DNA of 64,000 nucleotides from Acidobacteriota bacterium. Its GTDB lineage: Bacteria; Acidobacteriota; UBA890; WLXD01. Within the stretch, counting starts at the first letter, position 1. Every line of letters begins with the position of its first letter. The notes beneath the pieces were generated by a model, which did no database searches, was not told the DNA's origin, and saw only the letters and a program-made list of their open reading frames with translations. Below, piece after piece: positions 1 to 64,000 of this stretch. Position numbers and translations under genes: made by a program. The stretch covers positions 224,001-288,000 of the forward strand of contig CAXWPL010000002.1 in NCBI GenBank assembly GCA_963666215.2, written 5' to 3'.

Positions 1-1
1 T

Positions 2-730
2 GGCGAGGGTGATGTTGAGGCGGGAGTGCTCGACGGCGTGAACGCACTCGAGTTTTCCAATGCCGCGGCTCTCGACAATGCCGGGTTTTCGGCGCTCGCC
101 TTCTTTCTCAGCGACCCGGACGGGACGATCACCGAGGCCGATTTGCTCATCAACGACCGTCGCTTCGGCTTCGCCACCGATGGCGGCAACGTGGGCCTGG
201 ATCTCGAGACTTTCATGGTGCGTCAGCTGGGCAGCCTGTTGGGGCTCGACAGCTCGCCTCTCGGCGGTCCCGATCCGGACGACTTCAGCATGCTCAGCGG
301 CGATACCTCCGTCATGTTTCCAGTAACGCGCGGGATCGGCGATCTGGCACGCGCGCTGAGGCAGGACGACATCGCAGGCATCGCAGCGCTGTATCCTCTG
401 GCGGGCTCCTCGCGGGGTGCGATTCGAGGTCGCGTTGCCCGGCAAGGTAGCCCTGTGTTCGGTGCCCACGTCGTGGCCTTTGACCCGGCAAGCCAGGTTC
501 TGGTGGGCGCCGTCAGCCTGCCCGACGGGAGCTTCTCACTCGAGGGCCTGCCGCCCGGCCGATACCTGATCCAGACGGTTCCGCTCAACAACCAGGCCGG
601 CCCGGCCACGCTTGGCGGTATTTTCGCTCTTGGAACGCTCAATACGAGCTTCCGAGCGGCATTCCATTCAGATGTCATTCGATTGTCGGCGGGCGCTACT
701 ATCACCGGCCTGACGTTGGAGGTGCTTTGA
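2..730 (+). CDS. 5'-truncated matrixin (M10-like) domain plus carboxypeptidase-regulatory-like/Ig domain protein; zinc motif degenerate
   Basis: Frame is open from the window edge. ITEADLLIND, DLETFMVRQLGSLLGLDSS, Met-turn SVMFP, L-x-x-DDIAGIAALYP, then GAIRGRV...GAHVVA...DGSFSLEGLPPGRY. Confidence 0.7.
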   Translation, partial: GEGDVEAGVLDGVNALEFSNAAALDNAGFSALAFFLSDPDGTITEADLLINDRRFGFATDGGNVGLDLETFMVRQLGSLLGLDSSPLGGPDPDDFSMLSGDTSVMFPVTRGIGDLARALRQDDIAGIAALYPLAGSSRGAIRGRVARQGSPVFGAHVVAFDPASQVLVGAVSLPDGSFSLEGLPPGRYLIQTVPLNNQAGPATLGGIFALGTLNTSFRAAFHSDVIRLSAGATITGLTLEVL

Positions 731-1548
731 GTAGCGCGGCGAAGGGACCAAGCCCCCGCAAGGGGCAGGTGGCTCTGGACGACACCGTTACGGGCCTCGT
801 CCGTGGCATGGCGGGAGCAGGGCTGGGGCTCTGCACGGCAGTGGCGATCATCGTCGCTCAGCTGCTCAGCCCGGCGGCCGCGTGGGCGCAAGGCGCTTCG
901 GAGAGTGGCGAAAGCTCTCAGGCGGAGGCGCAGCAGGAGGCGCAGGACGTACGTCGATCGCCCTCGCAATACGACGATGACGAAGGTGATCACCGTAGCT
1001 ATTCGGTGGGAGCCTTCAGCGGTGTGATGGCCGGCGGCACCTCGCTCGGCAGCTCACAGAATCTCTTTTTTCGCAGCACGTTCGAGCAGGGGAGCTCGGG
1101 CTTGTTCGGCGGGCGTATCGGCTATGCGCTGGCGACGCGCCTCGACCTGGATGTCGAGTTCGGCACCGGTTCTCCGGGCCTCGACGTCATCCTGAGTGAT
1201 CTGTCGGGCCAGGGGAGAACCGAGTTCGAGTTCGCGGACCTCGATTCGACCTACGTCGCTGGCAGTCTGCGTTACGGCATGGTGCGACGCAGTGCGCGCT
1301 TGGTTCCGTTCCTAACGGCGGGACTCGTGGTCGTTTCCCTGAGCTCGAGCACCGAGCCGGGCCTCGATTCGAGCAGCGTGGGCGCTCTCTTCGGCGCGGG
1401 TCTGTTGCTCCGCCTGGCCGATAGCCTCAAGCTGCGAGTCGATGCGCGAGGGCTGCGCGCGGGTGGTGTCGGCGACGGGGCGCCGTTCACCGACCGGCTC
1501 AACTCCACGCAGATCTTCTGGACGGGCGGGCTGAGCTACGAGTTCTGA
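727..1548 (+). CDS. Outer-membrane beta-barrel protein
   Basis: Signal-peptide-like segment ending AAAWAQ (alternative start 808), alternating beta-strand pattern, C-terminal GGLSYEF (aromatic-x-Phe BAM signal). Confidence 0.7.
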   Translation: MSSAAKGPSPRKGQVALDDTVTGLVRGMAGAGLGLCTAVAIIVAQLLSPAAAWAQGASESGESSQAEAQQEAQDVRRSPSQYDDDEGDHRSYSVGAFSGVMAGGTSLGSSQNLFFRSTFEQGSSGLFGGRIGYALATRLDLDVEFGTGSPGLDVILSDLSGQGRTEFEFADLDSTYVAGSLRYGMVRRSARLVPFLTAGLVVVSLSSSTEPGLDSSSVGALFGAGLLLRLADSLKLRVDARGLRAGGVGDGAPFTDRLNSTQIFWTGGLSYEF

Positions 1549-1628
1549 CGTTCCGCTGCGCGGACGCCACCGCAGGCAGCCGCGGGGTTGTGAGGGAGCG
1601 GCGTTCGCGCCATATGCGCCGGTTCGCC

Positions 1629-2144
1629 CTAGTTCGCCTCGATGGGCGTGGTGCCAAGGAGTCGGCCGAGCGCGGCGAACATCTCGCGCTCGATCACGCC
1701 GGTTGAGCGCAGCACCTGGTAGCCGAACTCCTCGTTGATGTAGCCCTCCACCCGGGTAACGACCTTCACCCGGGTGCTCTCGTTGCGCACGCCGCGCACC
1801 GTTAGAGTGACGGTGTAGCGGCCGCCGATGAAGCCACCTGCCCCGGTGATCGCCACACGGTCGAGATGATCGGTGGGCTTGTCTCCAGTGTCTGGAAAGA
1901 CGCGGAAGCCGCTCTCCACCAGACAGGCGTTGTCCTCTTGGCGCGATTCTTTGACGCTCAACCCGAACTCGGCGATCACCGATTCGGCGGCCGCGCAGGC
2001 ACCGCTGAATTCGGCGTCGTAGATCCGGTTCGTGTTCAGCGGCTCGATACGCGGCTGGCGCCAGTGAATGGTGCAGGCGGGCAGCGACAGAAGCATCAGG
2101 GCCAAAGTCAGGCAGGCGCGGTAACGCGAAGAAAACCGGTCCAT
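1629..2144 (-). CDS. Putative lipoprotein of unknown function
   Basis: ATG at 2144 gives MDRFSSRYRACLTLALMLLSLPAC with an LPAC lipobox; lies directly downstream of tatA. Confidence 0.65.
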   Translation of the reverse strand: MDRFSSRYRACLTLALMLLSLPACTIHWRQPRIEPLNTNRIYDAEFSGACAAAESVIAEFGLSVKESRQEDNACLVESGFRVFPDTGDKPTDHLDRVAITGAGGFIGGRYTVTLTVRGVRNESTRVKVVTRVEGYINEEFGYQVLRSTGVIEREMFAALGRLLGTTPIEAN

Positions 2145-2226
2145 CGTGCTCTCAGTCAGGGGGGTGTGGATGTCGGGCGCCGGGTGGTTCTCGGAGGCGG
2201 GCAGCGCTTGACGCCTCGCAGGCTGA

Positions 2227-2385
2227 TCAGGCGTCTTCGTCGTTGCCTCCGCGCATCGCGGCCTTGAAGTTCTGGATTCCACGACCCAGGCCACGACCGA
2301 CCTCGGGCAACTTGCGAGCGCCGAACAGCAGCATGACGATCAAGAACAAGAGCAGCAGTTCGGTGGGACCGATGGAGCCGAGCAT
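2227..2385 (-). CDS. tatA: Twin-arginine translocase subunit TatA/TatE
   Basis: [41 protein letters not shown] with the FG hinge and amphipathic helix; AGGAGGTG RBS at 2393-2400. Confidence 0.95.
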
Positions 2386-2414
2386 GGCGGCGCACCTCCT
2401 GAAGGTTGTTGCCC

Positions 2415-2444
2415 ATAATAGGCGCGGGCCGACAGCCCGGTCAA
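2415..2444 (-). promoter_or_regulatory. Sigma70-type promoter for tatA
   Basis: TTGACC (2444-2439), 18-bp spacer, TATTAT (2420-2415) on the minus strand. Confidence 0.55.
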
Positions 2445-2532
2445 CGATGGCGGCCGACAACACGGTGAGCGGTCTCTCGTGGGTGGACGGCGCGGTGGCA
2501 CGCAGCGTGCCTTCTGGACGCCTTGCGGGTGC

Positions 2533-4518
2533 CTACAGCCGCTCGCGTACGTTGCCGACACGTCGTGTGATTCGCCGTCCGTCGAGATACTCGAGCAGCG
2601 GGATCGCGTGCTTGCGGGTGACGCCCGCCCAATCCTTGAAGTCGGCCACCGAGAACTGCTCGCCGCGGGGGTACTGCTGGCGCAATCCGTCGACCAGGCG
2701 CTCGAGCGCCTCCTGGTGGAACGTCATTCCGTCCTTGAGCCGCACCAGTTCTCCCTGGTGGATCAGCAGTTGAAGCACCTCGCGTCCACGATCACCGCTC
2801 CCGGCCTCCACGCCGTCGCCGCCCGCCAACGCCTCTTCCAACGATGGCGGCTTCAGGCGGGCCTTGGCGAAGCTCGCGAGCAGGCCGGCGCGTAACTCTT
2901 CGAGATCGTCGTCGAGGACTACCCGGTGTCGTACCGCCGCTACGCCGTCGAGCTCGACGCGGACGCGCTCGTGCTGCTCCAGGCGCGCAATCGCTGCCTC
3001 GAAGATCGCCACCGCGAGCTGCGGCGCCACTGCCGAGCGCAGCTCCTCCTTGGGCATCGTGGGCCGAAGCGGGTGGGTCGCGTGATAGGCCGCGACGGTG
3101 TCGTTGATCGTCGTCATGAGGCCCTCGAGCGCCTCCGGAGCGACCGCACGTGGCGGCGAGCTCTCGATGAGCTCCGCTACGCCGTCGGCTGCCGCGCGCT
3201 CGAGAAGCTCTGTTACGGCGGCCGCGGGTTGAGCATGGCGCGTTGCCAGGTCATTGAGCGTGAGCCCGCTCGGACCGGCCTCGCCGATCCACGTCGCCAT
3301 GCGGTCGATGTCGGAGCCGTTCTCGAGGCGCCTCAGCGTGGTGGCAACGGCCAGGTCGGCGCCGCGGTGCTTGGCCGGGACGGGATCGATCACTACACCG
3401 CCGCCGATGGTGGTGACCGGCGAGTAGCGTCGCAGGATAAAACGATCACCGGGCGCGACCGGGTAGGGGCTTTCGAGTCGTAGCTGTACGAGTCCGCTGC
3501 CCCCAGCCGGGAGCTTGGCTCTCTCGGAGAGGTTGTGTGCGCCGGCGGTGGCATCGTCGGCTTCTCCGGATTCCTCGGAATCCGAGAGCAGGGCGACGCG
3601 ACACAGCACCTCGGCCGCCCCGTGGTGAAACCGCAGGCGCTGGAGGTGCTTGAGCGCGCCAGCGTCCGGCAGCAGGCGAACACGAGCGTCGATGAGGTGG
3701 CTGGCGCGCAGCGACGACGGATGTCCGATGACCGTGCCGCGGTCGATCTGCTCGCGGCCCACGCCGTGGAGGTTCAGCGCCAGCCGCTGGCCGGCTTCAG
3801 CGGCCGACTCGGCGACGCCGTGCACCTGAATCCCGCGCACCGTCGCGCTGAGCCCATCGGGCAGTATCTCGACCCGCTCTCCCACTTCCACTCGACCGCC
3901 GAGCAGAGTGCCGGTAACCACCGTGCCGAACCCCTTCATGGTGAAGACGCGGTCGACCGGGAGCCGCAGCAGGCCGTTCGAGGCACGTGCCGGGCTGGCG
4001 GACAGACAGCGCTCGAGCGCTGCGCGGAGCTCGTCGATGCCGGCTCCCGTGGTTACGCTCGTGTGTACGATCTCGACGTCGCTCAACGAGCTGTGGGACG
4101 TATCTTCGAGCAGCTCGCTGATCTCGAGCTCGACCAGTTCGATCATCTCGCTATCGACGAGGTCGGCCTTGGTGATTGCCACCACCCCACGCTCGACTCC
4201 CAGGAGCTGGCAGATCGCCAGGTGTTCGCGCGTCTGCGGCATGATCGATTCGTCTGCGGCGACCACCATCAACACGGCGTCAATCCCGCCGACGCCCGCC
4301 AGCATGTTCTTGACGAAGCGCTCATGGCCCGGAACGTCGATGAACGCGAGGCGCAGCCCGCCTGGGAGCGTGGCGTGCGCGAAGCCCAAGTCGATCGTGA
4401 TGCCGCGGTCCTGCTCCTCCTGCAGGCGATCAGGATCGGTGCCGGTGAGCGTCTTCACAAGAGCGCTCTTGCCGTGATCGATATGTCCGGCGGTGCCGAC
4501 GACTCGGTAGTTGTCCAA
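2533..4518 (-). CDS. selB: Selenocysteine-specific translation elongation factor SelB
   Basis: GTAGHIDHGKS, RGITIDLGF, DVPGHERFVKNM, TKAD; C-terminal winged helix TRKHAIPLLEYLD...TRRVGNVR. Confidence 0.97.
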   Translation of the reverse strand: MDNYRVVGTAGHIDHGKSALVKTLTGTDPDRLQEEQDRGITIDLGFAHATLPGGLRLAFIDVPGHERFVKNMLAGVGGIDAVLMVVAADESIMPQTREHLAICQLLGVERGVVAITKADLVDSEMIELVELEISELLEDTSHSSLSDVEIVHTSVTTGAGIDELRAALERCLSASPARASNGLLRLPVDRVFTMKGFGTVVTGTLLGGRVEVGERVEILPDGLSATVRGIQVHGVAESAAEAGQRLALNLHGVGREQIDRGTVIGHPSSLRASHLIDARVRLLPDAGALKHLQRLRFHHGAAEVLCRVALLSDSEESGEADDATAGAHNLSERAKLPAGGSGLVQLRLESPYPVAPGDRFILRRYSPVTTIGGGVVIDPVPAKHRGADLAVATTLRRLENGSDIDRMATWIGEAGPSGLTLNDLATRHAQPAAAVTELLERAAADGVAELIESSPPRAVAPEALEGLMTTINDTVAAYHATHPLRPTMPKEELRSAVAPQLAVAIFEAAIARLEQHERVRVELDGVAAVRHRVVLDDDLEELRAGLLASFAKARLKPPSLEEALAGGDGVEAGSGDRGREVLQLLIHQGELVRLKDGMTFHQEALERLVDGLRQQYPRGEQFSVADFKDWAGVTRKHAIPLLEYLDGRRITRRVGNVRERL

Positions 4519-4709
4519 CGCGATCTTCCAGGAGTCGAGACGCGAGCTCGATGTGGGCTACGAAGGTCGAGGACGAGTCTAGTGCCTCACCCTCGGCCGC
4601 GCGTGAGCCGCCCTGAGCCGAGTACGCGCGGCTCTTGCGCCGAGCTCGGACACTGCCCGGGGTGGCCGTCGCGCTTGTCGGCTGTCGGCTACGCCGTTAA
4701 GCTCGCGAC

Positions 4710-5894
4710 ATGTTCGACGCACATATCGTTGCCTCCGCGCGGACTCCCAGTGGCCGTCTCCTGGGAGCGCTGAGCTCGCTTCCAGCCACACAGCTCGGAG
4801 CCATCGCCACGCGCGCGGTTGTGGAGCGTGCGGGGCTCGATCCGGGCGACGTTGATGAAGTGATCATGGGCCAGGTTATCCAGGCCGGTGGCGGGCAAAA
4901 CCCGGCTCGTCAGGCGGCGTTGGGCGCCGGGTTGCCCAGCAGTGTCGCGGCGATGACGCTCAACAAGGTGTGCGGCTCGAGCCTCAAGGCCGTCGTGCTG
5001 GCGACCCAGGCGATTCGACTCGGCGACGCTCACTGCATCGTCGCCGGCGGCCAGGAGAGCATGTCGAATGGGCCCTTTCTCCTGACGAAGGCCCGTTCTG
5101 GCTACCGACTGGGCCACGGCCAGCTCGTCGATGCCACCGTCCATGACGGCCTCTGGTGCGCCTTCAACGACTATCACATGGGCCTCACAGGTGAGGTTGT
5201 TGCCGAGCGCTACGACGTGTCGCGCGAGGACCAGGACGCCTGGGGCCTACGCTCGCACGAGCGTGCCGGTGCGGCGGCGGCAGCAGGCGAGTTCGACGAC
5301 GAGATCGTTGCGGTGGAGATTCCACAGCGCAAGGGCGATCCGAAGATCATGCGAGCCGACGAGACCATTCGCGCCGACACCAGCGCCGAGGCGCTCGGGA
5401 GGTTACGGCCGGTATTCAAGCCGGACGGCACGGTAACCGCCGGAAACGCGCCTGGCGTCAACGACGGTGGTGCCGCCGTGGTCGTCATGTCCGCCGAAGA
5501 GACCGCACGGAGAGGGCTGCAGAGCCTCGGGCGGGTGGTTGCCTACGCCACAAGCGGGGTGGAGCCGGAGTTGGTGATGATGGCGCCTGTGGGCGCTGTG
5601 GAGCAGGTGCTCGCCAAAACCGGCTGGTCGCGCGACGAAGTCGACTTGTGGGAGCTCAATGAGGCCTTCGCGGCGCAGTCGGTGGCACTAGCCCGCGAGC
5701 TCAGGCTTGATACCGAGCGCATCAACGTTCGCGGCGGGGCGATCGCGCTCGGACACCCGATTGGTGCTTCCGGGGCGCGCATCTTGACGACGCTGCTGCA
5801 CACCATGCGCGATCGCGACGCGCGGAGGGGAATCGCCGCGATGTGCCTCGGCGGCGGCAACGCTGTCGCCCTGGCCATTGAGCGGCAAGACTAG
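4710..5894 (+). CDS. Acetyl-CoA C-acetyltransferase (thiolase)
   Basis: [26 protein letters not shown] motifs. Confidence 0.97.
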
Positions 5895-5925
5895 AGCGCT
5901 GGAAATCACGAGTCGGGTGGGCTGA

Positions 5926-6780
5926 GTGGGGCAAATCCGCAAGGTCGGGGTGGTCGGGGCCGGCACGATGGGAGCCGGAATCGTTCAGGTGGCGGCGGGG
6001 GCCGGCTACGAGGTGGTGGTGCGCGATGTCGAGCAGAGCTTCCTCGATCGCGGACTGGCCAGCGTCCAAAAAGGCCTCGACAAGTGGGTTGAGAAGGGGA
6101 TCGTCGATGCCGAGCGCGGCACGGCCATGCGATCGGCAGTACGCGGGACCACCGATCTCGAGGAGCTCTTCGACGCCGATCTGGTGATCGAGGCGATCAT
6201 CGAGGAGGAGGTCGCCAAGCGCGAGGTGTTCGCTGTTCTCGACCGTGGCTGTAGCGCGGGGACGATTCTGGCCTCCAACACCTCGTCCATCTCGATCACA
6301 CGACTCGCGGCATCGACGCGGCGCGCCGAGCGGGTTATTGGAATGCATTTCTTCAACCCGGTGCCGCTGATGAAACTGGTCGAGGTTGTCCGTGGCGAGT
6401 CCACATCCGACGAGGTCAACAACGCCGTTGTTGCCGTTGCCGAGGTCATGGGCAAGACCCCAGTAAGCGTCAACGACTACCCCGGATTCGTCTCCAACCG
6501 CGTCCTGATGCCGATGATCAACGAGGCCGTCTTCTGTTTGCAGGAGGGCGTTGCGACGGCCGAGGCGATCGACGAGGTGATGAGGCTCGGCATGGCCCAT
6601 CCGATGGGCCCGTTGGCACTGGCCGATCTGATTGGCCTCGACGTCTGCCTGGCGATCATGGAGGTTCTGCATACGGGCTACTCCGACTCCAAGTACCGCC
6701 CGTGCCCCCTGTTGCGCCGCAAGGTCGACGCGGGGTATACCGGGCGCAAGGCCGGCCGCGGCTTCTACGTTTACGAATGA
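5926..6780 (+). CDS. hbd: 3-hydroxybutyryl-CoA dehydrogenase
   Basis: GAGTMGAGI, ASNTSS, GMHFFNP, HPMGPLALADLIGLD. Confidence 0.93.
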   Translation: MGQIRKVGVVGAGTMGAGIVQVAAGAGYEVVVRDVEQSFLDRGLASVQKGLDKWVEKGIVDAERGTAMRSAVRGTTDLEELFDADLVIEAIIEEEVAKREVFAVLDRGCSAGTILASNTSSISITRLAASTRRAERVIGMHFFNPVPLMKLVEVVRGESTSDEVNNAVVAVAEVMGKTPVSVNDYPGFVSNRVLMPMINEAVFCLQEGVATAEAIDEVMRLGMAHPMGPLALADLIGLDVCLAIMEVLHTGYSDSKYRPCPLLRRKVDAGYTGRKAGRGFYVYE

Positions 6781-8000
6781 GGAGGCTCGACGGCAGGCCC
6801 AGGTGGCGCGCCGGCACGAGCGGCGTGGCTGCTGTTTGGGGAGCCGCGCTAGCCACTCTCCTGTTCTTGCAGTCGCCAGCGGTGAGTGCGGCTGGACAGC
6901 AGACCGGCGGCGCCTCACGCGTCGGCAGCGATCTCGAGACTGAACGTGCCCGCGTTGCCACGCTCGAAGCCGAGCTCGAGCGTCTTGCCTCCGAACGACG
7001 TTCGATAGTCCGTGACATCGAGACCATCGACGTGCAGCTGACACTGCGTCGGCAGCAGCTCGCGGCTCTCGAGGGACGCGGAGCGACTCTGGAGACAGCC
7101 CGAAAGCAGCAGGTCGAGCATGTTGCAGCGCTGGAGGCGCAGTTCGGAACAGCACGGGAGGCGTTGAAGGGTCGCGTTGCGGCGCTGTATCGCATGGGGC
7201 CGCTCACCTACAACCGACTCCTGTTCGCGGCGGGGGAGGAGGGCAACGTCCTGACCGGGTACCAGATCGCAACCTACATGGCCGAACGCGATCGTTTGCT
7301 GGCGGAGCGTGCACGCGAAACACTTGCGCAGCTCGATGGCGCGCGTGAGTCACTCACCGAAACGGGCGCCGAGTTGAGCGACGTCCGCCAGCTGGCCGCC
7401 GAGGCCGCCGTGCGCCTCGAGGGACAGATCCAGGCACGCCGTCGGCTGCTAGCGAACATCGACGCAGAGGCCGACGCGCAGCGAGCAGCGCTCGAGGCCG
7501 CCGCTCGGTCGTCGACCGCGCTGGAGGCCACACTGACGCGTTTGTCGTACGCCGCGCCCGGCGTCAGCGGCGCGGCCTTCAACAGTCTGCAGGGCAATCT
7601 GCCGTGGCCGGCGATCGGCCGCGTGCTGCGTGGGTTTGGTCGCCAACGACACCCAATCTACAACACGTACACCCAGTCGACCGGCATCGAGATCGAGGCC
7701 GCCATAGGCGATCCCGTGGTTGCCGTCGCCACCGGAACGGTGGAGTTCGCCGATTGGCACCGCGGCTACGGCCTGCTCGTCATCGTCAACCACGGCGACG
7801 GCTACCGAACTCTTTACGGACACCTCAGCGCGGTCACGGCTCGTGTGCACGACCGTGTGCAGGCAAGCGAGGAGATCGCACGCGCCGGCGAAACGGGCTC
7901 GCTCAGCGGACCGAACCTCTACTTCGAGCTTCGCGAAGGCAACTTCGCCGTCAATCCTACAGCTTGGCTGAGCGAGGCAAACGCGGAACCACCCGACTGA
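6777..8000 (+). CDS. envC: Murein hydrolase activator EnvC (coiled coil plus degenerate M23/LytM domain)
   Basis: ATG overlaps the hbd stop (ATGA). Signal peptide, long coiled coil, LPWP...G, TGIEI (no HxxxD), YGHL, LYFELR. Confidence 0.8.
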   Translation: MRRLDGRPRWRAGTSGVAAVWGAALATLLFLQSPAVSAAGQQTGGASRVGSDLETERARVATLEAELERLASERRSIVRDIETIDVQLTLRRQQLAALEGRGATLETARKQQVEHVAALEAQFGTAREALKGRVAALYRMGPLTYNRLLFAAGEEGNVLTGYQIATYMAERDRLLAERARETLAQLDGARESLTETGAELSDVRQLAAEAAVRLEGQIQARRRLLANIDAEADAQRAALEAAARSSTALEATLTRLSYAAPGVSGAAFNSLQGNLPWPAIGRVLRGFGRQRHPIYNTYTQSTGIEIEAAIGDPVVAVATGTVEFADWHRGYGLLVIVNHGDGYRTLYGHLSAVTARVHDRVQASEEIARAGETGSLSGPNLYFELREGNFAVNPTAWLSEANAEPPD

Positions 8001-8057
8001 GACCCGCCGGCCACACCCGGGTCGTCGAGCCGCAGGGAAACCGCAGGCGATCGAAGA

Positions 8058-9644
<1,587 letters not shown>

Positions 9645-9815
9645 GAATACCGTGGCCTGCTTTGATTGCGGCGGCTGCCGGGAGGTAAGGCGGGGCGGGG
9701 ATGTTGTCGCCGGAAGTTCGGTCCAAAGGGCACACGTGTCCCAATGTACCTGTGTCAAGCTAACCCGAACAAAGTGCCGGGGCAAGCACGCTTTCGCGTG
9801 GCGTTGAGGAGAAAG

Positions 9816-11000
9816 ATGGTCAACCCGGACGCAAGCGAGCTGCGCGAGAGGCTTGTCGAACGGATTCGCGCTGACGGCCCGATTTCGTTTGCGGAGTACA
9901 TGCGCGCCGCCCTCTACGACCCCGAGCTCGGATACTACTGCGGTGGTGGTACGCCGTGGCCGAAGGGCGCCCAGGGTGGTGACTACACCACGATTCCGCA
10001 GGTGTCGCCGGCGCTTGGGTACGCAATCGGGCGGTTGGTCACCGAGGCCGACGAGCTCTTGGCGCGACCGACCCAGTTTGCTCTCGTTGAGGTCGGCAGC
10101 GGCGACGGCGCGCTACTCGCCTCCGTGCTGAGCTGGCTGGGTCGGCAGGCCCCAGAGCTGGTTTCGCGGCTCGAAGTCTGGAGCGTGGAGGCTGGTCGGT
10201 CGGCACGCCGCGCGCAGCGTCAACGTCCGGAATTCCGGCGGCGCTGGGGCAATGCAGAGGACGAAGCGCCCGCCTGCGGTGACCAGCGGGAAGGCGCCCC
10301 CATCAATCTCACATGGCTCGCCGACGTTGAACAGCTGCCACGGGGTTTCTGCGGGCTGGTGTACAGCAACGAGCTGCTCGATGCGATGCCCGTCCACCAG
10401 GTGCGCGCCACCGCGGCGCCGGCGATTCTGCAAGAGGTCTTCGTTGCCGAGCGGGCCGGCCGTCTGGAGTTCGACCATCGGCCGCCCGCGGTCGCCGTGT
10501 TGGATCACCTGCTCGCCAATGGCGTGAGCCTCGAGCCCGGACAGGTCACCGAAGTGTGTCTCCAGGTCGAGGTCTGGCTGCGCGCGGTGGTGGATCGCCT
10601 GACGAGGGGCTATGTGCTCACGATCGATTATGGGCACGAGACTCGAACGCTGCACGGCGCATCACGATCGCTCGGGACGCTCGTATGCCAGTCGAAGTAT
10701 CGGCTCAACGACGAGCCGTTGCGGTGTCCTGGGAAGCAGGACATCACCGCTCACGTCGACTTCGGCAACCTACGCCGCTGCGGACTGGCTCTCGGAATGG
10801 CCGACCTCGGGTTCTGCAGCCTGCGGGTGTTCCTCACCGGGCTCGCGTTAGTGAACGAGGCCATGGAGGCGGCAACCGACCGGGAACGCTTGGCGATTCG
10901 ACACGCCTTCGTGTCGGAGATCGGCGACGCGCACAAGGCGATGCTGCAATCGCTCGATGCACCGACTCTGCGATTTGGTCGAGCGCGGCTGGAGCGCTGA
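9816..11000 (+). CDS. SAM-dependent methyltransferase, MidA/NDUFAF7 family
   Basis: [57 protein letters not shown]. Confidence 0.9.
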
Positions 11001-11155
11001 GTTGGCTGGTCCCGCGCCGACGCCCTCGCACCAGGTCGGTCGCCCGGTCCGCTAAGATGGCGAGGCTCGCGAGGCACTCAGAGGTGCCGGTGAAGACCGT
11101 TGGCGCGCGAGCGTGTGGGCAAATCCCAGATCGATCGAATCAATTCGAGGGCACG

Positions 11156-12958
11156 ATGAGACCAGCGTCGAGTTCAATGGCTGTGGCAGGGCGACGGGGT
11201 CGGTCGAGCACCTTCCCAGCGTGGCATGGCGCCGCTCGTGCGGCGGTGGTCGGAGCGATTGGGCCGGTGACGGCGATGGCGGTTGCCTGCGCTCCCGTCG
11301 CGACGACGACAGTCGCCGATGGACCGATGGTCGACGTCGGGCGCCTGGCGATCGGAGCCGAAGCGGCCGTGGTGAGCGTCGACGGTCACGCGACCCAGGT
11401 CGGTATCGACGTGATGCGAGCTGGCGGCAACGCGATTGATGCGGCGATCGCCGTGGGCTTTGCCCTGGCGGTTACGCATCCACAGGCGGGAAACATCGGA
11501 GGTGGTGGCTTCATGGTGCTTCACCTCGCCGACGAGAACCGCTACACGACGCTCGATTTTCGCGAGATGGCCCCGGGAGCATCTGATCCGCAGATGTACC
11601 TCGGCGAGGATGGTCGCCCGGTGCGCGGCCTCAACTACGTCGGATGGCAGGCGCCGGGCGTGCCGGGCACCGTTGCGGGGTTCGCTAAGGCACACGCGCA
11701 GTGGGGCAAGCTGTCGTGGGCGAGGTTGCTGCGACCGGCGATCCGGCTTGCGGAGGAGGGGTTCCTCGTCAATCCGTACCTGGCAGCGTCTTTCGCGCGC
11801 GTCGCCCAGACATTCCAACGGTTCGAGGGCTCGGCAGCTGCGTTCCTGCGTGACGGCAGGCCCTATCAGGCCGGCGACATGCTCGTGCAGCCAGATCTTG
11901 CCTGGTCGCTACGTCAGATCGCCGAGCATGGCCCGAGTGCCTTCTACGAAGGTGAGATTGCCGACAGGATCGTGGCGGCCATGGAGGCCAACGACGGGCT
12001 GATCACCAAGGAGGACCTGGCAGCCTATGTGGCGCACGAGCGCGAGCCGATTCGCGGCACGTATCGTGGCTATGAGGTGATCTCGATGCCGCCGCCGTCG
12101 TCGGGCGGCACGATTCTCGTCGAGATGCTCAACATGCTCGAGACATTCGACTTCACGGGCTTGGAGCCCGAATCGCCGGAGGTTGTCCACCTTCTTGCCG
12201 AGACCATGCGGCAAGCGTATCTCGACCGTGCCACGCACCTTGGCGACGCTGACTTTGCCGACGTCCCGGTGGAGCGACTCACCTCGAAGACATATGGCCG
12301 CGAGCTCGCGTCAAGTGTGCCGCGAGATCACGCCCGTGCCAGCGCCGACCTGGGCGAGATGATATTGGTGGCCGCCGAGTCGCCAGAGACCACGCACTAT
12401 TCGGTCGTAGACGGGAGCGGCAATGCCGTCTCGCTGACCTACACGATCGAAGCCGGGTTTGGCGCCAAGGTCGTGGCGCCCGGGACCGGATTCTTGCTCA
12501 ACAACGAGATGGGCGACTTCAACGCCTGGCCTGGCGTTACGGACGAGCGTGGCTACATCGGCACCGACGCCAACCTTATCGAGCCCCGCAAGCGACCGCT
12601 GTCGTCGATGACGCCAACGATCTTGGCTCGCGAGGGTCGGCCAGTGGCGCTGATCGGCAGCACCGGCGGCAAGACGATCATCAATACTGTGCTGCGCGTG
12701 ATCGTTGGCTTGGTCGATTTCGAGCAGGGGCTGGTGGACGCCGTTGCCACGGCGCGAGTTCACCATCAGTGGATGCCCGACCGGCTGAGCTTGGAGCCGA
12801 CGTTCGACCCTGCAACCGTAGAGCGCCTACGGCAAATGGGGCACGAGCTGGGACGGTCGAGGCTGCAGGGCGACGCACACTGCATCTACATCTACGACGA
12901 TGGGGCGAGGCTGGCGGTCGCCGACGCACGTCGTGCCGGGTCGGCTGCTGCCTACTGA
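11156..12958 (+). CDS. ggt: Gamma-glutamyltransferase (probable lipoprotein; start uncertain)
   Basis: GGNAIDAAIA, GNIGGGGF, DFRE, PPPSSGG, autocleavage Thr in ETTHYS, NNEMGDF, PLSSMTP; AVAC lipobox. Confidence 0.95.
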   Translation: MRPASSSMAVAGRRGRSSTFPAWHGAARAAVVGAIGPVTAMAVACAPVATTTVADGPMVDVGRLAIGAEAAVVSVDGHATQVGIDVMRAGGNAIDAAIAVGFALAVTHPQAGNIGGGGFMVLHLADENRYTTLDFREMAPGASDPQMYLGEDGRPVRGLNYVGWQAPGVPGTVAGFAKAHAQWGKLSWARLLRPAIRLAEEGFLVNPYLAASFARVAQTFQRFEGSAAAFLRDGRPYQAGDMLVQPDLAWSLRQIAEHGPSAFYEGEIADRIVAAMEANDGLITKEDLAAYVAHEREPIRGTYRGYEVISMPPPSSGGTILVEMLNMLETFDFTGLEPESPEVVHLLAETMRQAYLDRATHLGDADFADVPVERLTSKTYGRELASSVPRDHARASADLGEMILVAAESPETTHYSVVDGSGNAVSLTYTIEAGFGAKVVAPGTGFLLNNEMGDFNAWPGVTDERGYIGTDANLIEPRKRPLSSMTPTILAREGRPVALIGSTGGKTIINTVLRVIVGLVDFEQGLVDAVATARVHHQWMPDRLSLEPTFDPATVERLRQMGHELGRSRLQGDAHCIYIYDDGARLAVADARRAGSAAAY

Positions 12959-13214
12959 GCCGTCCCGAGCGGCCGGCCAGTTATCGAAGAGCCCACCAGC
13001 TTCTGCGGGGCCCTGACTCCGCGCCAGGCCCCGCCGCTGTCCGCCATGCGCTGGCGGCTCAAATGAGCTCGCTGCGCTAGAGGTGTTGCGCAGCAGAACA
13101 AAATGCGGGCCGGCCAGCGCAGCCCTCGACCGACGGCGGGAGGCAGCCATCGGCCCCGGCCGGCCCGACTATCGTGCCGTCACGTCAACCTCGCGTCATT
13201 CGCGCCACCTGCCA

Positions 13215-13270
13215 GCAGCGCGGAGAGCGAGGCCGCCGCCCACCCCTGTGCGGCCTGCTCCCCGCGTTGC
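13215..13270 (-). terminator. Long GC-rich stem-loop between convergent ggt and nrdJ
   Basis: Minus strand CAACGCGGGGAGC-AGGCCGC-(13-nt loop)-GCGGCCT-C-GCTCTCCGCGCTG; no U-tract. Confidence 0.4.
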
Positions 13271-13340
13271 GTGGCAACTTGCGCGGCATTGGTGGAGGTC
13301 AAGAACATGGTCACTGGATCTTCTACCTACGGGGTGGAGG

Positions 13341-16199
13341 TCACGAGCAGCCGGAGGTGCTGCCGCAGTTGATGCACTTGTGGCAGCTGCCGTTGGTGAC
13401 CATCAGCGAGCCGCATACCGAGCACAGGGGCGCGTCGAGCTGCGGCACGAAACCGATGTCGGGGCCAGTCGCCGACGCGGTATCGGTCGCTGCCGATTCG
13501 GAGTCACTCTGGCCAGCCGCCAGCGCAGTCAGCTGCTCGGCGGCAGCGTTGTCGGCACGGGTTTCGCCTCCGATCCCACACTCGGCACGCTCCGCCGGGG
13601 TAAGGAAGCGCAGCGCTAGCCAACGGAAGATGTAGTCGGTCAGCGACTTGGCGTACGGAATTTCGGGGTTGCCAGTCCACCCCGCCGGCTCGAAGCGGGC
13701 GTTGGTGCATTTCTGTACGAGAAATCTCAGCGGCACGCCGTACTGCAGCGCAAACGACGTCATGCTGGCGAACGAGTCCATCAGGCCGGAGATCGTCGAG
13801 CCCTCCTTGGCCATCGTGATGAAGACCTCGCCCGGTGTTCCGTCTTCGTACAGCCCGACCGTCGCGTAACCCTTGTGCCCGCCAACCGTGAACTTGTGAG
13901 TTAGAGACTGCCGTTCGTCCGGCAGTGGTCGACGTACGGGGCCAGTGACCGCCGCGGTCGTCGAGATGGTCTCCGCGGTGCCCTCGGTGCGTGCGCTCGT
14001 CGTTGCCATGGGCTGGCTACGCTTGCTGCCGTCGCGATAAATCGCAACCGCCTTGAGGTCGAGCTCCCAAGCCTGCAAGTAGGCATTGGCGATCTCCTCA
14101 ACCGTCGCCTCCGTGGGCATGTTGATTGTTTTGGAGATCGCCCCCGAGATGAACGGTTGCGTGGCAGCGAGCATCTTGAGGTGCCCTGTGTGATGCACCG
14201 CGCGCGTGCCATTCATCGCTCGGAACGCACAGTCGAACACCGCGAGATGCTCCTCGCGGAGGTTCGGTGCGCCCTCGATCGTTCCGGTCTCGTCGATGTG
14301 GGCGACGATCTCGTCGATCTCGTCGCCGCGGTAGCCGAGCTTGCGCAATGCCACCGGGACCGTCTGGTTGACGATTCTGAGCGTGCCGCCTCCCACGAGG
14401 CGCTTGTGCTTGACCAGCGCCAGGTCGGGTTCTACGCCCGTTGTGTCGCAATCCATCATGAAGCTGATGGTGCCTGTCGGGGCGAGGACGGTCGCCTGGC
14501 TGTTGCGGTAGCCGTGCTCTTCGCCGAGCTCGACGGCCTTGTCCCATACGCGCCGGGAGGCCCTTGCCAGAGGCTTGTCGAAGCTCTCCGAGAGCTCCTC
14601 GGCCGCATTTCGATGCATGCGCATGACGCCGAGCATCGACTCCTCATTCTCGGCGTAGCCATCGAAAGGACCCATCTCGCGGGCAATAATCGCCGACTGA
14701 CAGTAAGCCTCGCCGGTCATGATCGCCGTGAGCGCAGCGGCGTAGGAGCGCCCCTCGTCGGAGTCGTAGGGCAAGCCCTGGTACATCAGGAGCGCGCCCA
14801 AATTGGCGTAGCCCAGGCCTAGTGGTCTGTAGGCATGCGAGTTGGCGGTGATGTTCTCGGTGGGGTAGTCGGCATAACCGACCACAATCTCCATGGCCGT
14901 GAAGACCACCGACACTGCTCGCCGGTAGCTCTGGATGTCGAAGCTGTCGTCGTCCTGCAGAAACTTCAGCAGATTGAGCGACGCCAGGTTGCAGGCGGTC
15001 TCGTCGAGGAACATGTACTCCGAGCACGGATTCGACCCGTAAATCCGGCCGCTCGCCTTGCACGTATGCCATTTGTTGATGGTGTCGTCGAACTGCATAC
15101 CCGGATCGCCGCACTCGTAGGTCTCGTGGGCGATCTTGTGGAGAAGGTCGCGCGCCTTGTAGGAGGCCGTCGGCTTGCCATCAACGCGGCCGATCGTTTG
15201 CCACGTGTCGTCGGCCCGTGATGCCTCCATGAATGCGTCGGAGACGCGAACGCTGTGGTTCGCATTCTGGAAGAACACCGACGCGTAGGCCTCACCATCG
15301 AGCGCGGCGTCGTAGCCGGCGTTGATCAGGGCCCAGGCTTTGCGTTCCTCGTTGCCCTTGCATTCGATGAAGTCGAAGATGTCGGGGTGATCGACGTCGA
15401 GGATGATCATCTTGGCGGCACGCCGCGTCTTGCCGCCGCTCTTGATGACGCCAGCGAACGCGTCGAAGCCGCGCATGAACGACACCGGTCCCGATGCCAT
15501 ACCGCCGCTCGAGAGCGATTCCTTCGAGCCGCGCAGGCGCGACAGGTTGACGCCTGCTCCGGAGCCCCACTTGAAGATCAGCCCCTCGGTCTTGGCCAGA
15601 TCGAGGATCGACTCCATGTCGTCGCTGACATGGTTGATGTAGCAGGCGGAGGCCTGCTGGCGCTCCCCGGCGACACCGATGTTGAACCAGACGGGCGAGT
15701 TGAAGGCCACCATCTGGTGCAGCAGCAGGTGGGTCAGCTCGTCGGAGAAGATCTCGGCGGACTCGCTACCGGCGAAGTAGCCGCCGTCGATGCCCCACTG
15801 CGTGATGCGGCCGACCACGCGGCCGATGAGCTGCTTGAGGCTCGCCTCGCGACGCTCGGTGCCGAGCTGACCGTGGAAGTACTTGGAGGCAACGATGTTG
15901 ACCGCGCGTCGCGACCAGCTCGAGGGGAACTCGACATCCGGCTGGGCGAACACGATCTCGCCGTCGATTCCGCTGATCTCCGCATCGTAGTGCTGCCACT
16001 CGACGGTATCGTAGGGGTGCACACCTGCGGTGGTGAAATAGCGACGGAAAACGAGGCCGCTGGTGCTGTCGGCGACCTGGTCTTCGACAATCGCTGCGGC
16101 ATCGCCGCCCAGGCTCGGGGCGTCGGCTCGACGTGCTGAACCGGCGGCGGTTTGAGCACGAGAACCGGGAGGAAGGTCCTTGCTCTTCTCAGGGGCCAT
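13341..16199 (-). CDS. nrdJ: Vitamin B12-dependent (class II) ribonucleotide reductase
   Basis: FNSPVWFN, QASACYI, SNPCSEY, ACNLASLNL, APTGTI, TSCPD-like domain and C-terminal CxxC...CxxC...GCS. Confidence 0.97.
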   Translation of the reverse strand: MAPEKSKDLPPGSRAQTAAGSARRADAPSLGGDAAAIVEDQVADSTSGLVFRRYFTTAGVHPYDTVEWQHYDAEISGIDGEIVFAQPDVEFPSSWSRRAVNIVASKYFHGQLGTERREASLKQLIGRVVGRITQWGIDGGYFAGSESAEIFSDELTHLLLHQMVAFNSPVWFNIGVAGERQQASACYINHVSDDMESILDLAKTEGLIFKWGSGAGVNLSRLRGSKESLSSGGMASGPVSFMRGFDAFAGVIKSGGKTRRAAKMIILDVDHPDIFDFIECKGNEERKAWALINAGYDAALDGEAYASVFFQNANHSVRVSDAFMEASRADDTWQTIGRVDGKPTASYKARDLLHKIAHETYECGDPGMQFDDTINKWHTCKASGRIYGSNPCSEYMFLDETACNLASLNLLKFLQDDDSFDIQSYRRAVSVVFTAMEIVVGYADYPTENITANSHAYRPLGLGYANLGALLMYQGLPYDSDEGRSYAAALTAIMTGEAYCQSAIIAREMGPFDGYAENEESMLGVMRMHRNAAEELSESFDKPLARASRRVWDKAVELGEEHGYRNSQATVLAPTGTISFMMDCDTTGVEPDLALVKHKRLVGGGTLRIVNQTVPVALRKLGYRGDEIDEIVAHIDETGTIEGAPNLREEHLAVFDCAFRAMNGTRAVHHTGHLKMLAATQPFISGAISKTINMPTEATVEEIANAYLQAWELDLKAVAIYRDGSKRSQPMATTSARTEGTAETISTTAAVTGPVRRPLPDERQSLTHKFTVGGHKGYATVGLYEDGTPGEVFITMAKEGSTISGLMDSFASMTSFALQYGVPLRFLVQKCTNARFEPAGWTGNPEIPYAKSLTDYIFRWLALRFLTPAERAECGIGGETRADNAAAEQLTALAAGQSDSESAATDTASATGPDIGFVPQLDAPLCSVCGSLMVTNGSCHKCINCGSTSGCS

Positions 16200-16321
16200 G
16201 AAAACTCCGCGAGGGTAGACTGGCGGAAGGGGACGACATGAGGGGCACATCAACAGGCGCTGGCGCGCGAAGCTCTACATAAGCCTGAGCCGGGGAGCGC
16301 CAGGCGTCGCCAGCGCCCCTT

Positions 16322-16420
16322 CTTGTACTTGTCGGGCCTCGCAAAGTCAAGGTTCGACCCCCAAGATGTTGGGGGCCTCCGCGCGCCAGGTACCAGGTAT
16401 TGTGGAAATTGTGTGGAAAA
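16322..16420 (-). promoter_or_regulatory. nrdJ promoter with tandem NrdR boxes and a DnaA box
   Basis: NrdR-like 16-mers CCCCAAGATGTTGGGG (16359-16374) and CCACAATACCTGGTAC (minus strand, 16390-16405), 31 bp apart; TTTTCCACA (minus, 16412-16420); TTGACT-17bp-TACAAG at 16350-16322. Confidence 0.75.
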
Positions 16421-16673
16421 GCAGCCTTCGGTTCACGTTCCGCACGGCCACCGTCCACCGCCGGAGCCTGTTCACCGCCACGCAAGCACCCGGTGCACAT
16501 TCAGGGAAAGGTTCCGTTCGCTGCCTGGCCGCACCGAACTTGCCGACCGAGAGGGATTCGGCCTTTGGGGCCGCGCGCCAGAAATAGCCGCCAAGCTCGC
16601 CGACGACGCGCAGGGCGGGGCTGCAGGCTCGAGACCCTCGGGCTGTCGATCGGGTCTGGTGGCTAGCCCGTGG

Positions 16674-17855
<1,182 letters not shown>

Positions 17856-17985
17856 TGCGCGGGGTTGGGAGGTGTGGGCGCGCTTGCCACCGGTACCCAC
17901 GAGTAGGGCCGGCAGTGAGGAAGTGACGAAACGTAGCACGCCCGCGCCCGCTGGCCAATCACATCTCCGACGATGAGGTAGTGCG

Positions 17986-18867
17986 TCAGTTTGAAATTCC
18001 CCGCTTCTTGTAGGGTCCGCGAGGTCCAGGCTTCGGTGCCTTCTCATCGATCAGCTCGACGATCCACTCCATATCGTGCAGCGTGTTGCTAACCCCGGCT
18101 TCCATCGCTGGTGTTACGCGCAGCGTCTTGTGGATTCGGCAGAAGTTGTAGTGCGCGAAGTACAGATCCAGCATGTAGCAGTGGTTCGCGAGCTTCTTGG
18201 AGAATGCGTTGGTCAGCCGTGTGAACCGGCGTATGCTCATGCGCATCGTGAGGTTTTGCCGCTCGACGTAGGACGTACTGATTAGCTCGGGATCGGGGGA
18301 GCCTACCACCGCCAGCCGCCTGGAACCCTGGCATCTTGCAGGACTGTAGCGCCTCTGGGGCTCCGGGTCGGCGCCGTAGATCTTCTGTAGCATGGCGTAG
18401 TCGATCTGGTGCGCGAACGCATCCTCGACCGCCTCCAGGTACATCCGGTGCCCGTCGGTCGTTAGCTGGATGCGGTTGCTCAGCCGACTCGCCAGATCCT
18501 GCATGAACTCGGTAGCCGTGCCCGAATCGCGCGGACCAACACGGAAGCTCGGCACCAGCTTTGTCTCGGCGCAGATCGCCGTGAACGTCCACACATCGCC
18601 ATAGCCGAACTGGCCGCGCTTGTCAGCGGGGACGTTCTTCTGCTTCGAGTAGCAGAACGACCAGATCTCGTCAGCCTCGATCCGCTTGCACGGAAGGTCA
18701 CGCAGCGTCTCGTCCTGGTAGGCGGCGCAAGCTCGCCCAGCATCCACCAGTAGCTTCGAGACGGTGTTAAACGATACGCCGGTGACACGAGCGATTGCCC
18801 GCATCGACATGCCCTCGACGAGCATCGAGAGGATCTGTGCTCGCTTGGCAGTAGGTAGCTTGTTCAT
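17986..18867 (-). CDS. IS1-family DDE transposase (single ORF)
   Basis: N-terminal HTH (LVEGMSMRAIARVTGVSFNTV), IEADEIWSF, LTTDG, STSYVERQNLTMR...RRFTRLTNAFSKK, TPAMEAG; the stop codon lies inside the left TIR. Confidence 0.92.
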   Translation of the reverse strand: MNKLPTAKRAQILSMLVEGMSMRAIARVTGVSFNTVSKLLVDAGRACAAYQDETLRDLPCKRIEADEIWSFCYSKQKNVPADKRGQFGYGDVWTFTAICAETKLVPSFRVGPRDSGTATEFMQDLASRLSNRIQLTTDGHRMYLEAVEDAFAHQIDYAMLQKIYGADPEPQRRYSPARCQGSRRLAVVGSPDPELISTSYVERQNLTMRMSIRRFTRLTNAFSKKLANHCYMLDLYFAHYNFCRIHKTLRVTPAMEAGVSNTLHDMEWIVELIDEKAPKPGPRGPYKKRGISN

Positions 18868-18874
18868 ACACAGA

Positions 18875-18903
18875 AGGATACTGAACTATCCCTCTATTGT
18901 CAA
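18875..18903 (-). promoter_or_regulatory. Near-consensus sigma70 promoter of the transposase (probably leaderless)
   Basis: TTGACA (18903-18898), 17 bp, TATCCT (18880-18875), 7 nt, ATG (18867). Confidence 0.7.
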
Positions 18904-18906
18904 GCA

Positions 18907-19389
18907 TTAGTTCAACTTCCTTCGGGAACTCTGATTAGGCTCTCCGTGTGGCCTGGACAAGTAGCAAATCACCGTACCATAAAGGGGACCAGCTACGGCC
19001 TCAACGGAAGAATGTGTCACGTCTTCGCACTTTCCAAGCTTGCTCGTCCACTCACCGGATTCAAGTTGCAGGGCGGCGTGGGTCGGAGTCTCGTGCCCAA
19101 CTTCACCCTTCCCGAATAGCGCTATTTTTTCTGTTCCTGTCTCAACGCTCCCGTCAGCACAGGGTGTGAAACCCAACGTGCCATATGCACGCAAAAAGGC
19201 TTGCCTCGTTACAGCACGCTCGACGCCTGGGGGCCAGTATCCGACCATCATCGAGTCGGGCCACCAAGCGCGGAAATCCTCACCAGCGGCCCAAGCAATG
19301 CAATTGTACCGCTGCGTCGACGGGCTCGTAATTTCGGTGTTTTCGTCCGTTAGTCCCGGCAGTTCATGTAGAGACCAACTACCAGACAT
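18907..19389 (-). CDS. IS passenger: putative papain-like/Cys-His fold protein (DUF7689-like), 160 aa
   Basis: TSPSTQRYNCIAWAAG, WWP, THAALQ, WTSKLG; ATG 19389 overlaps the upstream gene end by 11 bp. Confidence 0.65.
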   Translation of the reverse strand: MSGSWSLHELPGLTDENTEITSPSTQRYNCIAWAAGEDFRAWWPDSMMVGYWPPGVERAVTRQAFLRAYGTLGFTPCADGSVETGTEKIALFGKGEVGHETPTHAALQLESGEWTSKLGKCEDVTHSSVEAVAGPLYGTVICYLSRPHGEPNQSSRRKLN

Positions 19390-19849
19390 GTCCCTCGTTC
19401 TTGCCCCACTCAAGCCATGCTCGTGCCATGCTCGCGTAGTCGCCGCGATCCGCATCGTTAACGGGATTGACTCTTGTAATCGCGCTAAGAGCCCAAAACC
19501 ATTGGTCTGGTTCGCTACCTTCGTCCCGAAGTTGTTGTAAAAGAAACGGAACAGCTCTCTCGCCCATGCCAATAATTTTCTGATAGGCGGGGCACATAAC
19601 CTCTTCGGTAATCGAAGAGATGGCTCGGCTCTGAGCTTTCCACTCCTGAACCAGGTCTTGGAACCTTAGCCAGGTCTCGGTCAGGGGATTCCCACCAATC
19701 TCAACCATAGAGACTGACTGCCTGGCATTGAACACTGGGGCAACGGTCTCGGAGGAGAATTCTTGCCTTGCCTGATCACCCTGCACGCAAAACAAATCAT
19801 AGGCACCTTGAACAACGGAAATAGATGGTGAAGAAGTAGTTGTGTACAT
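19379..19849 (-). CDS. IS passenger: hypothetical alpha-helical (HEAT-like) protein, 156 aa
   Basis: RFQDLVQEWK...PAYQKIIGMGERAVPFLL...PDQWFWALSAIT..NPV...RG...MARAWLEWG; purine-rich RBS upstream. Confidence 0.7.
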   Translation of the reverse strand: MYTTTSSPSISVVQGAYDLFCVQGDQARQEFSSETVAPVFNARQSVSMVEIGGNPLTETWLRFQDLVQEWKAQSRAISSITEEVMCPAYQKIIGMGERAVPFLLQQLRDEGSEPDQWFWALSAITRVNPVNDADRGDYASMARAWLEWGKNEGHVW

Positions 19850-19875
19850 GTAGAGTAGCTTCTCCCTTACACCTT

Positions 19876-20151
19876 CTAGTGAACTTCTGGAGAATCTGAC
19901 GCGCCCTTCTTGAGGTTCTCCGGTGAGTTCACGTCCACGACGTGACTCATCTTCACCGAGTACATGGGGTTCCCGTCATTGGCGTATCTGCCCACGGCAC
20001 GGAACACGCGAAGAACAATGATCTTTACCCTGAGAATCGACCCATCGTCAAGAACGGCTTCGCTCCAACGCTCTGTGGTCTCCCCGACCGCCACTTCGAC
20101 AGCATCGGACTGATGCTCCCCGAATTGGGCTTTGGTTTTCTTCTCTGTCAA
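19876..20151 (-). CDS. IS passenger: small beta-rich hypothetical protein, 91 aa
   Basis: TTG start after GGAGGG RBS; ERWSEAVLDDGSILRVK...DGNPMYSV...PENLKK; short gaps to both neighbours. Confidence 0.65.
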   Translation of the reverse strand: MTEKKTKAQFGEHQSDAVEVAVGETTERWSEAVLDDGSILRVKIIVLRVFRAVGRYANDGNPMYSVKMSHVVDVNSPENLKKGASDSPEVH

Positions 20152-20169
20152 GAAAGGACACCCTCCGTT

Positions 20170-20403
20170 TTACCGATTCCCCCAACGAGCCGCCGCTGCC
20201 TTCCGCGCGATCTCCGACCGCCGTTCAGCCGACAGCGCCTTGGCACGCGCCTTCCCGCCCTTCAAACCGCCAGCTCGACGCGCAGGGACAGACCGGTCCG
20301 GTTGGAGTGTTTCGTGGATCTCTCCGGTGGCGATCTTGCCTACCGTTACAGCGCACCCGACCACGTCGGCGGGGCGCTTCTCTCCCCTCGGTCCTACCGG
20401 CAT
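20170..20403 (-). CDS. IS passenger: small basic KGG-motif protein (putative nucleic-acid binding), 77 aa
   Basis: MPVGPRGEKRPADVVGCAVTVGKIATGE...GGLKGGKARAKALSAERRSEIARKAAAARW; GAGGTGG RBS. Confidence 0.75.
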   Translation of the reverse strand: MPVGPRGEKRPADVVGCAVTVGKIATGEIHETLQPDRSVPARRAGGLKGGKARAKALSAERRSEIARKAAAARWGNR

Positions 20404-20503
20404 GTCCACCTCGTTCTCGACCCGAAGAACGGAAGCCCAGTACGTTCGTCCGGCACGATGTGACTTCGACGTTACATCGTGAAAGATCTCGAACACAATC
20501 GAG

Positions 20504-20544
20504 ACTATAGCAATACGTTGCTACCTTCAAACTGAATTAATTCA
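20504..20544 (-). promoter_or_regulatory. Inward promoter of the passenger operon with overlapping palindromes
   Basis: Extended -10 TGcTATAGT (20512-20504); inverted repeat TAGCAA-TACG-TTGCTA (20508-20523); palindrome TGAATTAATTCA (20533-20544). Confidence 0.5.
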
Positions 20545-20743
20545 TATTTTCAAACTGACGCACTACCGACGATGAGAGGGTCTTGCGGTCGCCGCGAGCG
20601 AGGGCCCGCAATTGTTGTCTTGGAGACGGCCATATCAATCTTGGCTCGCTCGCGTCGATCTGTTAGGCTGCCAGCTCTTGGCGGCTGGGGTGCCAGGCTA
20701 CTGACTTAGCTATCACGCAGTGACACAGCAGGGGAGTCGGTTC

Positions 20744-21037
20744 ATGACGTACATCATCGCCGAGCCGTGCATCGGGGTCATGGACCAAGCGTGCGTCGAA
20801 GTGTGCCCTGTCGATTGCATCTACAAGATCGAGGACGGGGTCAGCGCTAACGGCGTGAAGGCCCCCGAGGGCAAGGAAAAGATGCTCTATATCCATCCAG
20901 AAGAGTGCATCGACTGCGGCGCCTGCGAGCCGGTCTGCCCCGTCGACGCAATCTTCATGGATGAAGAAGTGCCCGACCAGTGGGACAGCTACATCGAGCT
21001 CAACTACGTGCTTTCGGAGATCCCGTTCGAGGGCTGA
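20744..21037 (+). CDS. Ferredoxin (7Fe, [3Fe-4S]/[4Fe-4S] type)
   Basis: MTYIIAEPC...[11 protein letters not shown]...[21 protein letters not shown]. Confidence 0.95.
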
Positions 21038-21083
21038 GCTCAGCGCCGAGCCCTAGAGGCTGCGCGCGTGCTTGACAATCGCT

Positions 21084-21113
21084 AAGGGCCGGGGTGGCAA
21101 CGCCTCGGCTCTT
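21084..21113 (+). terminator. Stem-loop/terminator after the ferredoxin gene
   Basis: AAGGGCCGGGGTG-GCAA-CGCCTCGGCTCTT: 13-bp stem (with G-U pairs) and a GNRA loop; weak U-tail. Confidence 0.55.
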
Positions 21114-21419
21114 CGTGCGTCCGGCCGCGTAGCTCTCGATGCCGATCGTCATCGCGCTCCGCCGCCAGGCCAGCAGGGGGGCTCGCCCCTCAGTTAGCCG
21201 CGTCTCAGTATCGGTGTCTCCGCGGTGTCGAGCGTTTCGGCGCTCCGTCCCGCGAGAGTCCGCGCGTGACGCCGGGGCCATCGAGCGAGTAGCCTAGTAA
21301 CCGGGGCAGGGGCGCCCCGCTGGCGACGATGGCCGAGGTCGCGCGACCTCACTCGATGTGAGCAGCGCGCCACGCGCCGCCACGAGCACACCACACCGTG
21401 GGAGGCGAGGGAGCTTCGC

Positions 21420-22067
21420 ATGAATGCGTGGGGGAATCGCTCGCGGGTCTGGCGGACCTGCCTGACGGGTTTGATCTGTGCCTGCCTACTGCTACCGGTC
21501 GCCGAAGCGGCGGCTCAGGCGAGTGGTGGCTTCGGCGTCAAGGCTGGCCTGCAATGGGCCGACTTCCGAGGCGACGGCACCGGCGAGGTTGCTGAGGTGA
21601 AGCGTGCCTCCGGGCTGTCGATCGGTGCGGTCTTCACCAGGCGAGGCACCAAGTACGTGCTGCGACCCGAGATTCTCTACAGCAAACGGGTGCTCGATCT
21701 CGTCGGTGCCGACCCTGCCGGCGGGACGCAGCTCGAGGCAACCTACATCGAGGTGCCGGTGCTGCTGCGTGTAGGCGCTCCAATGGGATCGGCGAGCTCG
21801 ACCCCGGTGCTGCTCCTGGGTCCATACGCCGCCTATAAGCTCGACGTGAAGACCGTTGCATCCGGAGATGTTGGCGAGATCGACGTCTCGGACGACTTCG
21901 AGGACATCGACTACGGCCTGGTGTTGGGGGCGGGGATGGAGTTCGGTAGTTTCGCTGTCGACGCCCGTTATGTCATCGGCCTCCGGAAGCTCTTCACCGC
22001 GGTGGAAGGCGACCAGCCAGACATCAAGCACCGCGCGCTGGGGATCTTCGCGACCCTGAATCTCTAG
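21420..22067 (+). CDS. Outer-membrane beta-barrel (porin family/PorT-like)
   Basis: Signal peptide; FGVKAGL, LRPEILYSKR, YIEVPVLLR, LLGPYAAY, DYGLVLGAG, DARYVIGL. Confidence 0.8.
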   Translation: MNAWGNRSRVWRTCLTGLICACLLLPVAEAAAQASGGFGVKAGLQWADFRGDGTGEVAEVKRASGLSIGAVFTRRGTKYVLRPEILYSKRVLDLVGADPAGGTQLEATYIEVPVLLRVGAPMGSASSTPVLLLGPYAAYKLDVKTVASGDVGEIDVSDDFEDIDYGLVLGAGMEFGSFAVDARYVIGLRKLFTAVEGDQPDIKHRALGIFATLNL

Positions 22068-22112
22068 GCAGGTTCTCGGCGGCCTTGAGCGCCGGGGTTG
22101 GCGATTGACGAG

Positions 22113-22778
22113 TCAGCGACGATAGCCGGGCTCGATCGCTTCGGGTGCGTCGTCGAACAGGACTTCCACGCGGCTCGTGCCGGCTACGAAGCCGATGCGG
22201 AAGACCTGGAGGAATTCGCGCACCGGCGGCAACATGCTGATTTCCCCTTCGCCGCGACCAGCTTCGGCGAATGGCCCTTCGTGCGGCACCAGTGCGAGGC
22301 CGATGGTGATTTCGGGCTCCAACAGCTCGACGGCGCCGATCAAGTCGTCGACAGGCTGGTCACTGCGGGGCGCCGGATAGGGCAACAGGAGTTCGAACTC
22401 CTGAGCCTGATCGTTGACCGAGGACAGTGGTACTTGAAACAACAGACCTTGCTGGGCGTCGATCACGTAGGCGCGTTGGTTGACGCGAATCACGAACTCA
22501 CTGGCCGAAGGCGTGGTCCAGGCTTGGGCGCTCGCGCGACGCCCCTGCACGGTGGCGTGGCGGACCGCGAGCTGACGCAGCCGCAGGCGAACGAGCCAGC
22601 GCCTGGATGCAGCTTCGCCGTCCGCCTGCGACGAGGCCTGTGGGTGCTTCTGCAGCGCCCGACCGCCGCCAAGATCACGATCGGCGCTCGACCGTCCCGC
22701 AGTCGACGGCTGCCACACAGGCGTCCATAGCGACGCCAGCAGGAGGGCGACGAGGAGGGTCGGGCGTGCGACGATCAA
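22113..22778 (-). CDS. Hypothetical secreted protein
   Basis: Hydrophobic N-terminus; fills the gap downstream of the BON gene; no recognised motif. Confidence 0.5.
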   Translation of the reverse strand: MIVARPTLLVALLLASLWTPVWQPSTAGRSSADRDLGGGRALQKHPQASSQADGEAASRRWLVRLRLRQLAVRHATVQGRRASAQAWTTPSASEFVIRVNQRAYVIDAQQGLLFQVPLSSVNDQAQEFELLLPYPAPRSDQPVDDLIGAVELLEPEITIGLALVPHEGPFAEAGRGEGEISMLPPVREFLQVFRIGFVAGTSRVEVLFDDAPEAIEPGYRR

Positions 22779-22796
22779 AGGGTCAGAGTTGGCCGG

Positions 22797-23222
22797 TCAC
22801 GCGGAAAGCGGGTAGGCCAGCGCTCGGCGGTTCGATGCCGCGGACGAAGCATCGCTGACAGACTCGTCGGACACGTGGATCTGCAGGTCGTTCTGGACGC
22901 GTTCCACGCCGTCGACGCCACGCGCAATGAGCTCGGCCAGCTGCCGCTGCTCGGTTGTTGCCACCTTGCCGGCGAGCGTCACGACGCCGTTTTCGGCATC
23001 GACGTTGATGCCGCCGAACAGGGCGAAGTCCTTCTGCAGCGCCAGCGCCGCCTTGACCGAGGCGGCGACCTTGAGATCGCCTGCATAGCGGCCGGCAGCG
23101 TCGATGGACTCGCCGGTTTGCTTGCGCACCGAGTCCAGGTCGATTGCCCGATCGTTGAGCACAAACGTCAGCGCCACTCCGCTGACGAGACCGAACGCAA
23201 AGATGAACAGCTTGCCAAGCAT
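22797..23222 (-). CDS. BON domain protein
   Basis: N-terminal TM; DLKVAASVKAAL...INVDAENGVVTLAGKV...ARGVDGVERVQNDL. Confidence 0.9.
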   Translation of the reverse strand: MLGKLFIFAFGLVSGVALTFVLNDRAIDLDSVRKQTGESIDAAGRYAGDLKVAASVKAALALQKDFALFGGINVDAENGVVTLAGKVATTEQRQLAELIARGVDGVERVQNDLQIHVSDESVSDASSAASNRRALAYPLSA

Positions 23223-23429
23223 GTGAAGAACCCTCGTTTGCCCGGTTTTCGCGACGCCAGCAGTGTACATGACCCCGGCGGAGGTCTGGTGGGGTAGCGG
23301 CGTCAGGGAGGTGGTCCCGGAGTCGCGGGCGACGTGCCTGGCGATGCTCCACTTGCTACTGTGATTGGCACACTCTGCGCACCCGGACCCCCCTCTGTTT
23401 TCGCCCCTCTTGTGTGAAGGTCGTCGACC

Positions 23430-26400
23430 ATGGCTTCATCCACTCGCCGGCAGCTGTTCTGGCTGATGCCAGCGCTTCTTCTCCTCGGCGGCCTGCGGCT
23501 GTTGCCACAGATCTCCGACACCGTCGCCGTACAGGCGGCGCGCGATCGCGGTCAAGCTTCGTTCGAGGAGAAGCAGTACTCGGACGCGATCGACTCCTTC
23601 CGCAGTGTCGCCGAGTCGGGTGCGGCAACAGCTCAGGATTTGATGAACCTGTCGCTGGCGCTCTACAAGAACAACGACGATCCGGCAGCGCTCAACTACT
23701 TGCAGCAGGCGGAGCAACTCGACAGCAGACACCCCGGCTTGCCATACTTGCGCGGCATCATCCACAAGCGTCGTGGCGATTCCGAGCTGGCTCTCGTCGC
23801 TTTACAGCGAGCCGCCGAGCTCGATCCCACCGATCCGGCGATTCGCTTCAACCTCGGCACGGTGTTCGAGCAGCTCGAAAACCCGGCCGCCGAGGCGGAG
23901 CTCGAGGCGGTGATCGCCATGGGCTTCGACATCGGACTGCAGCACTATGTCTCGAGTCTCTATCGTCGTGCTGGAGCGTTACTCCGGGCCGGTGAACGTG
24001 ACGCGGCGACCGACTACCTCACGCGCTGGAGGCAGGAAAGTCCACGCCTCTCGCAGGCCGCCCAAGGGCAAGCGGCGCTCGAAGAAGGTCGCCATACGCG
24101 CATCCGTGTGCCGCGACTGAACGTTGCCGCGGCGATCCCCGAGAGCGCCGCGCGGATTCGCTGGCGGGTCGCCGATCTGCAAGCGTTGTCGACGCGCCCC
24201 GCCAGGGCTGCATCGGGGGTGGCGGCAGCGGCAGGCGTCGCGGTGTTGACCGGCGGCGACGGGAAGGCCGTAGTGATCGCGCTTGTGGGCGATTCGATTC
24301 GCGCGGCCGGAGTCAACGGGGAGGAGCTGGATCTGGGGCTGGAATTGCCGGGTCTCTCAGAAGGCGCACAGGGAGCCAGGTTAGACGGTGGCGCTTCGGT
24401 GGCCTTCGCGGTGGGCGACTTCGACGATGACCGGCTCGAGGACCTGGTTGTCGTGGCAGCTCGCAGCGCCGGCGACCAGTTGTATCGTCGCGGCACAACG
24501 CCCGAGGGGCAGCCGCAAGACAGCTTCGAACGTGTTATCGCCCAGGGCTTGCCGGGCGGTCGTGTCGCGAGCGCGTTGGTGTGGGTGGACGCCGACCATG
24601 ACGGCGACCTCGACCTGCTCAGCGCGCACACCGACGTTGCCTCGGGCCCCGGTTTGCGGCTACTCGACAACCTCGGGGGCGGCGCCTTCGAGGACGTCAC
24701 CTCGGTGGCGGGTCTCGACGCACCAGTGGCGACACGCGACATCCTGTGGGCCGACTTCGACAGCGACAACGACACCGACTTCTACGCAATTCGCTCGGAA
24801 GGCGCGAACGCGCTGTTCACCAATCTGCGCAACGGCCGTTTCGACGACATCGCCGTCGCCGTGGGCGCCTCGGGCCCGACGACAACGCTCGCCGCCGTGG
24901 CCGAGGACCTCGACAACGACGGTGCTCCCGATCTGGCGCTCGCCGGACCCCACGGGCTCACCCTGTTGCGAAACACGGGCGACGGGACCTTTCTACCGGT
25001 CAAAGCCGGGCTGGAACTGGGGGCTCTCGACACGATTCTGGCCGCCGACCTGAACAACGACGGCCATCTTGATCTGGTTGTTGGCGGCGCCGACGGGCCT
25101 CGTGTTCTGGTCAATCAGGGCAGCTGGCAGGCCGCCGATTCTCCGCCATCCGAGTTCATCGAGCCCTTCCGCGCGACTCGCCTGGAGCTGCCGCCCGATG
25201 CCACGCCGCTCCTGGCACGCGATGCCGATGGCAACGGTGGTGTGGACCTGTTGCTGTCTCGTTCACAAGACGGCTCGCTGGCCTGGTACCTACAGGAGGA
25301 ACCTGTCGGCTCGTGGTTGGCCCTTTCGCTTCAAGGCGACAAGAACAACGCTCTGGGCGTGGGCTCAACCGTCGAGGTCAAGGGCGGTGGCCTCTATCAA
25401 CTGCGCCAGCTGCGCCACAGTGAGCTGCACTTCGGCCTTGGAGCGCGCGATTCGCTCGATGTCGTTCGGATCACCTGGCCCAACGGGATCATCCAGAACG
25501 AGATAGGGCCGTCGGTGCCACAACGCCTGGGCCCGGTCGCCGAGCTGGAGCGGCTCGAAGGCTCCTGTCCGCTGCTCTACACCTGGGACGGTCACCAGTG
25601 GCGCTTCATCAACGAGGTGCTGGGCGTGGCACCGCTGGGCATGCCGCTCGGCAACGGTGAGGTCCACGCCGCCGATTATGACGAGTATGTTCCGGTGCCC
25701 GCCGAGGCTCTGAAGTCCCGCGACGGTTTTCTGGAGCTACGTTTCACCGAGGAGCTGCGCGAAACGGGCTATCTCGATGCCGTGCGCCTGCTGGCCCTCG
25801 ATCACCCGGCGGACCTGCAGCTCTACCCCGACGAGAAGTTCGTGGCGCCGCCGCACCCGGAGTTCTCTGTCTACGCCCTGCGCGAGCCGCTGCCCGTGAC
25901 CGCGATCGACCAGCGGCAGCGCGATTGGAGCGCCGAGCTCGCGGCGGTGGATGAGAGCTGGGCGGTGCCGTTCGAGCGCGCGCCTTACGACGGTTTGGCC
26001 ACTCGGCATCACTTGGAGTTGAGCCTCCCCGAGGCGTCCGGCGGCAGCGAAGCCGACGAGCAGGTCGTGCTCTTTCTCACAGGGTGGGTTTACTGGGCAA
26101 CCGGTAGCTCGAACGTCGCTGTTGCCGACGACCCGCGTTACGACTTCGAGCCGGTATCGCTGCAGGTGCCCGACGGACAGGGGGGCTGGCGTGTGGCAAT
26201 CAACGACATCGGCATTCCAAACGCCAAGAACTCCACAGTCGTCGTCGATCTCACCGAGCACTTGCGGCGCGGCGACCCTCGTGTGCGCATCTCGACAACG
26301 CTCCTGCTGTACTGGGATGCCGCTCGTTACGCGGTGGGTGGCGGCGCGGCGCATCTGTTTCCGGATTCGCCCACGGGTGCCGGTTCGGCGGGCTCCGGGT

Positions 26401-26975
26401 GGCTCGAGGCGTACGGCGTGCCGCGCCCCGGCCCGGTCTCTCTGCTGCGATCGGACGTGGCAGGCCAACAGCCCTTGGAGGCCCGTATGCACGCACTCGC
26501 GCCGCTCGATGCCGACCTGCAATTCCGCGGCTTCTCGCGCCTGCTACGCACCACGGAGGGCTACGAGCGCTTCGACTACGACACCGTGCTGGCTGGCGCT
26601 CCGTGGGACCAGCACCGTGGTCACTACACTCGCTACGGCGGGGTGGGCGAGCTGTTGCAGGTAGCGGATGACCGTTTCGTCATTCTGGGGACGGGTGACG
26701 AGGTGGCCATCCGCTTCGAAGACTCGCTGCCCGAGCTGCCCGCCGGCTGGCGGCGCGACTGGCTCGTCTATCTCAACGGCTGGGTCAAGGACGGCGACCC
26801 GAATACGCTGCACGGCGATCGTGTGGAGCCGTTGCCGTTCCACGCGATGAGCGCCTACCCTTACGGACCCGATGAGCTTTACCCGGATACTGCGGAGCAC
26901 CGCGCCTATCAGCTCGACTACAACACGCGGCCGGCTCGGCGGATCAACCCCCGGCTAGCTCTCGAAGACTACTGA
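23430..26975 (+). CDS. Large secreted TPR + FG-GAP/VCBS + ASPIC/UnbV protein with extended C-terminal domain
   Basis: N-terminal hydrophobic anchor, TPR helices, repeated DxDxDGxxDL motifs, LHFGLG...VRITWPNG, then GSCPLLYTWDG...GWVKDGDPNT. Confidence 0.85.
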   Translation: MASSTRRQLFWLMPALLLLGGLRLLPQISDTVAVQAARDRGQASFEEKQYSDAIDSFRSVAESGAATAQDLMNLSLALYKNNDDPAALNYLQQAEQLDSRHPGLPYLRGIIHKRRGDSELALVALQRAAELDPTDPAIRFNLGTVFEQLENPAAEAELEAVIAMGFDIGLQHYVSSLYRRAGALLRAGERDAATDYLTRWRQESPRLSQAAQGQAALEEGRHTRIRVPRLNVAAAIPESAARIRWRVADLQALSTRPARAASGVAAAAGVAVLTGGDGKAVVIALVGDSIRAAGVNGEELDLGLELPGLSEGAQGARLDGGASVAFAVGDFDDDRLEDLVVVAARSAGDQLYRRGTTPEGQPQDSFERVIAQGLPGGRVASALVWVDADHDGDLDLLSAHTDVASGPGLRLLDNLGGGAFEDVTSVAGLDAPVATRDILWADFDSDNDTDFYAIRSEGANALFTNLRNGRFDDIAVAVGASGPTTTLAAVAEDLDNDGAPDLALAGPHGLTLLRNTGDGTFLPVKAGLELGALDTILAADLNNDGHLDLVVGGADGPRVLVNQGSWQAADSPPSEFIEPFRATRLELPPDATPLLARDADGNGGVDLLLSRSQDGSLAWYLQEEPVGSWLALSLQGDKNNALGVGSTVEVKGGGLYQLRQLRHSELHFGLGARDSLDVVRITWPNGIIQNEIGPSVPQRLGPVAELERLEGSCPLLYTWDGHQWRFINEVLGVAPLGMPLGNGEVHAADYDEYVPVPAEALKSRDGFLELRFTEELRETGYLDAVRLLALDHPADLQLYPDEKFVAPPHPEFSVYALREPLPVTAIDQRQRDWSAELAAVDESWAVPFERAPYDGLATRHHLELSLPEASGGSEADEQVVLFLTGWVYWATGSSNVAVADDPRYDFEPVSLQVPDGQGGWRVAINDIGIPNAKNSTVVVDLTEHLRRGDPRVRISTTLLLYWDAARYAVGGGAAHLFPDSPTGAGSAGSGWLEAYGVPRPGPVSLLRSDVAGQQPLEARMHALAPLDADLQFRGFSRLLRTTEGYERFDYDTVLAGAPWDQHRGHYTRYGGVGELLQVADDRFVILGTGDEVAIRFEDSLPELPAGWRRDWLVYLNGWVKDGDPNTLHGDRVEPLPFHAMSAYPYGPDELYPDTAEHRAYQLDYNTRPARRINPRLALEDY

Positions 26976-26982
26976 GCGATCG

Positions 26983-27558
26983 CTACACCGAACACGACGA
27001 GTCGTTTGCCGGCCTGATGCGTTCGTAGCACTCGAAGGTGAAGGCGAAGGCGTGGCTATCGTCGGACTCGTGATGCTCCTGGCAGGTTAGCTTCCAGGCC
27101 GACAGATCGATCGGGGGGAAGGATGTGTCGCCTTGCGGTGCGGCATGTACGCGCGTCAGCGACAGTCGGTCGGCAATGGGCAGCGTCGACTCGTAGACAC
27201 GCGCGCCGCCCACAACGAACAGCTCGGGGTCGTTGGCGGCGAGTTCCAGGACCTGCTGAATCGTTGCCGCGGTCGCCAATGTGGCCACGGTGTCCGCTGA
27301 TCCCACTGCTTCCGCGTCAAGGTTCTGGCGGGCGAGCCAGCTCGGATCGCTGGTCAGTACCAAGGTCCGACGCCCTGGCAGGGGGCGGCCGATCGATTCG
27401 TAGGTCAGCCGCCCCATCAGCAGCGTGTGCCCGAGGGTCAGCGCTTTGAAGCGGCGCAGGTCCTCCGGCAGTCTCCACGGCAACGCGTTATCGCGGCCGA
27501 TCACCCCGTTGTCGGCGATCGCGGCGACCAGCGTCACGCGTGGTCGCCGGCAGCTCAT
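26983..27558 (-). CDS. folA: Dihydrofolate reductase
   Basis: [50 protein letters not shown]; ATG overlaps the thyA stop. Confidence 0.95.
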
Positions 27559-28349
27559 ACCGCCACGGGCGCCTTGATGTGCGGGTGCGGGTCGTAGTCG
27601 CGTAGCCCGATGTCTTCGTAGCGAAAACCGTCCAGCTCGTCCACGTCCGGGGCGAGCCAAAGGCGCGGCAGTTGTCGGGGCTCGCGCGTCAGCTGTTCGG
27701 TGGCCTGTTCGAAGTGGTTGCTGTACAGGTGGGCGTCTCCAAGAGTGAACACGAAGTCGCCCGGCGCGAGCTCGGTGGCTTGCGCCACCATGAGCGTCAG
27801 CAGCGCATACGACGCGATGTTGAACGGCACGCCAAGAAAGATGTCGCCGCTGCGCTGGTACAGCTGGCATGACAGCCGGCCCTCGCGTACGTAGAACTGA
27901 AAGAGCACGTGGCACGGCGGCAACGCCATCTGCTCGATTTGGCCGACGTTCCACGCCGATACGATCAGCCGGCGGGAGTCGGGGTTGTTGCGGATCTCGT
28001 CGACGACCCAGCCAACCTGATCGATGCTGCCACCATCGGCCGTGGGCCAGGAGCGCCACTGATACCCGTAAATCGGCCCCAGGTCGCCATCCGGGCCGGC
28101 CCACTCGTCCCAGATGCGCACTCCGTGCTTCTGCAGGTCGCCGACGTTGCGGCCGCCGTGCAGGAACCAGAGGAGTTCGTGAACAATCGACTTGAAGTGC
28201 AGCTTCTTGGTGGTCAGCAGCGGGAAGCCCTGGGCCAGGTTGAAGCGCAGCTGATGTCCGAACAGGCTTCGTGTCCCGGTCCCCGTTCGGTCGGACTTCA
28301 CCGCGCCCTGTTCGAGGACGGTGCGCATCAAGTCGAGGTAAGGTTGCAT
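27555..28349 (-). CDS. thyA: Thymidylate synthase
   Basis: [47 protein letters not shown]. Confidence 0.98.
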
Positions 28350-28484
28350 CGCTCGCATTGTCGCACGGGCAAGACAGCGTTGCGCCTTGACCTAGCCCGG
28401 ACTAGCGTCGATTCGCCGGTCGCGCCCACCCCACGCAACGCGGTTTCGATCGCGCCCGGCGCGACCCGCGCCGCTGGCTCACGC

Positions 28485-29555
28485 ATGTCGATCGACGTAC
28501 TTTCCGCCAACGCCTCTTCCGACGCGCTCGAAACTCAGGCGTCTCTGGACACCGCCGCGCTCGCCGGTGTGCATGGCTCGTCCGACGCTGACGACCCTAT
28601 GGAATTGGCGATTCAGGCGAAACAGCTGCGCAAGGATTTCGGCGCGTTGGCGGCGGTCGACGGCGTGGACTTCGGTGTTCGTCGTGGTGAGTGCTTCGGC
28701 TTCCTGGGTGTCAACGGAGCCGGCAAGACGACCACGATCAGGATGATCCAGTGTCTCTCGCCGCCCACCTCAGGCGAGCTACGTGTGCTCGGGATGGATG
28801 TGCAAGGTCAGGCCCGCCGTATCAAGTCGCGTCTGGGCGTGGTGCCGCAGCAGGACAACGTCGATCCCGACCTGCGAGTGCGTGAGAATCTGCTCGTTTA
28901 CGCCCGCTACTTCGGCATTCCGCGGAGGAAAGCGCGCGCTCGGGCCGATGAGTTGCTCGAGTTCGTGCAGCTGGACGAGCGCGCTGAATCGCCCGTGACG
29001 TCGCTGTCGGGAGGAATGAAGCGGCGGCTGGTGCTGGCGCGGGCGATGATCAACCGGCCGGAGCTCATGCTGCTCGACGAGCCGACGACGGGTCTCGATC
29101 CCCAAGCCCGTCACCTCGTCTGGAGTCGGCTTCGACGGCTGCGCAGCGCCGGCGTCACAACGCTTCTGACGACGCACTACATGGAGGAAGCTGCGCAACT
29201 GTGCGACCGCGTGGCGATCATTGACGGCGGACGGCTGCTCGCCGTAGGCGAGCCTGAGGCGCTGGTGACCGAGCACGTGGGCCGTGTGTGCATCGAAATC
29301 CGCCCGGCGCCCGGCGGTCGGCAGCAGCTGCACGCCGTGCTTCAAGGGTTGTCCGGACAGAGACAAGAAGTCGGCGACACCGTTTATCTGTACCCGGGCG
29401 AACACGACTCGGAGGCTGACTGGCGAGCCCTGCAAGCGCTGCCGAACCAGCGGCTCGTTCACCGTCCTGCGGCGCTCGAGGATTTGTTTCTGCGGCTAAC
29501 GGGTCGAGATCCCGAGACCTCGGCGTCTCCGCGCCGGGGAGACCTCGATGAGTAG
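28485..29555 (+). CDS. ABC exporter ATP-binding protein (NodI-like; start 28485 or 28599)
   Basis: GVNGAGKTT, LSGGMKRRL, LLDEPTTGLDPQARH, TTHYMEEA. Confidence 0.9.
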   Translation: MSIDVLSANASSDALETQASLDTAALAGVHGSSDADDPMELAIQAKQLRKDFGALAAVDGVDFGVRRGECFGFLGVNGAGKTTTIRMIQCLSPPTSGELRVLGMDVQGQARRIKSRLGVVPQQDNVDPDLRVRENLLVYARYFGIPRRKARARADELLEFVQLDERAESPVTSLSGGMKRRLVLARAMINRPELMLLDEPTTGLDPQARHLVWSRLRRLRSAGVTTLLTTHYMEEAAQLCDRVAIIDGGRLLAVGEPEALVTEHVGRVCIEIRPAPGGRQQLHAVLQGLSGQRQEVGDTVYLYPGEHDSEADWRALQALPNQRLVHRPAALEDLFLRLTGRDPETSASPRRGDLDE

Positions 29556-29605
29556 CGCCGGGAGCCGCCGGTGAGGCGCGATAGGCGCCGCAGGGTGGGC
29601 GAGCG

Positions 29606-30400
29606 ATGAGCGGCGCCGGGTTCGCGTGGCTTGTTGATGGGTTGCCTTCTTATCGCGCCGCTCGCGTCTGGCGGCGCAACGCAACGACCTACCGGCGCGT
29701 CTGGCCCGGCAATCTGCTCGGCCATCTGGCCGATCCGCTCTTCTACCTCGGCGTGCTCGGCTACGGCGTCGGTGCGTTCATGCCCGACGTCGATGGCGTT
29801 CCTTACGTTGTCTTCCTGGTGCCTGGTCTGGTGGCGGCTGCGGGAATGGCGTCGGCTTGTTTCGAAGGCGCGTTCTCGTCGTACTTTCGGCTGCACACAC
29901 AAGGCACGTTCGACGGGATTCTGGCCACGCCGGTCAGCCTGGCCGATCTGGCCGCCGGGGAGACGGTCTGGGCGGCGACCAAGGGGGCCATCAGTGCTCT
30001 GGCGACGCTCGGCGTTGCGGCCGCTTTCGGGCTGGTGCCCACCTGGTGGGGTCTGCTGATCGTGCCTATCGCACTGCTTCAGGGGATCTTTTTCGGGGCG
30101 CTGTCGCTCGCAATCGCCGCGCATATGGAATCGATGGATCACCTGAACCATTTCTACGCACTCTTCATCATGCCGGCGATGTTCGTGTCGGATGTCTTCT
30201 TCCCCATCGAGCGCCTGCCAGCCGCAGTGCAAACACTGGCTCTGGCATCGCCGTTGACCCACGCGGTGCACCTGGCACGTCCGCTCAGTCAGGGAGCGGT
30301 GCCGGCGGATTGGCTCCTCGAGCTGCTGTGGCTGGCGCTCGCGGGAGCAGCCGGGCTGGCGCTGGCGACATGGAGCTTGCGGCGCCGACTGATCGTCTGA
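29606..30400 (+). CDS. ABC-2 type permease (NodJ-like)
   Basis: Six hydrophobic segments; DPLFYL..LGYG, YVVFLVPGL, ILATP, FFPIERLP, PLTHAV. Confidence 0.88.
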   Translation: MSGAGFAWLVDGLPSYRAARVWRRNATTYRRVWPGNLLGHLADPLFYLGVLGYGVGAFMPDVDGVPYVVFLVPGLVAAAGMASACFEGAFSSYFRLHTQGTFDGILATPVSLADLAAGETVWAATKGAISALATLGVAAAFGLVPTWWGLLIVPIALLQGIFFGALSLAIAAHMESMDHLNHFYALFIMPAMFVSDVFFPIERLPAAVQTLALASPLTHAVHLARPLSQGAVPADWLLELLWLALAGAAGLALATWSLRRRLIV

Positions 30401-30478
30401 ACGGCATGAAATTCTCATTCGCACCGCGGACACGGCCCCGTCGGGCCGAAAGTCGTTTCGTGTGGGATAATTCCGCGC

Positions 30479-31447
30479 ATGCTTGACCTCCCGACACATC
30501 CGGACCCTGGTTCTGGCCAAGCTGCTGTTGGGGTGCGCGCACGCAAGCCCGATTGGCTTAGAGTGCGTCCTCCTGGCGGCACGGAGTACACGTTCATCAA
30601 GGGACTCCTCCGCGAGCGGGGCTTGCACACGGTCTGCGAGGAGGCTCGCTGTCCCAACGTCGCCGAGTGCTGGAGTGGTGGAACCGCCACTTTCATGCTG
30701 CTGGGAGACATTTGTACTCGCGGCTGTCGGTTTTGCGCCGTGACCACCGGCAACCCCGGCGGACTTGTGGATCCGGTCGAGCCCAACAAGCTGGCCGACG
30801 CGGTGGCGTTGATGGCACTGCGCTACGTCGTGCTGACGATGGTCGATCGCGATGACCTTGCCGACGGCGGCGCCGCGCACGTCGGTCGAGCCGTGCGTGC
30901 GATCAAGGCACGTGTGCCCCACACGATCGTCGAAGCACTGGTTGGGGACTTCTCCGGGGAGGGCGATCCGATCGATGCGGTCTGCGCTTCCGGGGTTGAG
31001 GTCTTCGCCCATAACATCGAGACCGTGGAGCGCCTGCAGCGGACGGCGCGTGATCAGCGCTGCGGCTATCAGCAGTCGCTCGATGTGCTCGAGCACGCCA
31101 AGCGCCACGTCAGCCTGCCGTACACCAAGTCGTCGCTCATGCTCGGCCTGGGCGAACAGGACGATGAGGTGGTGCGGACGATGCGCGATCTTCGTGATGT
31201 CGGCGTCGACTTTCTGACGCTCGGTCAGTATCTGCAGCCCACGCCTCGACATCTCGCCGTGGAGCAGTACGTCACCCCGGAACGTTTCGACGCGCTGCGG
31301 CGAGTCGGCGAGAAGCTGGGCTTCCTGTACGTTGCCGCCGGCCCGCTGGTGCGCAGCTCCTACAAGGCTGCCGAATTCTTCATCGAGAGCCTGATTCGCG
31401 ATTCCAATTCAGACCTCACGGCCGGCATACAGTCGGCGCGCGCTTGA
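30479..31447 (+). CDS. lipA: Lipoyl synthase
   Basis: CEEARCPNVAEC, CTRGCRFC, GQYLQP, VRSSY. Confidence 0.98.
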   Translation: MLDLPTHPDPGSGQAAVGVRARKPDWLRVRPPGGTEYTFIKGLLRERGLHTVCEEARCPNVAECWSGGTATFMLLGDICTRGCRFCAVTTGNPGGLVDPVEPNKLADAVALMALRYVVLTMVDRDDLADGGAAHVGRAVRAIKARVPHTIVEALVGDFSGEGDPIDAVCASGVEVFAHNIETVERLQRTARDQRCGYQQSLDVLEHAKRHVSLPYTKSSLMLGLGEQDDEVVRTMRDLRDVGVDFLTLGQYLQPTPRHLAVEQYVTPERFDALRRVGEKLGFLYVAAGPLVRSSYKAAEFFIESLIRDSNSDLTAGIQSARA

Positions 31448-31457
31448 AGCAGGGACG

Positions 31458-32549
31458 ATGGGCGAAGACCGCACACTGACAAGCGACGGTCCAATCGATG
31501 AAGGTGGCGAACGCGCCGATCTTGATGCCCCCGAGGCTTCAGGCGAAGCCGCAAACGAAGTGGACGACGACCACTCGGTGGACACCGCTCCGGTGGAGCT
31601 CGGTGATCTGGAGCCGTTGATCCGCCTGTTCGAGACGCTCGCCGTCGCCGAGCGCGTCGACAACGAGTGTCAGCGCTTGCAGACCTCCGGCGTGCTGTCT
31701 TTCTACGTTCCGGGCGGCGCCCAGAACGCGGTTTCTGCCGCCGTGGGGTGCACTCTCGAGGAGGGCGACTGGGCCTACCCTTCCTACCGTGACCTGGCCA
31801 TGTACTTGGCGCGTGGTGGCGCGCCTCGAGCTCTGTTCGACCAGTTGCTCGCCAACGGTCGCGACCCGGCGGCTGGCCGGCAACTGCCGGGTCGTTTTTC
31901 GCTTCCCGGCGGTCGGTATGTTTCCGTATCCGGCGCGCTGGGAACCCAGATTCCGCAGGCCGTTGGCACGGGTATCGCGATGCAGCTGCGAGGCGATCAC
32001 AGCGTGACACTGGTGTCGTTCGGCGCCGCAGCGGTGGCCCAGTCGGGGTTTCATCAGGGCATGGAGTTGGCGGCGCGTTTTCGCCCGCCGGTCATCATGA
32101 TCTGTTCCGTCGCCGCGCGGGCCGGGCTTCAAGGGAGCCTCGAAGGCCGCGCTGGCGGCTACGGAGTTGCTTCGCGCACCGTCGATGGCGGCGATCCGGT
32201 GGCGATGCTCGAAGCCTGCGGCGAGGCGCGCCAAACGGTACGCGACAGTGGCGCCATGTTGCTGATTGCCGAGCTGCCAGACCCCGCCTTGTCTGCGGCG
32301 AAGAACAACGGTGGGCTCGCCGCGCGTCGGGCCGTGGAGACGCAGCTTGAAGAGCTGGTCGCTGGCGGTCCACGGGCGCCTCTTCTGTCCGAGCGCCTCG
32401 CGGCCATTCTGTCGACCGCGACCGACACCGTGCGAGAAGCGTCGGCTTCGGCGGCCGAGTCGGCGCCGCCAGCCGCCAGCAGAGCTCTCGAAGACATCTA
32501 CGGCGAACCGTCATGGATGCAGCAGGAGCAATCCGAATGGCTAGCCTGA
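31458..32549 (+). CDS. 2-oxoacid dehydrogenase E1 alpha-like subunit, ThDP motif degenerate
   Basis: Recognisable E1a scaffold (PSYRD, GRQLP, TQIPQAVG, VDGGDP), but GDG is replaced by GAA, the NN loop is missing and the HS..DD loop is missing. Confidence 0.8.
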   Translation: MGEDRTLTSDGPIDEGGERADLDAPEASGEAANEVDDDHSVDTAPVELGDLEPLIRLFETLAVAERVDNECQRLQTSGVLSFYVPGGAQNAVSAAVGCTLEEGDWAYPSYRDLAMYLARGGAPRALFDQLLANGRDPAAGRQLPGRFSLPGGRYVSVSGALGTQIPQAVGTGIAMQLRGDHSVTLVSFGAAAVAQSGFHQGMELAARFRPPVIMICSVAARAGLQGSLEGRAGGYGVASRTVDGGDPVAMLEACGEARQTVRDSGAMLLIAELPDPALSAAKNNGGLAARRAVETQLEELVAGGPRAPLLSERLAAILSTATDTVREASASAAESAPPAASRALEDIYGEPSWMQQEQSEWLA

Positions 32550-33514
32550 ACCTGGTGGAGGCGGTCAACTACGCGCTCGGCGCAGAGATGGAGAGTAATC
32601 CGCTCGTGGTGCTGCTGGGCGAAGAAGTCAGCGAGTCCGGAGGCTTGCACGGCGCGGCCGAGGGGTTACTCGACCGCTTTGGCGGCGAACGCGTTCTCGA
32701 GGTTCCGTTCGCCGAAGGCGGCCTGCTTGGCGCCGCTGCCGGAATGGCGATGTACGGCCTACGGCCGGTGGCCGAGCTGCCGTTCGCCGAATGCCTCTTT
32801 CCCGGGCTCGAGCAGCTGTCTGTCGAGATCGCCCGCCTACGCTTCCGTTCGGGAGGCGAGTACACCTGCCCCCTCGTGGTCCGCGTGCCCTACGGCGCAG
32901 GCATCGGTGGCGGCCTCGATCAGTTCGAGAGCCCCGAAGCCTACCTTACCCACAGCCCGGGACTGGTTGTTGTGGCCCCGTCGAACGCATACGACGCTGT
33001 TGGCCTGCTGCGCAGCGCGCTACGCGGCGACGATCCGGTGGCCTTCCTCGAGCCCCGTCGGCTCTACAGGCACGAGTCGATGGAGATTCCCGAGACGGAT
33101 TACGAGGTCCCGATCGGCGAAGCCAAGGTGCTTCGTGAGTGTGACGAGGGCGTGTCGTTGATCACCTACGGAGGCATGGTGCCGGTGTCGCTCGATGCTG
33201 CCGAGCTTGCCGCCGAAGCGGGCCACGAAGTCGAGGTGGTCGAGCTGCGAACACTGCTTCCTTTCGATATCGGCACCGTGCTCGCCTCGGTCGTCAAGAC
33301 TGGACGAGCGCTCGTTGTGACCGAGTCGCGCAAGCACGGTGGCTTCGGTGCCGAGCTGGTCGCGACGCTTGCCGAGCGCGCTTTGCTGCACCTGGAGGCG
33401 CCGGTCGAACGCGTCGCCGGCCTCGATGCTCCCATTCCCTATGCACGAGAGGAGCTCTACGTGCCCGACTCGAGCCGTGTCCTAGCGGCGATCGAGCGGC
33501 TCGTTAGCTTCTGA
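32537..33514 (+). CDS. 2-oxoacid dehydrogenase E1 beta-like subunit, catalytic His absent
   Basis: LGEEV..GG, GLRPVAE, VRVPYG, PGLVVVAPS..YDA.GLL, ELRTLLPFD; YHSQ is replaced by DQFE. Confidence 0.85.
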   Translation: MASLNLVEAVNYALGAEMESNPLVVLLGEEVSESGGLHGAAEGLLDRFGGERVLEVPFAEGGLLGAAAGMAMYGLRPVAELPFAECLFPGLEQLSVEIARLRFRSGGEYTCPLVVRVPYGAGIGGGLDQFESPEAYLTHSPGLVVVAPSNAYDAVGLLRSALRGDDPVAFLEPRRLYRHESMEIPETDYEVPIGEAKVLRECDEGVSLITYGGMVPVSLDAAELAAEAGHEVEVVELRTLLPFDIGTVLASVVKTGRALVVTESRKHGGFGAELVATLAERALLHLEAPVERVAGLDAPIPYAREELYVPDSSRVLAAIERLVSF

Positions 33515-33525
33515 GAGCAGTGCCT

Positions 33526-35385
33526 ATGACCACCGAGTTCAAGCTGCCCGAGATCGGCGAGGGAATTGCCGAGGGCGAGATCGTCAAGTGGATGGTCGCG
33601 GAGGGCGACGTTGTTGCCGAGGACGATCCGCTGGTCGAGGTCATGACGGACAAGGCAACGGTTGAGATCCCGTCGCCACGGGCCGGCACGATCGTCAAGC
33701 TCGCGGCCCGGGAAGGTGAGGTTGTCGACGTTGGTACCGTGATCCTCGTGTTCGGCGATGAAGGTGACGAAGTCGGCAGCGAAGCTCAGGACGATTCGCA
33801 GCAGCTGGACGATTCGCCAGAGATGGATGCCGAGGGCTCCGGCGACGACGCTGCAATCGAGACAGCGGCTGAGGAGGTCGACAAGTCGCCGGCCAACGCC
33901 GACAGCTCGTCGAGCGGCTTCGATTGGGGACCCGGCGGCGACGCCAAGAAGAAGGTGAACGAAGAGGCGGCTACATCAATCCGCACGGACGCAACCGACA
34001 GCGTTGAGGACGCCCGCGCCGCCGCGCGAGCCGAGCTCGAAGCTGCAGAGGAGGTGCCGGTGGCTAGGCTGAACGGACACTCAGGAGCGGCTGTCAAGCC
34101 GTGGGAAATCGCCACCTTGTCGACGCCCGGCAATGGCGGATCCGGCCGACTCCTGGCGAGCCCGGCGACGCGTCGTCTGGCGCGAGAGGTTGGCGTGGAT
34201 CTCAGAGAGCTGATCGGCACGGAGCCGGACGGGCGCATTCGGAAAGAGGACGTCGAGGCGTTCGCCGCTACGCGCACCGCCATCATGCAGGGCGGGGCCA
34301 CGGTCTCCGCCACCCTGGCTGAGTCGGGTCCGGTGTCGTCGTCCGCCGCGGCCGATCCTGGCGCCGTAGTCGATGTGTCCGCCGCATCGGAGGCTTCAAC
34401 TCCAGCTTCTGCTCCGCCCGTCGTTCCTCCGCCGATCCCGACAGCCGCTTCGGCGCCCGCTCCAGCTGCCGACGCTGCCACATCAGACACCGAGCCGGAA
34501 GAGGAAGAAGAGCTCTCGTGGCGCCCGGTCGCCGAGCGGCCCGACCCGCCATCGGTCGCGCCCATCGCGAACACGGCCGAGGGAGTGAGAAACGACGAGG
34601 AACGCATCCCGTTCCGTGGACTGCGCCGGCGGATTGCCGAGCGCATGGTGCACTCCAAGACGGTCGTGCCGCACTTCACGTACGTTGAGGAACGCATCCC
34701 GTTCCGTGGACTGCGCCGGCGGATTGCCGAGCGCATGGTGCACTCCAAGACGGTCGTGCCGCACTTCACGTACGTTGAAGAGGCCGACATGTCGGAGGTG
34801 ATCGCGCTGCGACAGCAGGCCAAGCTGCTGGGCGCCGAAGAGGGCGTACGAGTGACGTACCTGCCGTTCATCATCCGCGCGCTCGTCACTGCCCTGCGTC
34901 AACATCCGATCGTCAACTCCACCCTCGACGAGGAGGCCGGCGAGATCGTGGTCAAACGCCACTTCAACGTCGGCATCGCGACCGCTACCGCTCGCGGCCT
35001 GATCGTGCCCGTCGTCAAGCACGCGGAGCGCTTGGGCGTGTTCGAGCTGGCGCGCGAGATCCAGCGCCTCGCCGAAAGTGCGCGAGATGGACGCAGCTCG
35101 ATCGAAGATCTTCAGGAGGGCACGATCACGATCACCAGTACCGGTAACATTGGCGGTGTGCTCGCGACGCCGATCGTCAACCACCCGGAAGTTGCGATCA
35201 TCGGAGTGACGGCGATTCGTAAGCGCGCAGTGGTGGTCGACGATGAGATCGTCGTGCGGCCGATGCTCAACCTTTCGATGTCGCTCGATCACCGCGTCGT
35301 CGACGGGGCTGACGGCGCGCTCTTCATGCGCGACCTGATTCGCTACCTCGAGGACCCGAGGCTCCAGCTGCTCGGTTCTTTGTGA
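33526..35385 (+). CDS. Dihydrolipoamide acyltransferase (E2)
   Basis: Single lipoyl domain (EVMTDKAT), peripheral subunit-binding domain (ASPATRRLARE...GRIRKEDV), catalytic DHRVVDG. Confidence 0.95.
   Translation: MTTEFKLPEIGEGIAEGEIVKWMVAEGDVVAEDDPLVEVMTDKATVEIPSPRAGTIVKLAAREGEVVDVGTVILVFGDEGDEVGSEAQDDSQQLDDSPEMDAEGSGDDAAIETAAEEVDKSPANADSSSSGFDWGPGGDAKKKVNEEAATSIRTDATDSVEDARAAARAELEAAEEVPVARLNGHSGAAVKPWEIATLSTPGNGGSGRLLASPATRRLAREVGVDLRELIGTEPDGRIRKEDVEAFAATRTAIMQGGATVSATLAESGPVSSSAAADPGAVVDVSAASEASTPASAPPVVPPPIPTAASAPAPAADAATSDTEPEEEEELSWRPVAERPDPPSVAPIANTAEGVRNDEERIPFRGLRRRIAERMVHSKTVVPHFTYVEERIPFRGLRRRIAERMVHSKTVVPHFTYVEEADMSEVIALRQQAKLLGAEEGVRVTYLPFIIRALVTALRQHPIVNSTLDEEAGEIVVKRHFNVGIATATARGLIVPVVKHAERLGVFELAREIQRLAESARDGRSSIEDLQEGTITITSTGNIGGVLATPIVNHPEVAIIGVTAIRKRAVVVDDEIVVRPMLNLSMSLDHRVVDGADGALFMRDLIRYLEDPRLQLLGSL
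34597..34778 (+). repeat. Exact 90-bp in-frame tandem duplication within E2
   Basis: 34597-34686 is identical to 34687-34776 (plus GA microhomology); EERIPFRGLRRRIAERMVHSKTVVPHFTYV appears twice. Confidence 0.97.
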
Positions 35386-35395
35386 CCTAGCTGCG

Positions 35396-36832
35396 ATGTC
35401 CGAAGACCTCCACGTCGACCTCGCCGTCATCGGCGCTGGGCCTGGCGGCTACGTCGCGGCCCTTCGCGCCGCGCAGCTCGGCCTCAAGACGGTGGTGATC
35501 GAGAAGGAGTTCGTTGGCGGTACCTGTCTGAACATCGGCTGTATCCCGTCGAAGGCACTCCTCGACGCCACCCATCTGCTGACGCAGATCCGCAACGCGT
35601 CGGCGTTCGGAATCCGGGTGGAGGGGATCGAGGTCGACTACCCGGCGATGCGCCAGCACAAGGCGAAAGTCGTCAAGATGTTGACCGGAGGTGTGCGCAG
35701 CCTGCTCCGCAAAGCCGGGGTTACCCTGATTGAGGGTGAGGGAAGCTTCGCTGGCCCGGGCGTGCTGCAGGTCGATCGCGCGGTCTCTGCTGCCACGAGC
35801 TCGGAGTCGAAGGGCGGGGCCGGCGGTCGCGTGGTCGTTCGGGCCGGCAGCATCATCATCGCCTCCGGGTCGGGCGAGGCTCAGCTGCCCGGGGTGCCGC
35901 TCGACGGAGAGCTCGTGATCTCCTCACGCGGCGCTCTCGATCTCGAAGAGGTGCCGCAGCGCATGGTGGTCGTGGGCGGTGGCTACATCGGCCTCGAGAT
36001 GAGCAGCGTGTATTCGCGCCTGGGCACCGACGTCGTCGTGCTCGAGATGCTCGATCGCCTGTTGCCTGAGATGGACCAAGAAGTCGCCGAGACCGCCGAG
36101 AAGCTCATGCGCGAGCAGGGCCTCGACATCCGCTTGAACGCGCGCGTCTCGGGCGTCACTGGCCGCGCGGGCGACGCGGAGGTCGCGTTCGAGACCACGG
36201 AAGAGCGGCAGACGGTTGCTACCGATATTGTCCTTGTGGCGATCGGGCGCCGCCCGCTGACCGCGGGGCTCGGCCTCGATGCAATTGATCTCGAGCCTGA
36301 CCCGCGTGGCTACATCACCGTCGACCACGGTATGCGGACCGGCGTGCCGGGGGTCTACGCGGTCGGCGATGTCGTACCGACGCCGATGCTCGCTCACGTG
36401 GCGATGGATGAGGGTGTTGTAGCGGCCGAGTGCGCAGCCGGTCGCGATGCGGCCATGGAGTATCGCGCGATCCCCGCGGTGGTGTTCACTTCGCCGGAGC
36501 TCGCCTCGGTCGGCCTCAAAGAGGAGGAGGCACTTGCGCGGGGCCGCAAGCTGCGGGTGGGTCGATTCCCGTTCCGTGGCAACGCTAGGGCGCGCGCCCG
36601 CAACGATGTCGAGGGTTGGGTGAAGATCATCGCCGACGCCGAAACCGACGAGCTGTTGGGCGCTCATTGTGTGGGCCCGGAAGCAGGTCATCTCATCCAC
36701 GAGGCCGTCGTAGCGATGGGTTACAGCGGCTATTCCGAAGACCTGGCGCTCACGGTGCACGCCCATCCGACGCTCTCCGAGGCCTTCAAGGAGGCGGCGC
36801 TTGCGGTTGACGGCCGGTCGCTGCATATCTAG
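35396..36832 (+). CDS. lpdA: Dihydrolipoyl dehydrogenase (E3)
   Basis: GAGPGGY, GGTCLNIGCIPSK, GGGYIGLE, HAHPTLSE. Confidence 0.97.
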   Translation: MSEDLHVDLAVIGAGPGGYVAALRAAQLGLKTVVIEKEFVGGTCLNIGCIPSKALLDATHLLTQIRNASAFGIRVEGIEVDYPAMRQHKAKVVKMLTGGVRSLLRKAGVTLIEGEGSFAGPGVLQVDRAVSAATSSESKGGAGGRVVVRAGSIIIASGSGEAQLPGVPLDGELVISSRGALDLEEVPQRMVVVGGGYIGLEMSSVYSRLGTDVVVLEMLDRLLPEMDQEVAETAEKLMREQGLDIRLNARVSGVTGRAGDAEVAFETTEERQTVATDIVLVAIGRRPLTAGLGLDAIDLEPDPRGYITVDHGMRTGVPGVYAVGDVVPTPMLAHVAMDEGVVAAECAAGRDAAMEYRAIPAVVFTSPELASVGLKEEEALARGRKLRVGRFPFRGNARARARNDVEGWVKIIADAETDELLGAHCVGPEAGHLIHEAVVAMGYSGYSEDLALTVHAHPTLSEAFKEAALAVDGRSLHI

Positions 36833-36947
36833 CACCGCCGTGGCGCGCTCCGACGTCTCGACCCACCCAGCAGGATCGGGCTGTGGTGTTGTGGTGATCG
36901 CCGAGCCAGACGACCGCGTGAGCGGCGTCGGGGGCAACGCCTAGCTG

Positions 36948-39587
36948 ATGTCTTCGAGTGAGGGCTCGCTCTTCGGCGAGTCGCTTCGTGGCACGGTGGC
37001 GCGTGTCGTTTACGAGAATGCCGATAATCGCTGGGCGGTGCTGCGACTCGACACCGAGGAGGGCTTACGCGTCTCGGCCGTAGGAACTCTGGCGCCCGTA
37101 TTCGAGGGGGATGCGCTCGAGCTTCGCGGTGAGTGGGAGTGGGACAAACGCTACGGCCGTCAGTTTCGTGCTAGCTCCTCGCGTGCCGCGGAGCCACTCG
37201 GCGAGGTAGGTGTTCGACGCTATCTGTCCTCGGGGCGTATTCCGGGCATCGGAGCCGAGCTGGCGCGCCGACTGGTCGACGCGTTTGGCGGAGACACGCT
37301 ACGGATTCTCGACGAGGAACCGGCCAGGTTGCTGACCGTGCGTGGCATCGGCCCAAAACGCCTGGCCGATATCGAAGAGGCTTGGCAGGAGCACGCCGCC
37401 GATCGGCGGGCGCGAATCGGGCTGCACGACCTCGGGCTGGGAAACGCCCTGACCGAGCGCGTTCTCGACGCCTGGGGCGGTGAGGCGCTGACAAAGGTCC
37501 GTGCGAATCCGTACGGGCTGATTGCCGATGTGCGCGGGGTGGGCTTTCGCATTGCCGATTCCCTGGCACTCGGGCTCGGTTGGCACACCACCTCGGCTCC
37601 GCGTCTGCGCGCCGGACTGCGGCACGTGTTGCAGGAAGCCACCAACGAGGGGCACTGCTACCTGCCTCTGAGCCAGCTGTCGGATCGTGCCTCGCGGTTG
37701 CTCGGGCTGACAGGTATCGAGGTGCCGCCGTTCGACACGGATGATCCTGCCGGGGGACCGGCTTCGGCGAGCGGGCTGCTCGGCCAGAGCATCGATCGTA
37801 TGGCGGGAACGGGGGAGATCGTGGTCGAGCGTGCTCGATCGCGCGGTTCCCGTGCTGGCTCTCGCGGTGCAGGCGGTGCCGAGCTCGACTTCGGCGCAGA
37901 TGAAGGCTCGGTGACCGATCTACGGGATTCTCGCGCACAGGGTGGCGAGTCGGTACAGAACGAGGCCGAGCTGTCTGAGGAGTTTTCCGCAGCGGCGGAA
38001 GAGCCGCCCGCCTGGTTTGATGACATTCCCGCCTCAGAAGAGGACCAGAGACGCGTCTTCCTGTCGCATTTGTACGGTGCCGAACAACGCATCGCGCGCC
38101 GGTTGGCGCTGCTCGCGAGCGCTGCAGCGCAAAGCAGCACGGCGGAAGCCTCGCTCGACGGGATCCTGCGCCACGTCGAGTCGAAGTTGCGGGCACGCGG
38201 GCAGATCGAGCTCGGCTCGCAGCAGCGCCGGGCGGTGGAGCGCACGTTGAACGAACGACTACTTGTGGTCACGGGTGGTCCGGGAACCGGGAAGACGACC
38301 ATCGTCAACACGATCGTGCAAGCGTTTCAGCTACTCGAGCAACGGCCGACGTTGGCGGCTCCCACCGGTCGCGCCGCAAAACGGCTTGAAGAGGCGACCG
38401 GTCAGCCAGCCAAGACCTTGCATCGTCTTCTCGAGTTCCAGTTCGACACGGGCTTTGGCCGCGGTCCGGAGCGGCCGCTCGAGGCAGACCTCGTGATTGT
38501 CGACGAGGCCTCGATGATCGACCTGACGCTGATGGACGCGCTTGTGGGTGCGCTACCTCTCGGCTGCGGACTCCTGTTGGTGGGTGACTCCGATCAACTG
38601 CCGTCGGTGGGCCCGGGAGCGGTGCTCCGCGACCTTATCGGGTCGGGAGCGGTGCCGACGGTTCGTCTTACCGAGATCTACCGGCAGGCGAAGCGCAGCT
38701 TGATCGTCCGCAACGCGCATCGGATCAACACCGGTCAGATGCCGGTGCGCGAAGTGACGGCGCTCGACGAGGAGTTGTCGGGCGCAGACGACCTCATCGA
38801 GGTCGGTCTTGACACGGGCGTGGGGCTCACGACGCCGGGAGGCCCTCCGACACCCGACTTCTATTACATCGAAGAGCGAGATTCGGACCGTTCTCGCGAG
38901 CTCGCGGTGAGGCTGGTGAGGGAGCGCATGCCGAAGCGCTTCGGCCTCGACCCTGTTCGCGATATCCAGGTCATGGCCCCGATGCATCGTGGTCGGTGCG
39001 GCGTTGAGCGGCTCAATGTCGAGCTCCAGGCAGCGCTCAATGTGCGGTCGGGTGCGCTGATCGAGAGTCCTACCCTCAGCGGGATCAGCGGGATCAGCGC
39101 GGTCGCCGGGAGCACCGGGACGAGCGGCGACAGCGTGGCCGCGCCACGCCGGGCCACGCTCTGCATTGGCGACCGCGTCATGCAGCTGCGCAATGACTAT
39201 GATCGCGAGGTCTTCAACGGCGACATCGGCTGGGTGGTTGCGGTCGACGACGAGCTCGGCGTCAGTGTCGACTTCGCTGGTCGTATCGTGGGCTACGATC
39301 GCAAGGAGCTCGGCGACCTCACGCTGGCCTACGCCATCACCATCCACAAGAGCCAGGGCAGCGAGTACGACGCAGTGGTCGCGTTGCTGCTTCCGGAGCA
39401 CCACATCATGCTGCAGCGGAATCTGCTCTACACCGCGCTCACGCGAGGCAGAAACCTGGTGGTGCTCATCAGTACCGATGGGGCGCTGCGTCGCGCGATC
39501 GGCAACAATGCACCGTCGGCGCGGTACTCGGCGCTTGCCGAGCGCCTGAGCGCGGCGTTCGGCGGCGTGTTCGAGGGCGCTTCGTAG
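36948..39587 (+). CDS. recD2: ATP-dependent RecD2-like DNA helicase
   Basis: N-terminal OB/HhH region, TGGPGTGKTT, APTGRAA, DEASM, GDSDQLPSVG, AYAITIHKSQGSE, LYTALTRG. Confidence 0.92.
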   Translation: MSSSEGSLFGESLRGTVARVVYENADNRWAVLRLDTEEGLRVSAVGTLAPVFEGDALELRGEWEWDKRYGRQFRASSSRAAEPLGEVGVRRYLSSGRIPGIGAELARRLVDAFGGDTLRILDEEPARLLTVRGIGPKRLADIEEAWQEHAADRRARIGLHDLGLGNALTERVLDAWGGEALTKVRANPYGLIADVRGVGFRIADSLALGLGWHTTSAPRLRAGLRHVLQEATNEGHCYLPLSQLSDRASRLLGLTGIEVPPFDTDDPAGGPASASGLLGQSIDRMAGTGEIVVERARSRGSRAGSRGAGGAELDFGADEGSVTDLRDSRAQGGESVQNEAELSEEFSAAAEEPPAWFDDIPASEEDQRRVFLSHLYGAEQRIARRLALLASAAAQSSTAEASLDGILRHVESKLRARGQIELGSQQRRAVERTLNERLLVVTGGPGTGKTTIVNTIVQAFQLLEQRPTLAAPTGRAAKRLEEATGQPAKTLHRLLEFQFDTGFGRGPERPLEADLVIVDEASMIDLTLMDALVGALPLGCGLLLVGDSDQLPSVGPGAVLRDLIGSGAVPTVRLTEIYRQAKRSLIVRNAHRINTGQMPVREVTALDEELSGADDLIEVGLDTGVGLTTPGGPPTPDFYYIEERDSDRSRELAVRLVRERMPKRFGLDPVRDIQVMAPMHRGRCGVERLNVELQAALNVRSGALIESPTLSGISGISAVAGSTGTSGDSVAAPRRATLCIGDRVMQLRNDYDREVFNGDIGWVVAVDDELGVSVDFAGRIVGYDRKELGDLTLAYAITIHKSQGSEYDAVVALLLPEHHIMLQRNLLYTALTRGRNLVVLISTDGALRRAIGNNAPSARYSALAERLSAAFGGVFEGAS

Positions 39588-39706
39588 CGACACAGCGACG
39601 CGGCGTTGTAGACGTAGCAACCTGGCAACCCGCGGCGCAGACGTGTGCTGGTTTCGCGAGAGTGACACCGCTCGCGTGCAGCAGCGGTGAGAGCAGGAGC
39701 GAGGTG

Positions 39707-40375
39707 ATGACCGAAGGTGCGGTTGAGGGCGGTGACGCGAGGCTGATCGTCGAGCAGTTCGTCGTGCAGCCGTTCGCTGAGAACTCCCTGCTGATTGGCT
39801 GCGTCCGAACCCGCCAAGGGGTGCTGATCGACCCTGGCGGTCGCGTCCCGGAGTTGCTCGCTGCGGCCGACAGGCATGCGCTGTCGATCGAGGCCATCTG
39901 GTTGACGCACGCCCACATCGACCACGTGATGGGTGTGGCCGAGGCAGCGAGGGCCACCTCGGCGCCGATCTTGTTGCATCCCGATGATCGGGCCTGGTAC
40001 GAAGGCGCCGAACAACAGGGGGCGATGTTCGGCATGGCGTTCGAGCTGCCGCCACCGGTCGATCGTTGGCTCTCAGATGGCGAAACGCTGGCGCTCGGAG
40101 AGCTCACTGCCGAGGTCATCCACGTCCCCGGACATAGTGAAGGGCACGTTGCGTTCTGGTTTCGTGATCTCGCCACGGTGTTCTCAGGCGATTGCCTGTT
40201 CGCCGGGTCGATCGGCCGGACCGACCTGCCGGGCGGCTCCTACGAGACGTTGATGAGCTCGATACGCGGCCGGCTCCTACCGCTCGGCGATGGAGCTCGC
40301 GTGGTGCCTGGGCATGGTCCCTCGACAACGATCGGCGAAGAGGTGCGAACCAACCCGTTCTTGATCAAGCGCTAG
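39707..40375 (+). CDS. MBL-fold metallo-hydrolase (glyoxalase II/YcbL-like)
   Basis: THAHIDH, PGHS, GDCLFAGSIGRTDLPGG, PGHGP, NPF. Confidence 0.92.
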   Translation: MTEGAVEGGDARLIVEQFVVQPFAENSLLIGCVRTRQGVLIDPGGRVPELLAAADRHALSIEAIWLTHAHIDHVMGVAEAARATSAPILLHPDDRAWYEGAEQQGAMFGMAFELPPPVDRWLSDGETLALGELTAEVIHVPGHSEGHVAFWFRDLATVFSGDCLFAGSIGRTDLPGGSYETLMSSIRGRLLPLGDGARVVPGHGPSTTIGEEVRTNPFLIKR

Positions 40376-40501
40376 CCGCACCAACCCGTTGGGCCCCGCT
40401 GCGCTGGAGGGTCACCGCGGCAACAACACCGCCGATCGGAACATGCCCACGCCGAGGGTAGCTCGCGACGGCGAAAAGCGAAGCGCGAGCGGATCAGAGG
40501 A

Positions 40502-41833
40502 TCAGTGGTTCGAGCCCAACCACTTCTCAGCGTCGAGCGCCGCTCGGCAGCCGTACCCGGCGGCCGTGATCGCCTGTCGGTAGTGGTGATCGTGCACGTC
40601 TCCGGCGACGAACAACCCTTCGATGGGCGTGCGCGGCAGGTGTTCGCCGGTCACGTAGCCAAGATCGTCGAGCTTCACCGAGCTCGCGTGTAGCAGATCG
40701 CTGTTGGGGTTGTGTCCGATGGCGATGAAACAGCCCTCGACCTCGAGCACGCTCTCTTCGTTAGTCTGGTTGTTCTTGACGCGGACGCCCGTGAGGCCGG
40801 TCGGCGCCTCTCCCTCGAACGCCACCACCTCGGTGTTCCACGCGACGTCAATCTTGTCGTGTGCCAGCAACCGGTCCTGCATGATCTGGCTGGCGCGCAG
40901 CTCGTCGCGTCGGTGGATCAGCGTTACCTGGCTGGCGAAGTGCGTGAGGAACAGAGCCTCCTCCATCGCCGAGTCGCCGCCGCCCACCACGGCGATCGGC
41001 CTGTCGCGGAAGAACGCCCCGTCGCAGGTCGCGCAGGTCGACACGCCGTAGCCTCGCAGTTCGAGCTCGTTGGGGACGCCGATTTCCTTCGGTGAAGCGC
41101 CCGTGGCGACGATCACAGCATCGCATCGGTAGCGCTTCTTGTTATCGACGACCACGGTGAACGGGCGCTCGTCGAGCTCGAGCGCAGTGGCTTCGCCACG
41201 CACGAGCTCGGTACCGAAGCGCTCCGCCTGTGCCTTCATGCGCTCGATCAGCTCCGGTCCTTGAATCCCTTCCGGAAAGCCGGGGAAGTTCTCCACGTCC
41301 GTGGTGGTGTACAGCTGTCCGCCAAACTCGGTGCCGGTGATCAGAAGCGGCTCCAGGTTGGCGCGCGCCGCGTAGATCGCGGCGGTCAGTCCAGCGCAAC
41401 CCGAGCCGAGGATGATCACTCGGCGCTGCGGTTCGTCGGTCGCCGTGGCCGCAGCATCGTCGTCGGTTGGCTCGGTTGCCGCAGGGTCGGTGTCCGACTC
41501 GCCGGTCTCGTCGTCTCCGAGTCGGGCTGGGCCGTTGACTGTTGGCAGGGCGCGCGGATCGCCGGCCGGCGTGATCGCCGCGCGCAACATCGGCTCGAGC
41601 TCGCCGCGGGAATCGAGCGCGTGCAGGTCGTCAAATCCACCGACGTGCCGGTTGTCGATGAAGATCTGTGGCGCGGTCATGCGGCCGCCGGCGCGCTCGA
41701 CCATGCGTGCCATTTTGTCGCGATCGCCCGTCACGTTGATCTCCGTCCAGGTCGCATTCTTGTCGGCCAACAGCTGCTTTGCCCACGTGCAGTAGGCGCA
41801 AAACTTCTTGGTATAGATCACGATCTCGGGCAT
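40502..41833 (-). CDS. trxB: Glutaredoxin 3-thioredoxin reductase fusion
   Basis: N-terminal Grx (YTKKFCAYC, TAPQIFI...VGGFDDL), acidic linker, then TrxB (GSGCAG, VENFPGF, CATCDG, GGGDSA, HRR, YRQAITAAG). Confidence 0.92.
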   Translation of the reverse strand: MPEIVIYTKKFCAYCTWAKQLLADKNATWTEINVTGDRDKMARMVERAGGRMTAPQIFIDNRHVGGFDDLHALDSRGELEPMLRAAITPAGDPRALPTVNGPARLGDDETGESDTDPAATEPTDDDAAATATDEPQRRVIILGSGCAGLTAAIYAARANLEPLLITGTEFGGQLYTTTDVENFPGFPEGIQGPELIERMKAQAERFGTELVRGEATALELDERPFTVVVDNKKRYRCDAVIVATGASPKEIGVPNELELRGYGVSTCATCDGAFFRDRPIAVVGGGDSAMEEALFLTHFASQVTLIHRRDELRASQIMQDRLLAHDKIDVAWNTEVVAFEGEAPTGLTGVRVKNNQTNEESVLEVEGCFIAIGHNPNSDLLHASSVKLDDLGYVTGEHLPRTPIEGLFVAGDVHDHHYRQAITAAGYGCRAALDAEKWLGSNH

Positions 41834-41903
41834 GTTCGGTCCATTTGACGGTTGTCGGGGGACGCGGGCGAGCCGTCGCGTTCTTCGCAGAGAACCGGCG
41901 ACG

Positions 41904-43682
41904 CTAGGGCGACTGAATCCGTAGGCGCTCGATTTCCTGACGGGCGCGCACGGCGCGCTCCGCTTGCCCCGCGGCTTCGAGGATGGTGGCGAGGCGCTCC
42001 AGTGCAGCCACATCGTCGGGCTGGCGCTCGAGGTGGCGATCGAGAGCGTCGATCGCTTCGTCATGGCGCCCTTCGGCGGCGTACACCTGGGCGCGCAGCA
42101 GGACCGCCTCTCGGCTCCAGATGTCGGGCTGGCGGTCGTCGGCACGCTGCTGGCGGTCGGCCCGAGAGAGCGCCTGGAATTCCTCCATGGCGACGTTCGC
42201 TTCTTCGTCGCGCCCGAGCTCGCGGTAGGCCTGAGCCAGCATGTACGGCGGATCGGGCATCTCGGGATCGAGCCGGGCGGCATCCTTCAAGAAGGCGATC
42301 GCGTCGTCGTAGCGGCCGCTCTGGGCATAGGCTTTGCCGAGCAGGGCCAAGAGCAACGGTTCGTCGAGCGCCGACGACACGACCGGCTCGAGCATTGCGA
42401 CTGCGCCCGCCGGATCGGCCATGGCGAGAGCCACGCGTCCGGCCTGAATTCGTGCCGGTAGCAGATCGGGCTCGAGCTCGACCGCCTTGGCAAATGCCGC
42501 GCGTGCCTCGTCGCTACGCTGCAACTCGTGCAGCGCGAGCCCGTTGTGATGATGCAGCCAGGCATCGTCCGGCGACGTGGCGAGCGCGCGTTCGAAAGCC
42601 TGCAGTGCCTTCTCCGCGCGGCCGGCTTGCAACAAGGCGTTACCCGTCAGCAACAGGACCTCGGGGTCGATCGAGCGTTCGTCGAGCGCTCGCTCTGCCG
42701 CGTCGCCAGCGTCGAGTCGAAGCCCGAGCTGCAGATAGACCTGCGCGAGCTCCGCGGAGGCGCCGAAGAAATCGGGGTCGGCCGCGATTGCCCGCCGAAA
42801 GTGCGCTGCGGCGCCAACCAAATCGTCGCGAGTGCCGTTCGCCGCCAGCGTCCGCGCCAGGTCGACGCTGGCAGCCGGATAGGGTGGGTCGATGGCGGCA
42901 GCGCGATCGAGCGCTTCGCGTGCCTCGGCATCGCGCCCGGCCGCCGCGTGGATGAGCGAGAGCTCGTGCCAAAGGGGTGCATATCCGGGTTTCTCGACGA
43001 GAACCCTGAGCGCGTCGTCGACGCCTTCGTCGTAACGCTCCAGCTGGCGCAGCGCCCGCAGCCTATAGGTCAGAGGCAACTCGGCGTTGGGAACGGTCGC
43101 GGCCGTACGAGTAAGCGGCTCGAGGGCGCCGGCCGCGTCGCCGGCGAAGAGTCGGGCCGTGCCGAGGTTGAGGAGCGCCTGCGCTCGCGTTGGGTGGTTC
43201 GGAGGGTACAGTTCCACGCAACGAGCGAACATTTCGGCCGCTTCCTCGAAACGATCGAAGCCCGAAAGGAGCAGGCCCTTGGCCCACCAGGCCGAGGGGT
43301 TGTCGGGAGAAAGCTCGATCGAACGGGTGTATGCCGTGAGAGCCTCGGCTGGTTTGCCGATGGGCTCGAGTGAGGCGCCGAAGAGGAACCAGAGATCGGC
43401 ACGATCTGGCCGATCGCGCAGCGATTGCTGCAGGAAACGAGCCGCTAGGTGGTATTCTTCGGCCGCCAAGTGCCCCTCGGCCTGGCGCACGATCGGATCG
43501 GTGGGGGTCGGTTGAGCCGAAACCGCCTGAGCGACTCCAGGAGCGACCGCCGCTGGGCCGGCGTGAGCGAGTCCAGCGATCACCGTGGTCGAGATCGCCA
43601 GTGCAACCCCTGCGAGGAGGCCGCGCAGACGACGTTGTGGCGGTACTGGATGTGCGCCTGAGAGGCTGAGGCGTAGGGTCAT
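41904..43682 (-). CDS. Secreted TPR-repeat protein
   Basis: Signal peptide (LAHA) and many TPR units (A..P...AW...G). Confidence 0.85.
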   Translation of the reverse strand: MTLRLSLSGAHPVPPQRRLRGLLAGVALAISTTVIAGLAHAGPAAVAPGVAQAVSAQPTPTDPIVRQAEGHLAAEEYHLAARFLQQSLRDRPDRADLWFLFGASLEPIGKPAEALTAYTRSIELSPDNPSAWWAKGLLLSGFDRFEEAAEMFARCVELYPPNHPTRAQALLNLGTARLFAGDAAGALEPLTRTAATVPNAELPLTYRLRALRQLERYDEGVDDALRVLVEKPGYAPLWHELSLIHAAAGRDAEAREALDRAAAIDPPYPAASVDLARTLAANGTRDDLVGAAAHFRRAIAADPDFFGASAELAQVYLQLGLRLDAGDAAERALDERSIDPEVLLLTGNALLQAGRAEKALQAFERALATSPDDAWLHHHNGLALHELQRSDEARAAFAKAVELEPDLLPARIQAGRVALAMADPAGAVAMLEPVVSSALDEPLLLALLGKAYAQSGRYDDAIAFLKDAARLDPEMPDPPYMLAQAYRELGRDEEANVAMEEFQALSRADRQQRADDRQPDIWSREAVLLRAQVYAAEGRHDEAIDALDRHLERQPDDVAALERLATILEAAGQAERAVRARQEIERLRIQSP

Positions 43683-43962
43683 GGTGATGTCTTTGCAGCG
43701 GGGCGGGGAGTCGAGCGGGGTCAAGAAAAGGAGCCTCGGGCCGTTTGCCGAGGGAGACGCCAGTGGCGAGCTTGTTGAGTGGGCCACTGGGTTGCCCGGC
43801 TAGCTGATCAACCGACTGGCTAGCGAGGCAGGCCGCCCAAGGGGGAAATCCAGGAAGCTCGTGTGCGACCCGGGAGCGAGAATTCTACCGCACGCCCGCG
43901 CTGTCGACGACAGTCGCTCGGTCGGGCTAGGCAACGATACTCACGATCGCCTGCTGGTGCCG

Positions 43963-46900
43963 TCAGTCCTGCTGCGCGCCTATCGAGTCGGGGGATCTCG
44001 CCGGGAGATCCCGTTGAGCAACCACACCGCGTCCCTCCGCAATCAGCAGCAACTGCCCGGAGGCCACGTCGCGGATGACATCGTCGGTGCCGCTGGGCCA
44101 AGCGACGTGGATCTCCACCAGCGACCCAGCCTGAATCCCGAACGTCAGCGTCGCATCGCTGGCCGACAAGTACCCGCCGGCCGTGCGAACGAAGCGGCTC
44201 AGTTGTTGGCCACCGGACTTGACGGTTACCCGTGCCCCGATGCCGTCGCGGTTGCTGCTTTCGCCGCGTAGGCGCAGCTGCAGTGAGCGGCCACCAGCGC
44301 GAGTGTCGTTGCGCAGCAGAGTCGGGGCTGCATCGTTGTTCGTTACCAAGATGTCTTCGTCGCCGTCGCCGTCGTAGTCGCCCACCGCGCTGCCACGGCT
44401 CGACGCCAGCAGGTCTAGCCCGGGACCGCCGGCGCCCGCGGCGATCTGGCGCAGCCGGCCTTCGCTGTTGACGAAGAGCTGATTGCGCTGCGCATAGCTC
44501 GACCCGACGTCGATCTTGTCGACCGCGGGGTAGATGTGCCCGTTGGTGACGAACAGGTCGAGATCGCCGTCGAGGTCGAAGTCCCGCAGATGCGTGGCCC
44601 AACCGAGGTAGGCGAAGCTGTCGGCACCGACGCCGATCTTCTGCGTTGCGTCGGTGTAGGGAACCGTGCCGGTGTTGCTATAGATGGTGTTGAAGTCGTG
44701 GGAGAAATTCGTGACCACCAGATCGTCGTAGCCGTCGGCCTCGATATCGCCGGCTGCGATGCCCATCCCCGCCTGTGCCCTCCCGTCGCCGCTGTAGGCG
44801 GCACCGTACAGCAGCCCGCGCTCGGCGAAGGTGCCGTCTCCCTGGTTTTCGAACAGCAGGTTGGGGGTGCCGTCGTTGGCGACGTACAGGTCGACGTCGC
44901 GATCGTTGTCGATATCGAGCGGCAGCACGCCCAGGCCATAGAACTCTGCGTCGGCGAGCTCCCGCTGATCCTGCGGCTCGAACTCGAGGCCGCCGGTGTT
45001 CCACAGCAGGCGGTCCGGCTCGGCGTCAAGACCGGCCGGCCCGCACATCCCATAGACGCCGTTGAATCGACACAGCTCCTTGCCATCGAACGGCGGTGAG
45101 TTGCGATCGAAGGCGAGGTAGTTGGTGACGTACAGGTCGAGCTACGAGTCGCCGTCGAGGTCGGCAAAGGCCGCCGACGTGCTCCAGCGTCGATCATCGG
45201 CACGAGCAGTGTCGGTGATCTCCGCAAAGGTGCCGTCGCCGTTGTTACGATAGAGCAGGTTGGGGCCGTTGGCAGTGACGTACATATCTGGGAAGCCGTC
45301 GTTGTCGATATCGCCCACGGCGATGCCGCCGCTCCAGTTCCGGCCATCCACACCGGCGCGCGCCGCAACATCAACGAAGCCGCCCGCCGCGCCCTGCCGC
45401 AAGAGCACGTCGGGCGGCCGGTCGACGACCTCGATCGTCATGCCGCCAGGCACGCCCTCGAGCGGCACGTAGCGAACGCCGTTGCCGTTCGGCAGCATCA
45501 CGTCGAGGCGCCCGTCGCGGTCGAGGTCGAGCCAACCGGCGCCGCTGCCGGGGCCCTCGACGATAAAGAGCTTCTCCGGATGGCCGTTGACGTTGCGTGC
45601 CGTGAAGCCGGCCCCGGCGGCGACGTCGACGAACGGAGCCGCGCCGACAGCGTCGGAGACCGCGGCACCAACCTCGGACGCGGCGCTCGGTGCCGTCACG
45701 CCTCCTTCGTCTGGCGGTTCCGCGCCGCGCTGAGGCTGCTCCACCTGCTCAGGTCGGCTCGCGCGGATGTCTTCAACGGCGTTGCCCGTTGCCGGACTCA
45801 GGGCCAGCGCCCGGCTCGAGAGCTCTTCGATACGCGGGTCGTCGGCGCTGTAGCGAGCGGCCTCTTGCAGGATGGCGAGCGTTTGCTCCGAACGTCCCTC
45901 GTTGAGGTAGATGCGCGCCTGCAGTAGTTGGCGGTCGAAGCGCTCTCGCATCTGCTGTTCGATCTCCTGGCGGCGAACCTCCGGCTCGGCGCGCGAGATC
46001 GACGCCGCTCGCTGCAGGGCGATCGTTGCCTCCGGGTCGCCGAGCTGCTCGAGCGCCTGCGCCAGCTGGGTCCAGGCGCCGCGGCTGCTCGGGTCGTCAC
46101 GGACGGCGGCGCGGAGCTCGACTGCAGCGCTCGTGGCGTCGCCGCGCGACAAGTAGGCCTCTCCGAGGAGCCGATGAGTCATGGCGGTGCGCCCGTCACT
46201 GGGTACCCGCTCGAGCGCCGAGATGGCGGTTGCGACGTGGCTCTCGTCGAGGGCAAGCGCCGAGCGCGCGTGAGAACGCAGCGAACGCCTCCTCGTAGCG
46301 CAGTGCGTTGGCCAGGGCGCTGCCACGACGCATGTGTGCTTCGGCCCAATCGGGACGCAGCTCGCAGGCACGCTCGAGCGGCATCAGCGCTTGCGCGTAG
46401 CGCTCGCGATACAGGTAGGTGTTGCCAAGGTCCAGCCAGGCGCCGGCGAAGTCCGGATAGCGCTCGAGCACCGCCTCGAGCTCAGCCTGGGCGTCATCGA
46501 GCATCGTCAACGCCCAGTAGGCTTCGACCAATTCCATGCGCAGCGGTAGATCGTCGGGTCTGAGTCGTACGGCCGTGCGGTAGGCGGCGGTAGAGCCGCT
46601 GACGAGCTCCGCATCGGACGTCAGCAGCAACAGCGCTCCCAGGGCTTTCCAGGCGCTGGCGAGCTCCGGGTGTTCGCCGGTGAGTCGCTGCAAGCGGCCG
46701 TACGCCTCCAAGGGCGTTTGCGGCGCTATCGCACGAGCCAGATCGACCTCGATCTCAGGATCGTTCGGTGCCAGCGAGACGGCGCGCCTCAGGTAGCTCA
46801 GCGCATCGCTCGGCCGCCCCGATTCGAGGATCGCCAGCCCCAAGCGGTGCAGCGCCAGCGGCCAATCCGGGCGCAGCCCCACTGCTCGCTGCAACGGGAC

Positions 46901-47206
46901 GATTGCGTCAGCGGGGCGCCGCAGGCCCAGAAGGCTCGTTCCAAGGCCCACCAGAGACTCCGGGTCGTTGGCGTTCTGTTCCACCAGTTGCTGGTAGGAG
47001 CGGGCGGCGTCGGCGAACCGGCCGGCACTCAACAGCGCCGCGGCCTCGGTGTTTGCACTGGCCTGCAAGCTCGCCGCCGCGGCGGTGTCGCGAGGCCGTG
47101 GGCCGGCGGCGTCCGCCGTAGCCATCCCGCCGATCCCGAGCCCGAGCGTGAGGATGGCGCAGGTCAGGCGCAGCGACGCGGTCGACGGAACGAGTGTCGG
47201 CCTCAC
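43963..47206 (-). pseudogene. TPR + FG-GAP + ASPIC/UnbV (CRTAC1-like) gene interrupted by a frameshift and an in-frame TAG
   Basis: ORF pieces 46196-47206, 45142-46371 and 43963-45048 join into one architecture; frame change near 46260; DLDGDS*LDLYVTNY with TAG at 45144-45142 in frame. Confidence 0.8.
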
Positions 47207-48786
47207 TGTTCTTCGAGCTCCGCCAGCCGCAGGCGGGCGCGCTCCGCGGCCTCGGTGTCGCCGCGGGCGTCGTGGACTCTTGCGAGCACCTCCCAGATTT
47301 CCTTCCGGCTGGGGGCCAGATCAGCAGCCTGCTGAACGTTGAGCAGTGCCTCGTCGAACCGGCCCTCGGCGTCGAACACCCGGGCACGCAGCAAGTAGAC
47401 CTCGTCGCGACGCTCAATGCCCGATTCCAGCGACGCCGTGCGTGTTTGCTCGCTGGTCGCGTTCAGGGCGCGGTAGGTCTCCAACGCGCGACGTCCCTCC
47501 GCGGTACGTCCAGATCGGACCAGCGCGGTTCCGAGCAGGTAGTGCGCCTCGATCAGATTAGCGCTGCTCTCCACCACACGTTGCAGTGGCGCCGTTGCCT
47601 CGACGGGGTTGCCTTGCGCGAGCAACAGGCGGCCGAACTCGAGAGCCATATCCGGTGTGCGAATGCCACGGCCGACCGCTTCGAAGAGGAGTCCTTCGGC
47701 GTCATCGAACCGACCAGCCTCGGTGAGCGCGCGGGCCGCCTCGGTCAGTGGCATGACCTGCTCGGGCAGCAGCTGAGCCGCGCGGACCAGGGCCTCGCGC
47801 GACTCGTCGCCACGTCCGAGCTGCCGTAGAGCCCTGCCACGGTAGTAGTGAGCCCAGCCGTCCGTGGCTGCCAGACGCAGTGACTTGTCGGCGGCATCCA
47901 AGGCCTCGCGATAGCGCTGCTGCCTGATCAACGTCACGGCGAGGTTGAAGTGCAGGCTGGGTTGGCTGCCGTCCAGGGCCAGCGCGTCGCGCAGGGCGCG
48001 CTCGGCCTCCTCGGGCAGGCCGACCTCGTCGTAGGCTTCGGCGAGAGCGGCGTAGTGCCCGACGTTGTGTGGCTGCAGGGCAATGGCGCGGCGGAAGGAC
48101 GCGGCTGCGCGGAACAGCTCGGCGCTGTCGGGTCGGTCGAGAAGCAATTCTCCCAGCAGCAGATGTGCAGCTGGCTCGTCAGGAAGGGCCGCGGCAGCGA
48201 CGACCGCGGCCTCCACAGCCCCAGGTAGATCGCCGTCACCGCGTCTCGACAGGGCCACGTCCATGGCCAGCCGTCCGTCGTTGGGCTGTAGCGCCCAGGC
48301 GCTCTCGAACGCGATCTTGGCTCCGGTCGGGTCGTTGAGTTGCCTCAGCGCGGCACCCAGATAGGCGTGCGCGCGAGGGTTGTCGGGCTCGAGACGGATG
48401 GCGTTCCGCAACGGTGTGACGGCGGCGTCGGAGTTTCCGAGGCGCACCCACAGCATGCCCAGGCGAAGCTGCGCGCTGGCGCGATCAGGCGCCGCAACGA
48501 TGGCGCGTTCGTAGGCCGCCCGCGCCGCGTCGATCGCACCACCGAGTTCCTCGATGGTGCCCAGGATCTCGAGTCCACCGGCGTGGTCGGGTGCCAGCTC
48601 GACGCCCCGCACCGCTGCCAGTCGAGCCGTCACCAGGTCGCCGTTCTCGGTAGCGGCGAGCGCGCGGCGGAAAAGCTCCTCCGCCTCGGCCTCCGTCCCG
48701 GCCTGACCCGCCGCGATTGTGGCCGTCAGCATAGCCGTCAGCGTGACCATCTCAGCGGCGCGACGAGCGAGAGTAGCGATCAGCAT
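47203..48786 (-). CDS. Secreted TPR-repeat protein
   Basis: Signal-like N-terminus and TPR repeats; its stop overlaps the GTG start of the next gene. Confidence 0.85.
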   Translation of the reverse strand: MLIATLARRAAEMVTLTAMLTATIAAGQAGTEAEAEELFRRALAATENGDLVTARLAAVRGVELAPDHAGGLEILGTIEELGGAIDAARAAYERAIVAAPDRASAQLRLGMLWVRLGNSDAAVTPLRNAIRLEPDNPRAHAYLGAALRQLNDPTGAKIAFESAWALQPNDGRLAMDVALSRRGDGDLPGAVEAAVVAAAALPDEPAAHLLLGELLLDRPDSAELFRAAASFRRAIALQPHNVGHYAALAEAYDEVGLPEEAERALRDALALDGSQPSLHFNLAVTLIRQQRYREALDAADKSLRLAATDGWAHYYRGRALRQLGRGDESREALVRAAQLLPEQVMPLTEAARALTEAGRFDDAEGLLFEAVGRGIRTPDMALEFGRLLLAQGNPVEATAPLQRVVESSANLIEAHYLLGTALVRSGRTAEGRRALETYRALNATSEQTRTASLESGIERRDEVYLLRARVFDAEGRFDEALLNVQQAADLAPSRKEIWEVLARVHDARGDTEAAERARLRLAELEEQ

Positions 48787-49093
48787 CGAGGAGCTCTTCG
48801 TGGGTTATGCGTGCCTGTGGCCCTGCTCCGGGCCAGGATCGGCATCCAAGCCTGCAAGCCAGCCGGCGGGCGGCGTCTCGAGCACTGAACCACGAGCGCG
48901 GCGAACGCGACACTCGACGCCACCGACCGTCGCCCTGTCGCCGACGATTCCGTTACGATTCGCCAAGTGTACGCGACGACGCATGCCGGATTTGGGCGCT
49001 GGCCGGCCGATCTGGATGATCACGATCATCTGAATCGTCGGATCAACCGGCTGGATCGGCGCGAGCAACCTGAACAGCCAGGAGATCCACGAG

Positions 49094-49843
49094 TTGGCGA
49101 CGACGGCAGATGAGCATGGAGTGGCGCTGGTTACCGGCGGCGCGGTGCGTGTGGGTCGTGAGATCAGCCTGACGCTCGCCCGCGCTGGCTTTGCCGTGGC
49201 CATCAACTACAGACGCTCACGCGACGCCGCCGAGCATTTGGTCGGCGAGCTGCGCGACGCCGGTTGCGCGGCCGCGGCGTTTCAGGCCGACATCACGCGG
49301 CACGACGAGGTGGAGGCGTTGGTCGAGCGCGTCGAAGCTGACCTCGGGCCGACCGCCGTGCTGGTCAACAATGCGGCTACGTTCGAGCGTCGTCCTTACC
49401 TCGAGGTCGAGGAAGTGCTGTGGCGCCGCAACGTGCGCCTGAACCTCGAGGCACCGCTCTGGCTCGGCCAGCGCGTGGGACGACTCATGTGGGAGCGTGG
49501 CAGTGGGCGCATCGTCAACATCTGCGGCACGGTGGGAATCGACCCGCCCGGCGACTACGTGTCGTACTGCGTGACCAAGAGCGCTCTCGACACGCTCACT
49601 CGCTGTATGGCAGCGGCACTGGCGCCGCGCGTGCAGGTGAACGGCGTGGCGCCGGGTGCCGTTCTTTTTCCCGATGGCACAGCCGAAGAAGAGCGCGCGC
49701 GCGTGCTGCGTCGGGTGCCGGCCGGCCGCGCCGGTTCGCCGGCCGATGTCGCCGCCACTGTTCTGTTTCTGGCAACTGGCCCCGACTACATCACCGGCGT
49801 GATCTTGCCGGTGGATGGTGGCGCCGGGTTGACGAACGTCTAG
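49094..49843 (+). CDS. SDR oxidoreductase (pteridine reductase/FolM-like)
   Basis: TGGAVRVG, LVNNAA, YCVTK, LAPRVQVNGVAPG, YITG..LPVDGG. Confidence 0.88.
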   Translation: MATTADEHGVALVTGGAVRVGREISLTLARAGFAVAINYRRSRDAAEHLVGELRDAGCAAAAFQADITRHDEVEALVERVEADLGPTAVLVNNAATFERRPYLEVEEVLWRRNVRLNLEAPLWLGQRVGRLMWERGSGRIVNICGTVGIDPPGDYVSYCVTKSALDTLTRCMAAALAPRVQVNGVAPGAVLFPDGTAEEERARVLRRVPAGRAGSPADVAATVLFLATGPDYITGVILPVDGGAGLTNV

Positions 49844-49876
49844 GAGGTTGTGGCGAGCCTACTTGGCGCCGCCAAC

Positions 49877-50629
49877 CTAGCGCAGTGTGAAGGTGACGCC
49901 GGCCAGCAGAGTGTGGGTGTTGATGCCCGGGTTCACGGGGCCGATGTTGGCGTTCGAGACGTGGTGCAGGCGGTACTCGAAGCTCAGCGCCCGACCCTCT
50001 CCGATCGGCACATCTAGCCCGAGCCCGGCGAGCAGCGAGAAGTTGAAGGAAGTCTCGCCTGTTGGCACCTCTTCCGATGCCCGGAGGAATCCCGCGCCGA
50101 GACGGAGAATGGGCAGGACGTCGCCGCTGGTCACGAAATGATGCTCGTACACGAAGTTGACGCCAGCGGCGTAAGCCGTCGGCGTCTGCGCGAAGCGCAT
50201 CGGTGCGAACTCCATCGCAAACCCCGGACGGCCGCCAAGGAAGGGTTGCCCGGCGCTGCCGAACACGCGCGACCAACGGACCACAATCGAGGCGATGTCG
50301 ATGTGGAGGGAGTGGGCAATCTCGTCGGCAACGCCGTAGCCCAGCTGTACCCCGAGTGTGCCGCGGCGCTCCTGTTCGGAGCTCGGCTGGCCCTCTTCGG
50401 GGGCCTCTTGGCACGAGATCCGTGGCGCAAGCGCGGCATCCGCTCCTGCGCACTCGTCGGCAAACGTTGAGCGCGCGGGCGTCGTCACCGTCGCCGCCAA
50501 CGTCAACACCGCAATCAGCGCACGCGAGATCGGTGCGCTCGCGGACTCGCTCGGGCGATGGGGGAGTCCGCGCACGCCGCGGTGGCGAAAGGCCAGTGCC
50601 CTGAGCTTGACGCCGATCCCACTCCTCAA
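49877..50629 (-). CDS. Acyloxyacyl hydrolase / lipid A 3-O-deacylase PagL family (start uncertain)
   Basis: FNF...GL, EYRLHHVSNA...NPGIN. Confidence 0.8.
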   Translation of the reverse strand: MRSGIGVKLRALAFRHRGVRGLPHRPSESASAPISRALIAVLTLAATVTTPARSTFADECAGADAALAPRISCQEAPEEGQPSSEQERRGTLGVQLGYGVADEIAHSLHIDIASIVVRWSRVFGSAGQPFLGGRPGFAMEFAPMRFAQTPTAYAAGVNFVYEHHFVTSGDVLPILRLGAGFLRASEEVPTGETSFNFSLLAGLGLDVPIGEGRALSFEYRLHHVSNANIGPVNPGINTHTLLAGVTFTLR

Positions 50630-50652
50630 CAGGCCTCACCTCACGTCAGTCG

Positions 50653-51303
50653 TCAGAGAAAGAAGGATAGGCCCACAGTCACGAGGTGCGAATTGATGCC
50701 CGGGTTGCTCGTCGAGAAGCCGGCGTTGGAGATGTGATGGAAGCGGTAGTCGACATTCAGGGCAGTCGAGCGACCCAGCAGCCGCTGAATCGACACGCCT
50801 ACCTGCGGCGTGTAGTTGAACCGCGTTTCTCCAGGCGGTACTTCGGTGTTGGCGAACAGCATGCCAATGCCGCCGATAATGGCTGGCCTCCAAGTGCCGT
50901 TGGCGAGCTTGATGCGCGCCAACAGGTTGAGACCGCCGCCGGTGGCACGCGGGTCCTGATCCATCGTGAACAGCGGCAGAACTTCGAGAACGAACGCGAC
51001 ACGGTTGGTGGTGGTCACGCTCGGAACCCAGCGTACGCCGATCTGCTGGAAGTTGGTCCTCGTCCGCGCCGGGTCGAAGACCTTCCCGGTGGCATAGCCC
51101 AAGATCAGCCCGACCTCGCCGCGGGCGCGTGGCGTTTCCCCCGTGGTTTCCTCAGCGGGGCCGGCCTCCTGAGGTGTCGGGCTGGCGTGTGCTTGCGAGG
51201 CGCCGAACGAGCCCAGGGCGAGAGCCACGGTGAGCGGAGCCACATAAGAGAGGACCCAGAGGACGCTCGGGCCACCTACTTGTCGCGGTTCGATTCGGGG
51301 CAT
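50653..51303 (-). CDS. Acyloxyacyl hydrolase / PagL family paralog
   Basis: Signal peptide (AHA), FNYTPQVG, DYRFHHISNA...NPGIN. Confidence 0.8.
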   Translation of the reverse strand: MPRIEPRQVGGPSVLWVLSYVAPLTVALALGSFGASQAHASPTPQEAGPAEETTGETPRARGEVGLILGYATGKVFDPARTRTNFQQIGVRWVPSVTTTNRVAFVLEVLPLFTMDQDPRATGGGLNLLARIKLANGTWRPAIIGGIGMLFANTEVPPGETRFNYTPQVGVSIQRLLGRSTALNVDYRFHHISNAGFSTSNPGINSHLVTVGLSFFL

Positions 51304-51484
51304 GGAGAGGGCCCACTCTGGAGGGTTGGAAGCGAGCAGCATACGAGCTGTCTCGAGTACGCGCTACGTCTCGCTCCTCTGTGTGCGCGGCTTGTGTAGC
51401 GGTCCGAAGGGCAGCGGGCTGTGGCGTAGCGGGTGGGTCGAGCCTCTGTCTGGACGCGCGGCCAGGGACGGGCTCGAGGAGAGC

Positions 51485-52563
51485 TCAGGTCCCTTTTCCC
51501 GGCTCCGTTGCGCGGGTCGAAGTCGGGGTGCTTGGCTGCGGCTTGGCCATTTCGAGTGTCGGTGGGCTCCACCGGATCGCTCCGCTCGACGGTTCGGTCC
51601 GCGCAGTAGCGGTCGCTCGCGGCACCCAACGCAGGTAGGCGTACAGGATTCCGCGAAGATCAGCGCGGCTCCCGCGCCGATGACCTCGGTGGGTGGCCCG
51701 GGCGCTTCCGCCGCCGCGGCGATCGCGGCGTCATCGAAGAAGGCGACCGTGGCGAACGCCAGCAGGTTGTTCGCGCCGTGAGCGACCATCGCTGGAAAGA
51801 TCGAGCCGGAGCGCCACACGAGCAGGCCGAAGTAGACGCCCATCAAAGTTCGCGGCAGCAGGCCGAAAGGGTCGAGGTGGAATGCTGCGAACAGCAACGC
51901 GGTGACGAACAACGGAGCCACCCAGTTGCCTCCCAGCGTCAGCAACCGCAGCATCAGGCCGCGGAACAGGATCTCCTCGCAGACAGCCGCCAGAATCACG
52001 GCGCCGAAGAGCAGCATGGCCATATCGGCGGCCGAGTCGGCCTGCAGTAGGGGCTCCATCGCTTGCCTGAGGAACTCCCGTAGGGCCTCGCTGTTCGGCA
52101 GGCTGTCGATGATCATCTCCTGGATGGCTCCGCCGAGCATCTGCAGAGGCCACGCCCCGGCGATCGCCACCGCATAGTGCGGCCAGGAAGCCTTGCGAAA
52201 CATGAAGCCCTCGGCGATCGGCAGGCGCAGCAGCACCAGGAAGATCATTGGCGCGAGCAGTATCGCTCCGATCTCGTCGAGGACGATCAGCGTCTTGAAG
52301 TCGATTCCGACAAGCACGCCACCGAACGCGACGGACAGGTGCAGGGCGAGCGCGAACAGGAACAGCCCCATCGCAACCCAACGAGCCGCCGCGGGTGGTG
52401 GCCACAGCGGCTGCCTTCCACGCGCCGGGCGGACGGGCAGCGCTGAATCACTCGTAGGGGCCTTATCTTCGGCCGTCGCATGAGGCGCGGCAGGCGCCAG
52501 ACCGGGCTCGAGGCGATCGGCCGGTTCGGCGAGGTCGTCGGGATTGGGAGGCACGGTCGACAT
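51485..52563 (-). CDS. CPBP (CAAX/Abi) intramembrane metalloprotease; apparent 1-bp deletion near the 3' end
   Basis: EEILFRG, FAAFH, AHGANN. Restoring one G at about 51651 gives a last TM helix IFAGILYAYLRW and a stop at 51487-51485; the uncorrected frame runs on to 51364. Confidence 0.8.
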
Positions 52564-52566
52564 GGC

Positions 52567-54651
52567 TCAGGCGGGCTCGTGTGCTGGGCGTCCGTAGTAG
52601 CGCAGCACTGCCCACAACGCCGGTATGGCGACGATGTAGGTGAGCCACGGCGAAATTCCGAAGCCGGAGGGAATATCTCCAAGCAGCATCGCCACCCCCC
52701 CAACGAGCAGAGCATAGGGGATCTGGGTCCGCACGTGGTCGATATGATCGGAGCCCGAGGCCATCGACGACAGGATGGTGGTATCGGAGATCGGCGAGCA
52801 GTGGTCGCCCCAAACGCTGCCGGCAAGCACCGACGAGATGGCGCCGACGAGCAGTGTGTTGCCGGCGGCGGCATCGAGGCCGGCGAGAGCGCCCAAGCGG
52901 ACCGCCAGCGGCACCACCAATGGCATGAGGATGCCCATCGTGCCGTACGAGGTTCCGGTGGCGAAGGCGATCGCGGCGGAGATGAGGAACACAAGCGCGG
53001 GCAGCAACTGGTGAGAAAGCGTGCCGGCCACCGCTTCCACCAGGAAGTCGGCGGTATGTACGGCGGCGCAGATGTCCTTCAGCGACCACGCCAGAACGAG
53101 GATGCTGCAGGCCATGAGCACCGATTTCATGCCGCTGACAAACGCCCGCATGGTGTCGTCGAGGCTGAGCAGCCGCTGACCGAGCGTCAAGCAGACAGCT
53201 GCCAGCAGGCCCGAGAAGGAGCCCCAGAGGATTGCGACGTTGGGATTCGCAGCCGCCAGGATCTCGTACATCGCCGCGGCGCTCGGATCGCCACCTCGCG
53301 CCACGATCGCGGCTCCGCCGTTCCACCACAGGCCGATCATCGTCACCACAACGACCGTCGCGATCGGCACCGCGGCGTTGTACCAACGGCGCGGGCAATC
53401 GGGCGGTGGCTGGGCAGCGTCGTCGTCGACATCAACGAGAGGTGAGGCGTCGTCGCCGAGCACCCTGCCGTCGACTCGGGCTCGACGCTCGGCGGCGAGC
53501 ATGGGGCCGAAGTCGCGGTCGAGGTAGCCCACCAGGAAGGCGAAAGCCAGGGCCAGAATCGGGTAGAAACGGTAGGGAATCGACTCGATGAACAGGAGGT
53601 AGGCGCTGCGATCGATGCCCTCGCTCTGCAGCGCGCCGGCGATATAGCCCACCTCGACGCCAATCCACGACGACACGACCGCGACGCTCGCCACCGGTGC
53701 GGCGGTGCAATCCACCAGATATGCGAGCTTCTCGCGCGAGATCCGCAGCCGGTCGGTGATCGGCCGCATTGTGTTGCCGACAATCAGCGTGTTGGAGTAG
53801 TCGTCGAAAAAGACGAGCAGCCCCATCACCCAGGTACTGAGCTGCCCTGAACGAGGTGTGCGCGCCCAGCGGACGACATGGGCGATTACCCCGTGGGTGC
53901 CGCCGTTGCGCACAATTAGGCCCACCGTGCCGCCAAGGATCATGATGTAGAGCAGAACGTTGGCGTTGCCCGAGTTGGAGAGAGTCCCCAGAACGTAGGT
54001 GTCGAGGGTCCGCAGGAGCGCGGTAATCGGGTTGAAGTCGTAGAGAAACATGCCGCCGAGCCAGAGCCCGAGAAACAGCGACACCATGACCTGGCGCAGA
54101 AGGACGGCCGCAACGATGGCCGTCAGCGGCGGCAGCAGCGACCACCAGGCGGGAACGACGCGCACGCTGGTGGTTGCCGCGGTGGCACCCGATACCGTCT
54201 CGAGAAGCAGACGCCGGCGGCCAGTTTCTGTGAACTCGACCTTGATCACAGTGCTGCCGCCGGGAGGAACCTGCCAGATGACGGTCGGCTGCTCACCCTC
54301 GGCGCGCAGCCGCACTCCGACCGGCTGCTCACTCGAGGCGTCGGCGGCAACCGCGACTCTCAATGCGTGACCACGTAGCGCCAGGCGCGGCACCGACCAG
54401 GTTAGCCGGTCAGGGTCGACGCTTGCTTCCACCTGCGATACGCGCCCCCGCAGGAACGCCGGCTCGGCGCTGCCCGTGCCATCGGTCTGGATCGCTGTCC
54501 CGGTGGCCACCGTGCTCGAGAGAGGCGGAAGAGCGTGAGTCGGGCGTGCGCTCAGGGCGACTGCCAAGACGCCTGCGGCCAGAACGATCGCTGCCGAGAT
54601 TCGCCAGGAACTTGCCTGCAGCAGAAAACGGGCGTGCAGGCGCGGTCGCAT
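52567..54651 (-). CDS. Na+/H+ antiporter NhaC family protein with N-terminal extracytoplasmic extension
   Basis: WSLLPPL, FFDDYSN, SREKLAYLVDCTAAP, FATGTSYGT, GDHCSPISDTTILSS, HIDHVRTQIPYA. Confidence 0.9.
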   Translation of the reverse strand: MRPRLHARFLLQASSWRISAAIVLAAGVLAVALSARPTHALPPLSSTVATGTAIQTDGTGSAEPAFLRGRVSQVEASVDPDRLTWSVPRLALRGHALRVAVAADASSEQPVGVRLRAEGEQPTVIWQVPPGGSTVIKVEFTETGRRRLLLETVSGATAATTSVRVVPAWWSLLPPLTAIVAAVLLRQVMVSLFLGLWLGGMFLYDFNPITALLRTLDTYVLGTLSNSGNANVLLYIMILGGTVGLIVRNGGTHGVIAHVVRWARTPRSGQLSTWVMGLLVFFDDYSNTLIVGNTMRPITDRLRISREKLAYLVDCTAAPVASVAVVSSWIGVEVGYIAGALQSEGIDRSAYLLFIESIPYRFYPILALAFAFLVGYLDRDFGPMLAAERRARVDGRVLGDDASPLVDVDDDAAQPPPDCPRRWYNAAVPIATVVVVTMIGLWWNGGAAIVARGGDPSAAAMYEILAAANPNVAILWGSFSGLLAAVCLTLGQRLLSLDDTMRAFVSGMKSVLMACSILVLAWSLKDICAAVHTADFLVEAVAGTLSHQLLPALVFLISAAIAFATGTSYGTMGILMPLVVPLAVRLGALAGLDAAAGNTLLVGAISSVLAGSVWGDHCSPISDTTILSSMASGSDHIDHVRTQIPYALLVGGVAMLLGDIPSGFGISPWLTYIVAIPALWAVLRYYGRPAHEPA

Positions 54652-54776
54652 TGAGATCCCTGGAGAAGAGTCCTGGTGCTGCCGATCGTGCAGAGTGGCC
54701 GACTGCAACAGGCGCGGATCTTATCATGGTGTAATTCGCGAAAGCCGACCCCGTTTCACCAGCCGGAGGGCGACTC

Positions 54777-55211
54777 GTGGCATCCGACCACCACAAGCCT
54801 GCGACCCCGCGCCGTCCCACACCGTTCGACGCCCTTCTCGGAACTGAAGTTCTCGCGGCGCACGATGGCGCTTCCGAGGTGCGGCTCGTGCTCACGGAGG
54901 CTCATCGCAATCTGCGAGGTGTGGCGCATGGTGGCGTCGTCAGTGCGCTGCTCGACATGGCGCTTGGAGCCGCCGTCGTTTCGACGACTTCCGAGGAAGA
55001 GTGGTGCGGCACTCTCGAGCTCTCGGTTCAGTTCCGCGACCCGGCTCGCAACGGGCCCCTGGTCGGACGGGGTAGGGTCGAGCGGCGCGGTCGCAGTGTG
55101 GCTTTCGCCGCCGGCGAAGTGCTTGACGATGCCGGCAGGATCGTAGCGGTGGCGCACGGCGTTTGGACGATTTGGGCCAGCTTCCCAGATCGCCCGAAAC
55201 CTCGGCCCTAG
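54777..55211 (+). CDS. PaaI family thioesterase
   Basis: HRNLRGVAHGGVVSALLD hotdog-fold motif. Confidence 0.9.
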   Translation: MASDHHKPATPRRPTPFDALLGTEVLAAHDGASEVRLVLTEAHRNLRGVAHGGVVSALLDMALGAAVVSTTSEEEWCGTLELSVQFRDPARNGPLVGRGRVERRGRSVAFAAGEVLDDAGRIVAVAHGVWTIWASFPDRPKPRP

Positions 55212-55214
55212 CGG

Positions 55215-56543
55215 CTACTCGTACAGCAGGTGCCGGGCTCTCACTGGCTCGAAGGCGTCGAGCGCGGCACCCCAACTCGCGGTGATCTCCGCCGCCGGCG
55301 TGCCGGCTGTCAGCTGCGACTCGATCGCCGGGTCGCCCCACAGTCGCAGGAGCCTCGAGCGATCCCACGAACTGTCTTCGGCGCTGCCGCCTCCGTGCAA
55401 GCGCGTTAGCGTCGTGATGAGTGTCGCCGCGGTGAGGCCGGCGTCGAACTGCTCGCGGTCGGTCAAGACGAGGTTCACGCCGTTGCACAGCGCGCCCTCG
55501 TGCACGCTGGTTGTCGGCGTCAGGCGCCGCGGCACGAAGCGCACGCCGGGGAGCTGGGCGGCGTTGAGCGCTGTGGCCACGGCGTTGGAGTTCATCCACG
55601 GCGCGCCGAACCATTCGAAGGGCGCGTCGGTTCCCCGACCCACCGAGAGGTTGGTGGTCTCGAGCGGCCCCACGGCAGGGTAGAGCGTAGCCTGCGTGAG
55701 GTTGCGGATGTTGGGCGACGGGTTCACCCAGAGCAAACCGGTTGCATCGAACCACTGGTCGCGCTGCCAACCTTGCATGGCGATCACCGTGAGATCGGCG
55801 CCGATACCGCGCTCGACGTTGTAGTAGCTGGCTAGCTCGCCGATCGTCATGCCGTGGCGTAGTGGGATCGGCGCGTAGCCCACGAAGGATAGAAGCTCGG
55901 GGTCGAGCACCGGACCCGTCACGCGACCGCCGGTGATCGGGTTGGGTCGATCGAGAACCACGAACGGCAGGCCGGCCTCGGCGGCGGCTTCCATGGCGTA
56001 GGCCATCGTCGAGACGTAGGTGTAGAACCGCGTGCCGATGTCCTGGATGTCGAACACCAGCCCGTCGATGCCGACGAGCATCTCGCCTGTTGGCCGCCGG
56101 GTGTCGCCGTAGAGGCTCACGAGCGGTAGCCCGCTTTCGCTGTGAAGCTCGTCGGAAACCGCTCCTTCCAGAAGCGCGGCGAACCCGTGCTCCGGAGTGA
56201 AGATCTTCACGAGCTCGAGCGCGTCGCTCTCCGCGAGGACGTTCAGCGTTAGCTCGCCGGCCTGATTCCGCCCGGTCCAATTGGTGATGAGCGCAACCTT
56301 CGACCCGGCGAGCGGCTCGAAGCCACGGCGTTGCCAAACGTCGATGCCAGGCAGCAACGGCCCGCTGGCGGTCGATTGAGCTCGCGTCCCAGCAGGCTGC
56401 AGGCGCTCCTGGCCCGTGTCGGCGGCCGGTGGCGTACCGGCGCACGCGACAAGCCCGAGGGCGCCTGCGGCCAGCGCTAACCTGAGAATCGCGGTTGCCA
56501 CGGGCCCGCGTTCGCGAGTCGTGGGTCGCTCGGTGTGCCGCAT
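55215..56543 (-). CDS. namZ: Exo-beta-N-acetylmuramidase NamZ (DUF1343), lipoprotein
   Basis: LITNWTG, FTPEHG, SLYG, FDIQDIGTRFYTY, LDRPNP, RHGMTIGELA, WVNPSPN, SVGRGT; LVAC lipobox. Confidence 0.9.
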   Translation of the reverse strand: MRHTERPTTRERGPVATAILRLALAAGALGLVACAGTPPAADTGQERLQPAGTRAQSTASGPLLPGIDVWQRRGFEPLAGSKVALITNWTGRNQAGELTLNVLAESDALELVKIFTPEHGFAALLEGAVSDELHSESGLPLVSLYGDTRRPTGEMLVGIDGLVFDIQDIGTRFYTYVSTMAYAMEAAAEAGLPFVVLDRPNPITGGRVTGPVLDPELLSFVGYAPIPLRHGMTIGELASYYNVERGIGADLTVIAMQGWQRDQWFDATGLLWVNPSPNIRNLTQATLYPAVGPLETTNLSVGRGTDAPFEWFGAPWMNSNAVATALNAAQLPGVRFVPRRLTPTTSVHEGALCNGVNLVLTDREQFDAGLTAATLITTLTRLHGGGSAEDSSWDRSRLLRLWGDPAIESQLTAGTPAAEITASWGAALDAFEPVRARHLLYE

Positions 56544-56725
56544 GCGTTTGTGGGGCGCCGGTGTGCACCGTAGACTTTTGAACATTCTCCGGCTCTTTCT
56601 TTGCTTGCGGCGAAGCTGATGGGCGCGCCCCGGCCAGAGGCTGGGAAATCTACCTGCTCCAGCTGACCTCACAGGAAGCACCAGAGCTAGATGACTTCCT
56701 TGTACAGCCTGATCGGTCTGGTCGC

Positions 56726-59700
56726 ATGATTCGGTTGCGGATGGCGCATCTTAGCTCGCTGCCGCGATGGGCGGCAGGTGGAGCGGTGTTCGCCGCCACG
56801 CTGCTCGGCACCAGCAGCTACGAGCTCGAAGAGCCCGGAGTGCTTGCGGGCCCGGCTGCACAGCTGCCGAATGTTCAGCGCGAGCTCGAATCGAACGGCC
56901 CCAGCCTGGCGGCGCCGCTCGATCCGCGTACCCCGCTGCCGCCGGAGGCCCACGCCTGGGTCGAGCAGACACTGTCCCGAATGAGCCTCTCGGAGCGCGC
57001 CGGCCAGGTTCTGATGGTGCGCGCCTATGGCGAGTACTACGCGGCGGACGCCCAGGAGCGCCTCGAGCTGGTACGAACGATCCAGGAGCTGCACCTCGGC
57101 GGCGTGATCCTCTTCCGCTCGCAGGCCTACGAAGCTACGGCGCTGATCGGTGATCTGCAGCAGGCGGCGGCGCAGATCTCATCTGTGCCCCTCTTGATGG
57201 CCGCCGACTTCGAGTGGGGCGCCGATTTCCGTATCGACGGTGCCGTTCCGTTCCCCACCGCAATGGCTGTTGGGGCCACCTACAACGCAGAGGCGGCGGA
57301 GTGGATGGGGCGCGCGACCGCTGCCGACGCTCGCGCCCTGGGCATCCATTGGATCTTCGCTCCGGTTGCCGATGTCAACATCAATCCACAGAACCCGGTG
57401 ATCAACGTGCGCGCTTTTGGCGAGGATCCGGTGCATGTCGGGCGTATGGTCGACGCGTTTGTGCGCGGGGCACAGCGCGAGGGCGTGCTCGCCACGGCCA
57501 AACACTTTCCGGGCCACGGCGATACCGCTGTCGACTCGCACATCTCGTTGCCTGTCCTGGCTCACAACCGCGAGCGACTGCAGGCCGTCGAGCTTGCGCC
57601 CTTCCGAGCCGCGATCGACGCTGGAGTGGGCAGCATCATGACGGCTCATCTGGCGGTTCCTGCGCTCACGGCCGACAGCCGGCTACCGGCCACGCTGTCG
57701 CCGGCGATCCTCACCGATCTGCTGCGTACCGAGCTGGGCTTCGAGGGGTTGGTTGTTACCGACGCCATGGAGATGGGCGGCATCACTCGGCGCTGGTGGG
57801 GGGGGCAGGCGGCCGTCGAATCTCTCGTGGCGGGTGCCGACATGGTGCTTCTGCCGCCGAACACTCGCGCCGCGCACGGCGCGGTGGTGGCCGCCGTGGA
57901 GCGTGGAGATCTGCCGGCGGAGCGCCTCGAAGACGCTGTGCGCCGGGTGCTCGAGGCGAAGGCACGGCTTGGCCTTGCCGCCGGTGATCGCGGACGCTCG
58001 CTCACGAGCCTGTCGTCGCGCTTCGCGCTCGCGCTCGAGGCCGAGGAGGCACAGCAGGTGGCCGACTCGGCCGTGACACTACTTCGCGATCGCAGCAACC
58101 TGCTGCCGCTCGATGCACGGCAACCGCGGCGCATCGCGGTGGTTGGTGTTTCCGACAACAACACGTCGGCGCCCACCGTGGATCTGGTGGCGGCTTTGCG
58201 CGAGCCTCTCGGCGATGTGAGCTCCTACTCGATCGACGGGCGCACTCGAGGTGATGATGCCGCGGAGATCGTGACCGCGGTGGCGCGCGCCGATGTCTTG
58301 ATCCTGGCCGTGAGAGTGCGCCTGCGGACGAGCTCTGGAACCATCACTCTGCCCTCGAGACAGCAACGCTACGCTCACATGCTGGCGCAGCTCGACGTTC
58401 CGACGATCGTCGTCGCGCTCGGGAGCCCCTATTCGGCAGCCGCCTTCCCCCGCGCCTCGACTCTGCTCGCGGCTTACGGCTGGAGCGGCGCCATGCAACG
58501 CGCCGCGGCGCACGCCATCGTTGGTGAGACGCCCATCGGCGGCAAGCTGCCGGTGTCGATACCTGAGCTGTACGAGGTCGGCTTCGGTCTCGAGCGCCCA
58601 GCCCTCGACGCGCGATTGCAGGTGGCGACCACCGTGGCCGGCGACGAAACATCTCCCGAGGCGGAAATCGTTCCGGATCTGGCCGAGGCTCAGGCCATTC
58701 TCGAGCGCTGGGTTGCGGAGGGTGCGTTCCCTGGCGCGGTCTACGCAGTGGGGCACAAGAATCAACTCGTCGGGCGCGGCGCCGTGGGACGCATGACCTA
58801 CGACGACAATGCCGCGCCGACGCAGGTCGACAGCATCTTCGACCTCGCTTCGTTGACCAAAGTGATCGCCACCACAACCGTGGCCATGCAGGCGGTAGAG
58901 CGTGGGCACCTGCGTCTCGACTATTCGGCGCGAGCGCTCGTCCCCGAGTTCGCCGGTGAGAACAAGGACAAGGTCACCATCCGGCAACTCCTCACACACA
59001 CCTCGGGGCTGCCAGCGTACGTCGAGTTCTATCGTGACTACGAGCCGGGTGCGACGGGCCCGGATACCCGTGCCGATGTTCTCGAGAGAATCTACGCGGT
59101 GCCCCTCGAGGCACCGCCCGGGTCGCGCTACGTCTACTCCGACCTGGGGGTCATTCTGCTCGGTGAGGTGCTCACGCGGGCGCTTGGCGAGCCTTTCTGG
59201 GAGTACGCCGAGCGCGAGGTTTTCGCGCCCTTGGGCATGGCGGAAACCGGCTGGCTTCCCGACCCGGCGCTGCTCGATCGCATTCCGCCGACCGAGCGTG
59301 ATCCGTGGCGCGATCGTGTGGTTCACGGCGAAGTTCACGACGAGAACACCGTGGCGCTCGGTGGCATCTCGTCGCACGCCGGGCTGTTCTCGACCGTCGA
59401 CGACCTTTCCGTATTCGCGCAGATGCTGCTCAATCGCGGAAGTTATGGACACGTGCGCTTGGCGCGGTCGGGAACGGTTGGATCTTGGGTGCGGCGGCAG
59501 GAGGTGGTTGCCGACAGCAGCCGAGCCCTCGGCTGGGATACTGCGTACGGAAGCGAGAGCTGGGGCATGTTCTCGCCCACGGCTTTCGGCCACACCGGAT
59601 TCACCGGCACCTCTCTCTGGGTCGACTCGAGGCGCCAGCTGTTCGTGGTGTTGTTGACCAATCGGGTTCACCCAACGCGCGACAACCGCAAGATCCGCCA

Positions 59701-59758
59701 GGCCCGCATTGATTTTCATCGGGCCGTGGTGGCGGCCGTCGACGCGGCAAGTCGTTAG
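56726..59758 (+). CDS. GH3 beta-N-acetylglucosaminidase (NagZ-like) fused to a serine hydrolase/beta-lactamase-like (AmiE-like) domain
   Basis: KHFPGHGDTAVDSH, TDAMEM; C-terminal DLASLTK (SxxK), LLTHTSG, YSD, HAGLFS, GHTGFTG. Confidence 0.92.
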   Translation: MIRLRMAHLSSLPRWAAGGAVFAATLLGTSSYELEEPGVLAGPAAQLPNVQRELESNGPSLAAPLDPRTPLPPEAHAWVEQTLSRMSLSERAGQVLMVRAYGEYYAADAQERLELVRTIQELHLGGVILFRSQAYEATALIGDLQQAAAQISSVPLLMAADFEWGADFRIDGAVPFPTAMAVGATYNAEAAEWMGRATAADARALGIHWIFAPVADVNINPQNPVINVRAFGEDPVHVGRMVDAFVRGAQREGVLATAKHFPGHGDTAVDSHISLPVLAHNRERLQAVELAPFRAAIDAGVGSIMTAHLAVPALTADSRLPATLSPAILTDLLRTELGFEGLVVTDAMEMGGITRRWWGGQAAVESLVAGADMVLLPPNTRAAHGAVVAAVERGDLPAERLEDAVRRVLEAKARLGLAAGDRGRSLTSLSSRFALALEAEEAQQVADSAVTLLRDRSNLLPLDARQPRRIAVVGVSDNNTSAPTVDLVAALREPLGDVSSYSIDGRTRGDDAAEIVTAVARADVLILAVRVRLRTSSGTITLPSRQQRYAHMLAQLDVPTIVVALGSPYSAAAFPRASTLLAAYGWSGAMQRAAAHAIVGETPIGGKLPVSIPELYEVGFGLERPALDARLQVATTVAGDETSPEAEIVPDLAEAQAILERWVAEGAFPGAVYAVGHKNQLVGRGAVGRMTYDDNAAPTQVDSIFDLASLTKVIATTTVAMQAVERGHLRLDYSARALVPEFAGENKDKVTIRQLLTHTSGLPAYVEFYRDYEPGATGPDTRADVLERIYAVPLEAPPGSRYVYSDLGVILLGEVLTRALGEPFWEYAEREVFAPLGMAETGWLPDPALLDRIPPTERDPWRDRVVHGEVHDENTVALGGISSHAGLFSTVDDLSVFAQMLLNRGSYGHVRLARSGTVGSWVRRQEVVADSSRALGWDTAYGSESWGMFSPTAFGHTGFTGTSLWVDSRRQLFVVLLTNRVHPTRDNRKIRQARIDFHRAVVAAVDAASR

Positions 59759-59775
59759 CCGGCGAGCCCGACACG

Positions 59776-60747
59776 ATGGCGCCGGATCGATCAGAATCAA
59801 CCGCACAATCTGATGCGTCCTTCGCCGATTGGCCGCCGCGCGGGCTCGAGGGGCGCGCCAGCGCCGAGCTTGTAGAGCTGCTGGCGGTGGCCGACGCGCA
59901 GGCGGCGCGTGCCGTGCAGGACGCGCGAGGCGCGATCGCCGCGGCTGTTGATCTTCTGGTTGCGGGATGGCGTCGCGGAGGGCGCTTGATTTACGTCGGC
60001 GCCGGAACCAGCGGGCGGCTCGGCGTTCTAGACGCCGCCGAATGGCCGCCGACGTTCGGTGTCGACCCGGCTCGGGTCGTTGCCGTGATCGCAGGTGGCC
60101 ACGAGGCGCTGGTGCGCTCCATCGAGGGCGCCGAAGACGATGAGGGGGAAGGCGCCCGTCAAATGCGAGAGCTCGACCTCGGCGAGCACGACATGGTCGT
60201 TGGGCTGTCGGCGAGCGGGTCAACGCCGTTCACCGTCGCCGCACTACGACAGGCCGCCGCGAGTGGAGCCGCAACGGCGGCGGTTACGGTCGTGGCCGAG
60301 AGCGCTCTCGCGCGGGCCGCCCAGCTTCCGATCGTCGTCGATGTGGGCGCTGAGCTTGTCGACGGGTCGAGCCGCATGAAGGCGGGCACGGCGCAAAAGC
60401 TCGTATGCAACGCCCTCTCGACCGCGGCGCAGATTCGCTTGGGCCGTGTGCTCGATCGGCACATGGTTGGCGTACAGCTCACCAATCGCAAGCTGCGCGC
60501 CCGGGCGTTCGGGATTCTGCTATCGCTAGGGGCGGCTCCCAGCGAGACAGCCGCCGAGGAGCTGCTCGCGGCCGCAGGAGACGACCTGCCGACGGCATTG
60601 CTCATGGGTTGCGCAAACGTCGACCGTGCGGCGGCGTCCGCCTGTCTCGAAAGCGCCGGTGGACATGTGCCGCGGGCTCTGTCGGCGGCCAAGACCGCCG
60701 GGGAGGTCAACGCCAAAACCTCCACGACAACGGGGGAGGTTCGCTGA
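59776..60747 (+). CDS. murQ: N-acetylmuramic acid 6-phosphate etherase
   Basis: GAGTSGRLGVLDAAE.PPTFG, EGAED, ASGSTP, GSSRMKAGTAQK, TNRKL..RA. Confidence 0.92.
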   Translation: MAPDRSESTAQSDASFADWPPRGLEGRASAELVELLAVADAQAARAVQDARGAIAAAVDLLVAGWRRGGRLIYVGAGTSGRLGVLDAAEWPPTFGVDPARVVAVIAGGHEALVRSIEGAEDDEGEGARQMRELDLGEHDMVVGLSASGSTPFTVAALRQAAASGAATAAVTVVAESALARAAQLPIVVDVGAELVDGSSRMKAGTAQKLVCNALSTAAQIRLGRVLDRHMVGVQLTNRKLRARAFGILLSLGAAPSETAAEELLAAAGDDLPTALLMGCANVDRAAASACLESAGGHVPRALSAAKTAGEVNAKTSTTTGEVR

Positions 60748-62276
60748 TGCCGCTCGACGCCAACACCCTGGTCAATCTGGCGGTTGTGCTCGTCTACTTC
60801 GGAGCGACGCTGTGGCTCGGCGCCCGGATGGGCAGCGGCAACGACGTCGAGGATTATTTTCTCGCCGGTCGAGAGATGCCCTGGTGGAGTGCCAGCCTGT
60901 CGATCGTTGGCACCGAGACTTCGACGCTGACGTTCGTCGGCGTACCGGCGATTGCCTACGGTGGCGACCTGACCTTCCTGCAGGTCGCTCTGGGCTACGT
61001 GATCGGGCGCTTCGTCGTGGCCTGGCTCCTGGTGCCGGCCTACTTTGCCGGCCATGTGCTCACCGCGTACGAGCTGCTGGCCCAGCGCTTCGGCGGCGGC
61101 GTCCAGCGGTTCGCGTCGTTGATCTTTCTCGTTTCCCGGGTGCTGGCCGATGGCGTTCGGCTGTTCTCGACGGCGCTCGTGTTGCAGGCGCTGCTGCCGC
61201 TGTCGTTGCCGGTCTCGATCGGGCTGATCGCCGGCATAACGCTTGTCTATACGTTGCGCGGCGGGCTCCGGGCCGTCATCTGGAACGACGCGGTGCAGCT
61301 TGTGGTGTATGTCGCCGGGGCTGCCGTCGCAGGGCTCTTTCTAATCAACCGCATCCCGGGAGGATGGGCAGGAGCGACACAAATCCTCGCGCCGCTGAAC
61401 AAGCTCCGAGTTCTGGATTTCGGTTGGGACTGGGCCAACCCCTACGTGTTCTGGGCCGGTGTGATCGGTGGGGCCACCCTGACAACAGCCACTCACGGTA
61501 CCGACCAGATGTTTGTACAGCGGTTGCTCGCCTGCCGTTCCGCGCGCGCCGCGAGACGCGCCGTGATCGTCAGTGGGGGCCTGGTATTGGCGCAGATGGC
61601 TCTCTTCTTGCTCATCGGCTCGCTGCTCTTCGCCTTCTATCAAACCCATCCACCGGCGGTGCCGTTCGCTTCGAACGATCAAGTGTTCGCGCGCTTCATC
61701 GCCGAGGAGATGCCGGTGGGTCTGAGCGGACTGGTGATCGCGGCCGTCTTCGCCGCGGCGATGTCGACGCTGTCGTCGTCGATGAGCTCGCTGGCCTCCG
61801 CGTCGACACTCGATTTTCTTCTCGGTCGAGGGACAATCGACAGATCAATTCCGGCGTCGGCGCAGCGTGATGCCCTGAGGCTGGCTCAACACGAGCGAGC
61901 GATGCGACTCTCGCGCTGGACGACGATCCTGGCGGCGATCGCCTTGGCGGTCGTAGCCGGGCTCGCACGAGCATGGGGCTCGGTACTCGAAGTCGGCCTG
62001 ACGATAACGTCGATCACCTTCGGGGCCGTTCTGGGGATCTTTCTCGTGGGCCTCCTCGGCTGGCAGCTGCGTCAGGGGGGTGCGATCGTATCGATGCTGG
62101 CCGGCCTGGTGGCGGCACTTGCCGTACAGCAGGCCGGAGTGGTCGCCTGGACCTGGTTAACCCCACTCGGGGCGCTGACGACGGTCGCCGTCGCCGCGTT
62201 GGCCTCGCTGCGAGCGCCGCCCGCGTCGTCTGTTTCCTCCACATCCTCTCCGTCCTCTGAGCCGCCAGCGTCGTAG
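60747..62276 (+). CDS. Sodium:solute symporter (SSS/SLC5)
   Basis: ATG overlaps the murQ stop; DYFLAGR.MPWW, ETSTLTF, YT..GGLRAVIWND, GTDQMFVQR, AAAMSTLSS. Confidence 0.92.
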   Translation: MPLDANTLVNLAVVLVYFGATLWLGARMGSGNDVEDYFLAGREMPWWSASLSIVGTETSTLTFVGVPAIAYGGDLTFLQVALGYVIGRFVVAWLLVPAYFAGHVLTAYELLAQRFGGGVQRFASLIFLVSRVLADGVRLFSTALVLQALLPLSLPVSIGLIAGITLVYTLRGGLRAVIWNDAVQLVVYVAGAAVAGLFLINRIPGGWAGATQILAPLNKLRVLDFGWDWANPYVFWAGVIGGATLTTATHGTDQMFVQRLLACRSARAARRAVIVSGGLVLAQMALFLLIGSLLFAFYQTHPPAVPFASNDQVFARFIAEEMPVGLSGLVIAAVFAAAMSTLSSSMSSLASASTLDFLLGRGTIDRSIPASAQRDALRLAQHERAMRLSRWTTILAAIALAVVAGLARAWGSVLEVGLTITSITFGAVLGIFLVGLLGWQLRQGGAIVSMLAGLVAALAVQQAGVVAWTWLTPLGALTTVAVAALASLRAPPASSVSSTSSPSSEPPAS

Positions 62277-62460
62277 GCCAGTTCTCACCGGGGCAGGTTC
62301 CGGCCCCCGAGGCGGCTCACCGTTGAAAGGACCCGTCGACAGGCGCGAAACTCGACGGCCACGGGGCGCGTAATCTAGCTACGGGGGTCGACGTCGAGTT
62401 GACGACGCGATCCCATCTGCTCAGCTTCTCGTGTAACGGGCACATCTTGCGGAGACCATC

Positions 62461-63789
62461 ATGATCACAGAGAGACGTTCGGGCGCGGCGTCGGCCCCAC
62501 TGAGCACGCGGAGGCGTTCTTTCGGACGATCGGCGATTGCACTCCGCACCGACGACGGGGGATCTGGGAGATCGGTACGGCGTCGCGCTCTGCTGGCGAT
62601 CGTGGCCTCGGCCGCGTCGCTGTCGATCGGTTGTGTGGCCAACGTTTCGCAGGCGCCGCCTCTACCGGCGCAACACGAACGACCGATCGAGCTCCAAACC
62701 AGCGTTTCGTCCGCGACCGTGATCGAGCTCGAGAATCTCGTGGGCCACATCCGCGGCGAGACGAATTCCGGTGGCACCAATGAGCTCGAACTGGTGGGCA
62801 CCGTGTATGCCCACGGCCAAACCGACGAGGCCGCCCGAGAGCTCGCCGAGACGATCGACATCCAGGTCAATCGTGCTGACGGGCGTTTGCAGATCCACGT
62901 GGCCTATCCGACCGAGATCTATCGAAGCTTCCACTACCCGAAGGGCAAGGGCGAGGTCGGCGGGGTGTTCGCAGCTTGGTTTCAGAGCAACAGCGAAATC
63001 AAGTACCAGGGCACCCGAGTCGGGGTATCGAGTAGCCGCCGTGCCGACGCGGCCAGCCTGTTCGTCGATCTCACATTGCGGCTTCCGGCCGGCGCGAAGG
63101 CCCGTATCACCAATGGCGTGGGCGACGCGGCCATCGTTGCCGCAGTCGGCGACATCAGCCTGCGCACGGGGGGTGGCGGCATTGAGGCGATCGGGGGACA
63201 AGGCGAATTCATACTCGACACGGGCTCGGGAGCGGTGACGGTGCGCGATCATCAGGGCGACGTTAACGCAGACACCGGCTCGGGTGCTGTCGAGATCGCC
63301 GAGCTCACGGGCGACTGGGTGCGTGTCGACACGGGTTCCGGACGCGTGCGCCTCGTCGATGTCGAGGCCGGGGAGATGAATGTCGACACGGGCTCGGGCT
63401 CAGTGATCCTCGAGCGGGTCGCCGGGTCGATTATCGTTGATACGGGATCGGGGTCAGTTCGCGGTAGCGAGCTCGTCTGCGGCGAGCGGCTCTACGTTGA
63501 CACCGGCAGTGGAAGTGTGACGATCGCGGGTGATCTGTCACGCACACGGAGCATCCAGGTCGACACCGGCTCGGGCGCGGTGGATCTTCTACTGAGCGCG
63601 GTACCTGCTTCGATGAGCGTGCGGCTTTCCACTTCGAGCGGCGGCATCGACGTCAACCTGCCGGGAATCGAGGCGTCGCGCCATACGCGTAGCACGTTCG
63701 TTGGCGCTCTCGGTGGCGGCGAGGGCGCGGAGATGCTCGTCGAGTCGGGCAACGGCCGTATCCGCGTTCACGCCGAAACAGGCAACTGA
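62461..63789 (+). CDS. DUF4097 family beta-strand repeat protein (probable lipoprotein)
   Basis: Hydrophobic segment ending SIGC; many DTGSG repeats in the C-terminal half. Confidence 0.85.
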   Translation: MITERRSGAASAPLSTRRRSFGRSAIALRTDDGGSGRSVRRRALLAIVASAASLSIGCVANVSQAPPLPAQHERPIELQTSVSSATVIELENLVGHIRGETNSGGTNELELVGTVYAHGQTDEAARELAETIDIQVNRADGRLQIHVAYPTEIYRSFHYPKGKGEVGGVFAAWFQSNSEIKYQGTRVGVSSSRRADAASLFVDLTLRLPAGAKARITNGVGDAAIVAAVGDISLRTGGGGIEAIGGQGEFILDTGSGAVTVRDHQGDVNADTGSGAVEIAELTGDWVRVDTGSGRVRLVDVEAGEMNVDTGSGSVILERVAGSIIVDTGSGSVRGSELVCGERLYVDTGSGSVTIAGDLSRTRSIQVDTGSGAVDLLLSAVPASMSVRLSTSSGGIDVNLPGIEASRHTRSTFVGALGGGEGAEMLVESGNGRIRVHAETGN

Positions 63790-63866
63790 GCGTTCCTGAC
63801 GGTCTCTTGACGCCGGCGCTCCAAAACCCCGCGATCGCGCCGCCGTTCCTGTCGGGTTCTGGCGAT

Positions 63867-64000
63867 TCAGATCGAATGCAGAATGTCGTCAGCGCGCAAC
63901 TCGTGCGCGAGCGAGTCGACGACATCGATCATATTGCCGTTCTTGGCAAATACGGCGCGCTGCCGTCGGAACGAAGCACCGACTTCGAGCATCTCGCGAA
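63867..64000 (-). CDS. 3' end of a probable glutamate--cysteine ligase/carboxylate-amine ligase (YbdK-like), truncated by the window
   Basis: My own translation: REMLEVGASFRRQRAVFAKNGNMIDVVDSLAHELRADDILHSI*, resembling the G-x-S..RQR..G..DVV C-terminus of GCS2/YbdK proteins. Confidence 0.5.
   Translation of the reverse strand, partial: REMLEVGASFRRQRAVFAKNGNMIDVVDSLAHELRADDILHSI

Follow-up and report, generated by a model that had tools for sequence, protein, structure and literature searches.

A tightly packed operon, lipA–E1α–E1β–E2–E3 (30479–36832, + strand), in a marine Acidobacteriota genome encodes an E1 pair, hereafter the E1α-like and E1β-like subunits, that, judged by sequence, appears to be a catalytically inactive offshoot of the BCKDH-type α2β2 E1s. 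Fold, operon position and gene overlap are kept, and the state is ancient and order-wide. We consider it somewhat probable, as the best explanation, that fused E1s have taken over the catalytic work and that selection keeps the pair as a non-catalytic E1 which continues to dock on E2. The window referred to below is the whole 64-kb stretch of DNA that was analysed.

Operon layout and catalytic motifs of the E1 pair

The lipoyl synthase gene lipA (30479–31447, +) is the first gene of the operon and is followed after 10 nt by the gene for the E1α-like subunit, a pseudoenzyme of BCKDH-type descent (31458–32549, +; 363 aa). The gene for the E1β-like subunit (32513–33514, +; 333 aa counted from the first ATG) overlaps it, and since the homology to solved β chains begins at Met9 (32537), the probable start, the α/β overlap amounts to 13–37 nt. 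Gaps of 5 and 10 nt precede the genes for the E2 dihydrolipoamide acyltransferase (33520–35385, +; 621 aa) and the E3 dihydrolipoyl dehydrogenase (35396–36832, +; 478 aa), respectively. The first-pass annotation had described full-length, overlapping E1 ORFs beside intact LipA, E2 and E3, a description with which the ORFs, profile cut-offs and motifs agree. LipA scored 389.8 bits against a TIGR00510 cut-off of 310.25 and has both Cys clusters. E2 matched Pfam 2-oxoacid_dh (303.2), Biotin_lipoyl (80) and E3_binding (52.9), with the lipoyl-Lys at Lys45, the PSBD at residues 212–246 and the catalytic-domain motif DHRVVDG at residues 590–596. E3, in which CLNIGC and HPTLSE are present, scored 537.2 against the NCBIfam TIGR01350 cut-off of 408.8 and is the sole protein in the genome above that cut-off; two further E3-like genes reached 356.5 and 262.

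The E2 gene contains a perfect in-frame 90-bp tandem duplication (34597–34776, +; two copies of a 30-aa unit, 90/90 bases identical) at the N-terminal border of the catalytic domain. This duplication is a strain polymorphism, a single copy being found in the X10 contig and the junction being spanned at full depth by an X6 contig (34659–34716). An Rfam scan of the entire window gave no matches, and a promoter/terminator scan of 29500–37500 gave no promoter-like sites and two terminator-like sites, where shuffled sequence predicts 4.0, leaving internal signals unsupported. Metatranscriptome run X20 contributed two contigs, a 233-nt one inside the α gene and a 251-nt one where E2 meets E3; both have 0 differences, and both may derive from DNA carry-over.

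The E1α-like subunit was recognised by Pfam E1_dh (PF00676; 98.4 bits, cut-off 22), with only profile positions 8–213 of 300 covered. It fell below the NCBIfam TIGR03181 cut-off (121.9 vs 411.35), a cut-off that the genome's canonical C4 α, at 365.8, does not reach either. Its motifs were read from alignments to the Pseudomonas putida and human BCKDH E1α and to canonical relatives, and catalytic-site residues are numbered here as in Geobacillus E1p. Residues 188–199 (32019–32054, +), FGAAAVAQSGFH, stand at the position of the GDG/GEG Mg-ThDP motif, and the acidic ligand equivalent to D173α is Ala190. At the position of the inner loop C(Q/R)NNxxAIS, residues 216–223 read CSVAARAG (32103–32126, +); the Mg ligand N202α and I206α are gone, and a deletion is present. 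The subunit has GRQLPGRF where relatives have GRQ(L/M)PxH, and it lacks the YRxxxHSxxDD active-site loop, hence the equivalent of H271α. All of these losses (GDG segment, NN loop, GRQMPxH and His loop) had been reported in the first-pass annotation, and both alignments and profile scores bear them out.

An AF2 model of the E1α-like subunit (pLDDT 77, pTM 0.75, residues 140–159 at pLDDT <50) was compared with solved structures using Foldseek, which gave a probability of 1.00 and TM of 0.63–0.70 to BCKDH/PDH E1α chains, the best being human and Thermus BCKDH E1α at TM ~0.69. By this model, the E1α fold is kept. A compensated frameshift in the divergent C-terminal part (residues 264–330) was considered and rejected, as the other two frames hold nothing like the DPxxRLRxYLE segment of the orthologs.

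The E1β-like subunit carries both transketolase-like domains (Pfam Transket_pyr, PF02779, 109.1 bits; Transketolase_C, PF02780, 110.7 bits). It scores 331.9 bits to Thermus 1um9_B, and it is below the NF006667 cut-off (246.6 vs 321). Both β substitutions that had been claimed from the sequence are visible in the alignments. At the EIQFADF position stands ELPFAEC (residues 88–94; 32774–32794, +), in which Cys94 takes the position of F85β if an offset of 9 from the 1w85_B row is assumed. At the GGHYHSQS position stands GGLDQFES (residues 133–140; 32909–32932, +), in which Gln137 (32921–32923) takes the position of the catalytic His (H128β). The cofactor-activating Glu (E59β) is retained as Glu68, which is invariant in alignment A2, from which the stop-containing β of L042 was excluded, and in all β sequences aligned.

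The roles of these residues are described in PMC2663715: D173α and N202α coordinate the Mg2+ of Mg-ThDP, F85β stacks on the ThDP pyrimidine ring, and H271α and H128β are needed for reductive acylation, the His at H128β being given there as conserved in all known E1s. The functions that had been assigned to the lost residues, Mg-ThDP binding and reductive acylation, match that source. As judged from these substitutions, the pair would have lost ThDP binding and would be unable to decarboxylate 2-oxoacids or to acylate lipoate. A ThDP-independent lipoyl chemistry, which had been put forward as one retained role, is unsupported by the present analysis.

We regard it as very unlikely that the pair is still an enzyme, with ThDP or another cofactor bound in an unusual way or with the β subunit partnering a canonical α from elsewhere. 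The H128Q mutant retains decarboxylation in the DCPIP assay, according to PMC2663715, and the operon of one relative (G021) holds a pseudo-α1 together with a canonical α2 and a β that keeps its His, so that mixed assemblies are conceivable in some relatives. However, H128Q brings complex activity to <5%, abolishing >95% of it, and the window's α has neither of the Mg ligands and lacks the inner and His loops. Moreover, the window's genome has no α2, and its sole other split α has its own β and E2.

Orthologs and selection across the order

Among the 19 α orthologs of the order (L011–L029), 18 have neither the Asn nor the His loop, and in 12 of those 18 the acidic ligand is gone as well; the one canonical α ortholog is L020, of genome G014. 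In the α tree, a single clade of 19 tree rows (SH-aLRT 98) unites the pseudo-α orthologs with the window's α, and the canonical G014 α is its sister. At the H128β position, Gln is found in 10/10 β sequences of family f1, the window included, and His in 9/9 aligned β sequences of family f2 as well as in L012, whose β, interrupted by an in-frame stop, was inspected outside the β alignment. The window's ELPFAEC and LDQFES are unseen in relatives. Taken together, the orthologs indicate a single loss of the α motifs at the root of the order's pseudo-clade, a loss of the β His confined to the window's family, and further changes specific to the window. As a separate observation, f2 genomes without a second α nonetheless keep the β His, which our best model leaves unexplained. 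The gene order lipA-α-β-E2-E3 was kept in all 11 order loci fetched, with lipA upstream of E1α in every one.

Substitution rates were estimated (NG86) for six pairs within the sister genus g3. The dN/dS was 0.07–0.12 for α and 0.08–0.11 for β, while the neighbours gave 0.08–0.09 (lipA), 0.05–0.13 (E2) and 0.08–0.13 (E3) in the same six pairs. A dN/dS check across orthologs had been proposed in the first-pass annotation; the g3 values are far from 1, and G014 is the one canonical ortholog. At the strain level, amino-acid differences numbered 3–4/363 for α, 2/322 for lipA and 1–4/478 for E3. An X10 strain contig with 0.4% divergence from the window showed two synonymous and two nonsynonymous changes in α, 0 differences in β and no indels, and neither the E1 ORFs of the window nor the strain contigs contained stops. 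Judged by dN/dS in genus g3, the E1 pair, in a state shared across the order, is under purifying selection after the motif loss. The proposal of a concerted loss without ORF decay therefore stands in its second half, given the order-wide state, the dN/dS of 0.07–0.12 and the lack of strain stops and indels, whereas the loss itself was stepwise, with α first.

The opposite possibility, that the E1 genes are dispensable relics drifting towards pseudogenes whose ORFs are kept for now or for translational coupling of E2/E3, appears improbable to us. In its favour, α is the fastest-evolving gene of the operon (tree length 6.16 vs 1.73–3.29, 10 taxa), the window's α has the longest terminal branch of the α tree (1.59 vs a median of 0.28) and scores lowest against the profile of its family (389 vs 442–497 bits), the β changes named above are absent from relatives, and the β of one relative, G020, has an in-frame stop. 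On the other hand, full-length ORFs are found at 19/19 α and 18/19 β loci across the order, dN/dS is the same as in functional neighbours, the comparison with the 0.4%-divergent strain speaks against drift, and coupling alone would not constrain the amino-acid sequence. On the window's own lineage, constraint may be weaker than in genus g3, strain counts there being too few for a test. A search of metagenome contigs for close relatives of the window's branch, made for dN/dS, gave one distant match among 313 candidate stretches; L124, a partial metagenome-contig match from this search, covers no motif columns.

Modelled E2 docking and the other E1 genes

To the selection-maintained, non-catalytic E1 that we favour belongs a contact with E2, and this contact was modelled. 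The model of β2 with the E2 PSBD (residues 200–260) scored 0.67, with 0.00 for the best of three controls, a score that may reflect the model's memory of the similar, solved 1W85 complex rather than binding by this copy; the docking mark was reached by 58/80 solved complexes and 2/110 mismatched pairs. Runs agreed in at least 93% of contacts, and partner pLDDT was at least 76. The modelled PSBD is placed across the two β C-terminal domains, which we take to be the site seen in the Geobacillus E1p–PSBD structure, and it contacts β residues 261–264 and 291–296, several of which are invariant in A2.

A canonical E1 elsewhere in the genome had been suggested as something to look for, and it is present: besides a PDH-type αβ–E2 operon, the window's genome has two orphan genes for fused αβ E1s, at C4:834263–836539 and C5:729018–731483, each with GDG..NN, the β His and the His loop intact. 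Of 26 genomes of the order, 24 carry a C4-type fused E1 (62–72% identity), its motif integrity having been read in the window's genome; among the 26, it was not found in G014, the single genome with a canonical operon α. In G011, G012 and G013 (95–96% complete), PF00198 matches nothing but the operon E2, and PF00676 matches only the pseudo-α and fused-type ORFs. Within the β-like part of the fused E1s, the loop that touches the PSBD in the docking model is different.

We propose that the acyl groups for the operon E2 would come from the orphan fused αβ E1s encoded elsewhere, in which case the operon's own E1 catalysis would be dispensable. The dead pair would sit in the E2/E3 complex in a structural or regulatory capacity, and it might compete with or organise E3 and the active E1. 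As a tentative extension, which we think rather unlikely, the pair could be an E3BP-like adaptor or gate on the E2 PSBD, which would recruit the fused E1s or tune the PSBD sites open to E3 and active E1, and which may sense a ligand in the remnant of the pocket (YR motif, GRQxP, β Glu68/Gln137).

The same remnant bears on a further possibility, which we think doubtful, namely that the pair is neofunctionalised for a role other than E2 docking, for example as a small-molecule sensor with a remnant half-pocket or as a lipoyl-domain-binding helper of LipA-dependent lipoylation. The pseudo-clade retains residues of the substrate/thiazolium and pyrimidine sides (all 20 of its α sequences have GRQ and the YR-motif Arg, and Glu is kept at E59β), yet canonical E1s share the same motifs, whose role may be structural. 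Similarly, lipA is always adjacent, but this adjacency is ancestral, as lipA also adjoins the canonical α of G028. The fixation of Gln itself at H128β in the 10 f1 sequences fits a new role as well, while the window has lost more of the pocket (C94; LDQFES).

Known systems and wider occurrence

The E1 pair resembles the BCKDH-type α2β2 E1s of Thermus thermophilus (1UM9), human (1DTW/1OLS) and P. putida (1QS0) in descent, fold and position upstream of E2/E3, and it shares with them the overlapping α/β genes, the β Glu (E59β) and the conserved C-terminal domain. Unlike them, the α subunit lacks the inner and His loops as well as the Mg-ThDP ligands, the β subunit has Gln at the catalytic His, and both are below the NCBIfam cut-offs. 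In the Geobacillus stearothermophilus E1p–PSBD complex (1W85, 3DUF) the E1 is active, whereas PSBD binding by the window's pair is a modelled one. The E3BP, or protein X, of the eukaryotic PDC is a non-catalytic E2 paralogue kept as a structural subunit. By analogy, the window's pair may follow the same principle, in which a paralogue of a catalytic component loses catalysis and stays in the complex; E3BP derives from E2 and has a demonstrated binding role, whereas the pair derives from E1 and its role is inferred.

Motif-less E1α may be widespread, as suggested by a profile search of a 1.84-billion-protein library in which 62 of the best 150 matches (clusters) were without all three α motifs. 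A profile search with 53 motif-less clusters (A3) gave 46 proteins, nearly all of them metagenome proteins. In genome contigs, 16 usable α loci of 80 were classified (L044–L059); five were motif-less, all from Acidobacteriota MAGs (L044–L048), and those from δ-proteobacteria, Planctomycetota and Streptomyces within the 16 were canonical.

To our knowledge, E1 has always been the ThDP-dependent entry enzyme in 2-oxoacid dehydrogenase complexes. A full-text literature search found no description of a dead or non-catalytic E1. In sources, such proteins are named "pyruvate/2-oxoisovalerate dehydrogenase E1 alpha", so that attempts to reconstruct the metabolism of these marine Acidobacteriota would mistakenly assign E1 activity to the operon. 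If our reading is true, the dead E1 αβ pair would be the first case of a non-catalytic subunit derived from E1, in parallel to E3BP, and would show how a complex is rewired once a fused E1 takes over catalysis. If the adaptor or gate role is also true, 2-oxoacid dehydrogenase complexes would have a regulatory subunit of a new kind, order-wide in marine Acidobacteriota and, to go by the 62 motif-less clusters, in many uncultured lineages.

Active-site residues of the operon E1 pair

The window's genome (4.65 Mb, 5 contigs, completeness 91.7%) carries on the forward strand a tightly spaced operon of lipA (30479-31447), an E1α-like gene (31458-32549), an E1β-like gene (32513-33514), E2 (33520-35385) and E3 (35396-36832). 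The α and β genes overlap, and the gaps are 10 nt for lipA-α, 5 nt for β-E2 and 10 nt for E2-E3. Against NCBIfam equivalog models, LipA scored 389.8 (cut-off 310.25) and E3 scored 537.2 (cut-off 408.8), and E2 possesses lipoyl, PSBD and catalytic domains with intact motifs. Upstream, translations resemble thymidylate synthase and dihydrofolate reductase (26983-28358, reverse strand) and an ABC transporter ATPase/permease pair (27909-30400, forward strand). G+C falls to 0.565 at 18001-20000 and is 0.62-0.70 in the rest of the window. Rfam gave zero matches over the window as a whole.

The Pfam E1_dh match of E1α (98.4 bits) was limited to profile positions 8-213 of 300, and its TIGR03181 score of 121.9 was below the cut-off of 411.35; the canonical α of the same genome scored 365.8. 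When E1α was aligned to solved BCKDH E1α chains and canonical relatives, the G(D/E)G position was found to read FG-A-A, the C(Q/R)NNxxAIS position to hold a shortened CSVAARAG, and the YRxxxHSxxDD loop to be absent. With Geobacillus E1p numbering transferred via the genome's PDH-type α, the GDG Asp, second Asn and loop His correspond to D173α, N202α and H271α. E1β, which scored 331.9 bits to Thermus 1um9_B, has diverged far less and retains the cofactor-activating Glu (E59β); Gln137 stands at H128β inside GGLDQFES and Cys94 at F85β inside ELPFAEC. According to the sections consulted of a study of the Geobacillus enzyme (PMC2663715), D173α and N202α coordinate Mg2+, H271α and H128β are involved in reductive acetylation, the H128β His is shared by every known E1, and H128Q retains DCPIP activity with complex activity below 5%. 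The alignments, profile scores and motifs thus confirm the first-pass annotation, which had described both E1 subunits as lacking ThDP-binding and catalytic residues beside intact LipA, E2 and E3; judged by these residues, the pair is very probably incapable of ThDP chemistry.

E2 contains two identical in-frame 90-bp units in tandem (34597-34776), so that 30 aa are repeated at the N-terminal border of its catalytic domain. Since the unit is single-copy in a strain contig from sequencing run X10 and run X6 holds a junction contig at full depth, the duplication is a real, recent polymorphism, and an assembly artefact is excluded.

Distribution and stepwise history

A search among 41 related genomes revealed α orthologs in 10/10 genomes of the window's family and 11/15 of its sister family, and the ortholog profile matched 22 of the 26 genomes of the order at E ≤ 1e-30; the other four all belong to one genus (g9; completeness 55-88%). 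The gene order lipA-α-β-E2-E3 was kept in all 11 order loci fetched. The Asn and His loop are absent in 18 of 19 ortholog α loci, 12 of which also lack the acidic ligand, and the sole canonical α is that of genome G014 (L020). In a maximum-likelihood tree, the 18 motif-less orthologs and the window's α formed one 19-row clade (SH-aLRT 98), with the G014 α as its sister on a short branch (0.13). A single loss of the α motifs is therefore the most economical reading, and the motif-less α characterizes the clade as a whole instead of reflecting decay at one locus. At the β His position, all 10 sequences of the window's family, the window included, have Gln, and all nine aligned sequences of the sister family have His. 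A further sister-family β (L012, genome G020) also has His; it was read apart from the alignment because an in-frame stop between ...VVAAP and TPADAV... splits it. The β match of G039 (L042) also contains a stop, and either stop may be genuine or may come from a sequencing error. The first-pass annotation had proposed a concerted loss; the history is instead stepwise, with α dying first across the order, the β His being replaced in the window's family only, and further changes following in the window's lineage.

A second, canonical α lies between E2 and E3 in G014 (L030), G021 (L031) and G030 (L041), in G021 together with a motif-less first α; no such gene was found in genomes of the window's family. 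Many genomes of the phylum show this lipA-α1-β-E2-α2-E3 arrangement, with two α paralogues per β, and tandem α matches also occur in G048, G063, G078, G168 and G376.

Of 401 sampled genomes of the phylum, 57 contain an α-profile match at E ≤ 1e-85, a tally that takes in the unpublished G071, from which nothing here is concluded. Scores of the order's 20 first-α matches ranged from 389 to 497 bits, against at most 338 beyond the order, where the best 10 are all canonical. Among 1.84 billion representative proteins, 17,926 matched at E ≤ 0.001; the best 150 comprise 62 with none of the three motifs, 65 with all three and 23 partial.

Selective constraint and a docking model

Nei-Gojobori dN/dS across orthologs, for six pairs within genus g3, was 0.07-0.12 for α and 0.08-0.11 for β, like lipA (0.08-0.09), the E2 catalytic part (0.05-0.13) and E3 (0.08-0.13). 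Over deeper time α is the fastest, with tree lengths for the same 10 taxa of 6.16 (α), 3.15 (β), 3.29 (lipA), 1.73 (E2) and 2.56 (E3). In the α tree no terminal branch is longer than the window's (1.59 vs median 0.28); relative to the window's lipA branch, however, it amounts to 3.6×, a ratio between those of two sister genera (2.9× and 4.9×). Strain-level data alone were used for the window's own lineage. Cluster members showed 3-4 differences in α (363 residues), 2 in lipA (322) and 1-4 in E3 (478), and the X10 contig, free of indels except the E2 repeat, showed synonymous/nonsynonymous changes of 2/2 (α), 0 (β), 1/2 (lipA), 3/5 (E2) and 2/4 (E3). These counts are too small for a test, and give no sign that the E1 genes are more damaged than the rest of the operon.

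The AlphaFold2 model of α, built on the ortholog alignment, reached pLDDT 77 (below 50 at residues 140-159) and pTM 0.75; its best Foldseek matches were human and Thermus BCKDH E1α (TM ~0.69). Two β chains modelled with E2 residues 200-260 (PSBD) scored 0.67, a mark attained by 58/80 solved complexes and 2/110 mismatched pairs, and the best of three controls scored 0.00. Contact agreement between runs was at least 93% and partner pLDDT at least 76, with contacts at β 261-264 and 291-296 in both copies, several of them invariant in the β alignment. Since a like complex (1W85) is already solved, this model shows likeness rather than binding.

Alternative E1 enzymes

Four proteins of the genome matched PF00676: the window's α, a canonical PDH-type α on contig C4 with its own β and E2, and two orphan fused αβ E1s far from any E2 (C4:834263-836539, 758 aa; C5:729018-731483, 821 aa; both on the reverse strand). 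Both fused genes, whose motifs were read in this genome alone, have intact GDG..NN, His loop and β His. The genome contains only two E2 genes. The operon E3 is its sole protein above the dihydrolipoyl dehydrogenase cut-off. The PDH-type operon has no E3 of its own, and the operon E3 probably serves it as well.

The C4-type fused E1 is highly conserved, occurring in 24/26 order genomes (62-72% identity); the two in which no copy was found are G022 (83% complete) and G014 (90% complete), the latter the sole genome with a canonical operon α. The C5-type occurs in 14/26. Three genomes of 95-96% completeness (G011, G012 and G013) have the operon E2 as their sole PF00198 match, and their PF00676 matches are the motif-less α and fused-size ORFs only. 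Conservation of the operon E2 suggests that it works; if so, the fused E1s would be its only visible suppliers there. The article texts searched contained no account of an E1 without catalytic activity.

Conservation and selection support a retained non-catalytic role for the pair, the core proposal of the first-pass annotation. We lean slightly towards a model in which the dead E1 pair would dock on E2 and the fused E1s would supply catalysis.
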